DNA of 64,000 nt from Fistulifera solaris (GCA_030295235.1 AP026172.1:62001-126000), one strand, 5' to 3'. Shown: positions 1 through 64,000, counted from the stretch's first letter. Notes: generated by a model not told the origin, from the letters alone. Program-made: numbers and translations.

Positions 1-712
1 TCAGAAAGGTAGCACCAGAGTGTAGCAACGCGACAGCGAGTTGGCAATGTTCATGGATAAGCCTGGGAAGGAGCATTGGAAGGCCATGAAGCGTTTGGTA
101 GGCTATTTGGCAAGTACTGACGTGCACTTGAAGTTGCGAGAGCCGTTAAACCTAAAGGTATATGCCTGGGTGGATTCGAACTTTGCTACGAATAAAGAGA
201 GCGAAAGAGTGTGACTGGATTTTTTTGTTACGGTGGGCGGTGGACTTTGCGTGTTTTCGAGCAAGTTGCAGCCGTCAGTGACTTTGTCCAGCACTGAAGC
301 AGAGTATTATGCGGCGTCTCACGTGTGCAACGGATATCAAGTTTCTGCAGATGTTGTTTGAGGAGTTGTTTCCAAAGGAGTTGACTTCGGCCGGGTGTGT
401 TGCTTGAAGATAACACCGGCGATCTTCCTTATGGAGAACCAAGTGGTTGGCAACAGAACTAAGCACATTGATATCAGGATGCATCATATCAGAGAGATGA
501 TGTCGAAGGAAGGAAACATGGACCCGAGATTGGTTGTTAAGTTTGTCAAGTCAGAGAACAACATTGCAGATATTGCGACCAAGAACGTGACGGAGAAGGT
601 TCATGATAGGTTGGCTCCCATTGTGCGTGAGGGACTAATGAGAGAGTTCATTAGAGCCATCTTGGCAGCCGACAGGGAGGATGTCAAAGCATGGCGCCCC
701 TATGCGACATGA
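1..712 (+). mobile_element. Ty1/copia LTR retrotransposon (CoDi-like), 3' end of pol (RT end + RNase H), frameshifted
   Basis: Joined frames read ELAMFMDKPGKEHWKAMKRLVGYL...VDSNFA...RKSVTG...KLQPSVTLSSTEAEY...EDN..AIFLMENQVVGNRTKHIDIRMHHIRE...FVKSENNIADIATK, the typical copia RT/RNase H motifs, with several 1-bp shifts. Confidence 0.93.
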
Positions 713-1218
713 TGGTGTGTCGGACTGGTGCAAAGATGACGTGAGCACAGCGGACGCACAAAAAGATGTCGCGGGTGATTGCGGAGGTGAAGTGGGCGAC
801 TGGGTTTTACTCTGTAGGGAATCGTGGAACGGAGGTTTTCCCAGGTCGCATGAAGGATTGGAATAATTGGAGCATCAGTCCGAATGTGGAGATTTCGGAG
901 GTGATGGCTTATGGAGGATACGGATTTTCTAAGGAGATGGGATTGACTAGGATTGACGGCAATATAGTAGAAGGTCAGGGGAAATTATTTGAGAGGACTA
1001 ATTACCAGGATTGTTGGAGGATTGCGTCGAACAAGAGAGTTTAGTTTTAGATTATAATCTGTAGACAGAGAGTTTGGAACAAGTTAGGTTTCATAGAGCG
1101 TCTCACCAGGGATCGAGTTCCGGTGGTGAGAGAGAAGAAGACAGAAGACCGCTGGAGATTTTAACAACACTGCTCTTCGGATCCTTCTTGCCGATAATTT
1201 CCTTTCCTTTTACCAACA
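682..1218 (+). repeat. Putative 3' LTR of the copia element
   Basis: Purine tract AGGGAGGA (674-681) is followed directly by TG (TGTCAAAG). Candidate CA end at ...TTTTACCAACA (1218). Internal hairpin TCTCACCA..TGGTGAGA at ~1101-1131. The 5' LTR is outside the window, so the end is inferred. Confidence 0.6.
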
Positions 1219-2473
1219 AAGTTCGGCGCCTTTGCTGGTAACTGCAAACCAGTTCTTGGATGATTGTGGCAGAGCTCATGTGTTGCGAGATGAGCCACGC
1301 GTTCTCTGCTCGGCTACGACTGCCGTTTTCTCTTCTTCATCTAGGTGAGGCTATTCTTTTGTACATCTCTACCTCATTTGATGATGATTCGTCGAGAACC
1401 TAATCGTCCTGATGTTCTTATGTCGATCATAGAGATGCCGCTCGATTAGCTTGTTGCCACCTGGGGTTTGCCCTTTAACCGTGTTTTAAACCTACGCAAT
1501 GGCACGGTTTCGGAGTTTTTTACCATGGAAATTTAGCTGGAAGATCTTGCGATCTCAAAGTCGAAACCATCCGTGACCCATCCGGATTGTCTTGATGAAT
1601 TAAAGCCAGAAGACTTGTGTGTTGACGTGGATGAAGCAAAGGTGGAAGCTCCTCAAGGAGTAACACTTATCATCGACGTTTCGGGAAACCATGATGATGA
1701 TCCTATCGCCATTAACGCTTCTGTAGCATTGAATACGCCAGTCGTGACCATCGTTAATTCTCTCGATGGAGCACGTAATTGCCTTCGACTCCAGAAAACT
1801 ATCTCGGTACCATCGATCGATTTGCAAGTCAATGGGAGAGCTTACTGCGTGAGTACGAGGTTATCCCAGCAAATCTTTATTTCCCGAAGTGCTCCGATGG
1901 CAAAATCGAAGCGAGTTGTGCCAAGGACACGCTATACAAAGTTGACTTTTTCTTACTGGAATGGTACGGGTACCAACAATTGAAAGATGATCCGGAAGGG
2001 TTCAAGAAATTATTTCCAGACCCAGCGCTTCTTGCAGGGCAGTACATTGCGTTCCCCCTTTTGATGCGGATGTCTATTCTCATGGCTCACTCTCTGGCTG
2101 GTTGGAGATTCTCACGGAATGAATCCAGAAACCCCAGCGAATTCACGATCCGACTCCTTGTTCAGAGGCGCACGAAACCTCTCTACCACATATTATTTAC
2201 AAGGTTGCGGAGCTTGGTGGCGGCGAGCACGTATTACAATTCTGAGTATGCCCCTTGTCCTCCTAAAGAAGTAACCGAAGGGCTTTTGAATGACGCAGCG
2301 GCTGGCGTGGCTGCGGGCGCCATTTTATTGGAGCTTTTCTCATGTTCCTTGTCATGAAGTTTGTGCTGAACTATCACACGGGTATCGACGAAAAGTTTCA
2401 TGAGGCAGAAAAGGAAGAAAAGGAGCTCGAGTCAAACACTAGCCAGGCGTCGCACAGGAATGATGCGGCCTAG
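1219..2473 (+). pseudogene. 5'-truncated or frameshifted host gene for a putative type I membrane protein
   Basis: Open frame without ATG starts right after the LTR. GT-AG intron 1345-1432. Overlapping ORFs 1573-1983 and 1779-2357, then a shifted frame giving TM GVAAGAILIGAFLMFLVMKFVL and stop at 2473. Confidence 0.45.
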
Positions 2474-2718
2474 AGGTGGATCAGCAAGAGCGATCTTAGT
2501 ATTAATGGTGCTTGTATTTGTGTAATCTCTTTTTTATTGTACTCGTTAGTGGTAACTCGGGGATTAAATTACGTTTTCCATGTTGTGTAGGATAAAAGGA
2601 ATCTACCGGCAGAAGTTAATTCAGACTGTGATACAGTATTTTTACTTGAAATAAAAGAAGGAGAATGCGATGAAGTCCTGATAGTGTGATCGTTAGTGTT
2701 GATGATTTAAAAAGGCCC

Positions 2719-3198
2719 TTATAATCTCATTCCCTCCGCCATGACAGACGTCATGTATTTAAATACACGAGTCCAGTTGTCGGCATCTTCCGTTGTGAAG
2801 TCAGCTCCCAGGATTGTTTCAACTGCGAAAATAGTGGCTCGACCCATCGAAGAGAGATCTTCTGGCTTGGCGCCGTACGAAATATGTCGCTGGCCGAGAT
2901 CCTTGAGAAAGTCTTCCAAGGAATCCAAATTCGGTCCTAGAAACTGAACGACACAGTCCACCATATCCACAATCACAGGAGCATGAGTCTTGAACGAAAG
3001 GTGTTCCTTGATATTCTCCACGCCTTCCATATCAAAGATAGCTGCGGCAGGAGGATTCAATTGAAAGAGTCGCTCAAAGATGAGTTCGCCTAATCGATCG
3101 ACGTAGTCTTTGTCTTTCAACTTCACCTGGTCCCATGTACTCGACACATTCATGGCGGTGGTGTAGTCAATACTTTCGATACGAGTAGAAGTTGTCAT
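2719..3198 (-). CDS. Single-domain 3/3 globin
   Basis: A-helix W (VSSTWDQV), B/C/CD FERLFQLNPPAAAIF, distal His (KTHA), proximal His (LGQRHISYG), H-helix W (DNWTRVF). Confidence 0.9.
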   Translation of the reverse strand: MTTSTRIESIDYTTAMNVSSTWDQVKLKDKDYVDRLGELIFERLFQLNPPAAAIFDMEGVENIKEHLSFKTHAPVIVDMVDCVVQFLGPNLDSLEDFLKDLGQRHISYGAKPEDLSSMGRATIFAVETILGADFTTEDADNWTRVFKYMTSVMAEGMRL

Positions 3199-4123
3199 GG
3201 TGTCTTTTATTATGTAGCACAAGCGTTTGAAGGAGTCCCAAGTAAAAAAAAATGGTGCAAGCTCTCTTCTCTCCGCTCCGAAAATTTTTGGCTGGCTGAG
3301 AGACCAAGGTGCAAGATTGAATCTTGGAATCCATCGGGAAAGTATACTATTTTATCGATAGCATTGATCCGACGATACTGCCCCTCTACTACGTAAGCGG
3401 ACATTCACTTACAGATTGATTCTTCCGTGTTCCAACACGACATTTCATGCAACAATAAAATTTTGGATAACTGCGACGTTTACGTAAAAATGACCCCGAA
3501 ATCCGTACTTATTTGCAAAGGGCTGTCAGCAATGGACCTATCCGCTCCCCCAAACTCCGCTAAAAATGATACAAAAAAGTAGAGTATTCGAGTGACATGT
3601 GACATGAAAAGCACCTACGGATTGCGGATGCTTGCTGCGAAAACCGAAAAACAGCCGCCGACAGCATGCAGGGAGCAGGCGGGTTAAAAAATCAGTTGCC
3701 CCTACACTGGTGTAACCTGCATTTTACGAATACACGGTCATTCGCAATAAACATTAACGGAGATAAGACAAAAGACACTTCGTGTTGACGAGAGGGGTGC
3801 AATAGCGGATGTCTTTGTCTTGGGCCTTTGTGGATTCGGGAGGGAAAGTTTATGCGCCTCTATTACAGATTTACAGGACAAGTTTCAAAACACTTGTTTA
3901 GCAAACAAGAACCGAAAAGAACGTCCCCTGCATTTCTTGTTTCTTTCAGCTAAGCGATTGCCAGCAAATTATACTGAACTTATCAACAATACGCCTCAAG
4001 TACATTGCTCCTTTGGGCAAGGGAGGTTAACAGCAGAACCTGTACGATTGTTCGTAATCCATAACGAGTCAATATTCTTTGATATGAATTACCGCATCAA
4101 ATTGTCCAATTATGCTTCAACCA

Positions 4124-4826
4124 TTAGAGAAGAGCTATGAAAGGAATCAAGACAAGGAATCCTGTCGCTAAATTCACCGTAAGTTCCTTGACGCTCGATG
4201 TGGTCGTTGTTTCCCCTTCATGAGCATGATCATCGCAAACCACTTGACTTTCCGCTGTCGTGGCTGAATTGCAGGCATGCATAGTACAAATGGATTCCAT
4301 ATCATGCAAACCTTCTTCGGCAGCTGTTGTCAAGGACTCGTGCGGGCAGTTGTCGTGGACCGCTACCAGAGTAAGAAAGTTGGTGCCACACGCCTCGGGA
4401 GAGCAGTCGGTCAAACATCCGGCATCCAACATGGCACTGTAGGCCGCATCACCGCTTCCATCATCGCATACAGATGTTGGGCAATCGGGAGCTCCTTCGG
4501 TCGCGCTACGTTGAATCTCACACGCAACGCAAAGCGGTGTCAAAGTCATGGAAGCCATCTTCAATCTCGGTCGGCACTTCACCATCTTGACAATAGTCGT
4601 GATGCGCTTGAATGATATAATAGTTCAAAGTACAGTCCTCGGAACTGCAATCCGTGGCACATGAAGACGTTTGCAACGCATTAAAAGCTGTCAGCATAGT
4701 AGCCGTGTCAGTACAATCAATGGCAAATCCTAAATGTTCCGCTTCACAGGCGCAACTCTCGGCCGAAAGCACCGCGGCAAACTGAAAACTTAGAAGAAGG
4801 ACGATTGACGCCGGCACAAGCATCAT
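4124..4826 (-). CDS. Secreted Cys/His-rich two-repeat protein with C-terminal hydrophobic (GPI/TM-like) tail; candidate metal-binding surface protein
   Basis: ORFs 4518-4826 (signal peptide) and 4124-4585 join if one base is removed at ~4531. Two repeats of C..TDCS...C..N.....HDxC.......E.G.HD; Thr/Ser linker and hydrophobic C-terminus. Confidence 0.75.
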
Positions 4827-5094
4827 GGTAGCACAGTCTAATCGTCTTGTTGAAGTGGTAAAGGTGTGAATGGCAGTGAATTAACGTCGGTACAACGAAA
4901 GAGTGAAAAGTGAAACTTTTGCAAAAACTGCAAAAGGGCCGGAAAGCGCTTTAAGCCTGAAGAAGGCCATAAGAATAGCCTTGACACTACCATTCGCAAG
5001 ATCGAACTTCATAGACAATTTACTTTTTGTTGTGCTTGCGCAATCTTGCGACTTCGCCTCTCTGAAGTGTGGAAAGTAGAAAAGGCTAACTTGG

Positions 5095-5103
5095 GACACG
5101 TGT
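5095..5103. promoter_or_regulatory. ACACGTGT palindrome (CACGTGTC on minus strand) in a bidirectional promoter; resembles the reported diatom low-iron response element
   Basis: GGACACGTGTG lies ~270 bp from the ATG at 4826 (-) and ~260 bp from the ATG at 5363 (+). Confidence 0.45.
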
Positions 5104-5362
5104 GGAATGAGAAGTGGCCTAAACTAGATCTCAAAACACTTTCTCTCAAGGCCGTTTAGCTTTTTTTCTTTTATTTCTCATTCCGATGGTCACCGTCGTC
5201 TCTTTTAACCGGGCACACTACCTGGTACCAGAAAATAAGCCAAGAAGCTTCTTCTGGGCCTCAAAAAGCTCCATTGCTTCCCTGACGAGACAGGTTGACT
5301 GTATTTCTATCAAGTCGATCGGTTTCAATTGCTTCCTCTCGCTCACTTTATACACAATAAAT

Positions 5363-7212
5363 ATGACTAGCACTAGTAGCATCACCACAATCTGCTTTTG
5401 TTCCTTGTGTGCTTTGGCGACCTCTTCCGTACAGGAACAGCTGCCAACAGCAGCACTTCCCCGAAGTTTGCAAGTCAAGAGCACGTTTGTCAATTTGTAT
5501 GAAACGGTCACCACAGTCGACGCATCTATCGACAAGGACATTCGCGCCATTTTCTCTAAGACCAACTTTGGGACACAGGCGGCGTTTGAAGAAGCCAAGA
5601 AGCTCTATTCTCAAGGAGCCTATGTTGCATCGTATGCCACGTTGCAGATTGACGCTACGAGTTTAACGGAGGATCTAGTCGCTGGGACTGCGATCCAGGG
5701 AATGTCGAGCAATCGTCCGAATCATCCTGCGAAAGGGATTGTCATGGAAACTGTTCCAGCAGGAAGTACATCAATAAGAGTACAGTACACGACAAATTGT
5801 TACGTCGGTGGTCTCGGCACACCTATCGTCGATCATTGTAAGAAGATATTTGCGTCGTGTTTTTGGTTCATCCCATACTAAATGCGCCTCACATGAACGT
5901 GTTTCTCGTTTAATTGCTGTGAGTCAGGTTTGATGGAATCGACTGGCGATCAAACGATTCAAATAAGCGAAAATGGCCAAAAAATTGCATACACGTACAA
6001 TCCATTACAAGACACAAAGAATGCTTTAACCCTGGAGCTCCTGGGCCAAGGCAATTCATCTTCGCCCGCCTACTCTGCATTCGTTGATTTCAGCGGGGCG
6101 TATGACTACGCCAATCAACTTATCATGGCGGCATTTCAAGGTTCCACAACATCGTTTCCCAATCAGCACACGAACATGGACTTTTCGAAATTGGACCACG
6201 AAGGGCGAGCCGGTGAGTAGTTCATGCCTGACTCTTTGGAATAGCCTTTTAAGCAACTCAAAGACTTTTTTATGAAACAGCTGCCATTCGTTGGGGAATG
6301 GTCGGCATGATTATACATTCACAAGTGCTGGAGAAATTACATCTAGCCACGGCGTCCTGCGACCAGAAAGAAAATGCCATCCATCACTGGGACGAGGCAG
6401 TCGGCTTCTACACGGGTTCCATCACCGACTTTCCCGGAGAAGAAGGATACCTTATCTTCACCGTAGCTGAAATGGAATGCTCTTACTTTGGGACATGCAG
6501 TGAAGGAAGCATGGCCCGTGTCAATGAAGCAATTTTTTTGGCATTTCTCGAAGGCAAGGACATGCTGCAAGAAAAGCAATGTAAAGAAGTCATTAAAGTA
6601 TCCCAGCGAATCAAATCACTAATGATGATTCCTCTCGTTCAACGCATCCTTCGTCATGCGTATGAACTGGATCTACAAGAGAACCAACAAGCCAAAACTC
6701 AAGGCGACGCCGCCGCCTTCATGGCATCCCTTGCACCACATCTGTATAGCTGTCAGCGATCGTCAGCGCACATGTTGTGGAATGATCTAGCGCCTGGAAA
6801 CGCTACAAAAGCTAGTTTTGAAGTTCTCAAATTCAATTTGGAGCGAACGTACGATTGTTTGGGAATCCGTTGCGAGGATGTCGGCGGTTTGTTGCACATT
6901 GATCCAAGTGGCAGTGGGCTGTTGTATAATAAAGGCGCCGAGCCCTGTAATTACGTTCCGTCGCCAGCTGAATCATCTAATAAGACGAAAAGCACTAACC
7001 GTGCTGAAGAGAATGACGACGACAGGAATCAAACCGCATCGACGATCGTTTTTGTGGCGCTGGGATTTTTAGTTGCTGCAGTTCTCTTTGCGTTTGTTCG
7101 ATATCGCTCGAAGAAGCCGACGAAAGTGAAAGCAATGGAACAAACAGACGCTGTGGCATCCAATGATAAGGAAGATACGACCGTGGCGGTCAAAGTTGGC
7201 GAAATAGCTTGA
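5363..7212 (+). CDS. FEA1/ISIP2-type low-iron-inducible cell-surface protein, type I membrane; exons 5363-5837, 5928-6212, 6281-7212
   Basis: Signal peptide; HHWDEAVGFYTGS, GYLIFTVAEMECSYFGTC, IPLVQRILRHAY and YDCLGIRCEDVGGL are FEA1-family motifs; C-terminal TM. Both GT-AG introns splice in frame. Confidence 0.85.
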
Positions 7213-7791
7213 ATGATAAATAAATAAATGTAGAGCAATTTGAAGTGTCATATGAATCATGCAGTAACCATCTGATCAGTCGGGAAAGACTGTGCTTGTC
7301 CATCATGATAATTACACGATAGATCGTTTCAATTGGTTCATCAATCGACATTTTACTGCATTACCAGATACGAAGCTTATTTGAAAGAGTTGCAGCAGTG
7401 CGCGCGTCTCTGGTATTTTGTTATAGCAACAAGTTGAGAGGGTTCTGGATGTGGATGTATGGCGAGAGAACATCAAGACGGACATCGGATGGTCGCGTTT
7501 TGCGCCACGGCGAACCGTTACTCAATCTTTCTATGTACTCGTATTTCTGATGGATATTAGTACACTAAATTAAAGACTATTATGGGTTGTTAGGTCGAAG
7601 CTATTTCCAACACGGAAAGAACTTTGCTGTTGGACATGAACCGGTTTTCAAAGAAAAAAGTGTGATCCAAAATCACGGCAGTTTTGCGAAAGATGAATGA
7701 AGCCAACAACGGAAGACAAGACAACTCCGACAAGAAGGGCAACAGAACCGCAAACGTCTTTTGAATATCATTTTAGAAGCTTAATTTTATC

Positions 7792-8763
7792 ATGGATCAG
7801 CTACAAACTGAATACATTCCATCGAATGAATGCTTTTCGTCGTTCAAGAAAGGATTTGCGAAGGATATAATGCAAACCGAACAAGACGACACCGTCATGG
7901 TGTCATTGCTGCGTCGTGCCGACTTGGATGGTTCTATTGTCTGTCTTACTCCGCCTCCTTTGTACAAACTGACGAAACGAGGTGGTAACATTGACACAAC
8001 ACCCGGGAGTGATCAAGTAGATAACTTCCGTTCGAGACATTTTCTTTCCGAGAGAGGCGCTTTTTCGTCGTTCATTCATGAAAACGTGTCGTCGCCGACA
8101 ACACCTTTCGCGCACGAAAGTGATTCTTGTTCACATCAAGAGACCAGGGTTTCTCCCATATTCCATTCAAGGCGTGCATCGGTTTTGGATGACGATGAGG
8201 ACGATGGTGATTTCGACGACCACTACTTCGACCTTCAACACAACGATGATATGTCAATCGCGTTCCCGGCCGAGATTGACACGAAAACATCTCACGCAGA
8301 GGCATCTATCTCAAGCACTTTCTGCGGAGTAGCGCTTCCGAAGGATTTGGAAGTGCACAATATGACAGCGTGCTGTGGTAGCTTTCGCGACAAGCTGCTG
8401 TGTCTGTTTGAAACTTCTACAACGTCAAAGGTAAATATCCACAAGACTCAAGCGATGGATAGTGACATGATGCAGTCAGGAGAAACCGAAAAGCCATCCA
8501 CCAGTGACACAGCTGCAGTTACTGAAGATGATTTGTCATGGAATCAAGATCGCTTCCGCGATATCAAATTGAATAAATTGAACCAGCGGTTTCAACCAAA
8601 CGGGATTCCAGAGGGGTGCCCCATGCATGTTGCTATCAACGAGACAGAAGAATCGACAGTGGCGTCTACTATGTCGGGCGAGTCGAGTCAAACAGCAGCT
8701 TCGAAGAGTCCACGCCGTTTACGCCTGGCGCGTTTGCACAAACAGCGGATGCAGCAATACTAG
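7792..8763 (+). CDS. Hypothetical protein, acidic and Ser-rich, probably disordered
   Basis: 323-aa ORF with ATG; no recognisable domain. Confidence 0.65.
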   Translation: MDQLQTEYIPSNECFSSFKKGFAKDIMQTEQDDTVMVSLLRRADLDGSIVCLTPPPLYKLTKRGGNIDTTPGSDQVDNFRSRHFLSERGAFSSFIHENVSSPTTPFAHESDSCSHQETRVSPIFHSRRASVLDDDEDDGDFDDHYFDLQHNDDMSIAFPAEIDTKTSHAEASISSTFCGVALPKDLEVHNMTACCGSFRDKLLCLFETSTTSKVNIHKTQAMDSDMMQSGETEKPSTSDTAAVTEDDLSWNQDRFRDIKLNKLNQRFQPNGIPEGCPMHVAINETEESTVASTMSGESSQTAASKSPRRLRLARLHKQRMQQY

Positions 8764-9130
8764 CTCCGAGTTGATAATCTGCATCAACTCTCTATCCCAG
8801 GAATCTGTCATGACAACAGACTAGCTTGTCAATAAACCTTCATTTGTGGAAGCAAAAAGCGCGTCTTGTTGCGTGTTAAGGATGTTTCCGGGCATGTGTT
8901 TATCTCGTGTGTAACTTATTGGATGTATCAATCAGCAATAATAATTTAATTTGCATGCATTTTAAGAATCCGTGTAACTCTATCGTCTTTGATTTATAGT
9001 AAGTGCTTAAACTGGTGCAAGATGGGGTATTTGTGCACTGGATATCAAGGTCGTCATTTCGAGTAATCTCGTGATTCAGAGAGTCTTTGGTTGACCGTCT
9101 CATTGGATTCGGCTCGTGGTAACTAAAATG

Positions 9131-9215
9131 TACTGGAAAGGACGTCAAAATTCTGCTTCCACTACAAGATTCTACGTAGCGTCTACGAAGAGGCAGAATT
9201 TTAACGCCGTTTCCC
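9131..9215. repeat. ~85-bp hairpin (MITE-like) element, copy 1
   Basis: Imperfect inverted repeats GGAAAGGACGTCAAAATTCTGCTTC / GAGGCAGAATTTTAACGCCGTTTCC; a second copy lies at 55834-55924. Confidence 0.7.
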
Positions 9216-9272
9216 CGATGCATGACTAGCATCAAGCTTCTTTTCCTAGAGTAGACTACACCTTCCATTGTA

Positions 9273-9530
9273 TAGGCCCAAAGTGTAAACGACCTTTTTC
9301 CACGACTGAAACTTCAGTCATGAATCAACATGAGTACAATGTAGACTGCTACCAAACCGCTCCTCCTGCTGCCATCCGGCTAGGCTATTATTGTTCTCAT
9401 AAAATGCACTAATCTATAGCATTATTTGTTATGAGCGCGTTGATTCGTTATAACGAAATACCGTGCAGATCGTCGTTTTCTCAATTTCATGTAGGCCCAA
9501 AGTGTAAGCGACCTTTTGCCACGACTGAAA
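9273..9530 (+). repeat. Pair of 39-bp direct repeats (9273-9311, 9492-9530)
   Basis: TAGGCCCAAAGTGTAA(A/G)CGACCTTTT(T/G)CCACGACTGAAA, 2 mismatches, 219-bp period. Confidence 0.85.
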
Positions 9531-9950
9531 TTAAGTCGAGAGTCGAACAAAGATTACTTCTTGACGAGAGTCATGCCAGAACGAGTTGAAACTAACAATG
9601 AACCAACCTATCGAGAGGATTTTCACATGGCGTTTAGCCTTTTTGCATACGAACAGTGTTATCGTTTACTGCATATCTCACTTATTAATTAGTACGTGCT
9701 ACTTGCACCATACGACGGACGAGGGACCGCAACCCGCCAAGGGCGCGGCGCGGCGTTAGGAGCGAGTGACGTCAGGAATTCCAACGAATGACTGACGGCA
9801 GCGCACAAAAACCCGTCCGCGTCAGACGAGTTTTTCGCGAGGCATTTTCTGTTTCATCCAATTGATGGAAGAAAACGAGTTGCTGGTGAATCTCTTGACT
9901 CTGTAAAAACAAAAGCGACTAGACAATTATTACTGCTGAGATAGGAAGTG

Positions 9951-11020
9951 ATGCGAGTTCTTTTTGTGACACTTCTCTCGTGGTTGTCATCGACAGCGGT
10001 GGCCTTTGTGCCGCCAACGCAACGCGTTCCGACGGCACTCGCTACCGCCATGACGCCCCTTTTCCTACTCAAGCATGGGAGGGTAAGGAGTTTCGTGTTA
10101 CGGAGTTGCAAGACATGTTTGCAGAAGCCATGCAGAATTTTCAGAACCTTATGGAAAGTCACTCATCAATCTACTTCGACTTTGATACGGACATGAAAAT
10201 CGCTGCTTCCGTGGCGACAACGGTTCGCGGCAATGGGGTCGTGAGTAACGAAGAAATGTACCGCTATATTCAACAAGGAATCGATCAACTGGTCTTGACG
10301 CTTGCGCATGTCTTGGCACAGCTGGATGGATTTAGTATTGAACAAAAAATTGCGGCGGCACTAGCGACGGTCGTCATTTCGTATCCGGTCAGCTATCAGT
10401 ACTATCAATATGAGTTGGCAGAAGAAGAGCGACTGGCGGCAGAAAAGAAAGCAAAATTAGCTGAAAAGAAGAAAGCAGAGGCCTTGAAAGCAAAAGCGGA
10501 GAAGACTAAAGCCGCCGATGGAAAAGAACCCAAGAAGAAAGTATCGAAAATAGAACGAGACACCGATTTTGTGGGCGACGTAATTGAAGGAAATAGACCA
10601 GCCAAAGGACCCAAGGGAGCCAAAAAAGAACAAATCACAATGAAAGACGAAGTGCCAGAGCTGGCTCAAGAGATTGTCACGGCACAAGTAATAGAATCCT
10701 CTGTTCCTCCTTCTCCTGTAGCCCCTCTCGGCCCCACTGTTACTGTGCAAGTGCCCGCCTCACCTCGTGTCATGGAATCAATCATGCCAGTGATGGGAAA
10801 ACAAGCCGAAGATGGAGGAATGGATGCGTATGCGAGGGCCTATGCGGCCATGTTGTCTCAGGTACAGGCCGTTCAAGTGGCAGAACCCGTCCCTGCTGCT
10901 CCTATCGCTCAACCTGTAGCAACATCCACCATTGTCACTTCAGCGGTGGAGACATCGGCACCTGCCCGTACCGCGGTTGGTACTGCTAGTTACCTGGAAT
11001 CTCTGTCACGTTCCGCTTGA
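9951..11020 (+). CDS. Putative plastid-targeted membrane protein (frameshift between ~10010 and 10190)
   Basis: MRVLFVTLLSWLSSTAVA-FVPP is a bipartite presequence in one frame. The body, in ORF 9980-11020, has one TM, a Lys/Ala coiled coil, a Pro/Ala/Val-rich tail and terminal ASYLESLS. Confidence 0.7.
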
Positions 11021-11777
11021 GTATGAATATATTCCTTGTTTGAGCTTTGCTAGGTTGATATTAAGTTAAAGCGGACAAAATCAAATAAAATACTGATTTT
11101 AGTGTTGACAATATTTTGCCTTGGAAAGCTCGTATCACTTGTCATTGACGACAAATAATGGGCGCAATCTGCTTTAAAATGTACTCCGGAGTAGCCAAAC
11201 GATTTAGGAACGGATCCAGTGATGAGTCGATAACGACGTGATGCGTTTCTCCATCATCTTTTTCTGTACTGGTTAACCATTTCTCGTTTTGTCGAGCGCT
11301 CTTGCGGCGAAGCCTTTGCGACGCTGCCACCCACTCATTGATTCAGGGAAGGTTAGCAATCGAGTAACGAAAGGAGAAACCTGGACTTCAAACTTCAAAG
11401 CCATTTCGGCTTTCGTAACACATAATGTCGGCTTGATATAACCACGACTGCATTTCAGTCACGTTATTAAAGGGAAGACTTATTTTGTTCGGCTTTCGGG
11501 TCTTTGTCGTAAGCTTCGTCTGAAGACCCTCGTAATTTCTTACAGACTACTTTGTACGACAGAGTGTTCTCTCTCCAGAGAAACGTGTTCCACGTTCCTC
11601 TCTGAAACTCGGAGTACAAAAATCTAGTGAAATAATGAATCGTGCGGTCCGCACGTTTCGCATACCGCTCTCCCTCCATTCGAGCTACAAAGTAAATTCC
11701 ATCCACAATCACTTTTCATCTCGAACATTCTCGCTCGACTCCATCGAATAACGTCAATCTCCATTTTTTATTATATC

Positions 11778-12410
11778 ATGGAGGACGCCTTGTCCAGCAC
11801 ATTTTTTCTCCCTTCGTTTGCCCCTCCAACGATCGGCACACCTCACATGCTTCTTTTGTGGATAGCGTGGGGATCCCTAATTGTTTCCTGGGTAGTTGCA
11901 TGCCTACGCGAGCCTCACTCGAAGCTTGACGAAAGATACACCGAGATCGAAAATAGGCTGATGACACATCGTGCTACCTCGCCATCTGTATGCCAAAACC
12001 AGCGACACAGTAATGAATTTCAAGAATGCACAATTTGTCAATCCGTTATCCAAGACAATGATCTTGTCAGCTGGTTGCCAAGGTGTTGTCACGTATATCA
12101 CCACATGTGCATAAAGCGCTGGTTGCTCCAACATTCCCATTGCCCTACGTGTCGGCAATCTTTTGACGAGTGCGAAGTGGCGTTGTCTTCCTTCGCCAGT
12201 GCGCATTACTTCTGTATAAATGATGGTTTGCGGCAAGTATCGCATGATATGGAAGTCGGCCGTACTTATCACATCCCAGCCGATGAATCCAAGCAATATC
12301 GGGAATATTCCATTGTTTTATCGGATAAAGATATGGATCACGAGGATCCCTGGGATAGTGCCGAACTATTACAATCATACGGGAGGCACATGCGTCTGCC
12401 GTCTGTATGA
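11778..12410 (+). CDS. TM-anchored RING-H2 E3 ligase (ATL-like)
   Basis: N-terminal TM; CTIC-x15-C-x-HVYHHMCIKRWL...CPTCR. Confidence 0.85.
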   Translation: MEDALSSTFFLPSFAPPTIGTPHMLLLWIAWGSLIVSWVVACLREPHSKLDERYTEIENRLMTHRATSPSVCQNQRHSNEFQECTICQSVIQDNDLVSWLPRCCHVYHHMCIKRWLLQHSHCPTCRQSFDECEVALSSFASAHYFCINDGLRQVSHDMEVGRTYHIPADESKQYREYSIVLSDKDMDHEDPWDSAELLQSYGRHMRLPSV

Positions 12411-12875
12411 AGAAGGGCTTGATGCTTGCAGTGCTTTCATATTCATAAGGATAGAGAATATTTTACAATTTGTCTTAGGTGGTCGCTTTAGATGTGAACA
12501 AAGGTAAAATGCGCCCAAGACTCGAGCTATTTTCGACGTCAGTCGAGTCCATTTTTCAAAACAGAAATGTTGCACCAAAGGACATCATACATGCTTCTCT
12601 CTTGGGTTCTCTGTCACATCGGTTTACTAAAACGAAAACAAAGAACAGAAAGAATTATTCGTTACTCCGGTACATTACAAAGTAGTCACACCCGGTTTTC
12701 ATAACCTGGTACGCGAAATGACAACACGGTTGTTGCGACTTGAGACTCTTTCGTGTCGCGAGATTTCGCAGCGCAGCTTGTGAAACGAAAATCGGAAGTG
12801 CATGCCATTCAAGCAGCTTTAGCATTACAGGTCGACATCGAAGACAGCAACGAAAAGGAAACGTCTCATTCAAAC

Positions 12876-13360
12876 ATGGACAATGTTGCCACCTCTCGTC
12901 CAAGTAACTCTACCGACTCGACAACAAGCGACGACAGTGAAGCAGCGTTGTTCTTCTTTTTGGCTTGATCGTTATTTGGACGTCCATCATCATATTGTCG
13001 TTTTGCGCTGCCCGATGCGGCTACTTGCAATCAACCCAGGAAAGTGAACAAGACTGTCAGGCAATCGACGATCAGATCATTACCAAGCGAGCCGTCTCTT
13101 TGGCGTTCACACCCGAAGATGTGGAGGCAGGATGTGAAGCCATCAAAGATACCCCAGAATGTTCCATTTGTATAAATCCGTTTCAAGAACATGACATTGT
13201 CAGTTGGTCAAAGAATCAAGACTGTCGCCATGTCTTTCATCATCTTTGCATAATACCGTGGTTGACAAAAGATCCGCAATGTCCTTGTTGCCGTCAACCT
13301 TTCCTGGCATTTCCTCGAATCGAGCCTCTACTACCTTTTTCTCAATACAGTTGGGATTGA
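12876..13360 (+). CDS. TM-anchored RING-H2 E3 ligase, tandem paralog (T-run frameshift at ~12960)
   Basis: CSIC...CRHVFHHLCIIPWL...CPCCR; adding one T joins MDNVATS... to the TM FFFFGLIVIWTSIIIL. Confidence 0.8.
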
Positions 13361-13766
13361 TTGATACAAATAAGGCCACACCAGAGCAAAAAGATGGCTA
13401 TAAAAAGTTTCTCGAATCAAGTGAGCTAATAAGATACGAGCCTAACACTCGACTGGGTAAGCCCGCCAAAATGATCGGAGAATGAGCATTGTCGGTACAA
13501 GTTCATACTGTTCATGACAGACTCCTCAAATGAGTTAAACTCTATCTAATGAGTATTACTGAGAGTGCTCTTCCTTCACGCGACATTCAAAATGTCCAGC
13601 AATCCCTCGTCCTAACAAGAATTTGGCGGTTCGCTACATTCGGTATTTTGGTGAAGGTCTTTCGTTTGCACGATCATATTCTTTTAGAGAATGCTCGAGT
13701 ATATGCATGTTTTACGATACTATTAGAACTATTAACCTATTCCAACGCAATATTTTACCGCTTGAC

Positions 13767-14225
13767 CTAGGTCATTTCGTCGTCAACAATACGTGTGTAT
13801 TCATTGTCTTGTATTTGTTTCGTCCCTTCGGTCATTTCCTCCTTGATTATTGTCATCATTGCAAAAACCGTCCCAGCAAGAGTGAACAAGGCCACCCCAG
13901 TCATGATAACCATGAATGCGTTGTCTTGAGAAAAAGGCAGTTTTGTGAGAGCTATCGTATTGCAGCCGAGAGATGCCGTGAGGAAGCAGGAGTGTCGCTT
14001 GTGCGGGTCATTTGCCGACGCTTTGAACCATTCCATGGCATTGAGTATGAAGAATATTATAGAAATGAGTAGTATTATTGAAAAGCAAAAGCATTGGGTA
14101 TGAGCGAGCGAAGTATCTTCGTTCAGACACTGGCAATTCGTCGCCAAACATAGGACGAGAATCAGTGCGCACACCGTAAAGCCGGCTTTACGATACCTTG
14201 CCTTGATATTCTTTGCATCAGCCAT
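13767..14225 (-). CDS. Small multi-pass membrane protein, unknown function
   Basis: ORF from MADAKNIK with 3-4 hydrophobic segments. Confidence 0.5.
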   Translation of the reverse strand: MADAKNIKARYRKAGFTVCALILVLCLATNCQCLNEDTSLAHTQCFCFSIILLISIIFFILNAMEWFKASANDPHKRHSCFLTASLGCNTIALTKLPFSQDNAFMVIMTGVALFTLAGTVFAMMTIIKEEMTEGTKQIQDNEYTRIVDDEMT

Positions 14226-16125
14226 TGCTTCACTTGTTTTACAAAAATGAAAATGGATGAAAATGCGTCCGAAAGGTTTTAGAGCTGTTCTTGTCTTTGA
14301 CACTCGGGTGCTGGTTGCGTCGTTGACATCCACCTAAATTCAGTGTCTTTCGTCTTTCACGAGTACTTTGTTCTTCACGTTCTTTTCAAAATAACAGGTC
14401 ATTGAGGTCGATACGTCTGATAGCTAGCAGTAGTAGCCACAAGCTGACAATTGACAGGTACCCTTGAAACTTTCAAGACACGTAAGCACGTAAGGTAAGA
14501 AATTACTTTCTTACAAAGTACTTAGAGGTTAGAGACGCGTAGTGACTAGTGACGTAGTGACTATTGACATGCTCATGTGGGCGTGCACCATTGACCATAG
14601 GGATCTAAAATAATAAACTAAATACTGATATTTATTCCTAATTCCTAATTTCCTCAAGTCAGAATGCAAATTTGACGTTCATTTGCATTTTGTGACCATT
14701 GATGTTTAGTGTTTAGTACTCGGAGTATTAATTTTTAGCAATTGATTATTACCGTATACTGTCCTACGTAATTTGCGACGCCTTTTTTTCTTTGTGCCTT
14801 TTTGCTTTTGTGCCTCTTTCGCCCTTTCCCCCCTTTTGCTTTGTTTCCATAATACCAAATGAGGAGGAGGAATCATCATTGTCAGGAATTCATTCACTTC
14901 CATAGATTGATGAGTAAAGCATTACGAAAAGGATCAGCAGACCTTCAGTATTTTACGTGAGGCTTCGAGCAAAGTCGGAAGTGCAAACGAAGCAATCGAG
15001 CGTATCTTCCATTTCGAGATTGCATGAGGCACATCAGCTGCCTTCGTTCGACATGTCAACAGCCTCAAAATAAAGAATTTCCTTCGGTAGTGATCCAATC
15101 GGTAGAGTCGTTCTGAGTGTCTGTTAAATGTTTGGTTGGAAAGGTCACGCGAGGTAAGCGTCTAACTGAATATATTCCAGTGCTATGTCTTTCAAAATAG
15201 ATCAAATCAACAAGACATTGAACGTTATTTGAAGCACTCGCAATCTACAAGTAAATAGACTGTATAGTTCAGATTGGAAAACGAGAATTTGAGTAAATCA
15301 TTGGTGACGACTATTGCGACTGAGCGCATCTTTGTCTGCTCCCAATTCGGCAATTAGCCAGCGTACTCCGTGCTTTACTTGGAAGCCGCGCAGTCAAATC
15401 AATGAAATTCTACTATTTGGTGTCGTTAGTAGCGTGCCGAAAGTTCTCTCCGTTGCACCAGTTTCCAGTTTATTGAGGTTGACATTTTTAAGAGGCTAGT
15501 CTTCGTCGACACGTAACTTTTGCTAAGACCAGCTTAAACTTCCTCACAACAATCAACCGTTCGTCCAAGGCCAAAAACGAGACTGCAAAGAGATACCCGC
15601 GAAGCAACTGTCACCACAAGATTCGTAAGGAAGCAAGAAGCAAGGGCTAGAGGTTTACGTTTGACTCTCAATCTGGGATAAGTTCCTTTGCTTTGATGGG
15701 AACATTGTATGAAGAAAGCGCGACATGGCGAAATATTCAGAGTTCTTGCTCCGTCTTCGAGAACGATGATTCGATGAAGATGCACGTTTATAAAAGAGCA
15801 TCAAGCACTTCGCAATCTGCAAATCAACTTATCTATTTTGTTGTGGAAACAAGGGAAGAGTAAGCTTTTGTAATTAAAAGTACATACATTCCGTAACTAG
15901 ATTTACATCATTTTTTCTCGCGGATATACAAGCCGATCACTCTGTTAGATTCGGTTGATGTTATGTAAACAAGCACTGCGGCATAGGGTGAGACAGATCC
16001 TCGTATGAATCTCTCTCTCCTGCAATCTGTGTTTCTCAATCGCCGTGTTTCTTGCAAAAGAAACTGGTAAGGCTTCCTCTTCTTTCTTAAAAGAAGCTGT
16101 CGTCAAAACCAGCCTTTATTATCCC

Positions 16126-16381
16126 TCACAAAGAAGATTCTTCCAAAAGAAGATGATGCTTTCCAAAGACTTGATCACAGTGATAGTAATCGGGAGGTGT
16201 TCGATTTGTAGTTCTGACTTTAGAGTTGTAGTACATGGTTGGATTGGGCGTCCTGGGCCCTTCGCCCATCACATTCGAAGCTACGATGGCCACAGGATCG
16301 AAGGAGACGCGATGTTTATCGGCTCGCATGCTGAGTGGAAGGTCGTTTGTATGAGCCGTCATGTTGCTCATGTTGCTCATT
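16126..16381 (-). CDS. Possible first exon of an RVxF-motif hypothetical protein
   Basis: MSNMSNMT...KHRVSF...MYYNSK, followed by a possible GT donor; downstream exons not resolved. Confidence 0.3.
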
Positions 16382-17124
16382 GGTTTGCGTTCGGAAACCG
16401 GATTGTATCGTAGGGAAAATGAGCTCGACTGATGTACTTGCGGAAACTGAAGGATCGTGCCGAACACGAAGTCAAAGTGGGAAGACAGGAACAAACGTAT
16501 TCTCATCTACCTCGAAAAGGAGGAAGAGAAAACAGAACGCACATGCGACGGTTTGCGTCATTTTTCTGTGCATGCGCTTTTCTCTTTTTCTGCTTGTAGT
16601 TGTTTTGTGTTTTGCCATACGCACGCTTTCGTCACAGTAATAAATGCAGAATCCTTTCCGTAGATAATACAGTTTCAGAGAGTGTGAATCTCACCTTGTA
16701 CGATTTAGTGTATACAGTAGTTCGCTGATTCCGATGATTACTACTGACGTCTCTTTTGTGTGTCAGTTAACAAGTACGGCATAAGACCGCGTCGATGCAT
16801 CGTCGATCGTCGTTCTTCGTTGGACGTTGGAAACATCGCATTCGTGATGAACTCCGAACGCTTTTCGCTTTTCACGTTTCACGCGCGTCGCGCGATCCCT
16901 TAGTACCGGACTGTTTTAGATGCATGTCGTATAAGACAAGACATTCTGACTCTCCGAATTTAATGAGGCCGTCAGAATTCACACAGCGCTTATAAAATGT
17001 CACAAAATCGCATCGCAGCATCGCAACGCGACAACTTTGTTTTAGACGTCGTCTGACTTGACGCTCCAGTTCGTCACAAAAGTATGCAAAAGGAGCGCTT
17101 TGTTGCATTTCATGATACGAATCA

Positions 17125-18407
17125 ATGACAGGAGCGACCGACTACGAAACGGAACTCTCTCTTTTGCTGCAACGACGACAGCCGCGAACGTCGTTCACGG
17201 AAGAGTCACTCGCGAGCAATACAGAGACGACAATTAACTTAATCAAAACATGTATGGGTACAGGATGTCTCGCGTTACCTTTCGCCTGTCAACAAGGCGG
17301 TATTGTACTCTTTCTCATCGGACTATTCGTAGTGGGAGCCTGGAATGTTTATTCCGTCCACCGTTTAGTACAATGCCTCTCCTATTTGCCCAAATCAAGG
17401 CAGTCGTCGGATATTACAAGCAATACTACACGCACCAACTCCGCACAGGAATCACAATTACCACCAGAGGGCATCGCACTCATGAGTCAAGTTGCTTGGA
17501 TCGCATTCGGGTCGCTGGGAGTACAAGTACTCGATGGACTCATGATGATATTGTTCTTTGGAGTGATTACGGCTTATTATTGTGCCGTTCTAACGTTTCT
17601 GGGTGATACTCCGTTCTCGCTGGGAAGAATAGGTGATGGTTTTTTGACATTGATCATCCTCACCGTTTTATCGCTTGTACCGCACGTTGGAGCACTAAAA
17701 TATGCCAGTGCTTTTGGAATGATCGCACTCTTTCTGACCTTTGGTGTCATTTTCTTCTACGGACTTTCTGGTCACAACGAGAAAGGCACGACCTTGAATA
17801 TGTGGCCTTCCTCCATCGATGGGCTGAGTCAATGGTTCGGTGTGATTGTCTTTGGATTTGGAATTGTTCCGATGACGTACAACTACCGATCCTCGATGCA
17901 AAGGCCACAAGACATCGTGCAAGTTACAGTTCATGCCATGTTTGGGACAGCTTGCTCATATGTGTTCATTGGATGGGGTTTATATGCACTATTTCCTTCC
18001 TTACAAGGCGATGCGCTCAGCGAATTACCTCGACACGGAGTCTTTCCCATAGCCACCCGTTTGGCCATGGTCACAGTGGTCTTAATGACAGCACCCTTTT
18101 GATTGTGCCATGTGCGGAGTTATTGGAAGGCAAGTGGCAGCATGTAGGACGCTTGTGCACTCGATTGACAATCTGCGGCATTTCGTGCACGCTGGCTATC
18201 CTCTTTCCGCATTTCGTGCAGGCTTTATCACTTGTGGGGTCAACGTGTGTTGCTGCCGTTAGCTTTTGCGTGCCCGCGTTACTACACTGGCAATTGACAA
18301 GGGAATATTCGGAACAGGAGTATAGGCATCTAGCCAAAGTTGATATGCTCATGTTTATGCTGGGAATTGTATTGACTATGATTAGCACCTACGTTCTGCT
18401 TACATGA
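17125..18407 (+). CDS. Amino-acid transporter (AAAP/Aa_trans, SLC36/38-like); frameshift at ~18095
   Basis: INLIKTCMGTGCLALPFAC..GG, about 11 TM segments, LSLVGSTC...SFCVPAL. Confidence 0.9.
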
Positions 18408-19141
18408 AGATTGAACGTCGAGCGGCGGTGAGAAGGATATACCACTTTGGCGAAACGACTCTGTTGATTCAATCTATTCGCTGGTCGGGGGCTTAGCCTA
18501 CAGTCGTGAATACAACCATAAATTGGTAGAGCTTCGAGCCAGAAATATCATCCGTCAAAGTGCAAGTCTGACAAGATGCAGGAACATTCAAGGAATTTCG
18601 AGCACACCAAAAGCCTAAACAGACACACTGGCAATCGTATAATGATAATTGGCTGCAAACAAGCTCGAGTCGGTCTCTAGTCACATACTAAGTAATATCT
18701 GGTAGGTTTAATAGCTAAATGAGCTCTAGCTAGGTTGGTTGCTGCCTTACGTTGATGACCAATGGATGACCTCGAAGAAGACCGAGAAGAAATATTTTTT
18801 ATCGGATTGGACTTAACGCAAAGGCGAAAAGATCTGTTCCTTATACTCAATAGAAGATAGTACACCTATCATCGGCACTCGACAAGTAACACGTAGGTAG
18901 CGGCTGTACATTAGATAGAAGGTTTTGAGCACTGTTGAAAAGACAGCATAAACTCCGCCTATTTTTTATGTGATAATGATGCTGATTATTATGTGTTCAT
19001 CCGCCCCGACCACACAAGGAAGAAAGATGAAACATGATACACGAAACATAAACGACCGAGCTCCGTTTGATGATAACAGCAACACAAAGGTGACATTAAA
19101 AACAGATTTGCATTTTAGACAAGAGAAGAGACCGCGATACG

Positions 19142-20406
19142 ATGAGCAGAGAAAACAAGGACAAACCGTCGAGTCTTTGTAAACGATTCATCTCCAGCAA
19201 TGCGGCCTTTATCATTGTTATCATACAGATTCTCATTTTATGCCGCTCGAACAAATGCATCTTTGATACAGTACAAGAGGAAAAAGACTTCTCGTTTCCG
19301 TTGCAACTTTCAAACGAGCACGAGCGTAACGAGTCTTCGTCTAGCCTGCTTTCATCCGACGGTCATTTCAGTTCCTCTGTTGACGATTATACAAGAAGGA
19401 AAAGTCGAGTGTTGATGGGGTTACTAGCCGCGAAATCACCAGACTTGAACGATTATGCGAGAGTGCACCGCGAACTATTTGCGCTGCACCCGAACGTGTG
19501 CTCTCTGCGGCACTTTCAAGAGACACGATCATATGCTTGTCAATTACTCTATACTTTCGTATTTGGGGCTAACGAGGACGGTCCTACGGAAATTGTAAAC
19601 GACACACTGCCTGTTCTCGCTAACAACTCAGTCCCCATATTGGATGGGAATGACGTAATTCATCTTAATATTCGGTGAGTTGCTTCACAAACTCGCAGCG
19701 TGCTTTGGTTGGGTGTCGCATCGACTCTCCATAAGAATTATTCGATCGCATTTTTCACTTCTTTCTCATGCGTGCTACTACTTTCGTTTGCAGAGAGAAC
19801 ATGAATGAAGGGAAAAGTCAAACGTGGTTCTACTATGCGAGTACAGTTGCGGATGATTTGGGCGTCGACTACGTTGGCAAGATTGATCTTGATACAATGT
19901 TGTATTTGGACAAATTTTTCGGCTTCAAGGAAATACATCTGCCCCCAGCGCCATACAACAATCACATTCTGGTGGGTCAATTAGTCGACAAAGATATGTG
20001 GAATATCAACTTGTATGGCAAACGGTTTCCGGGTATGTTTTGGCCAAAAGAAAAACTTGTCCTTGACCACTTGCAGCCTCCCTATCATATGTACGCGCAA
20101 GGCGGTTGTTACATCATGAGCACGGATTTGGTGAAGGGCCTCGTTCGCGTTGCGAATACTGTGCCTAAGGAGAACTATTTCGAGCAACACGAAGATCATG
20201 ATGTCTCGACGTTGGCTTTCATTAGCACGGTGATGAAGGAAGATCCGAATTATGCTGCAACTATGAGTTTGAAACAGATGACGACTCTTAGTTTATTTTG
20301 GAAGCATCCTTTGAAGAGGGATCATATAAGGTGGAACCGGATTTGGACTAATGAATTCAGACGCATGGGCAAAATTGTGAACAATATTGCATCAAAGGCA
20401 TCTTGA
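19142..20406 (+). CDS. GT31-like (galactosyltransferase-type) glycosyltransferase; intron 19675-19793
   Basis: Type II signal anchor; LNIR/ENMNEGKS, DYVGKIDLD (DxD), YAQGGCYIMS and HEDHDV motifs; the splice is in frame. Confidence 0.8.
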
Positions 20407-20580
20407 GTATTTGAGTGACTTTTGCGTCATTTGAAGGAACAACAGGCCGCACTGTATCCAATACTATAAGTCTCCGATCTGTTGTCGCCAATAATGCATT
20501 ACGCTGGTTTGATGCCACAATCGTCACCGCACAAAGACAAACACCACTATTTTGGTAGTTCGTCAAACATTAGATAACCA

Positions 20581-22065
20581 CTATAAGTTGTATTTATGAA
20601 TGAATCCGGCAGCGACCTGAACCGCCTCCTCTATAGTTTGTGCTCGAGCCCACATTGCGGTTTCTCCGTCTTTACATCCGTCCCAGCTATCAAAGGCGAC
20701 TTCCAGAGTACTTGTAATCTTAGCTGTAGCTTGGTCTATATAGACGAAAGGAATACCTGACAAGTAAGAAAGAATTGAAGCATGTAAACGGTCGCAGATC
20801 ACAACCTTCCCCAATGAAAGCATCTGTATCGCAGACTCTGTAAATAAAAAGTCATCCGAAGGCCACAATGCAAAGCGAGTGTTCCAATCGACGACACCAA
20901 ATCTTAAATCATTCCCGCCTTCCAAGTCATTCAACATCGTTCGGAGATCGTCGTGCGAGGAGGATATTATTGACTCTTTGTCGGACCGCAGAAAGAAGAC
21001 AATATCCAGCTGCAAATCTTCTTTTTGCTGGGTTATCCTTTGTGCGTAAGGACCTAGATGAAACGCTATGTCCGGCACGAGTAGATTAGTAGCAAATGGG
21101 TATTCTTCCGTCGCCTTTTCAAAACTCTTTCGTTCACGCCACGAGAAGACTACTCGAGCTGCAGACTCCTGTTTGGCAACCTCAGACTCCAAATTAGCAT
21201 GACCCAAGCCGGCAGCAATGCCGTTTCGAATGCGTTCTGTATCTCCTTGACGCACTTTGTCCGAGTCGTAATGAAAACTGGATGGCATGGCAACGACGGT
21301 AAAATTGTTGCGCATCAGAGGCTCAAAACTAGCCACGCGTTGCCGATGGGTGTGATACCACAAGTCGCCGAAATTGCCACCACCTTGCCATATGGCAAAT
21401 GTACTTCCACTATTGTATTGTTTCAAATAATCTCGGCATTTGATTTTCGCGAAAGGCCCAGACTGAGCGTATCCACAAGTTTCCACGGATGCATCTTCGT
21501 ACCCTACATCTTTGAGGAAGTTTAGTTCACCCTTGTAAATCATACTGTCCCCAACATTTGGATGGTAGGCGGGATCCACAATCAACAGGGGCCTTTGATG
21601 TTCGGCAAATGCCTGAATGTAAGGATCTAGCTGTTGATGTGCTCTTTCTCGAATTTTGACGATACACTCATGCCGTTTCCGGATGCCTGGATCGTCTGTG
21701 TCAAACAATGCAATTGCTTTGGGAGCAATGCTGTCCTCCGGGTCGATTCCTTTCGGAGTTGTGAAATTTAAGAGAAGTGCTGCTATGTCAACCTGTGAAT
21801 AGGGACTATGTTTTTCGACGGGAAGAGTTGATTCCAACGCCATATTTTGCTGCTGTTTCTCTTCCGCCTCCGCCTCCTCCTCCTGTTGCTGTTCTTGCGA
21901 AAGGAGTACCGAGGGTTCGTTCATGCCTTCTCTATTTATGACCCCGAGATCACCATCGATCATGATCGAGTAACGTAAATTGAAGAGCGTGACAAAACCA
22001 ATAAGAGTCGCTACTATCATAACGAGCTGCGGCCGCTTCACCTCATTGTTGTCTGGTCGTACCAT
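20581..22065 (-). CDS. Polysaccharide pyruvyl transferase family protein (Pvg1-like), type II membrane
   Basis: HPNVGDSMI, QGGGNFGDLW, WRERKS, VPDIAF and DRLHASILS motifs; N-terminal TM anchor. Confidence 0.9.
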   Translation of the reverse strand: MVRPDNNEVKRPQLVMIVATLIGFVTLFNLRYSIMIDGDLGVINREGMNEPSVLLSQEQQQEEEAEAEEKQQQNMALESTLPVEKHSPYSQVDIAALLLNFTTPKGIDPEDSIAPKAIALFDTDDPGIRKRHECIVKIRERAHQQLDPYIQAFAEHQRPLLIVDPAYHPNVGDSMIYKGELNFLKDVGYEDASVETCGYAQSGPFAKIKCRDYLKQYNSGSTFAIWQGGGNFGDLWYHTHRQRVASFEPLMRNNFTVVAMPSSFHYDSDKVRQGDTERIRNGIAAGLGHANLESEVAKQESAARVVFSWRERKSFEKATEEYPFATNLLVPDIAFHLGPYAQRITQQKEDLQLDIVFFLRSDKESIISSSHDDLRTMLNDLEGGNDLRFGVVDWNTRFALWPSDDFLFTESAIQMLSLGKVVICDRLHASILSYLSGIPFVYIDQATAKITSTLEVAFDSWDGCKDGETAMWARAQTIEEAVQVAAGFIHKYNL

Positions 22066-22327
22066 AATCCTCTAATTGAACAATGAATTTTAATCGATTG
22101 TGTTTTGTATAAATAGTCTAGGGGCTGCGTCTTTTTCCATCACAATAACTTTTCTCAAAGAGCGAAGATAAATGTTCCTCTGAGCGATTATCCAATGAAT
22201 AACCGCAATAACAAGATCAACTTCGAATACAAAGCCAATCGGTAACTCAACACATCTTATAATATTCTTACTCTTTTCTGGGAAGAACGTTAAAATTCGG
22301 CAACCACTCCATGCTGGTGGACCTTTT

Positions 22328-22502
22328 CACACCCCCATTTTTTCTGGGCATGTGAAAACACCACACTCCCATACGTTCTGGGTACGTAAAAACACCACAC
22401 TCCCATACGTTCTGGGTACGTAAAAACACCACATTCCCATATTTTCTGGGTACGTAAAAACACCACATTCCCATATTTTCTGGGTACGTGAAAACACCAC
22501 TC
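22328..22502. repeat. 34-bp minisatellite, ~5 copies, followed by (TGACTGA)3
   Basis: CTGGG anchor recurs at 22344, 22378, 22412, 22446 and 22480; unit is approximately CACACTCCCATACGTTCTGGGTACGTAAAAACAC. Confidence 0.95.
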
Positions 22503-23013
22503 TTTCACATGACTGATGACTGATGACTGACAAAGTCTCGTTCGAAGTTCATTTTGCGGGACTTCAATTCTGTTGAGTCAATTAACGTTAACGATAATCT
22601 AATACGAAACAAGCACTCGCTAATAAGTAGCAAAGGTCATGTTTCTTGCCCTCACCATACAAAGTATTATCAAAACAACCATAAGTGTTTAGCCTATATT
22701 ATACGAAATATCTTTCTTAGTGCCGATATCAAGCTACGTCGAAGCGACGGCAGTGCATTTTGCGGATTAATCTTTTTAATCTGTGATATCGCCAACAATA
22801 TCAGCTCGACGAAATTATCTCTTTCTTTTACTCCGTATCTGAGTATTCACTGTAAAAAAGCTGTGTCTTGTTTCCGTTGTCGCATTCGACGAACCTTTTA
22901 AGAATGCTCATAGGGAGGGTTCTTTGAATCGGGATGTTGACGAGGGGCAAGCTATAAACTCTTAGTTCGTCTCGTATGCACAACTCATTCAAGAACCAGC
23001 AAAAATGGTTTCT

Positions 23014-24231
23014 TTACGACACCGTATTGCGAAGGATACGTTCCATTCGCTTGTATTCATTTCGCCAAGCCACAGCCCAGTTCCTTCGCTGCCTCTTCAC
23101 TGGATGTTTCCAAAATAAACTAAGACTAGTCATCTGTTTCAGACTCATCGTTGCCGCATAATTTGGATCTTCTTTGATCACCGTGCTAATGAAAGCCATC
23201 GTCGTGACATCGTGATCTTCCTGTTGTTCGAAATAGTTCTCCTTAGGCACAGTATTCGCAACGCGGACAACTCCCTTCACCAAATCTGCGCTCATTATGT
23301 AACATCCGCCTTGAGCGTAAATGTGATAGCTGGGCAGTAGATGTTCGAGAACCAGTTTCTCTTTTTCCCAAAAGTCAGTGACAAACCTCTTGCCATACTT
23401 TTCAACGTTCCACACATCTTTGTCTACCATTTGACCCACCAGAATGTGATTGTTGCATGGCGCTGGGGGCAAATGCATTTCCTTGAAGCCGAAAAATTTG
23501 TCCAAATACAACATTGTATCAAGGTCGATCTTGCCAACGTAGTCAATACCCAACTCATCCGCAACTGTACTCGCATAGTAGAACCACGTTTGACTTTTGC
23601 CTTCATTCATGTTCTCTCTGCAAACAAAGTGGAAGATGAGTGAGAGCATCAAAAGTTTCTTTACGCGGTTTTGTTGCGAGTAACGATAAAGACGTTCAAC
23701 AAACAAGAAAACCAGGTATATCGTACCGAATGTTGAGATGCGTCACATCCTCCCCAGAAAAGATCTTGCTGAAGCTGCTGGCGAGAACCGGCATTGTGTC
23801 ATTCACAATCTCCGTAGGACCGTTCTCGTTTCCTCCGAGAACGAACGTGTAAAGCAATTCACATGCAGAAGATCGTGTCTCAGTAAAGTATTGTAGCGAG
23901 CACACATTCGGATGCAGTGCAAACAGTTCGCGATGTACTCTTGCATAATCGTTTAAAGAGCGCGATTCTACGGCCATTATTCCAACCAAAACGCGACTTT
24001 TCGTTCGTTTATCAGCAGGAATTCCCGATGGAAAGGGACCGGAATTGAAGTCGGTAGAACGGCTGAGCTCATTGAACGATTGAGGCTGCAACTGCGTAAT
24101 ATTTATTCCTGGTCCGATATCGAGCATGCATCGCGAAGAACACCATAACACGACAATCTGTACGAACAGAATGGCGAACGTCGCCTGCTAATAGCCACAG
24201 ATCTCTGGCTTTTGTTGGATGATAATTCCAT
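23014..24231 (-). CDS. GT31-like glycosyltransferase, inverted paralog of 19142-20406; intron 23618-23726
   Basis: Near-identical exon 2 (ENMNEGKSQTWFYYAS...KIDLDTMLYLDKFFGFKE) and the same intron position; the 5' end needs a 1-bp correction. Confidence 0.8.
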
Positions 24232-24565
24232 TCTTTCGTCAACAATCACTTCAATTGTGTCTATTGTAGAAGCCTAGAACGACGTAAAATGCATGATTCT
24301 CCACTACCTCGTCTTGATGAACATAGCATGTCTCATTAATTTCGTTTGTTTCTTTTGGTTTCTTCGTTGGTTTCTTTTGTTTCATTCACTCTGCTCACTG
24401 CAATGCTTTTCAGTGCAAAGTCTGTCCATCTGTCCTCCGCCTTATGGTCTGTCCGTCACTGTGACTGTCCGTTGAGTTTTGAAATTTGAAATGCGAAAAG
24501 GGACTGAAATGTTGGTCCAGACGTGACCGACGGCTCACAATTATCGATGCCTCCCAACCATCAAG

Positions 24566-25168
24566 ATGGAAGAAAATGAGCAAGAAGTAGCAATATCTTT
24601 CTCAAGTAACGAGGAGATTGAAGTCTCCACAGATAGTATCGCAAAGTATCAAGACGAAGGCACTGTAAAGAGTGTCCGCTTCGATAGCCAGATTCTGGTT
24701 CATAAGCATGCATTAATTCTTGGAGATAATCCAGCAGTATCCGATGGAGTCCCTTTGCAACTGTCGTGGGAAGCCGAAGGCACAGAAGTTTGGGAGTTAC
24801 AAGATAACAATAAACGTCATCGGATACCACCCAAGTTATCGAGTTATGTACGGAAAGTAATCGCATCCGATCAAAGCTCGCGGAATTGTTTGGTGCAAGC
24901 ACGAGAGGAAGTACGCGCCATTCAAAAGTCTCGAAGGGAATCGGCGCGGCCGAAAGTTTCCTTGTATGATATTTTCTTTGGAAACAGTAAGCTTTATGTG
25001 ACAAGCAAGAGTCACACAAAAACAAAGGACACAAGTCAAACTTGTTCCTTAGTCGAATATGATTTTTTGCTCGACATTGTAGAAAATACGGAATGCTATT
25101 TTCTGTTGGTAATACGCCGCACATACTCTAAAAGTAAAATACAGTTGAGGCAGAAGTCGATGTGTTAA
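24566..25168 (+). CDS. Hypothetical protein with an RVxF + LGDNP motif
   Basis: KSVRFD...LILGDNPAVSDGVPLQLSWE, a motif common in diatom hypothetical proteins. Confidence 0.65.
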   Translation: MEENEQEVAISFSSNEEIEVSTDSIAKYQDEGTVKSVRFDSQILVHKHALILGDNPAVSDGVPLQLSWEAEGTEVWELQDNNKRHRIPPKLSSYVRKVIASDQSSRNCLVQAREEVRAIQKSRRESARPKVSLYDIFFGNSKLYVTSKSHTKTKDTSQTCSLVEYDFLLDIVENTECYFLLVIRRTYSKSKIQLRQKSMC

Positions 25169-25772
25169 TAATGGAAAGGATGGAAATGTATAAAGCTAGA
25201 CTACTAGAGTTCGTAAATTAGGGCATGGGTAGCGACGAGTGTTTCCAATTTTAATGTAGTTCTTTTAGCTGGTCCGAAGAGAGCACTATCGTTTATTGTC
25301 TGGCTTGCATTACGATGCAAGTGACGTCATATCGGCCCATGAGAAACAAGACGATCGAAGACAAGATTGCTATGAGACTATGATGGTCTTGACTGAAGAA
25401 AATGTGGCGAACATTTTAAATAGAAAAACCATCATTTTCGTCCGAAAATGTTTAAATTTGTATTTAGGGGTATCACTTTTATAACATGTTTGCTATTTTG
25501 GTAATATTCTCTTGACATAACATCACGGGACATCAACGGAAATGTTCTGCTTAAATAAATCTCTGTCGTTGCCAACGGTTTCTTCCCTCGAATCCTTTTT
25601 GCACCTTCATCGTCGCCTTTCGAAATAAATATCAAGGTAACAGTATTTGCAGTTGCCTCGACAATAACGATCACCGGAGAGATCTCTTTCATTGTGATAA
25701 TTCATTCATTCATTCGGTTTGATCATCGTGTTGTCGCACATTTACAATTAATCAACACTTCTATCAACTAAG

Positions 25773-27559
25773 ATGATGGACTTGGAAGAAATATCGTTTG
25801 AGTGGTCGCTGGATGAGGCGAAATATACTTCTATTCAGCGTTGCCTCGAAAGTGATGTTGTCGATTTATGGAAGTTACGTGAGATGGCTTGGGAAAAGGC
25901 GGGCTTCTTTGCCCTCAATTGCGCCAGAGAGCGTGGCCGATCCTCTTTCAGTGTCATACATCGTTTCGCTCGACGCCGGAGCCACTCGCGGTGGATGTTG
26001 CTCCAAAGAATTTAGCACAACTTCAATATGACACAACGAAAGTCGTTTGGAACATTCAAGAGCATTTGTTAGCCAGCCAGCGTGCTTCCAAACAACTGGA
26101 TACCGAACTATTGTGCGCTAAATCACGCAGACGCCGTAGGGTTACGTTTATGGACGATACCGACTCTCTGGATTTCTTTTCTCCTGGCTCGAAAGGACCT
26201 CGAGTGTCACCGACGTCGTCGCTCGATTCGCGTTCGAATTCTCCTACATCTGCAGGTCCAGACGATGAGCTTTCTCTAGATGATCGATCGCTTCTTTCGA
26301 GAGGAACTGTCGTGCCAGGTGTTCGCCCTCCTACTGCTCAAGAGCAACTGGTCCTGTACAATGCCGTCGCTGCTCTGCTGAGAACTCCGGGTGAACCCAA
26401 CACGCATTATGAAGATGATAATTATTATGTGTTCCGTGGTCTCGTCGATCTTGCCGCTCTATTCATGATCAATATCGAGTCGCCTTCGTTGGCGTCGTTG
26501 ATGTTAAAACGAGTGAGTGTGTGGCATCTTCGAGATGCTTTGCGTCGCGATCATTCGGTAGCGAATACAACGCTCTCGGCGGGCTTGGGAGTATTGCTTC
26601 AATCCGTGGAACCTTCCTTGTATCAGACTGGGGTCTACCACCAATCATCTCTCATTCATACCATGACGAGTTGGTTTACACGGGATATCCTGGATGTTCG
26701 AGTGGTATCTAGAGTTCTTGACGTTTTGCTGGTCAGTCATCCGGTGGCTGTGATTTATCTCATGGCGTCCATCTTGCACCATTCACGTGCACAGATCCTA
26801 GAAATAGGTTGGCGACGTGAATGGGTGGCCGAAACGGTTACTGAAGATACCGTCGAAAGCATTATCAAGAAGGCGCTGCAGTATCTGTAAGTATGACTTT
26901 TGTCTTCTTATTCGAATGCTAGATCATGATCTCACCGACCACTAACTCATTTCATTTGACACAGACGTGTATGCCCAATCCTTGACTTGGTTCAAGCAAC
27001 TCGTCAAGTAGTGGAGCACCCTGACGCTGTAGTCATGTTGGAGGAGACGTTACCAGCCATTCCGGCTACTACCCTCTCGGATTTTGCTGTTTGGAAAGTG
27101 AAAGAAACCGACGAGCTGACTTATGAAACAGAAGTTCAACCATCGTTCTATCCGGCAGCTTCATTGGCGACGGGGTTACCGGTATCAGCCAACCGAAGTA
27201 AATGGGTCCTATTGCTTCTTTGTGTCCTGGTTGCTCTGGTAGCGTTGCCTTTTTGTGTCTTTTCGACAGTGCCCACCGTCGATACTCCCAAAACATGGAC
27301 AGATTCTCGTCAAGCCGTGCATCGTGTGCTACCCAATAATTCCATGGCGCGACAGAATAATAGTGTCCGGCCCACAATTACCGACCGATTGGAAAATGCA
27401 GGATCCGTGTTGGAAACATTAAACTGCACCGCGAAATATGGACTGTCGTACATGTTATTGCCGGCGAAATTAATAGTCGAAGTCAAGCGCACTGTTTCGC
27501 ATTGGATTGATTTGCTTCGTGAAGCGTTTGGGGAAAACATCTATGTAGATTTGGAGTAA
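25773..27559 (+). CDS. TBC (Rab-GAP) domain protein, TBC1D20/Gyp8-like, with C-terminal TM; frameshift at ~25890, intron ~26887-26964
   Basis: VDLWKLREMA/GGLL..QLRQRAWPIL, SWFT...VSRVLDVLLVSHP..VIYLMASIL. Confidence 0.75.
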
Positions 27560-27593
27560 TGAAGTTTAGCTTCACGTATTAATGTCGGGTTTT

Positions 27594-30283
27594 TTAAAGT
27601 ACTACAAACTGGCTGCACACAATTCCACGAACTCTGTAGAAATCCTCGCAAAGTGGACCCTCCACATGCAGCTTTCCACTTTGTTGCTCTTTCCTTACCA
27701 GAATGCCACCATTCACCACTAGCTGTGAATGTCCCTTCATTGTCTTGTAGTCCGCTTTCATCCCTTGAGCAATCAGTTCAGCCCGTAAATCCGTCAAAAG
27801 AATTTCACCCTCACTAAGATACAATGAGGGGCTGTCATCGGAGCATTGATCGATGCGTGGTGCCAGCACGAAACTGCCATCAAGCGCAACTTTCTGTCCA
27901 GTGGCCGCCAACTTCAGCTTGCTTACAGTACATGAACCTAATTTCGTTTCTTTGAATTCCACCGGTCCGGGTGGCTCGTCGCAAACTTCCCTCTCTTCCG
28001 GAGGTAAATATGGTGTATCTATTAATCGGGCCGCATATGCGGCGTGGCCTACGTGAACTTCCGTAGTTTCACCATCGCTCGGTGTTTCTACATTTGTGTC
28101 GCACGAGGCAAAGACATCGCCGCTTCCGCTAGAAGCGAAACTTCGTCCACTAAATACTCAGGTATTTCTTGAGTTGTTGCAGGACCTCCCAATACAATGA
28201 CTTGACGTGGCTGGAGCGCTCGGACTGACTGTCTTGCCGCTTGTGCATCGACTCTCCCTTCCAAAGGTACGAACGACACTTCGGCTAAAACCTCAATTTT
28301 CTGAGACACCGTGGTTACTTTCGTCGGTGCACGTCCGTTACGACCACGAATAATCCCATTTCCTTCTGAAAGATCTATTGCTTCTAGTGCCTGATCGTCC
28401 ACGTCGTCCGCACCATCATTATCTTCGTCCTCGGATACTTTGGCGGAGCTGCGTTTAGTATCGACACCGTAGCCGAATCCTCTTCGAGCTACATCATCTC
28501 CAAGTCGACCGCCAGCGAATTTTGATGGGTCAACGCCGGCGACGATATCGATAAAGCGTTCAGACTGTACTGCGATTCCATAATCGTCTTCAAATATTTC
28601 TCCCGAACGACCAATCGACTCACCAATTCCATACTGCGGTACGGAATCAGGTTGTCCGATACCAGCAACATCTTCCTGCAGGTCGAAGGTGACTATAAAT
28701 AAAGTAGGTCATGAGAAAATGACAAACAGGCACACATCCTCCAGGACATATAAACTTACGATGCAAAGGCTTTGAGAATTTCAAGAAGAGAGTGGAATCA
28801 AAGCGGCTTTTCTTCTTTGGCCTTAAAGCCGTGGCAACATTGGAAACGACTTTGACTTCTGGTTCGTCGTCTCCAAGTCGCAACTGTCCTTTCGCAAGTT
28901 CCACTTCGCGTAACATGGCCCGCTTCTCCTCCTCCTGTTGTGCCATAATGCGAGCCTGCTCTTCACTTTCGAGAAATCGCTTCATTTCTTCTCCTGTAAG
29001 CGGAGAGCGATGGGGAACAAGTACATCCACTTTAATAGAGTCATCCATTTCTCGGCCTTCTCGTTTGGCTTGCGTCCACGCGCACATTAACTGACCCGCC
29101 GCAGTCCAAGGTGACGTTTTTTCTCCATCGTCCTCTTCGACAAGCATGCTATTCGTTGTGGACGTCATCATTTTTTGCTGTCGCAGAGAGCATTGCGATG
29201 AATCCGTAAAGATAACTGCATTGTCTGGATTATCTGCCAATAGCAAAAAGACATCTCGCGAGGGTCCATGATCCAGTGTTAGACCAGATGCCACCACACA
29301 AGTTGGGTTATTGTTTCTCTCCATAAAGCTTTGTAACTGCGCCGCCGATGTAAAGAAGTGCACTGCATTCAACCGAAGCGGATGACTTTGTTGTGTATCA
29401 AAAGCATGTCCCTGCCGATCGGACATCCATTCGAGTTGGCATCGAGCGAATTCGGCAGTATTTGGTACGAGCGGTCCCAACCACACGAGATTGTATGTCT
29501 CACCCAGACGTTGCTTTTCCCAATGCTGCTGCAATATTAGTATCAGTTCAATCACACGCCCCGAAGCATCCGCAGGCAGCAAGACGTTCCCGTCACGTCG
29601 TAAAACCGCCAAGACTGATTCCACGAGTTCTCGTTCGGCTTGACTGGCCATCAGCGACGGCAACAAGGGCCTCCTTCCTTTGTTTAAAAGATGACATTGG
29701 CGAAACGCAATACCCCCCGGACGAGTAATCAAAGCATCCGGTTTTGCTTGTTTCAATAGAGTAGACGAATCCAAATGCAATTCCCTGGCCATATTGTAGG
29801 TAGCTGTAAAGAGCACGACCGTCTCATCAATCACACGCTGGAATGTGTAAAAAGCTCCTCCAACAACATGTCCCGCTCGTTGTGCCGTAATCGATAAATT
29901 TCCGATATGAATACTTTGCGAATATTTGATGCAAATGATAGCCGAAATAGCGGCATCGAGTTCTTCTAGCGTAAAGGCGGGCGCACTCCGTCCATACTGA
30001 GTGCCGCGTGATGATCGTACAGCGTCATTTGACCCATTTTGACGGTAGGAAACGTCGCATAGATCGGAGCTGTACCCCGATACATAGGTAAGGCTCCCAG
30101 AGATTGCAGCGTGCTGTCGGTTATTAAAACACAGTCATGAGGAGGGAGTTCTTCTTCCGGGGGAAGCGCTCCGAGATTGCACAAAATACGACAATCGGAA
30201 AACTCAATCAATGTGCAATCCGGTTCTAAAGCTTGACCGTCTTCCGACCATCGGCTTCCTGAAAGAGGCGTTACTCTTAGCAT
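27594..30283 (-). CDS. CPSF2: Cleavage and polyadenylation specificity factor 100-kDa subunit (several frameshifts, one intron at ~28695-28760)
   Basis: YATFPTVKMGQMTLYD, AGHVVGG, LRRDGNVLLPADASGRVIEL, FARCQLEWM, EGRVD and EGPLCEDFYRVR..VCSQF. Confidence 0.93.
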
Positions 30284-30749
30284 ATTGTGGTGTTAACAGT
30301 GAGTATGTATTGCAATATTATTATTGATTTGTGATCTGAGGATCAGCCATGTGCATTTCGACAAAAACGGGTGGATTTTTTCTTTTGCTGACCCTGACGA
30401 CGGACAGTCTCGTGCTCGGACTCAATACGTAGTAATAAAGAAGTCAGGCTTCGGAGTATTATTTTCAAGTCTCCCTGCAATAGATGCATGATATTCAAGT
30501 TGCACCAAGATCCATCTATTATGAATTTAAAGCATAGTCAAAAATATTTGAATCAAAAGCCTCAATTTGAAAAGATGCAATGCTGCGAATGTCTACGTGC
30601 ATTTCATGTAGGCCCCGTACCAGGTAGTTAAATTATTTGTTGTCAGGGAAGGTACCCGGATTTAGTCGAACAGCTTTTATTATTGACTTGTCAAAAATAA
30701 GCACCTTTTCAATAAAATTTATCTAAACGCTTGTTAGTGTGACTTGTGC

Positions 30750-33700
30750 TCAACTGCTTTGATATTTGATGAAATAGGATGCCAAGTATGCTGGAAGATA
30801 CTCGCACGGAAAGCTGGACCAGTAACCTACTATTTTGGGGTCGCAGTCGTTACTGCTGTTCAGGTGTGGAAGGTCGAACGACAAGAAGTACTCCGCGGCG
30901 TATTGGAACAATGGCACGAAAGCAAAGAGACAAACAATTGCGAGGAGCCAATTGGAAATCAAGAACTTCATGTCATCGATTGAGGCGGGTGTATCGTCCC
31001 AAAGGTCATCACACCAGTAGACGCACGCGTGCTTTTCAGATGACAAAGGCGTCATGACAACGGTCGGTAACTCTTCCGAGGGCATTTCAATGTAATGGAG
31101 CTCATCGTGAACCCCAAAAAAGACATCATGGCAACACGCCTGGAATAGTAACCAGCCTTGGGTGCAAAATGGTTCTTCTCTGAGGATCGTTCCGACTTGC
31201 TCATCGTCGTCGTCTGGAAAAGAAAAGTACCTAACCGAAGAAGCCAACCGTCGAGTGTGGAGTGCGGAGGGTTTGGAGGTTCATAGGTCGAAAGCATATC
31301 AGCGGTGGTTTCCACATGATCATCTTCATCGTGCACTCCGTAAAATACATTGTGGAAAGAGGGTAGAAAAGCTCTCCAGGTCGACGGAAGGGCAAGATCC
31401 TCCGTTTCCGTGAACTGAAACTCAGGCTCACCAGTTTCAGTATCATGATGAACAACATCCGCGGTCAACAACCCGCCGCTTTGTTCTGGTGAATCTTGCA
31501 TGCCATCAGTACCTGGCAAGAGCGGATGGCTTTTCGATGAGAAGAAGGAATATTCAGTATCATAATCCAACTTCGTGGGCTTGACTACTGAATGTAAGCC
31601 AACGATGGTTGGGGATACCTTTCGTTCCACCTGCTTCTCTTTGTGCAGTAAATAGTCCGACTTGGGGGCCAATGAGTTCAAATTCGGTGCGTTAATGGAA
31701 GGAGTTATCATTCGCAATGCGTTGCCTTCCTGCAATTTGATAAAAGCATATCGACTGCGCTCGTTCTTGTCTTTCTCGGTTGAGCTGGTTGGAAGGGGGC
31801 CAGTGCTGAAATTGTTAGGCAATGGCTCTAGGGAAACGCGATTGGGCTTCAATTTCTGCTTTCCTCCGTATGACAGTTTTGCTTTTGCATCCCAAGTAGG
31901 TGATACATTTTCCTTATCTTCAGGCGAGTCGTTCTCTCGCTCTCCAACGGAGGGCCGTTCGGCTGTCGGACCCAAATTCCAAAAGTTGGTGTCGCCGCAA
32001 TCTTCTTGGCTGAAACATTCTTTCCCGGTGTCTTTTCGTTTGTGAGATTGAATAGTTGTCTCGTCATGAATCGACTTGTCACGTGCTGCCTTAATCGGTT
32101 GATTTGTCGGGCATGAAGAGGAACGTTGTTCTAGACCTTCTAGCGATGCTGGATTAGAACTCGATTTTAGTGGGCAACGGTTGCTGTCATTTTCCTCGCT
32201 TGCGTTTTCCAATTTGGGGCTGATCTTGTCGCTATTTTCAATGAAAGAGTCACTCTGTTGCGTGATGGGTTCTGACAATGATTCCGCACTTCTCTGTTGA
32301 AGAGACATCAAATGACACTCGAGATTCACTGAAGTCAAGGCAGCATGCCGTGGACGCTTCGTAGTGCTACCCAACGAAGTCGAGTCCGACGCAATGGGAT
32401 TCACCGTTCGAGAGTTTTGGAAAGTGACTAGATGTTCGAACGTGAGTGAGACACTAACTACGATGTCATATATCACACTCCTTCGCAAAAACGATACATA
32501 CCATCCAATCCCACAACTTGGTTTGAGGCGTCGTGACAGAATACGTCGATGCGATAGTCGGTCATAGCTTTGGCAACGTCGTCCACAAAGCAGCCCAGCA
32601 AACCAATTCCTCCAGCTGTTTCTATTTTGTAAGCTTGCGATGCGAATGCGCCTTCAATTTCTGTTTCAAATTGAGGGATGGGAATCACCTTAGGTGGCAG
32701 ACCACGTATCCAGTTGAGACTTTTCAGAGTCTTGCAGCCAAGAGGCAGAGCTGATAAGCGGCATTCATGAGCCGACGAGAACCCGTCGAAAGCAATCAAC
32801 GATAGCGTGAATACCATGGAGACTGAATTGTCGTCCAAATATACACCTTGGGACATTAAAGTGGTGATACGATGATGAGATGGATCCACTGTGGCTTTCG
32901 AATATCCGTCCAGTGAAGCAGATGATATATTTTGTACATGCTGATGACTTGCATGCCGTACAACCAAGCGTTTACTCGACCAGTCCTCGCGTAGTATATC
33001 GAAATCATCGTCAAGCCGATGATTGTTGACATTCGACTGCATGTCTAGAGTCCATTTTCCGGGCATGGCTTCATGGGGCATGAGCTCCAGCACGCGACCT
33101 TCCTTCGGCAAATTTTCTGTCCGACCTTCCAACATTGTTTGTTCAAGAAATACAGTCCGATCTGCAGTGCCGGGAACTGTAATGACTCCCTCGACAATGG
33201 CCCAATACTGCGACGGCGGAATGGTCAGCTCTGCCGACAACCGCTCCAACATATCCCGTTTTCGACGACGCTGACCAGCAAAGGTGACTGCTCTAGCTTC
33301 CGTCTTATCCACAACGCCGAGAAACTTTTCGTTATCGACGAACTCCGTTTCCTTTGTATCGACCGGTATTTCGTTCATCGTCGACGGCGCTCCCGGCAGT
33401 ACTGTTGTTGCCGCATCGCCGCTGTTGTGTATTAATTCCAAGAGCTCGTGGTCACTTTTCTGTGATGATTTTTTTGTCGCTTTCACTTTCTGAGCTTTTC
33501 CATTTTGCTTGACTCCCCCCAAAGCATTGCTTTTCGAACCTTTCGCGGTACTGGAAGAAATGGTCGTTTTCGACGTTTTCGTTCGCGACTGCTTCGCGGC
33601 TGGACGTTTCTGAGCTAATTGATGCTTTTCTTTCCATTTTGTGTAAGCCATTTTGTATTGCACGGTGCTTTGGTGATTCCATTGCTCATAATATGTCAGA

Positions 33701-33810
33701 CTGTCATTGCGGAAGATGCGATCCCGTCCCGTCAACGCCACACTGCATCGTTTCTTGTGCGGAGGGTTCTTTGCATTTGCAAAATTTGTCGCAGTGTGGG
33801 CTGCTGTCAT
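30750..33810 (-). CDS. Large hypothetical protein (~1000 aa); intron 32428-32501, frameshift near 31230
   Basis: ORFs 32473-33954 and 31052-32488 splice in frame (GAT G|GTATGT..CTAG|TC ACT). Overlapping ORF 30750-31247 carries a repeat of the same motif and a TM. Confidence 0.6.
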
Positions 33811-34151
33811 TTTGTTGTTTGAAGAACGGATATCAAAGTATAGAAAGAATATATTGCAACAGCAATGTCTTCGACATCGATTTGTGAAGTGCATTGGGTA
33901 TGAACGATTTTTCTGCAAGCGAAACCGAAACGGAGCCGAGCCACATCGCGTCAAAATCGTCGCGCGGTAGCATTTCTACGAAGGGCCAACGTACACTTTA
34001 CCTGGCAATCAAGTACCAGTAGGACTTGTTGTAAATTTTTGTCGTCGTTTTCACGACTCATTTTTTGGAAAAAAACGAGTTCTTTTCAATCATCGCATTC
34101 TTTAGCCAAAATGACAAGATTGTGGCATCGTAACTACTAAAGAATGACAAC

Positions 34152-34993
34152 ATGCTAGGACGAAGCAACACTGCTTGGGTAATAGTCTTTGGCTTGCTTT
34201 CATGTTCAAGAGCAGCTATGGTTATTACCTTAGGTGACTCGTATGCAGCCGGAGACGGTGCGCATGCATGGCAAAAGCATTACGATGATCCGTATTGCTA
34301 CGTCGAAGATGACACAAATCCTGGAGGAAAATATGCTTCCACACGTGGTTTGAAGCACATTGTGGCAGCTTGTAGTGGTGACCTCATCAATGAAACTGTT
34401 GCACAATGGGATGATTTGCAGCTGCGTTATGCCGACGAAGCTACGGATCTTTGGGAAGGATCGGTTATTATCGTAACGACAGGAGGAAATTCGCTCAAAT
34501 CGATTCGTGGGGACGACTTTGTAGCAGGTCTAATTCGCTGTTTGGCTGTTCCGCGATGTTACGAGGACGCAGAAAATCAAGTCGCTAACTATGATGCAGT
34601 ACAAACTGAACTAGAGCTATTTTACTCTCAGTTAGCGATACAAGCAAATGGAGCTACAGTTCGAGTTATCGGATATCCGAAAGTATTTAATTCCAACCGG
34701 TTCCGATGCTCGATTCCTGGAATAACAGTTCGGGAAGCCGACTTTTTGATAACATCGTAATTGGAATGAATGATCGGATTATCGCGGCCATTGATGCGGT
34801 AAAGTCAATCTTTTCTGATTTTGACGTACGATTTGTCGATGTTACAAAATATTATACAAACGGTGCGTGCTCGCCCCTCAAGTCTCGCCAAGTAAGGAAC
34901 CTTAATGTGCGCTTCCCTCGATCCAGTTTCCATCCCACTCAAAACGGTTACGAGAAATCATACGAGGCTCTGTTGGATACAATGATTGGCTGA
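34152..34993 (+). CDS. Secreted SGNH/GDSL hydrolase (SEST-like); T-run frameshift at ~34745
   Basis: Signal peptide, LGDSYAAG, ACSG, TTGGN, SFHPTQNGY. Confidence 0.88.
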
Positions 34994-35392
34994 TTGCGGA
35001 TATTTAGATGGTGACGATTTCGTTACTACAAAGTAGTCAGGTACTTTACCCCACTGACCAGTGACCGGCCTGATTGAGCTATTACATTCATATATTCTTT
35101 GATGATTGAGTTAAAGGCATATCTTTCGTATGGTCTACTTAGTTTGTATAAATCCTCCCAGGCTTTCACTTCGCTTACCTCCGAAAAATACCTTTTGTTT
35201 CTAAACATTCTCTGACTCCTCTTCCAAGAAAGACTGGATCGCTATTTTCAAACACGATTGCCAATGAAACGCATGAGAATTCGACGTCGTACTGTATACA
35301 ACAACAACGGACGATACAATAACATACAACGCATTCTGGTAACACAGTATAAGACGCCACAACCACTTTACCTACCAAACAAAACGATCACG

Positions 35393-36240
35393 ATGCCTTT
35401 CGCATTACGCTTCCACTGTCTCCTGTTATTGTTTTACGCCGCCGTTCCGCTAAGCCAAGCAGCCTTGGTGGTCACGATTGGAGATTCGTATGCGGCTGGA
35501 ACAGGTGTACATGCTTTGCGAGAGCAATACGACGATACGTATTGTTACGTTGAAAAAGACACCATTCCGGGAGGAAAGTACGCTTCTACGCGAGGAATGC
35601 AGCACGTTGTGACAGCTTGCGCGGGTGATACGATCGATACGACTGTAGCACAATGGAACGATTTGCAGCTTCGCTACACTGACGAAGTTGCCAATCAATG
35701 GGAAGGGTCGGTGATTATTGTGTCCACAGGAGGGAACTCCGCACTAACTAGACGAGGTGAAAATTTTGAAGAAAGTCTGGCTCGAGTGTTAAGGACTCGA
35801 CGCTTTCACGAAGATGAGTTGAACCAAGTAGCAAACCTCGACGCGGTGCAAAACGAACTGGTAGATTTTTACTCGCAGCTGGCGGTAGATGCGGGAGAAG
35901 CAACTGTTCGCGTGATGGGCTATCCACTGGTTTTTAATTCAAATCGAATAAAATGCTTCATCCCTGGCATCCGTGTCAAGGAAGCCGACTTTTTGACAGC
36001 ACTGTAGTCGAATTGAATGAAGTGATTGTCTCGGCTATTGAAGAAGTGAAGACCACATTTTCTAATTTTGACATTCGCTACGTCGATGTTGCTCCGTCTT
36101 ATGGCAGTGGCGCATGCTCTCCTTTCAAATTCCGTCATATAAGAGACATCAATGTACGGGCTCCGGTTACCAGCTTTCATCCAACGCAACGAGGATATGA
36201 TAGATCATACGGGGCATTTTTGCGTACGATATTAACTTGA
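35393..36240 (+). CDS. Secreted SGNH/GDSL hydrolase, tandem paralog; T-run frameshift at ~35992
   Basis: Signal peptide, IGDSYAAG, ACAG, STGGN, SFHPTQRGY. Confidence 0.88.
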
Positions 36241-36897
36241 ATAGGTCGACGTTATGTAGGTGACTACCCCCACTGAATGAGCTGTCTTTCAAGAAATGTT
36301 AATATACCACGTAGCGGATTTAAATTAAACCCTGCGTTCCTTACTGCCGTTTACCAGCAACAGTATCACACATTCAAGTACACAATTCTGGCTTGACATC
36401 TTGCTTGCATCTTTTCACGTGAAACATGCTCAGAGACCACTTGACATTGTTCAACGTACTGACCAGGTGGCGCCTGGACCTATGTCGAGCCCCTCTTTAA
36501 TTTTTTTGTTATCTAGCCACTCACAACTCACAACAGCTAATGCATCAAAACATGAAATTGACGTCCCTTTCAAAAGAAAAAGCCGTGAATCTCATCCATC
36601 ATTCTTGTTTTGTCGCTCGTCTGGCACTGTGCTAACGTCACTAGCATGTTGTCGGCATCCAGGAGCTATGCACTTGAGATAAATGCGCTATTGGTCTGAA
36701 GCGATGGGTTTGATTCCCGACCATGTGCTTCAAAGAGGCAGACGACGTCTAGAAAAGGTAATAAGTTTGCTTCGTTCATGTGCGACAGAAACATCAACGA
36801 TCTCTAGATTGGGATACAGTGTGGCGTCCTGCATCCTGTGCATCAATGCTCTTGCATGAAACATTAAAAATTTGTAGCAAGCAGAATCTCAATATCC

Positions 36898-38244
36898 TCA
36901 CCGAATGGTTTTCATGTGTTCTTGATCATTTACCAACTGGACAAGTTGTAGTAAAAGCAGCGAAATCATCGGTTTCGTCAAACGCATCCAATATGGTTGT
37001 CCTTCTCCTTTCGCTTTGCTCTCAATGGTGTACCAACAACCTCCACCAAACACCAGTGTCAATCCCACCATTGTTCCTCGCGTAACATCTTCCCGAAACC
37101 AAGTAATCGCCATGACAATAGCGAACACGCGTTTACCAGCATTGAGTAAAGAATGCGTCAATGCCGAACAGTAGCCAAGAGTGATCATGGAGAGTGAATT
37201 GTACATCGGATGCCACGTCAAAATACCCCAATTTATTCCTTGGATTGCCGCATAAAAAACTTTGAAAGCAGCCGCTGGTGATTGATGCAGCCCCAACAAG
37301 AGAAATAGCACAATGGAAAACGCCAACATCAACCACGCCGATTGCCAAGAGAGTTTTGTGAATTGCATCAATGATTTTTCGAGAACACTGGTCGACGGTG
37401 GACTGCTATTCAATGGCTGGAGCAGACTGCTATTGTATTGTTGGCGTTGCAATACATTCCGCATCGAAAGCGTGAAACCGCTGAGCAGTGCAAAGGTTAC
37501 GGCATGGACATGTGGCTGGCTGTTTTTGAATTGAATGAGCGAAATGGCCGCCCCAACCGTCAGGATCATACTGCTGGCGACTCCCATGGTGAGTAATTTG
37601 CGTTCTTCGGGCAAAAAGATTCTCGTCAATAAGAGAATTTCGAACGGTTCTAACAGTTTAATGATTTGTACCTGCGGAAGGAAAGGTGTGAGCGATTCAG
37701 AAAGTGTGAAGGCATTACTAGGAAATTTTCTGACAAGACGTACAAGCGATGCAGAGCCGTACATGAAACCCAGATTGGTACAAATGCTTCCGATTCCGTG
37801 CAACGCAGACGAAAGGCTTTCGCGGAACTGAAATGTAACAAACGCGGAGCTGTCAGGGCTACGGAATGCCTGCTGTGTTGGAATAGAGAGCACAGCATGA
37901 AGCAGCAAAAGGACATAACCGACAAGTGCGCCTAAAAACAGTTGAAGCGCAGTGACAACCGAAGTGATCGCGGTGATGGTGAACAGTGATTTCGTCATGG
38001 GATTGTCTTCTGTTTGTACAAGTTCTTTCATGAAACCAGCAAAGCTTTGCATAGAAATGCCATTCATTCCGTTCGTATTATACCACGCGGCGACCATGAG
38101 AAAGAAAGAGGCATAATAGCGGGTTTGAGCAAAACATATCAGCCATGTTGACAGCTCTTGCTCTCTGTTGTGAACCAGCGGCAATGTCTCCTGTAATTTC
38201 GTTCGACTTGGAGCATCCTGTCTCGGCGGTGTCAACGACGACAT
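36898..38244 (-). CDS. Triose-phosphate/nucleotide-sugar transporter family (TPT/SLC35E-like); probable 72-bp intron 37672-37743
   Basis: AWY, TALQL, HGIGSICTNLG..SLVQIIKLLEP, YNSLSM...SALTHSLLNAGKRV; about 10 TMs; no plastid presequence. Confidence 0.85.
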   Translation of the reverse strand: MSSLTPPRQDAPSRTKLQETLPLVHNREQELSTWLICFAQTRYYASFFLMVAAWYNTNGMNGISMQSFAGFMKELVQTEDNPMTKSLFTITAITSVVTALQLFLGALVGYVLLLLHAVLSIPTQQAFRSPDSSAFVTFQFRESLSSALHGIGSICTNLGFMYGSASLVRLVRKFPSNAFTLSESLTPFLPQVQIIKLLEPFEILLLTRIFLPEERKLLTMGVASSMILTVGAAISLIQFKNSQPHVHAVTFALLSGFTLSMRNVLQRQQYNSSLLQPLNSSPPSTSVLEKSLMQFTKLSWQSAWLMLAFSIVLFLLLGLHQSPAAAFKVFYAAIQGINWGILTWHPMYNSLSMITLGYCSALTHSLLNAGKRVFAIVMAITWFREDVTRGTMVGLTLVFGGGCWYTIESKAKGEGQPYWMRLTKPMISLLLLQLVQLVNDQEHMKTIR

Positions 38245-38914
38245 GAGCGAACGCAAAGCTTTTTCGAAAGGTTCCGCGGCCTGTCGTCGATTTCCGAGCA
38301 AACTAGTTCGATCACAAAGGTGAGGAAGAGATTTATTCGACGATGAGTTTCATTTCGCCTTATATACTTTGTACCTGGTATTCATTCGTTGCAACCCCTT
38401 ATTTCGGGGGGGAAAATGAAATCCCAGATCGACTCACGATTGAAAATGCAGTCGTGGTAACGTTGACAGACACGTTAGTACGCAAGAAAGATATTGACCC
38501 ACAAAACTATTCATTTGACGCAAAGAATCGCTCGCTTTCTCCGACAAGAATATTTTGCGTCATGAAACGACCATCGATAACCGACATCGAATTGATTTCG
38601 ATACGTAGAAATGAACGAAAGATGCAATGCTTCGAGTGTCGACGTAGCTTTTACGTACCTCTCGTAGGGAAATTTATCGACAGAGGGAGAACCCGGACAT
38701 AAAAAGTCGTCTACACTTGGCTTCAGACAACAATTTGAGACGGTGAGACACCGCCTACGTCAGCAACGAGGAAATGAAACGCGTGCCTTTTTCACGCGAA
38801 CATCATAATGAACGCAAACGATGAAACAATAATAAAGCTTTCTCTTGTTACACTGAAGGATTCACTTATTCTTATTTATTCATCATTATTAAAGCATCCT
38901 TCTGCTTCCAGCTC

Positions 38915-40577
38915 ATGAGAACGATAACTTTTACCGCCGTTGCAATACAAATACAAGCGCTTCCTGCTGTTCATTCGTTTGGAGTACACAGGAAGGCACC
39001 GTTCTCATCGTTTCGTCTTTATCAACAACCCGAATGGTCCGATTTTGACGACTTTGTGGGCGATAAAACGGCCAATTTGTCTTCGTTCTTTGCACCTCGA
39101 CCCCCGGATTATTCGGCTTGCTCGACACGACAATTCTCGTTGGGTGCTGACCTCATTCTTTCTGATTTTGTCGGCAATATGGGCTTTGAAGAAGGTGCGT
39201 TTGTGCAACATTGTGTTGTTCTCACTATTCGATCCAACCTCATTCATACGAATACTTCATCTTTTACAACAAAGTAACGGACTGGGAATACTATTACCAA
39301 GATGAAGACGACCAATCGAATCGAAAAGTTGTACAACCGAATCCATTTGATAAGTCGAAACCGAAACGGACACGAACGAGTAGTGGTTCGCTTGTACGCA
39401 TCTTTCGTGCCGAATTTGTAGGGCAACTGGGAGGGATGTTGCGGGCACAAGGATTGGATCAGCGTTGTCTCATTAAAGAGTTTTGTGGGAATTTGGCCTT
39501 GCAGTTGGCACAGAAAGAAACGGAATCGCTGGGACGCATGCAATCCTTACTTCTGGCGAAAGACAAAGCCTATCAACAAGGAGAATGGAAAAAAACTGCC
39601 AGTGCTCGATCCGTACAACTACGTCAAGACAATGCGAATGTGGCTACTTTACTGCAGGAGTTGAAACAATCTCCGTTTGTGGGTATGCTGGGAGAAGTCA
39701 ATTTGGCGGAACTCGACGATGAATGGGATCCGAATGAGTTTTATCGGGCATTGGGAGTCAAGCCACCATCGCCTGATGCCATATGGTTAGTGTACGAATA
39801 CGCGGGACTCTCAACCATCCAGGCGTATGCCAACCCGGCTGTAATCAAACGGTCAAAACTGCCTCCGTCACGGGGATTCTTTGGAAATGTCATCGAACCA
39901 CCAGCTTTGCCGTGTTTTTCCGAGCGAGCGGATTTCATTGTGAAAGGGATTATCAAAGGTGCAATTGAGGCAGTTGCTCAATTGCACGAAGCTGGTTTAG
40001 TGCATCGTTCCATTGGACGGACCAGCATTTACCTGTCTAGTACGACACAAGACAAAACAGAGGCAGTGTCTGTATTCAATACGCGACGACAAATATTGCG
40101 CGTGAAAGTAGCGGACTTGGGGTTTTCGGGTCTGTACAAAGATTCGACGCAAAGTGAAGAATTCTGTGCCCGGGCACGAACGTTTGGTTTGTCGTTCCGA
40201 AAAGGAGATAACAATGTAGCGACGGCCAATTTCAGCATTGCCGAGGACATGCATGCCCTCGGATTTGTGATTCTTGCCTTATTGTTAAACACCTTGGCAG
40301 AACTACCAAATCCCAGCTTTCAAATGCCCAACACTGACGAAGATACTTTACAACGTCTATTGGGAGAAATTTTCGAAAAAGACATGGATCAATTTCGAGA
40401 ATATGTGGAAGCCGAGGATATTTGGACAGACCTCGTTCAACTACTGGATGAAAACGATCGTTCCGGTTGGAAGGTCTTGAAACGCTCATGCTAGCACGTG
40501 AAAAAGCTAGCAAGAACAAGGATACGCAGCAATCGTTTTCCATCCGAGGTCTACTCAACAGCCCTTTTTTCGCCTGA
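38915..40577 (+). CDS. Putative plastid-targeted kinase-like protein (STN7/8-related, probably a pseudokinase); intron 39195-39274, frameshift at ~40480
   Basis: Presequence ..AVHS-FGV; CLIKEF, WLVYEY, LHEAGLVHRSI, VADLGFS, EDMHALG. Confidence 0.75.
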
Positions 40578-40616
40578 ACGATGCTCGAAAGAATCGAAAA
40601 TGAGACGCTAATGACA

Positions 40617-42331
40617 TTACCTGTTGCTACGGGTTGGTGCTGAGGCGGCCGACGGGGGCTCCCATTTCAAATATTGAGGGAGACAAAGCAGCAGCTTTTT
40701 ACTGTGGCATGCAGACTCGTTAGAAATTTATTTTTCGACATAGACACAAATCATAAAATAGACTGCCTTCCACTTACTCCTTTTTCATGTAATTCCGAAT
40801 GATAGATTGTTTGACGTAGATGACATGCTGGCCTTTCCAAACCTAATCGCATTACAAATATCGCCAGTCAGAAACTAATGTTGACAAATCATACACCGAG
40901 AAACCACAGTTGTGTCCTTACCTTTATCATGTCGAGGTATTGTAAAGTGGAAATGATATCTTCGGATCGAATTCCAGTTTCCGCAGAAATCTGAGTTATA
41001 TTCGTATCCACTGCTACGTCGTGATTGGCAAAGTAAAGCATCAGAACGTGTGTCCAGTAACTACGATAGGACAGTTTTCCCAAATCCGACAAAGGCTTTT
41101 CGGGAGAGCCTGTTTTGTTTTCCCGCTTGGTCAGTTCGTACGAAAGGCTAATAATGAATTTCCCAAATCCGCACTTTTGATACTGTGGAAACGTCAAGAT
41201 GCAAGCCAAATTGTATCCCTCCGAGGAATTCTGTGAGATGATTAAAGAGATTCAGCGTTTCATCGTGAGCATGGGTGTGATTCTACAAACCATACTTCAC
41301 TTATGCACCCTTGACCTACCTTTTCTTTCGAGAAATATCCCACAATGTGTGCTCCTTCCGCATCCACTTTGGTGACAACGTAAAAGAGAAATGGCGTCGT
41401 TTCAAAGTACAACGTTTTGTGATCCAGAAACAACTTGGCAAACAGGCACAGCTTTTGACAATACACCCGGTGTTCTTTCCCATCAATTTCGTATACAGAC
41501 ACATCCTCATGACGGTATATTTCTTTTCCGGGAGGATGACGATGCGCACAGACGTGGTGTTTGTATGTCTTGAAGTTTTTCATATACGAGAGACAATATT
41601 CACAAACGTACAAGGTTTCCAAATCGCAATACGCTGCTGGAAATGGACTGTAATACCATGTTTCGACTTGCCATTTCCCAATCACAATGGTTTCAATGTT
41701 TTTGACCTTGGTGGCCTCTTCGTGTTCACGTTCGAGTGTCGGGTCTTCCCCATGCCAATTTCCACCCGAAAGTAAATCGATAGGTTCGGTTGTAGCAGAT
41801 GGGTCTGCCTCGTCATTTTCTCCAAAGGATTGTTGATTGGCAGGGTGATTTGACATACTACTCCGACGACGAGACGGCCGGCCTACGGCGCCTGCTGCAG
41901 AAGAAGACAAAGGATCGTTTTCGTTGGCCGCGTCTTCGGCGTGTCGTTGCAGTGTATTCAATTGAAATTTATCCAACGTAACCCATTCATCGAGACGTCT
42001 GTGACGGTAGGAAAGCAAATGAGTCGAAAGGGTGTAAAACATAAAAGAAGAAAACAAAACGCAACCACACATACCGATCATGATTTATGTAATGAACGTA
42101 ATACTCCACTTCATCCGCGGGAAGCGTGTCTAAATTAACCTCAGCTTCATTCTTTTTGTTCATAGCCTTGCGTTTCCGGTGATGAAGAGGTCTGCGGTGA
42201 ATGACAATTGCATCTAAATATTCTCCCTCCTCTTCACGCCATTGTACTTGACATCGGTCGTGAATTTGTAATGGCGCCGTTAGAGTCGTTTCTGTCGTTG
42301 CTGCAACTGCTTCCGCTGTTGTATCAATCAT
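40617..42331 (-). CDS. MYST-family histone acetyltransferase (KAT8/Esa1/Tip60-like), multi-exon
   Basis: Chromo-barrel YYVHY..DRRLDEWV, C2HC finger CEYCL, HPPG.EIYR, LFLDHKTLY, VGYFSKEK, ACILTFPQYQKCGFG, GSPEKPLSDLG. Confidence 0.95.
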
Positions 42332-42573
42332 TGTTAGGCTTGTGCTTCTGTAATATGGAAAGAAATACTGAACGAGACGATATTAGGATGAAAACAATGG
42401 TGCCAATTGATCAATGTGAAGTCGCGAAATATTTATTTACGGAGTGCAACATGAACGGACGATGGACAGCCTGCAAACAAGCGAAGTCCCGCCTATTTTA
42501 ATCACACGTCACAACAGAAAACCTATCACTAGAAAGATTGTTACTGAATTACACGCTCCAAACAATGCACTGA

Positions 42574-43785
42574 TCATTGCAAATTCAATTCGTGTGCCAA
42601 TTCTTTGATATCTTCGGCTTCATTTGGCTCCGGAATACCCGGTACTGGGCAGCACGAGACACCAATGGTATTTCGCGTGACCATCTCGGCCATTTGTTGC
42701 GCGCGCAGTGGATCCGTCACCCACGTGTGATAGAACTCAAAGGGACATTCGGCTTCTCCCTTTTCACCATCACCATTGGCGTAGACACCCGTATATCCTC
42801 GATGCGTCAATTTGAACAGTTGATTCTGCGATTGATCGTGCGCCCGTGCATCGCGAATGCCCGAAATGGAGAGTTGAGCGTACTGGATGCCATTGATTTC
42901 CGTACCACACTCGCCCAAAGTTCGACCATCGGCTCCAATAAGAGCCGAATGCCCAAAATACGTGTACACGCCATCAAATCCAGCCGCATTCGCGACCGCC
43001 ACGTACACTTGATTGCACCAGGCCATGCACTTGCTCACCATGACTTGCTGTTCCTTGGCGGGGTACATGTATCCCTGCGGCCGAATGATAAGTTCGGCGC
43101 CCCGCATGGCACAATCGCGCCAAATTTCGGGATAATTCCCGTCGTCGCAGATGATCATGGAGACTTTCATGCCTTTGGGTCCTGCGACGACCGAAGTGCC
43201 CAAATTTCCTGGCGTCCAGCCTTCAATCGGGGTCCACGGCAACAGTTTGCGATACTTTTGCACAATTTCTCCTTGATCATTGATCAACACGCAGGTATTG
43301 TAGGGATTCTTGTTCGGATGGTCTTCGTGTTGTTCACCGGTGACCGAAAAGACTCCCCACACTCCGACCTCGCGGCACGTTTCGCAAAAGAGATCAGTGA
43401 CCGGACCGGGGATGGTACATGCTGTATCAAACATTTCTTGTCGATCGTACATGATTCCCATGGTCGAGTATTCCGGAAAGACGATAAGATCCATGCCCGG
43501 CAAACCCATCTTGGTGCCTTTGACGATTTCACAAAGCTTCTTGGCATTCTCGATCACATCTTCGTTGGTGTGAAGACGGGGCATGGGGTACTGAAAGACA
43601 CAGACACCTACTGTGTCTGTTCGAATGAGGTATCGAAAGAGGAGAAAGAGTGTTGTGAGTTACTGGAGTATTTGTGCGTGTGCACGAAATCAACATTGAA
43701 GAAAATGCAGTCGATTTCTCGTAAAGTGTTACTCCGTAGTTTATTACGTACCGGCCGAGCTTGAGATATCTCCATGACGTGACAT
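42574..43785 (-). CDS. amiE: Aliphatic amidase (AmiE-like, nitrilase superfamily); intron 43617-43751
   Basis: Spliced N-terminus [16 protein letters not shown] matches bacterial AmiE; E-K-C triad in FPEYS, YRK and [16 protein letters not shown]. Confidence 0.93.
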
Positions 43786-44310
43786 CTTTCTTCTGCAATA
43801 GTTGCTAGCCAAAGTAAAAAGCAAAGGAATAATAATGATTGATGCTTGCACAAACGATGGATTGATCGATGACGACGATCCTGAAAAAGAATGAGAAAAC
43901 GAAAAAGAGTTTTGTGAGAGGATCGTAAAAACAAAAAGAAGTTAAAAGTTCCGCCTTCGTCGAAGGAACTTGTCGCAGCAGCAGCGACGATACTGGTACT
44001 ACGGAGTATTGGGATTTCATCCGACGTCACGTATCTTAAACCTTAATAGAGGAGGAGACGGAAGAATAAAGGTGCTTACTGCATACTGCATACAAGTGAC
44101 TGGTACTGTACCTGGTACTTGTACTGGGTAGGTCTCGCGTCTCGCCATCGATCAGGATCACAACTCACAACATCAACATCATTGTTGTGTTGAGTCTTCA
44201 TTCATTCAGTCGCAACGCTGTTACTCTTTCACTCCTCGTTATCCTTCAAACCCTCTTTATTCTACTCTACTCTCCGAGCCTTTTTCATTTCATTTTGCGC
44301 ATTTATCAGT

Positions 44311-45549
44311 ATGGTTCTACCGCTTCCGTTTCTCGCTGTCATCGGTGTCGCCGCATTGGCCATCGGCCTTGGGGTCTTTCAAAAACACCAACACCAACAA
44401 CAACAACCAATACACATTGAACCAAACGAAGGAATTACTTATGTCATTGGAGATTTACACGGTGATGCCGATTGCGGAAAATACTGGGTCGAACGATTGG
44501 GATTAATTGAAGATGATGTGTGGATGCAACCGAATGCATCCTTGGTATTTTTGGGTGATTATGTCGATAAGGGACCTTTTTCTTTGCAAACGATTGAATT
44601 TGTCAAAAGCTTAACGGATCGTTTTCCCGACAAAGTGACCGCATTGTTAGGAAATCACGAATTGGAATTGTTACGAGATCGCCATGACGAGACCGTCGTC
44701 AAATATGTACACTTGGCTTATTCCGCTGTTCATCCCGAGGACTTTTTGAACTACATTGACGAACCCACCGACGAAGATCGACAAATCATTGATGTCATTA
44801 TCAATGCCAGTATCGAAATTTATTCACATCGCATGCAGCAACAGATGCTGGCGACCCCTGTAGCGCATGCCCATGCTTACAATCGTAACAGTCTTTTTGA
44901 ATTATTTGCCGAAGAGGACCGGCCATATTTGCAACAAAAGATGGCTTTGTATCAACAAGCTTATTTGCAAACCTTTGCTTCTAACACCACACTGGGAAAA
45001 TGGTTGGAGACACGAAAAATTATTCACGTGGAGAATGGCGTAGTCTTTTGTCACGGAGGTTTGAGTGAAGGAATCATAGATCAAATCAATCAAGTAGGAG
45101 GTGTCGAAGCATTCAATGAACTATTTCAACAAAATGCGGACGATCAAACAATTCACAAATTTTTGCAAACACCCAAGGGAAAAGCCGTGTACAATATGTT
45201 AGTCTATCGAGGCAATCATCAACCTGAGGCGTGTCCGTCGTTGCAGCGCATCTTGGAACAACTCAATGTAACCAAACTGGCCGTGGGACACACGCCCGGA
45301 CAGAATGTTCGTACGCTGTGTGAAGAACAGTTCTGGGCCTTGGATTCGTTGTTGGGTCGCTGGATTCGAACGTCCGGAAATCAATATTGTCCCGTAGAAG
45401 GTCGTTCCTCACAAAATGGGCGGTTTGTTTGTCCTCCTCTTACAAAAATCCTGCATGGGACAAGTGACTCGATTTGCCAATGGGAAAGTAGACATTTTAA
45501 CGTAATTATTTTCATGAAAATTGAAAGATTTGTAGTTGTCTACCAATAG
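44311..45549 (+). CDS. Shewanella-like metallophosphoesterase (SLP-type) with N-terminal anchor; C-terminus possibly frameshifted
   Basis: GDLHGD, GDYVDKG, GNHE, CHGG and GHT motifs. Confidence 0.85.
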   Translation: MVLPLPFLAVIGVAALAIGLGVFQKHQHQQQQPIHIEPNEGITYVIGDLHGDADCGKYWVERLGLIEDDVWMQPNASLVFLGDYVDKGPFSLQTIEFVKSLTDRFPDKVTALLGNHELELLRDRHDETVVKYVHLAYSAVHPEDFLNYIDEPTDEDRQIIDVIINASIEIYSHRMQQQMLATPVAHAHAYNRNSLFELFAEEDRPYLQQKMALYQQAYLQTFASNTTLGKWLETRKIIHVENGVVFCHGGLSEGIIDQINQVGGVEAFNELFQQNADDQTIHKFLQTPKGKAVYNMLVYRGNHQPEACPSLQRILEQLNVTKLAVGHTPGQNVRTLCEEQFWALDSLLGRWIRTSGNQYCPVEGRSSQNGRFVCPPLTKILHGTSDSICQWESRHFNVIIFMKIERFVVVYQ

Positions 45550-46351
45550 TCGATCTAACATGACACACTCGTTCTTAGCTAAGAGTTTAGATTGACTCTC
45601 CCTTTACCTCCTGTTGTCTAAAACATTGTTTAGAATTGCGGCAAATCAGCATGAATCAAAGAATCATTTCCGTAGTTGACGAACGTGTGATTGAAAAAGT
45701 AACACGAGCCACGAGCCACGAACCATCGAGATTCGAACGACCTCTACCTCTACCAGTACCTCTCCTCGTTGTTGTCGCGTTGTTCAGTTCAGTCACGATT
45801 TCTTTCACACGATCGGAGGGAGACGGAGTGAATACCGCGAATTTTGAATCCATCGTCAAGGCTACATTGAGATTCACACTGCGAAAGTGTCTCGAGTCAA
45901 AAGTGTACTTTTTCTCTTTCTGTTCTTAAGTAAAAACAGCCTATTAATCGACTACATCCGGGAGTCACTTAGAGGCCCAAGCAGAAGCGGCTTTCACGAA
46001 TTTGTCAATAAATTTGTTAGCCAGTGGCACGCTGGCCTGTTCGTTGGACCTCGTGGTCACGCATGTCGGTTTTCACGGGGAAAATAATTGTCGGGTTGAT
46101 TCTCTCGTTGCGCAACAAATGCATGTTGTTGCGCAGGAGAAAAAAAAAGAAAAGACAATCCGATATCGTGATCGACTTTCTTTTTGCAAAGGACAATTTT
46201 TCTTTTGATTTAAGAACGTGCAATCTTCTTCCTCTTGTTGAAGAAAACTTGCGAAACGGAGATTCTTTATACAGCGAAACGCGCGGGAAATTTCGAACGC
46301 CTTCTTTGTTAATCACGTGACTTTGATTGCTTCGCATCTATATTTGAAAGA

Positions 46352-48304
46352 ATGTCATCACAACGTCGTCGTGACCGAAATTCACCTCGTAACACGGATA
46401 ATATGGTGTTTGAAGCTTTCGATCCTTACGCCGCACCCATGACCATTTCCGTCGTGAACGATCCCCTCGAAGATGACGCCGCCGTAGCTCGTGCTTTACA
46501 GGCCGAATACGAAGCTGAATACCGACGCAGTCAAAGTGCGATGCGCAGTGATCATAGCGTCCCTTTGGGTCTCATTGTTTCGACTCTTCCGTATGAATCA
46601 TTGAGAGGATCGCAACCTTCGAGCAGTCGTCCGTCGGCTCGCGATACAGCCTTCCGGGGCGAAAGCGTACGACGAGTCCATGATCCTTCGTCTAGCTCGG
46701 CACGCGCAGTCGAGCGAAAGCAACAGGAACGAAGTCAGTCGAAAAGCCGTCGCTCGTCACAAGAACTGTCCGATGCGGAATACGCGCAGAAATTAGAACG
46801 AGAAATGTGTCAAGCCGGAAAAGAATCTCATTCATCGAAACAAGCCCAACGCCATTCCAGCAAAAGTCGTTCTTCACTACAAGACAAATCCGATGAAGAG
46901 TATGCTCGACGATTAGCACGGGAACTGAATAAGCCACATGTTCTTGCGCCCGCCACCGCAGCAGAAACTTTGAAACGATCTCAGACACCGGCGACATCTC
47001 GTTCGAATAGCGAAGATGACATTGCCATCGTAGAGGTTGCGATCATGACCGCCGATGATGAAGCGTATGCTCGTAGAGTCGAACAGGAATTAGCTGATGA
47101 ACGTCTAGCAGAAACTATCCGCAGGCAAGAACAGCAGCGGATGGATCGACAGCGCGCGAATACTTTGCAACAGCGACAACAGCAACCCACATCTCGCAAA
47201 TGCTGGTTTACACTCTTCCCAATATTATTGATTATCGGAGCTGTCGGAGGTATCTTGTACTTTTTCGTTTTTGGGGATGATGGGTTACCGAACTGGATGC
47301 CGTGAGTTTGTTTTCTGATTAGATTGTCTATCCTGTGTGTGTTCATGTCATGGTCTAACCTTTTTTTACTCTTTCTCTTCTCAGATCACCAGAAGAGTTT
47401 GCTGAGGAAGACCCTTTCGCTCAGAAAGGTCCTGATGAAGTCAATAAGTGGAGAACTTCTAACAGTGGTCTCGAGCTGGAGGTCATGAATGCTTTGGACG
47501 ATCTTTGGTTCCCTTACTTTTACACCGCTGTTTCCGAGTGGGACGAAGGCAGTCCCGACGCCGTGACACTCCGAACAACCCGAGTCGATGCGGACACCGA
47601 ATGCCGAACCGTTCCAGGGGTGCTCAAAGTTTGCAACGGCAACTACGGCGAAACATCATGGCGAGGAATCAACAAACTGTTGCTGGAAAATGATGACATT
47701 TATGCCAGCGCGGCACGTATGAATGAGTTTTATTTTCGTGGGGAGGATTCCGATCAGCGTCAATACACCATGTGTCATGAGATCGGACACGGTCTAGGGT
47801 TACCGTAAGTGCGAGCGAGGTTTTCCCTTGGCTATGATTTATGCTTTCCCGTTGCTAACATTTTTGTCGATCTTTCGTTGCAGACATACGGATGAAAGCT
47901 TCGTCAACAGAGATCTTGGCAACTGCATGGACTACACCAATCGTCCCGATGTCAATAAGCAACCCGATCGGAGCAACTATGTCTTTTTAGCGGAACTGTA
48001 CGGCACAGTGCCAGGCAGCCCGCCTTATACTCCCGATGTTGACACCGACGGAACTGTTGAAGCGGAAGCACAAGTCAACAGTGATTCTGAATCGGATCAC
48101 AACAGCGATGATCGCAGATTGCGTGGTACTTCTGGTCGTATTTTGCGTTTCATCGAGGGAGTCGATCAAGAGATCGAACGCGGTCTTTCAGCAATACGAT
48201 CACACAGTGATTGGACACTGTTGCACAGCTCCGCATACGGAGAAGCTCACGAAAAGATACTGGACGGTCAATTCAAAGTCCAAGTACACTTTCTTCTGGC
48301 TTGA
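46352..48304 (+). CDS. Type II membrane metzincin metallopeptidase; introns ~47302-47384 and ~47806-47883
   Basis: HEIGHGLGLP|H split by the intron; Met-turn GNCMDY; single TM; N-terminal DxxYARxL repeats. Confidence 0.85.
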
Positions 48305-48460
48305 GAGACTTTACTTTTTTGTTTTTGTTTCGGTCGCACTATTAGCCGAAGAATAAAGATACATAGATACAAAGTCGTATTTCTTGCTCTGCTGTAAAGG
48401 TAGCTGTACCATAAATGACATATTGATAACATGTTGTTTATGATTTTAGAATAATTACAT

Positions 48461-48781
48461 TTATTCATCGTCTTCGGCTGCCACAAACGGATTTGCAATT
48501 TCCTCCGCCCCCTCTTGTGGTGCAACGAGCGACACTTGCGTTCCCCGTATTACTGCTAGCCCCAACTTTCGCGAGCGATCCGTCGGCATTTGCGTCTCCG
48601 CATCTCTTATATACTCAATGCAATCTTCTAAAACTAGATTCACGAGATCATCGTAGCCTTTCAGCGTCCCTTTCAACTCCCTGCCCCCGAGACACTTGAC
48701 TTGCACGACTGTATCCATCATTTTGGCCAATTCGAGAATCGATTCTTTCCGGTGTGTCGTTTTTTCGGTGCTTGTACTCAT
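48461..48781 (-). CDS. LSM7: Sm-like protein LSm7
   Basis: KESILELAK, GGREL.GTLKGYD.LVNLVL, LGL..IRGTQV..VAP..GAEEIANPF. Confidence 0.95.
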   Translation of the reverse strand: MSTSTEKTTHRKESILELAKMMDTVVQVKCLGGRELKGTLKGYDDLVNLVLEDCIEYIRDAETQMPTDRSRKLGLAVIRGTQVSLVAPQEGAEEIANPFVAAEDDE

Positions 48782-48917
48782 ACTGTCTTGTTTGATTGAT
48801 GCTTGCTGAATTTTACTCTTTATTATGGTGTATTAAAGGAACAAAACGATTAATATTAAGACCATCGACCATTGTAATGCGAAATATTTTGGTTGCCGCC
48901 GGCGGCCGCTACCGGTC

Positions 48918-48946
48918 GTCTGTCTGTCTGTCTGTCTGTCTGTCTG
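48918..48946. repeat. (GTCT)7 microsatellite
   Basis: Direct reading, in the LSM7/nocturnin divergent intergenic region. Confidence 0.9.
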
Positions 48947-49177
48947 CCAATTTGTCATCAATTATCGAACCTCCATGAACAATCTGTGTACCTGTACGGT
49001 AGGCCAGATTACTTATTTTACGCTTAGACTTGCTGTGTCTCGGACCGGGTCCCCTTTTCGCAACGATGTTTTAGGAAAGAAAAAAATCTTTATCAAAATT
49101 TGGTCGATGCAGTGTCAGTTGTCAGTATCAAAAGCGAGCTGCATTCATATTATCATTCACTCGCTTCTAATTGATGA

Positions 49178-50683
49178 ATGATACGACAACAGAAACGTCC
49201 TAGCTTATGTATAGTTTTATGTATCATCATTTGGCTGCTTCCCACCATCGGCCATAGTTTCGCTCATCCTCGTCGTCGTTTCTTTGGCTTCTTTCGGTAT
49301 TATCGACCGTGGTCATTGGGTTTCTTTCTTTCCAATTTTCCTCAAGAAGAAGAAGACAAAGAAAGATTACAACAACAGCAGCAAGAATTTTTAAAACAGA
49401 CCCCTACCCCTTCACAGAATCCTATCACAATTCGATCGAACGCTTGTCACAACATGAACAGCTTCACTTCCTTCAAAGATCAATTCGGTCTTCCTGTTTG
49501 GCAGGATATATCCGAAAATCGATTCATTCGCATTGACTCTGAAGTAGCCTCTGATGATGGATTGACTACTAGGGAGCAAGTTTGGGAACAAATTTGTAAC
49601 GTCCGATCGATACAACAAAAGTACGGTCCCTCGAATCTTCTTTCTCGTACGTGGATTTTATCAATGCCATTGACTCCGTCAGCAGAAAACACATTCTCGG
49701 TGGCGCAATTTAACACACTGGCCGAAGGTTTGTCTGCAGGGCCCGATGTCCCGACACCTTTTCCTCCGTGCCTCAATCACGATACTCCAGCAAACAACAA
49801 CATCAACAGCAATAAGAATCAAGTCGAGATATTTGGAGGATTCACATCGATTCCTTACCCAGAGATAAGTTTGGATTTCGAACTACGGAAATGGCGTCTC
49901 TTGGAAGTTCTTCTGACTTCGGATCAGGCAGACGACGCCACATTCAAGCCGTGTGACCTTTTGGCCGTGGAAGAAATGGATCGATTTCATGGCTTCTTTG
50001 CTCCTATGTTACGTCTGTTTGGCTATCAAGGAGCCTTTTGTCCCAAGCGGCAATCCCCGGGCGTGAGTATGGGCTGGTACTCCGATGGCTGTGCCCTATT
50101 CTGGAACCGTCAAGTCTTTGAACTTGTCTCACAACGGCATCATGGATATTCTGTAGGAAATCAAGTGGCCTTGCATGTTGTACTGAGGTATCGAAGTAGT
50201 AATAGATTGCTGGTGGTCGTTGTGACGCATTTGAAAGCGAAATGCAATGCCACGAACGAAATGATACGCATGAAGCAACTACAAGAACTTTTGGTGCGAA
50301 TAGATGAGACAATACGGGACGTCCAATCAAAGGACCACGATTCCAATCAAACACCAGTTATTCTTCTGGGTGATTTTAATACGGATCCTCCGGCGACAGT
50401 CCCATCTCAGGACGCATCGTCGTTAAATCAGCTGATAACAGCATCAAATGGCTGTTTCCAGTCTCTTTATCCCTTGGAATCATCGACGCATTATACAACA
50501 TGGAAGACACGGGGATCGGATACAGTCAAGCGAGTCATTGATTACATTTTTTACCGGGGTCCTGTCAAACCAATAGCTGTCTTGCAAGTTCCTGAAGAAA
50601 CGGAACTGGAGCCGACCAAACTACCCGGACTACGCTATCCTTCCGATCACGTCCTCATCGCTGGTCGGTTTCATTTCTGTTGA
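49178..50683 (+). CDS. Nocturnin-like EEP phosphatase (CCR4 family) with N-terminal presequence
   Basis: QFNTLAEGLS, RKWRLLE, EEMD, DGCALFW, THLKA, GDFN, YTTWKTR, IDYIF, YPSDH. Confidence 0.88.
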   Translation: MIRQQKRPSLCIVLCIIIWLLPTIGHSFAHPRRRFFGFFRYYRPWSLGFFLSNFPQEEEDKERLQQQQQEFLKQTPTPSQNPITIRSNACHNMNSFTSFKDQFGLPVWQDISENRFIRIDSEVASDDGLTTREQVWEQICNVRSIQQKYGPSNLLSRTWILSMPLTPSAENTFSVAQFNTLAEGLSAGPDVPTPFPPCLNHDTPANNNINSNKNQVEIFGGFTSIPYPEISLDFELRKWRLLEVLLTSDQADDATFKPCDLLAVEEMDRFHGFFAPMLRLFGYQGAFCPKRQSPGVSMGWYSDGCALFWNRQVFELVSQRHHGYSVGNQVALHVVLRYRSSNRLLVVVVTHLKAKCNATNEMIRMKQLQELLVRIDETIRDVQSKDHDSNQTPVILLGDFNTDPPATVPSQDASSLNQLITASNGCFQSLYPLESSTHYTTWKTRGSDTVKRVIDYIFYRGPVKPIAVLQVPEETELEPTKLPGLRYPSDHVLIAGRFHFC

Positions 50684-50917
50684 AGCTTTCCTGTATATAA
50701 TATCAGTCTAGAAGTGTGTAGCTAAAAACGCATAGGTTTACTGCAGTTTAAGTCTTGTTGGTCGAAGAGCAAGACTGTAAAAATCCTTAGTAATCATAGA
50801 TATCTTGTCGGCGAAAGTACAGCCATTCTGTCTTTCCTACCGAACAAAATGAGTCTCTTCAAACTGTTGGCAAAGTCTGAGTTTTTCGCACGTTTATCAT
50901 CGATAATTCCTTCTTGA

Positions 50918-51202
50918 CTATAACTGAATGCCTCGCTTCTTCATTTCTGCTTTGGCTTCTTTGATTTCAGCCTCTAAATCCTTACTTGCGTTAGGTACAT
51001 CATTAAAACTCACTACTCCCACTATCAATACGGTTAGAAGATATAGTCCTACAGCCACAACGGCCCAGAAAGGCAGGAAATAAATCAACAACAACATGGT
51101 ATTGTTGTCTTCGTACTTGCTGCGCTTTTGCAGTGCCATGTACCAGATGGATAGCAGCGCAACAGCGTACCCGATGAATAGTTGATAACGCAGTAGAGCC
51201 AT
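50918..51202 (-). CDS. DPM3: Dolichol-phosphate mannosyltransferase subunit 3
   Basis: 94 aa, two TMs, LP.W....G.Y and SFNDVP.A..DL..EI.EAK..M..RG. Confidence 0.88.
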   Translation of the reverse strand: MALLRYQLFIGYAVALLSIWYMALQKRSKYEDNNTMLLLIYFLPFWAVVAVGLYLLTVLIVGVVSFNDVPNASKDLEAEIKEAKAEMKKRGIQL

Positions 51203-52133
51203 GGATATTTGTATGGAAAACGGAAAAGGAAGCAAACTATTGTTGGTCGAAGTGAATAATGTCGCTCGTTTTCCATCATTGCCTCGCACTCGCAATAATT
51301 TCGCGATGAGTCCGGAAAAATGCTCGTCGGTTCATGACCGAATGCAGTCGTGGTAAATATGATAATACACTTTGGCTTAATAGAAAATAAGGAGTTCATC
51401 GCTGGTTCATCGATCCACAAGAATTCCGACATCCTGCGTCAAAAAGACGCTGAAGGGTGCAAATACAAGTAATTATTTTGACATGAAGACAAGCAATGAA
51501 TCGAGGAAACGGGCGCGACATTGCAGTCTTGCTCGGAAAATGAATGATTATGAGTCACGGTTTATGGCTGAATAGCAAGGATAATTAACCAATTACCTTT
51601 TCTAGTAGTTTTACGCTCAAAGATAACTGTATGTAAGATGCGTATTGATTAGTAAATTATTTCTTCATGTTGTTACAACTCTGGAAGAGTAATAGAATCA
51701 TCATAATACAAGAGCTAAGGTTATTGCTGTTCGTAAAAACAGTGTGACAGTGGAAGGCATGTGACACATACCGTGAACCAACTTTGCTTGTGTATTTAGG
51801 GATTACGGCGATACACACCCCTCCTTTGTGTACTGACAGAAAGAAAGGCGATGATTATGATTATGGCTATTTAGACGATATCAAACCGTAACCGTTTCGA
51901 AGAGCTTAATCGATCTCGCGGACGAATGAAATTCATAGTAAATTCTTGCCTATCTCCGCAAGTACTATCACCTAAAGTGGTGAAGTGGACCTCCGATTTT
52001 GAAATTTTAGCCGATGAATCCAACGAATTGCGAACTGTCAACTTCCAAGCCAAGGAAATCGGTGACATGCTTGTCAATAGTCTCACCATTTTTATCAGAA
52101 GTAGCCCATTAAAACAAACAACAGCCACCAAGA

Positions 52134-53105
52134 ATGCAAGATCAATCACCTCTACTAAGCTTGCGAATGAAGTCTTCGGAATCGCAGTTAGTTCCATTCA
52201 AAGTTGACCAAGAAAGCTCGATGGATCAACTCGCCGTCATGATTTCTCAAGATCGAGAATACCGATGTCGAGACTATTTCGGACGACGAAGCGCTGCGAA
52301 ATCAATGCACACTCAATCACCGACTTCGACGCAGTTGGACTCAGTAGACGATACGCCTGACAGTATCTGTCGAGAGAAAATGGCCGAATGGAGCTATCGC
52401 GTTTGCGATCATTTTCACACCAAACGCGAAATCGTTGCGTACACCTTTTCCTATTTGGATCGTTTCGTGGATCGGTGTCACTGTGATCGAAAAGCGTTCA
52501 AATTGGCTGCCATGACGGCACTCTACATGTCTACTAAAATATTCAATCAGCAACAAATGTCACTGGGCAGCATATCGGAGTTGAGCCGAGGAGAGTTCGC
52601 GACTCATCATATTGCAGAGATGGAGAGTATAATCTTGCAAACACTCCAGTGGAAGATGAATCCTCCCACTGTACAAGCCTTTATTCGAGTGTTATTACCG
52701 GTGTTAGTCCAGGAAAGGAGTCCGCGCATTATCCAGAATTTGTGCAACCGCGCCATATTCTTTGCCGAATTGGCCGTATTCGATTACAGCTTAATTACCG
52801 AAGATCGTTACGTGTTGGCGATCGCGTGCATACTGAATGCGGTGGAAAGTATGGACGAGACTTTGTTACAACAATCCAGTTCTGCCCAGCTGTTGCTAAA
52901 CTTACAATCTTATCATTGCCTAGATCCCGATATGGAAGCACTGGGACATTGTCAGGGGCGTTTATGGATACTGTACGGTACTTCCGCTCAATTAAAAGAG
53001 GGCGACATCTTACCACTCCACATTCGAAAAGGGCTTGAAGTCGAATACTCGGGCTCATCGAAAGGGCACAGCGATCATTCACCCATTGGAGTTGGTCACT
53101 ATTGA
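52134..53105 (+). CDS. Cyclin (diatom-specific cyclin type)
   Basis: Cyclin box CREKMAEWSYRVCDHF...SYLDRF...LAAMTALYMSTK...MESIILQTLQWKMNPPT; start may be 52167. Confidence 0.9.
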   Translation: MQDQSPLLSLRMKSSESQLVPFKVDQESSMDQLAVMISQDREYRCRDYFGRRSAAKSMHTQSPTSTQLDSVDDTPDSICREKMAEWSYRVCDHFHTKREIVAYTFSYLDRFVDRCHCDRKAFKLAAMTALYMSTKIFNQQQMSLGSISELSRGEFATHHIAEMESIILQTLQWKMNPPTVQAFIRVLLPVLVQERSPRIIQNLCNRAIFFAELAVFDYSLITEDRYVLAIACILNAVESMDETLLQQSSSAQLLLNLQSYHCLDPDMEALGHCQGRLWILYGTSAQLKEGDILPLHIRKGLEVEYSGSSKGHSDHSPIGVGHY

Positions 53106-53670
53106 TATTCTGAATGAATAGAATAATCGTGTCATTTCTACTCAACGAAAGTCGAAAATCATAAACTCTAGATCTTTTTTGTGCCTATTTTTATCCGGAA
53201 CAGCAACACTCTAGAAAAGTGATTGGAAGAACCACGACACATCTACGGCATTTGCAAACAAACACAATTCATTGCAAGAGCAACGACAGGAACAACAGAG
53301 CAAACAATATCTAGAACTTTTTACTAATAATCGGCGGGACATAGCTGGGGCACGATTTGTTTTCCTCAATGGTGACGTGTGCCGAGGGTGGAGATTCATG
53401 CCACGCGTGATTGATCCGATCCTGTGAATCTGGGACAAAAATAATCCCTACATTTTGCAGCAGTACCTGATAACGGTAGTGATTTCTACGGTAGGCACTG
53501 TAATGGTAAAATGCGTGACGCAGCGACAGAGAAGGATTTTGTACAGTGTGCGCCCAATAAGACGCGAGGATCGCGTTTCGACTTTCGACCAGCAGCGATG
53601 CGCATTATTTATTTCTTGATGCTGCAAACAATAGTTTGTCAACTGTTGGTCTCTATTCCTCGTTTCAACC

Positions 53671-55434
53671 TTGAGAATGACAAAGAAAACAGACTTGTGG
53701 ACGTTTCCGTCTATTTTCGGCCTTGAAAAGTGTACTTATCGGTACATTGCGGCGGAATTTCATCCCTTTCACCAACACGAAGGAAATGTCTGTGCGCATC
53801 TCTTTACGACGAGTCTCGGTGTTTGGGGAGCCATTCAGTTGGCGCGTGTTCTCGGTTTTGCACTCTTACCCGTAGCGTACGGTATACTAGTCGCGGCCAC
53901 CACTCCGCTAATGACGGCCTTTCTGCACTCGCTCTTCCTTTACGGCGCGTTCCGTACCTCCGTACCGCTGGTGTTCGGAATGACATCCGAGTGGCAAGTC
54001 TGTCTTTTAGCGATTGCCGCAGGATATGGTTTACAGGATGTAGCGCATTGGGTGTTTCAAGAAAAGACGTATATGCAAAGTTATATGGGAGAAAAGAAAC
54101 CATGGATGCTGATCGTTCATTCGATTTGGTTGCTTCCGCTTGTGTTAGATAGTATGACCATGCGATACTGGTTTCTCCCCAAAATCGTTAGTCGGAATCG
54201 TATTATTGTAACACAGGTAGCCAGTCGTGAAGCAGTCGAAAATCTACGTAAATGGATTCACGAAAATGTCCCCGAGACACCCGAAACCACGCATGTTTGG
54301 CCGCACAAACAGGACGCCACTTCCCAAGCAACGGCAGCTTTGGAACATGATCCGGCCATTCTGGAAGGTTTCCGTCGTGTCTTTGCCGCGAAACACTTCG
54401 ATGTCTGCCCGGTGCAATCCATGAACGAGATTTATGTGACGGCCGTCGGAGCAAAGAAAGAAATCAATTCAGATGCGGTATTCTACACTCCGCACACCGA
54501 CGGGCCCTATTGGTTCTTGCCGGGCGCTTCCTTGTATCGGGTTTTGGTGGGAGTTACACCCAATCGCATGGTCCGCACTCGTTTTAACTTGCAGCATGAA
54601 TCACGCGACAAGGTAGTCGATATGTACGATGTCTTGGGCTTTGATTACAGTCGTGAGTTGCATTGGATCGACCACGTGCCTGGTGCGGTCAACGATGAGC
54701 GACGATCCTTATTGAAGCTTCATTTCATTGTTTATCCGAAAGGATGGCACTGGTACGGAGATTTATGTGCTTCTCTGCAAACGAACTACAATACTTGGGC
54801 TCGCAACAACTTTTTGCGCACACTTCGTCCCGAAGGTTGGTACGAATTTGGCTTGGCTTGGTGGATTTGGTTGACGACTTGGACCAATGCGATCTTTGAA
54901 GAACACGTCGGTTGGAGTAACCTTGTGTATTTGCTGGCTAGCTACGCGATGGGAGCGACTCCTTTCTTGATTCTGACTTCATTCCGTCACTATGTCGTCT
55001 ACATTACGACTTTTGCGTTCCGTGAGCCAGATGTTGGCCATGGGTACCTGATGCGTGACGCCAAATTGTACAAAACCGTCAGCATGATGCATATTGCTCG
55101 TCGAATCTTGCCGCTTGTCGCAATGCAGAACGATTGGCCGGCCGTTCTGTTGGCTTTTGCTGGATTCGGCACGACCTTGGCAGCGACCGCCCGCTTGGGA
55201 ATGGTCCGTACGTACTTTGGTACCGAGCTTGGTTTGGTGAAACCTATGTGGATTTCTGGATTCCCCTATGGATATATTCCGCATCCCATGATTGTGGGAC
55301 AGATCTTTGCATTCTATGTTATTTTAGGATGGTTTTGGCCGAGACTCACTCAAGAAGATATTGCTTTGTTAGTCACTCACATGGGCTTTTATACCGCACA
55401 CATGCTTCAAGAGATGTTCACCGGTAGCTATTGA
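53671..55434 (+). CDS. Multidomain membrane enzyme: Mpo1/DUF962-like + HxD..H Fe-oxygenase-like + phospholipid methyltransferase (PEMT)-like
   Basis: FHPFHQHEGNVCAH...LQDVAHWVFQE; SDAVFYTPHTDGP...FDYSRELHWI...R..LKLH; LGMVRTYFGTELG...GFPYGYIPHPMIVG. The true start may be 53598 via a 1-bp shift. Confidence 0.75.
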   Translation: MRMTKKTDLWTFPSIFGLEKCTYRYIAAEFHPFHQHEGNVCAHLFTTSLGVWGAIQLARVLGFALLPVAYGILVAATTPLMTAFLHSLFLYGAFRTSVPLVFGMTSEWQVCLLAIAAGYGLQDVAHWVFQEKTYMQSYMGEKKPWMLIVHSIWLLPLVLDSMTMRYWFLPKIVSRNRIIVTQVASREAVENLRKWIHENVPETPETTHVWPHKQDATSQATAALEHDPAILEGFRRVFAAKHFDVCPVQSMNEIYVTAVGAKKEINSDAVFYTPHTDGPYWFLPGASLYRVLVGVTPNRMVRTRFNLQHESRDKVVDMYDVLGFDYSRELHWIDHVPGAVNDERRSLLKLHFIVYPKGWHWYGDLCASLQTNYNTWARNNFLRTLRPEGWYEFGLAWWIWLTTWTNAIFEEHVGWSNLVYLLASYAMGATPFLILTSFRHYVVYITTFAFREPDVGHGYLMRDAKLYKTVSMMHIARRILPLVAMQNDWPAVLLAFAGFGTTLAATARLGMVRTYFGTELGLVKPMWISGFPYGYIPHPMIVGQIFAFYVILGWFWPRLTQEDIALLVTHMGFYTAHMLQEMFTGSY

Positions 55435-55833
55435 AAATACAATAACACTTGGTTTTAGAATAATGATGTACAGTAGTCATTTACCTGGCTCAAGATACAC
55501 AGTGGGATCAAATGTTGATTCACGACCTTCGATCCTAGTCAATCGACTAATGAATTGTTGACCTGTTATAAAGAGTGCAGCACTATGCTTTGGCGAAGTG
55601 GAATTTTTTCGCGCTCATACACTTGTCGGTCATGGTACTTAGCTAAACACTAAACTATCATATTTTTCAAGTTAAAGCTATCGTGACAGATGAACGGCTC
55701 TCTGCCCTCCTGTGACACCATCCCACCGCTCATGCAAGGCCGCTTGATCGAAAAATAGTGCCTTAACGAACAAGGATTTTTACTAAGGTTAGAGAGCGTC
55801 GGGTGTCGCATTTCGCATTTGTTCGTACCCCTG

Positions 55834-55924
55834 GTACGGGAAAGGACGTTAAAATTTCTGCCTTTAGTACAAGATTCTACGTAGCATCCACGACGAGGCA
55901 GAATTTTAACGCCGTTTCGGGTAC
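55834..55924. repeat. Hairpin (MITE-like) element, copy 2
   Basis: GTACGGGAAAGGACGTTAAAATTTCTGCCT...AGGCAGAATTTTAACGCCGTTTCGGGTAC; homologous to 9131-9215; followed by GGTACC-type repeats. Confidence 0.7.
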
Positions 55925-56585
55925 AGTACCGGTACCGGTACCTGGTACCGGTATCTGGTATCCCTAGTTTTCTGCAACACGTACGACGAACGACGAACTT
56001 TTTAGTGGACAAACGAGATGTCAAACCCAATCTCATTGGTCAAAAACACTCGGAGTATCAACTTCACCCCAGTGACAAGCTAAAAAAAATCAATAACACA
56101 AATACTTTTGTGTAGAGAGTTCATCCACGTCTGTCCATTGTCCGCCGTTGATGATTCTTGTCGGTTCGTTTGTCCAGTATGTATTTTGGTGTACGTCACC
56201 AAGAAACAAGTTCTCAAACCAAAAGCGAAGACTAGAATTTGGCGACGTGAACGAGTTCCTAATATCGTCATAAGTTGTAGTTTCCACTTTACTTGATGAA
56301 GGAGTCACGCTTGCAACTTTTCTACTAATTCCTTTTGACTCTTGCTTAGGAAGTAGAACAGACTCGTCTTCATCCCTTACAAAAATACACGTCGAAGTTT
56401 TGCAACACCACGAGATCGAAACGCCACACGGAGGCCACCTCCACCTCGATTGGAGGAAAAATCTTCCGACTTTTCGCTCGTCCCCCATCGATTTCACTTT
56501 TTGTATCCTCGGCTCTCAAACGGTTCAATTATCGTCGATCAAATATCTGGCTCGATATTCAACTATTTAAGCTTTTAAACAAAAA

Positions 56586-57687
56586 TGAGCCCGGCAATGA
56601 TTGGTGTTGATGATGCTATCGATCGATTGATTGCCATGAGACACCAAGAGGAAGTCAATTATTCCTACCGAAAGTACCTCCCTCCGTTTCCTGCTGGATC
56701 ATTTGATGGAAGGTTGAACGTAACATGGCGAGAAAAGATTTGTCAATGGAGCTACAACGTAGTAGACCAGTAAGTATTAACTTTCACAGAGTGCTTTTCT
56801 TCTTTGATTGCCGACCTTGCTAATTTACTAAATCTCCGATACAGTTTCGAACTATCGAGAGAAGTCGTTGCCGTAAGCATATCAATATTTGATCGCTTTC
56901 TAGCGACTCAAGGAAACAAGTGTAACGGCACGCTTGCCCTTTAACGTCGCTAACCACGTTACACATCGCCATCAAGCTGCACGAGAACAAGAAGATCAAG
57001 CTGACTACTTTAGCGAACTTGAGCAGAGGCCAGTTTGGGCCTGAACATATCGAGGAAATGGAGAGACGAATACTAAATGCTGTCGGCTGGAAAGTTCACC
57101 CACCGACGCACTATGCTTTCATCTCGGACTTTCTACTGCTTTTGCCTCAGGAAGCTAACCCTGTGGTCCGTAAAGAGCTGTTTGAACTTTCACGCTACAT
57201 TTCTGAGCTCGCTGTTTGCGACTCTTTCTTTGTTGATGTCAACAACTCAACAGTAGCTTTTGCAGCTCTGCTCTGTGTTATGGATGATATCAGTTATTCG
57301 AGGCTATCAGCGGGTTTGCGCGAGAAGATGTTAGTGGACATTTCCCTCAGAGTTGGTTTGAACCACTTCTCGCGCCCCGTTCAAGCTGCTCGTGAGCGTT
57401 TGAGAACAATGTTTATCAACAGCTCAGCGCATACCATGCTTGCGAGTTTCAACCAGAAAATGCACGACGCTACGTCCGATTTGCACTCCTTTGGGAATGC
57501 CTCGCTATCATCCACTGGATCTAGTTCTCCGTCCCTTCCAAGCAGATCGCGCACCAATTCCTTCGACAGCAAGAGCAGCTATCGATATTCCCCTTCACCA
57601 AGACGCCATTTTGTTGCAAGCGTCTCACCGATGCGCCATGGCCGATCCCACATGTCTTGCTCCCCCATTATGGCAGGCGTACAATGA
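56586..57687 (+). CDS. Cyclin (diatom-specific type); intron ~56770-56843, frameshift at ~56941
   Basis: WREKICQWSYNVVD|..LSREVVAVS.SIFDRFL...LHIAIKL...EMERRILNAVGWKVHPPT; Ser-rich tail. Confidence 0.88.
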
Positions 57688-58670
57688 TTCCTGTGATAGA
57701 ACGCAACCACGCACACAACATACAGATACATACCCTCATACATACTTACATTCTCTTACACCAAGAGACACTAGATTGAACACACGAGATCACAAAATGG
57801 TTAAACAGTGATAATAGACTAATATTTTCCAGTTGGTTACAACATAGACTGCTATACCATGAACTTCTTAAGCCCATTATGCTTATGGCGAAAAATGTTC
57901 TCATGACGAGTCCTAACAATTATTGCTTCCCTCATCCTGTTACCATACAAGAGGAGCTTTCTACAGAGTTTGAAGTTAAACTAGATCCTGGAGTCCTGGA
58001 GCTCTTCCTAGCTGCAAAGATCGAACGGTGCGCAGCCCGACGATTGTATACAGCAATAAAAGTTCCATCGGCAACAGCAATAGCCCTGCCGAGCACTGAC
58101 GTAGATCTTCCAATGTCAACTCCGACTTTTCAGTATTGCCGGATTGCACCATCAAACATTGATCCAATCGTGACTATAGTTTGTAGAGTAGTCTCATCGC
58201 CGCTCGCCGCTCGCCGCTACGATTCATAGCTCGTAGCACGTTGCACTTGCAGTCTGGAGTCTGGATGACGATAGGGAGGAGGGAGCGAGGATCATTGTTC
58301 GTCGTTGATCCGGTTGATCCAGTTTATGGTTTATGGGTATTTACCTCAACAAACAACAATACTTACGTCAGCATCGTCATTAGGTCATGAGTCGTATTTG
58401 ACTCTTCTTATTAAAGTACAAAGTACCAGTACGTAGCCAACCGCTCGTTCAAGTCTGTCATTTTCTGGATGACGCCATTTATTTGTGTTCAATGTCCACC
58501 TTTACGTCATTCATAATCATCACTACCTGTACGACACGTGATGCGGTATTCACGGAGGTCTTTTGCAACATAAGTTCGTCCACTTTTTTTGGTTTCCGAT
58601 TTCCACATCGTCCCTTACGAGTCAAGCGATACGATTTCAATCATCGTTGAACTAGCTTCATTTAAACACA

Positions 58671-60086
58671 ATGGAGACGAGCGATTCCTTTTTTCACAAG
58701 TTAATCAAGGGCAAGCGACCTTTGGAAGTGTCGTCGGATCCGTCTTTCGAAAATGGAATAACCGAAAATACTGACGCAGAAATTCATGTATCCGGGTCGA
58801 AGAAGCAAAGAGTCGTTCGTTGCTTCGATGAGGATCATGTCGCTTCTCCTACATTTTCTCATTTTCTTGAGAGCTCTCACTTTAAAAACCAGGAACAAAA
58901 CGTTTCATCCTTGCAATCATCGCGCCTATCCGATACAAACGTAGAATCAACGAACAACAACCGAGAAACAAAAGTAACATTGAGCGCTCATTCTTCTACC
59001 GCCACACCCTTCCCATCGACGTCTGAATTGAAAGTAGTATCTGATGGTGAGACAGAGTCGGTGATGGCAGCATCATCATCTTCTTCACTTGTCAAACTGG
59101 AATCCGCCATCACACATGAATTGACGGAGCAGTGCGAATCTCATGCACCAGCGTTCAAATTGTCCAAGATGACTCCAGTCTCCGTTACGCCTTATCCCTC
59201 CTCTGTCAACCTAAGTGAAGTGAAGGTGAATGTAGAGGATGCAGTGCGCTTAGAATACCTTTCTCCTAAAAAAGAAGACGTGTCAGTGCGTCGCGCTGAG
59301 GATTCGCCGGCAATAGAATCTCCCTTGAATATGACGGTTCAAAGTGCTCAATCAAAGCAGATCAACGGAAGGAATGGCGTTCGGCGCGTATTCGTTCTTC
59401 TCATTTTGTTGCTGCTTGCTCTGTTCTCTTCCTTACGCTGGAATTCGAGACCAGTTCTGAGGAGTGAAAATACTGTTTTCGTTCCTGGTGCGGGTTTTTC
59501 AGGTTTTTGGTATACATTAGGAAAACTTCGAAGTATTCCTAGTCCGTCGGAGAAAGAATTTTACTGCTATTCCTCGGGATGTTTGGCGGTTGTGACTATC
59601 TTGCGCAATTTGACGGTCAATGAAGTGTATGACAAGGCTAGAGCTGTTCAGGTTCGATGGCAGGAGGGTCATCTTCACCGCTATGAAGTTGTAGCTTCCT
59701 TCGTCGATGATCTATTGAGTGACATTGTAGTTACAGAAACAACAAATGCTACGAGGTTCGACGCCACATCTCTTCTATCGGTGAACATCATCACTTCCAT
59801 TTACCGCGGGGGCCCCATCCTGGCTTCAGAAATTAGAAGAGCCGAGTCGCTCGACGAATTGAAAACGATGCTTTTGCAGACGACATGGATTCCCTTTGCT
59901 GTGGGAGGTTCTTTGTGGCACGACAGCCATATGGACGGAGCTTTCACTGCGAACCAACACCCTTTGTGTGCTTTGGAAGTCGGATTACCATGGAATTTTG
60001 ACATGGTTACAAATGCGGTGAACGTCAACCTCGGAAAAGATAAAGTGGAGAAGTTTTACAACATGGGTCTGGGACATGGGTTCTAA
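58671..60086 (+). CDS. Patatin-like phospholipase with disordered N-terminus and one TM
   Basis: PGAGFSGFW (Gly loop), CYSSG (nucleophile elbow), TTWIPF, MDGAF. Confidence 0.75.
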   Translation: METSDSFFHKLIKGKRPLEVSSDPSFENGITENTDAEIHVSGSKKQRVVRCFDEDHVASPTFSHFLESSHFKNQEQNVSSLQSSRLSDTNVESTNNNRETKVTLSAHSSTATPFPSTSELKVVSDGETESVMAASSSSSLVKLESAITHELTEQCESHAPAFKLSKMTPVSVTPYPSSVNLSEVKVNVEDAVRLEYLSPKKEDVSVRRAEDSPAIESPLNMTVQSAQSKQINGRNGVRRVFVLLILLLLALFSSLRWNSRPVLRSENTVFVPGAGFSGFWYTLGKLRSIPSPSEKEFYCYSSGCLAVVTILRNLTVNEVYDKARAVQVRWQEGHLHRYEVVASFVDDLLSDIVVTETTNATRFDATSLLSVNIITSIYRGGPILASEIRRAESLDELKTMLLQTTWIPFAVGGSLWHDSHMDGAFTANQHPLCALEVGLPWNFDMVTNAVNVNLGKDKVEKFYNMGLGHGF

Positions 60087-60146
60087 AGTTTTCGCTGGTG
60101 CTACCTAGAGCCACTAACAAGTGGCCTAACAAAGCTCTCTTTATGG

Positions 60147-62419
60147 CTAAGAAGAAATTTCTAGTTCCTTCTCAGAAAGACGATCAAATGTCATCACCAT
60201 TTCACAGTGATCGGTGAGGGGAAACATATCAACTGGCGATGCCGAGGTTATGCGAAAAGCATTTCCTGGGTACTTTTTGGATGCTGGCTGACAAAGCAAA
60301 GTCGCGTCTTGGACCAATGACCCGGTGGGGTTGCAGCTAACGTAAACAATCCTTTTAATTCTTCGATTGGCCCTCAGTGTACGAAGTACCTCGTTGTGAA
60401 GCCCCTCCCGCGCGGGATCGACAACAGCAACAAACTGCAGGTTTTCCTCTTTGGCTTTGCCTATTTCTTTGCTAAGTACCTGTTCTGCTCGAGCGGCAAC
60501 GAAAGCGACATCCCAGCTCTTTGGCGTACTGTCGCCTTCATTACTCTCGTCTTTTCGTACTGTAAATCCATTCGCAACAGCATTCACTTTCGCATCCTTA
60601 ATAGCTAAATATAAATGGACTTGAGAATCGGATGCTGTTCGGAGAGTCTAGCGTGCACCGTGACATAAAGAGACGTACCTGGCTCACTGATATCGACGCC
60701 GACCACTCTTCCGACGGCACCTTCTTTCAAACAAGTAAGCCCGATGGTGCCTGTTCCGCAACAAACATCGAAAAGAAGCATATCTTTCGCTGATGGTGTC
60801 ACTTCTTTCACTCGATCCACTACCATCTGGTAAAGTATTTCTGCCCCCTCTGTGTTGACCTGGAAAAATGCACCAGGTGATATTTGGAAGTGGCATTGAC
60901 CTAGTCGTTCTGTAAGAGTCTTCTTGCCAAAGACGTGCTATTGCAGAGAGGAGAACGCGAAAAGTTTACTTGAGCTTGACTAATCAATCATAATATGGTA
61001 TCATCATTTTTGCTTACCTGTACAGGATGTTCAGGTGGAGGATGCGAGACTCCTCCGAATTCCTGAAAGAAAACGCAAGTGACTTTGATGGGTTCGTCGT
61101 TGGGTACTTGAAGCTCAGCAGCGGTCAGGACGGATACTAACCGTACCTGTTCGGCTTCGAAATATCCCGCGTAAGAAGATTCATCGCCCACTCCCCCCGA
61201 TGGAGGAGTATGTTGGATAATGACCATGCATTCCCTCGTTCGCCGGGATGTCCGCAAAGTCATCACCCGCCAAAAACCAACATGATCTTTCACGTCATAC
61301 GGCGGCAATGGACTCGTCGCCAGAAACGTATCTACTAGATCTACTAGCTGGCACACTTCCGTGGGTATATTCTGACAAACGTGTGGACGCGAAACCCCAC
61401 CCGCCCAACCAGTGACCATAAATCCGACGGCTGGAATTTTGGTCGGTTCCGCGTCCTCTTTGTTCTCGTCGTCAAACTGGTATCGATACCCGAAATTGAA
61501 CTCGCATTTGTTTCTCAATGGAGTCGGTGCACTAACAATGTTCTCCACAAAAACACTGCGGTCTCCCCTTGAGCCAAGCGTACAATTGTACCGTTTGTCG
61601 CTTCTTGTCTCGATCCAACTCTCTGCGTTGGCGTCAATATGGACCATGAATGAGCAATATTCAACCAATATACATAAATGGTTCGCATGTTACGCACCGG
61701 AATCGCTTTTTAACGTTCGCGACGATTTTCATAGCACATCCCTTGATCATGTTCGTCATTTTCTTGCTTTTCTGCTCATCCGCGGACAATTGCCAGAGTG
61801 GGGTCACTTTATTTTGAACTTCTTCTTCCGTAACAGGACGTCGTGCTGCCGATGTACTTTCGTCAATGATCCGCTGACGCTTGGAAGTAGGGGCCGAAGT
61901 GTGTTCCGTATCATCCGCAGCACCTCGTTTCTTGTTGTCGTTACTTTCTTCAGCTCCGGGCTTGGCTACAAGTTCATATCCTCGTTTGTTTTTCAACTTA
62001 TTCTCATTAATGTACTGAATGAGTAGCGGACACATTGATTCTTCTTTCATTGTTATAACGACAAAACTATCTTGAGGAGGTTTTCGGAACTTTTCAAAGT
62101 CGATCGTTTTGTCAGGATACTTTTCTTGAGCCGCTTTCATCCAAGATGTGACCATTTTTGCCGTTTCTTTGTTCTTCATGAATTTCATGACATTATGCAC
62201 AATCACTTTTCGATTTGAGAAATCCCAGTGTCGTTCGACTGTATTCTTTTCCGACGACTCTGTTTCCTTGACTTCCGATGCCGTCGTTTCTGCTAAAATG
62301 GGCTCCTCTGTTGGGGACGAGGAAGACGCTACCGCATTCGCTCCTTCTTCCTGGTGTCCAATCTCCGCAGCAGTCAATTCCTCCATGATCTGAGTCATTT
62401 GCTGTTTGACTTCTTTCAT
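60147..62419 (-). CDS. TRMT2A: tRNA (uracil-5)-methyltransferase TRMT2A/Trm2, multi-exon
   Basis: VTPLW, RNKCEF.FG, GFWR..TLRTS, FQISPGAFFQVN, DVCCGTGTIG, VDPAREGL, YVSCNP, VDMFPLTDHCE. Confidence 0.92.
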
Positions 62420-63163
62420 GCAGAAACGACTGTTTTGAAGAGTTTGATTGCTGAAAAAGAAAGAAATAACTTTTGCGATGCTTCGTTTTTGTTGTTATTG
62501 GTAGCGATGGAGCTTTTTCTTGGTGTGGCGAAACGATGTTCTCGTTTTGTGATTCCAAATTCCTTGGTTCAATATAGGTTAAAGTGTTGACGACGACGAC
62601 TCTCTTTCACCACGGCACGGCTGCATTGCGAGCCACATTGCAATTTATTCTCTTTTTACTTTACTCGATTGTTGAGCTGCACTTGTGCGGATCACAATGC
62701 AGTTACGTTTAATAGCATTTACAAAAGCACCACCAATCATCTTGTCCGATCCTTGTGAATCGCTTTCGCCTTATCTTACTATACCTGGTAGAATTAAAAT
62801 GTTTCTTCTCGCGTCACCACGACTGCATTTCAGTCATGAAATCTTCGTGCGGGACCGGTACTAAAAGGATCTGTGTTTCAATGATCCGGGAGACACGACA
62901 GATACTTGTAGTCTACTGTCTACAAAAAGACACGCGCGATGCGATGAAGCAAAATTAGGCGCAAAAAAAACGCAATAGAAGAACACGACAAAAAAGCAAC
63001 CATCAATTGCTCATCATTACAAGCAAAACGATCCATTACGAAAGCTCTCTGGCCCTTTCAAGTGCATTTCCTTACGCATATTTTGTTCTGATTAGACGAT
63101 TGCGCACCGAGTAGATTGATTTTGAGCGAACAATAAAGAAAGAAACGAAATATTCGAAACAGA

Positions 63164-64000
63164 ATGGTGGACGACATGTCAAAGACAAACGCGATTGTTG
63201 GTCCCGTCAGTCATGACGACAAAAACAACAGTCAGGAAGACCTCAAATCCATTAACCTCTTAATGTTGGATGAAAGGTCGATTACATCAACTACTTCTTC
63301 TTGCACTTGGTCAGACGCACAGGTCGTGAATGCATTGCGAAAAAAGAAAATGTCTCCGGCGACACAAACACTTTATCAGTTGTCACAAACAGTCGATCAA
63401 CTTGATTTACTTTGTAACAACTCGGTAATCGACTCTCCGGCTCAACGCAACGTTCGGTGCCCTCCCGAGTTCTCGCAGTATGAATTTTCGGTCGCGGCGA
63501 TTCTCGCAAATGCGGCGCAGTCGAAACATGAAAACGAATCCTATTACGAGAACGATGAAGAGGAAACACAGCTACAGCAAGACGAAAATGTGTCGAATCA
63601 AAAGAAAAGAAAGGGAGACAACTCACTGCTTTTCGACACGAGTTCTGTTTTGGTCCAAGCAGCCAAGGCACCGCGTCGTCGTGAAACGACTACGGAAAGC
63701 AACCGCAAGGTCGACGTACAAAAGAAACCATCGCGTGTGAAGCACAAAGTGCAGAAAAGCCAACCAAGTCAGCGCATTGTCAGCAAAGAGAAAAAACAAT
63801 CTGCTGCGCAATCGTCGACGCTGCCCAAAAAAGAATCCGCAGGGGTCGTATCGGAGTCAAAGCGTCGAAAAGTGGCGGGAAAGCGCCTCATCAAAGTGTT
63901 TCAGTCCATGCGACAAGCCGCGGAAGCAGAAGGGACCCATCACGGACACATTAAGCGACTCATCGAGTCGGGAGTTGTCACAAACGGCTGTGTTTGGAAA
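63164..64000 (+). CDS. Hypothetical protein truncated by the window edge, with a NUMOD1-like HTH
   Basis: 279 open codons from ATG 63164 (absent from the ORF track because it has no stop); ends LIKVFQSMRQAAEAEG....IKRLI...VTNGCVWK. Confidence 0.65.
   Translation, partial: MVDDMSKTNAIVGPVSHDDKNNSQEDLKSINLLMLDERSITSTTSSCTWSDAQVVNALRKKKMSPATQTLYQLSQTVDQLDLLCNNSVIDSPAQRNVRCPPEFSQYEFSVAAILANAAQSKHENESYYENDEEETQLQQDENVSNQKKRKGDNSLLFDTSSVLVQAAKAPRRRETTTESNRKVDVQKKPSRVKHKVQKSQPSQRIVSKEKKQSAAQSSTLPKKESAGVVSESKRRKVAGKRLIKVFQSMRQAAEAEGTHHGHIKRLIESGVVTNGCVWK

Follow-up and report, generated by a model that had tools for sequence, protein, structure and literature searches.

What is a diatom membrane protein for that carries in one chain an Mpo1-like domain, a 2-oxoglutarate oxygenase and a PEMT-like methyltransferase? 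The question is posed by a reading frame in a 64,000-nucleotide stretch of Fistulifera solaris DNA (GCA_030295235.1 AP026172.1:62001-126000; "the window" below), and the parts of its answer are not equally firm. Gene neighborhoods and genome content tie the family strongly to betaine-lipid metabolism, and make it very probable that its members act on DGTS or in the DGTS pathway. With distinctly less assurance, yet with the balance tilted in its favor, the family protein can be put forward as a candidate for the enzyme that converts DGTS to DGTA, a substrate and a product that we infer.

Where does the gene begin? A sequence-only reading of this DNA had described an intronless, three-part ORF of 587 aa at 53598..55434; its end and its three-part makeup hold, and its start has to be moved. 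The ATG at 53598 is rejected: its frame is a different one, closed by a stop after 42 codons. (A technical point: four GT-AG pairs could in principle link 53598 to the frame of the ORF, and nothing supports them; four contig sets of uncertain type contain no splice joints at the ORF. The count of 587 aa is that of the ORF read from a TTG at 53671.) ATG 53677 is the likely start, because cluster mates begin at the same Met: five of the six are 585 aa long, the sixth 589 aa, and in the Fistulifera solaris cluster mate GAX21526.1 (96% identity) the first Met is identical in position. The features that follow from this start are:

53677..55434, + strand: three-domain membrane protein, 585 aa, single exon (ORF from ATG 53677)
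53731..54171, + strand: Mpo1-like (DUF962) transmembrane domain, residues ~19-165 (Pfam matches of homologues, family profile, conservation)
54190..54801, + strand: soluble Fe(II)/2-oxoglutarate oxygenase (DSBH) domain, residues ~172-375 (structure comparison, Foldseek, conservation)
54493-54501 (H273-x-D275), 54661 (H329) and 54703 (R343), + strand: predicted facial triad and basic residue of the oxygenase (conservation)
54802..55431, + strand: helical membrane region ending in a PEMT/ICMT-like methyltransferase domain (Pfam matches of homologues, structure comparison)
55210 (TYFG.ELG), 55261 (FPYG), 55279 (PHPM) and 55399 (H..QE), + strand: C-terminal motifs (sequence)

The three-domain fusion is real. 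An AlphaFold2 model of the full ORF product (mean pLDDT 90.8, pTM 0.87) lays out N-terminal helices, a beta-rich middle and C-terminal helices, and the protein would be an ER-type membrane enzyme. The motifs FHQHEGNVCAH (53767), QDVAHWVFQE (54034), HTD (54493) and the distal His (54661) lie where they had been reported, and the remaining ones were located at 54703 (R..LK), 55210 (TYFGTELG), 55261 (FPYG) and 55279 (PHPM). These motifs are not a product of chance, since they are kept through a 56-sequence alignment of diverse homologues in which mean column identity is 26%: H32, H41, H124, E129, H273, D275, H329, E517, P537 and M538 are present in every row. Among 8000 scored candidates 166 are homologues, the best 120 of which, the query itself excepted, are 52-71% identical to it. 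Searched alone, the query is weak in Pfam (PEMT at 19.5 bits against a cut-off of 25, and no match to Mpo1), so that what carries the domain calls is the homologues and the fold model; DUF3419 (PF11899) is absent from the query in the Pfam search, NCBIfam yields zero matches for it, and the family profile has zero matches among PDB sequences.

That the N-terminal part belongs with Mpo1/DUF962, as had been proposed, is borne out in both directions. At E<=1 (best 1.1e-5), 22 of the 60 close homologues match PF06127, which reaches 25.3 bits, over a cut-off of 24, in a Plesiocystis homologue (neighbors in frame); conversely, a profile of the N-terminal domain picks out, at 4e-10, two stand-alone Mpo1-like proteins, L202 and L203. 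Query and yeast Mpo1 have in common a transmembrane domain that carries the motifs H..N...H and Q...H...E, and the putative metal site comprises H32, N37, H41, Q120, H124 and E129, plus H148. The last of these, an extra His conserved in 52/56 rows, sets the query domain apart from yeast Mpo1, as does its fusion to two further enzymes. In the accessible text of PMC9624242, Mpo1 belongs to fatty-acid metabolism, being an Fe(II) dioxygenase that alpha-oxidizes 2-hydroxy fatty acid.

All 50 listed rows of a VIA structure comparison align to the middle domain, the top one at Z 11.9 (rmsd 3.2 over 164 residues); Z>=8 is reached by 80 chains, and 2OG oxygenases dominate among the matches listed. At E<=0.001 Foldseek returns nine matches to the middle domain, each of them either AndA or OkaE, at prob 1.00, which is the DSBH result that the sequence-only reading had led one to expect. 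Its further claim, of an HxD...H oxygenase of the Fe(II)/2OG type, agrees with a triad kept throughout the alignment and with an arginine, R343, kept in 55/56 rows and placed by the AlphaFold2 model at the start of the strand that follows H329. AviO1, vCPH, AsqJ, AndA, OkaE and SnoK (PhyH/prolyl-hydroxylase type) share with the query the DSBH fold and the order HxD...H, then Arg; the query differs from them in being membrane-anchored and in having no Pfam family for the domain, and is 5-17% identical to them. The oxygenase assignment is one of modeled fold, and a common fold does not show the reaction. OkaE and SnoK form C-C bonded rings; the place of OkaE among the fold matches would, by analogy, be a precedent for ring formation only.

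In the C-terminal part, PF04191 matches 60/60 close homologues at E<=1 (best 3.2e-9) and, in several distant and split homologues, scores 26-41 bits (up to 40.8), above the cut-off of 25. For this part the VIA comparison ranks ICMT (5vg9) first, with a middling score (Z 6.8; rmsd 4.0 over 119 residues) that ties it with unrelated helical proteins, Ma-ICMT and a sterol reductase also being among the rows. The PEMT/Opi3-like methyltransferase that had been read from the motifs is supported, as a PEMT/ICMT-like domain, through the homologues; the PEMT hits anticipated from Foldseek did not appear (the C-terminal model has zero matches at E<=0.001). PEMT/Opi3 and ICMT (PF04191, PF04140) have in common with the query an FG.ELG...FPY..PHPM signature and a C-terminal QE. 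The query differs in falling below the Pfam cut-off, in being fused, and in an apparent tie to a phosphate-free lipid instead of PC.

The family spans diatoms, chrysophytes, other protists, Planctomycetes and Myxococcota, and giant viruses have a truncated form. A profile search finds 813 representatives at E<=0.001; among the best 150 of these, 62 have the domain order of the query, nine are circularly permuted (oxygenase-PEMT-Mpo1) and the remainder are partial. The three domains thus remain together even in circular permutation. Eukaryotic carriers that can be named are pennate diatoms, Chaetoceros, the chrysophytes Epipyxis and a strain labeled Ochromonas, Chromera, the dinoflagellate Effrenium, Monosiga and Diplonema. 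One Atlas cluster has Chlorophyta as its commonest phylum, another is mostly Nucleocytoviricota, and the metagenome loci of one large clade resemble Mamiellophyceae in their GC content and compactness. No orthologue was confirmed by name among the hits for Phaeodactylum, Ostreococcus, brown algae or cryptophytes; fungal carriers are likewise missing from the named hits, which is no test of absence. A GTDB scan yields 31 bacterial loci, and this number is a floor, because the one peptide pattern that the scan used is missing from the query and from the split form alike.

Some members lack the full set of domains. In a distant, bacterial "split" subfamily (L112-L118, L208/L209) PEMT and oxygenase are separate genes and there is no linked Mpo1 part, with one PEMT-oxygenase fusion (L118) and one convergent pair (G290); stand-alone Mpo1-like genes are present, unlinked, in 4/5 split-form genomes. 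The split subfamily may make another derivative of DGTS. TMEM164-family genes adjoin three of seven split loci (L114:1342-2454, L115:7907-8665, L117:6596-7369), once downstream of btaB, which hints at a lipid-remodeling role for bacterial TMEM164 proteins. As a required stand-in for Mpo1, TMEM164 was considered and rejected: it is not homologous to the Mpo1 domain (hhalign probability 0.2), and it occurs in just two of five other split-form genomes. The viral form (L034-L111) is ~350-470 aa long, on giant-virus-type contigs and often in a conserved neighborhood; 76 of the 80 viral loci taken from 111 keep the oxygenase and membrane helices, without the PEMT loop and without the Mpo1 part. It is possibly an enzyme that oxidizes betaine lipid of the host.

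Decay can also be domain-specific. Among diatom copies (P0287/P0142, P0118, P0141), Mpo1 and PEMT motifs are lost and the oxygenase is intact, or the reverse: the Chaetoceros debilis copy (the P0287/P0142 cluster) has lost its Mpo1 and PHPM motifs, and in the Thalassiothrix copy (P0118) the Mpo1 site has decayed. Chaetoceros is a producer of DGCC, and the decayed Mpo1 site of C. debilis would fit a loss of DGTA there. The P0218 cluster (13 members) runs oxygenase-PEMT and then into a different His-rich membrane domain where Mpo1 would be.

The connection to DGTS is made by neighbors, by co-occurrence and, in one instance, by fusion. Neighbor identity being judged by Pfam, 20 of the 31 bacterial loci have btaA and/or btaB adjoining the family gene: btaA in 19, and in the remaining one only btaB; DUF3419 is found in 28/31 carrier genomes and in 0/14 control genomes. 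In 201 Pirellulales genomes BtaA is present in 93 and the family gene in 10, all 10 among the 93 (p=3.4e-4); setting aside three genomes known beforehand leaves 7/7 carriers BtaA-positive against 90/198 (p=0.0035), p values in which related genomes are counted although kin are not independent. In a 251-genome, Myxococcota-centered sample around Plesiocystis, 3/3 carriers are BtaA-positive against 70/251. A quick-method tree built on 125 rows of the oxygenase region places btaA/B linkage at no fewer than five separate positions (>=5), split forms and one BTA1 fusion included. Its geometry varies: a btaA-btaB-X operon in Pirellulaceae (X being the family gene), X-btaA-btaB in a BD1-7 gammaproteobacterium (L016), convergent linkage in L009, L014 and, separately placed in the tree, L119, and split PEMT and oxygenase genes beside btaAB at five of the seven Pirellulales loci L112-L118. 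The fusion, P0231, is a long-branch protein in which all three domains are joined to a complete BTA1; its records (P0231/P0308) differ at one residue and are counted once, and among 463 proteins retrieved DUF3419 occurs in this fusion only. (Fusions of 1246-3555 aa are not found among 7998 candidates, which is weak evidence, the known fusion of 1231 aa being just below that range.) The frameshifted btaA beside the gene in L024 and L117, and its absence from L031, may be noted in passing.

BTA1 is absent from the 64-kb window; btaA/B were not found nearby in 78 of 80 metagenome loci (from 393), most of which appear eukaryotic or short, nor in any of 80 viral loci. A metallophosphoesterase-type ORF recurs as a neighbor (14 clustered ORFs from 13 loci), and two further loci have PhoD close by, an arrangement that fits a phosphate-stress module.

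Does the family protein then make DGTS? BtaA/BtaB and the fused BTA1 (PF11899 and a class I methyltransferase) have no domain in common with it: to them it is a neighbor, a co-occurring partner and, once, a fusion partner. Moreover, 83/93 BtaA genomes in the Pirellulales and 67/70 in the Myxococcota-centered sample lack the family gene; most BtaA genomes being without it, the gene is not needed to make DGTS. Probably the protein modifies DGTS instead of making it, behaving as an optional post-DGTS step.

Diatoms, brown algae and other plankton have DGTA as a major membrane lipid, one that contains no phosphorus. Vogel and Eichenberger reportedly found in 1992 that methionine C1 is lost and C3 and C4 are kept. 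The accessible text of a 2023 paper describes the DGTA enzyme and its mechanism as unknown, and DGCC synthesis likewise (PMC10685587); the carboxyl of DGTA is there, and in PMC6383925, ascribed to recarboxylation. P. tricornutum and O. tauri are stated to make DGTA, yet to carry just a BTA1-like candidate (PMC5825098, PMC7407893); the assignment of Phaeodactylum betaine lipid is ambiguous in such literature as was accessible. For Cryptococcus, DGTA production is reported (PMC6383925), ten freshwater dinoflagellates are reported with DGCC (PMC4837943), and one study assigns the betaine lipids of Mamiellales to DGTS by phylogeny only (PMC7074452). In bacteria, according to the accessible part of PMC10667739, there is as yet no identification of DGTA, and the MS2 fragments of DGTS and DGTA are alike. 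The earlier remark that no characterized protein has this architecture agrees with a literature search, mostly of open papers, in which no paper names a DGTA-forming enzyme or the three-domain architecture.

How might DGTS become its isomer DGTA? The enzyme would work downstream of BTA1/BtaAB on the DGTS head group, each domain doing its family's usual kind of reaction: 1) The Fe/2OG domain would remove two electrons and bond C3 of the homoserine moiety to an N-methyl carbon, for instance by way of an azetidinium ring; water, opening this ring at C2, would leave a 2-hydroxy acid that bears a dimethylaminomethyl branch. 2) The Mpo1-like domain would alpha-oxidize the 2-hydroxy acid, C1 leaving as CO2 and C2 becoming the new carboxyl. 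3) The PEMT-like domain would methylate the dimethylamine with SAM, restoring the trimethylamine and yielding DGTA. C2 would thus end as the carboxyl and the N-methyl carbon as a methylene, the new methyl would come from SAM, and recarboxylation would not be needed. The product derived from the azetidinium would offer the substrate types of Mpo1 (a 2-hydroxy acid) and of PEMT/Opi3 (a dimethylamine). By our own bookkeeping the formal oxidation-state sum for DGTS to DGTA is six electrons; one 2OG turnover (two) and one Mpo1 turnover (four) would supply them, so that the domain set would match what DGTA needs. Two other routes were discarded on chemical grounds: one through a vinyl-ammonium alkene and C-methylation, which places a cation next to N+, and a plain Stevens 1,2-shift, which keeps C1 and leaves the head one carbon too long. 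A DGTA synthase that acts by N-methyl capture, loss of C1 and re-methylation (a reaction undescribed for lipids) is a tentative proposal; the exact course of the carbon atoms, every step of it chemistry on paper, is likewise more probably wrong than right.

Pennate diatoms and chrysophytes carry well-conserved copies, which speaks for DGTA. Against it stands the literature model of decarboxylation and recarboxylation, not obviously feasible for this protein, which has no carboxylase; against the full route stand the split forms without linked Mpo1 and the oxygenase-only viral forms, from which it would seem that the oxygenase is useful without the whole route. On the same side weigh the bacterial record, still without DGTA, and the named hits, in which Phaeodactylum, Ostreococcus, brown algae and cryptophytes do not figure; further, the DGCC of dinoflagellates beside a carrier such as Effrenium, the carriers Monosiga and Diplonema, the DGTA of Cryptococcus beside named hits without a fungus, the phylogeny-based assignment of Mamiellales to DGTS, and the window and metagenome loci with no btaA/B or BTA1 close by (all but two of 80 metagenome loci). 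The btaAB linkage would also fit a protein that modifies the DGTS head group into a different, undescribed betaine lipid, be it hydroxylated, chain-shortened or re-methylated. This is unlikely, although it is the alternative with most to be said for it: split and viral forms would be unable to run the full route, there are carriers in lineages for which no report of DGTA was found, and bacterial DGTA is not on record in the accessible text of PMC10667739. It has to contend, however, with those conserved diatom and chrysophyte copies, with a domain set that matches the loss of C1 and the six electrons of DGTA, and with the standing of DGTA, alone among the known lipids derived from DGTS in having no enzyme assigned, as PMC10685587 has it. 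Two oxidative domains would also serve to degrade or recycle DGTS by oxidative removal of the head group, and oxygenase-only giant-virus copies could strip host lipid in this way; a conserved methyltransferase domain and a position inside the btaA-btaB operon suit synthesis better, and degradation is very improbable.

Or are the acyl chains the target? LpxO and OlsC 2-hydroxylate fatty acyl groups; the oxygenase would do likewise, the Mpo1 domain would shorten the chain, and the PEMT domain would separately methylate PE or a DGTS precursor. The known reaction of Mpo1 (PMC9624242, in its accessible text), the database names of homologues, which are those of phospholipid methyltransferases, and the TMEM164-family gene at three of seven split loci agree with such a scheme. 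What makes it improbable is that it leaves unexplained both the strict dependence on BtaA and the persistence of a three-domain fusion through circular permutation, and that BtaB already provides three methyls and PC synthesis would cost phosphate. The sequence-only reading had itself guessed at betaine-lipid head-group formation (DGTA or DGCC) or sphingolipid remodeling. The btaA-btaB operons, the co-occurrence and the BTA1 fusion favor the betaine-lipid guess in general; DGCC in particular could appeal to a dinoflagellate carrier, Effrenium, and to a synthesis that likewise has no enzyme in the account of PMC10685587. Its acetal-choline head, though, would not be easily reached from DGTS. 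Furthermore, the copy in Chaetoceros debilis, of a genus that produces DGCC, lacks Mpo1 and PHPM motifs. Sphingolipid remodeling finds no support in the neighborhoods scanned (zero sphingolipid genes among 69 neighbors), and action on either of these lipids is scarcely to be expected.

Conversion of DGTS to DGTA, if true, would have consequences beyond diatoms. One gene would close the DGTA pathway and serve as a marker for DGTA producers in ocean data; Planctomycetes and Myxococcota would make DGTA, hidden behind DGTS of equal mass, and its use as a purely eukaryotic biomarker would be called into question. From the split and viral forms one would expect additional betaine lipids not yet described (roughly +30 and +16 Da against DGTS). 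Rebuilding of the head group would overturn the decarboxylation/recarboxylation model, and the route proposed here, should it hold, would be a new kind of lipid head-group rearrangement. A decades-old gap would become a single-gene question.

The other genes of the window touch on different matters. A cyclin gene (Pfam Cyclin_N) lies upstream at 52134-53105 and a second cyclin-like ORF, recognized by eye only, downstream at 57058-57687; the two resemble diatom cyclin expansions. An exonuclease-endonuclease-phosphatase protein, which we take to be nocturnin-like, is encoded at 49178-50683; it and the upstream cyclin are uninformative on lipids. An LSm-like exon was noted, by eye, at 48461-48781. 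Finally, a 471-aa ORF at 58671-60086, with zero Pfam matches, has in its C-terminal half a G.G..G...G.SSG pattern reminiscent of patatin-like lipases.
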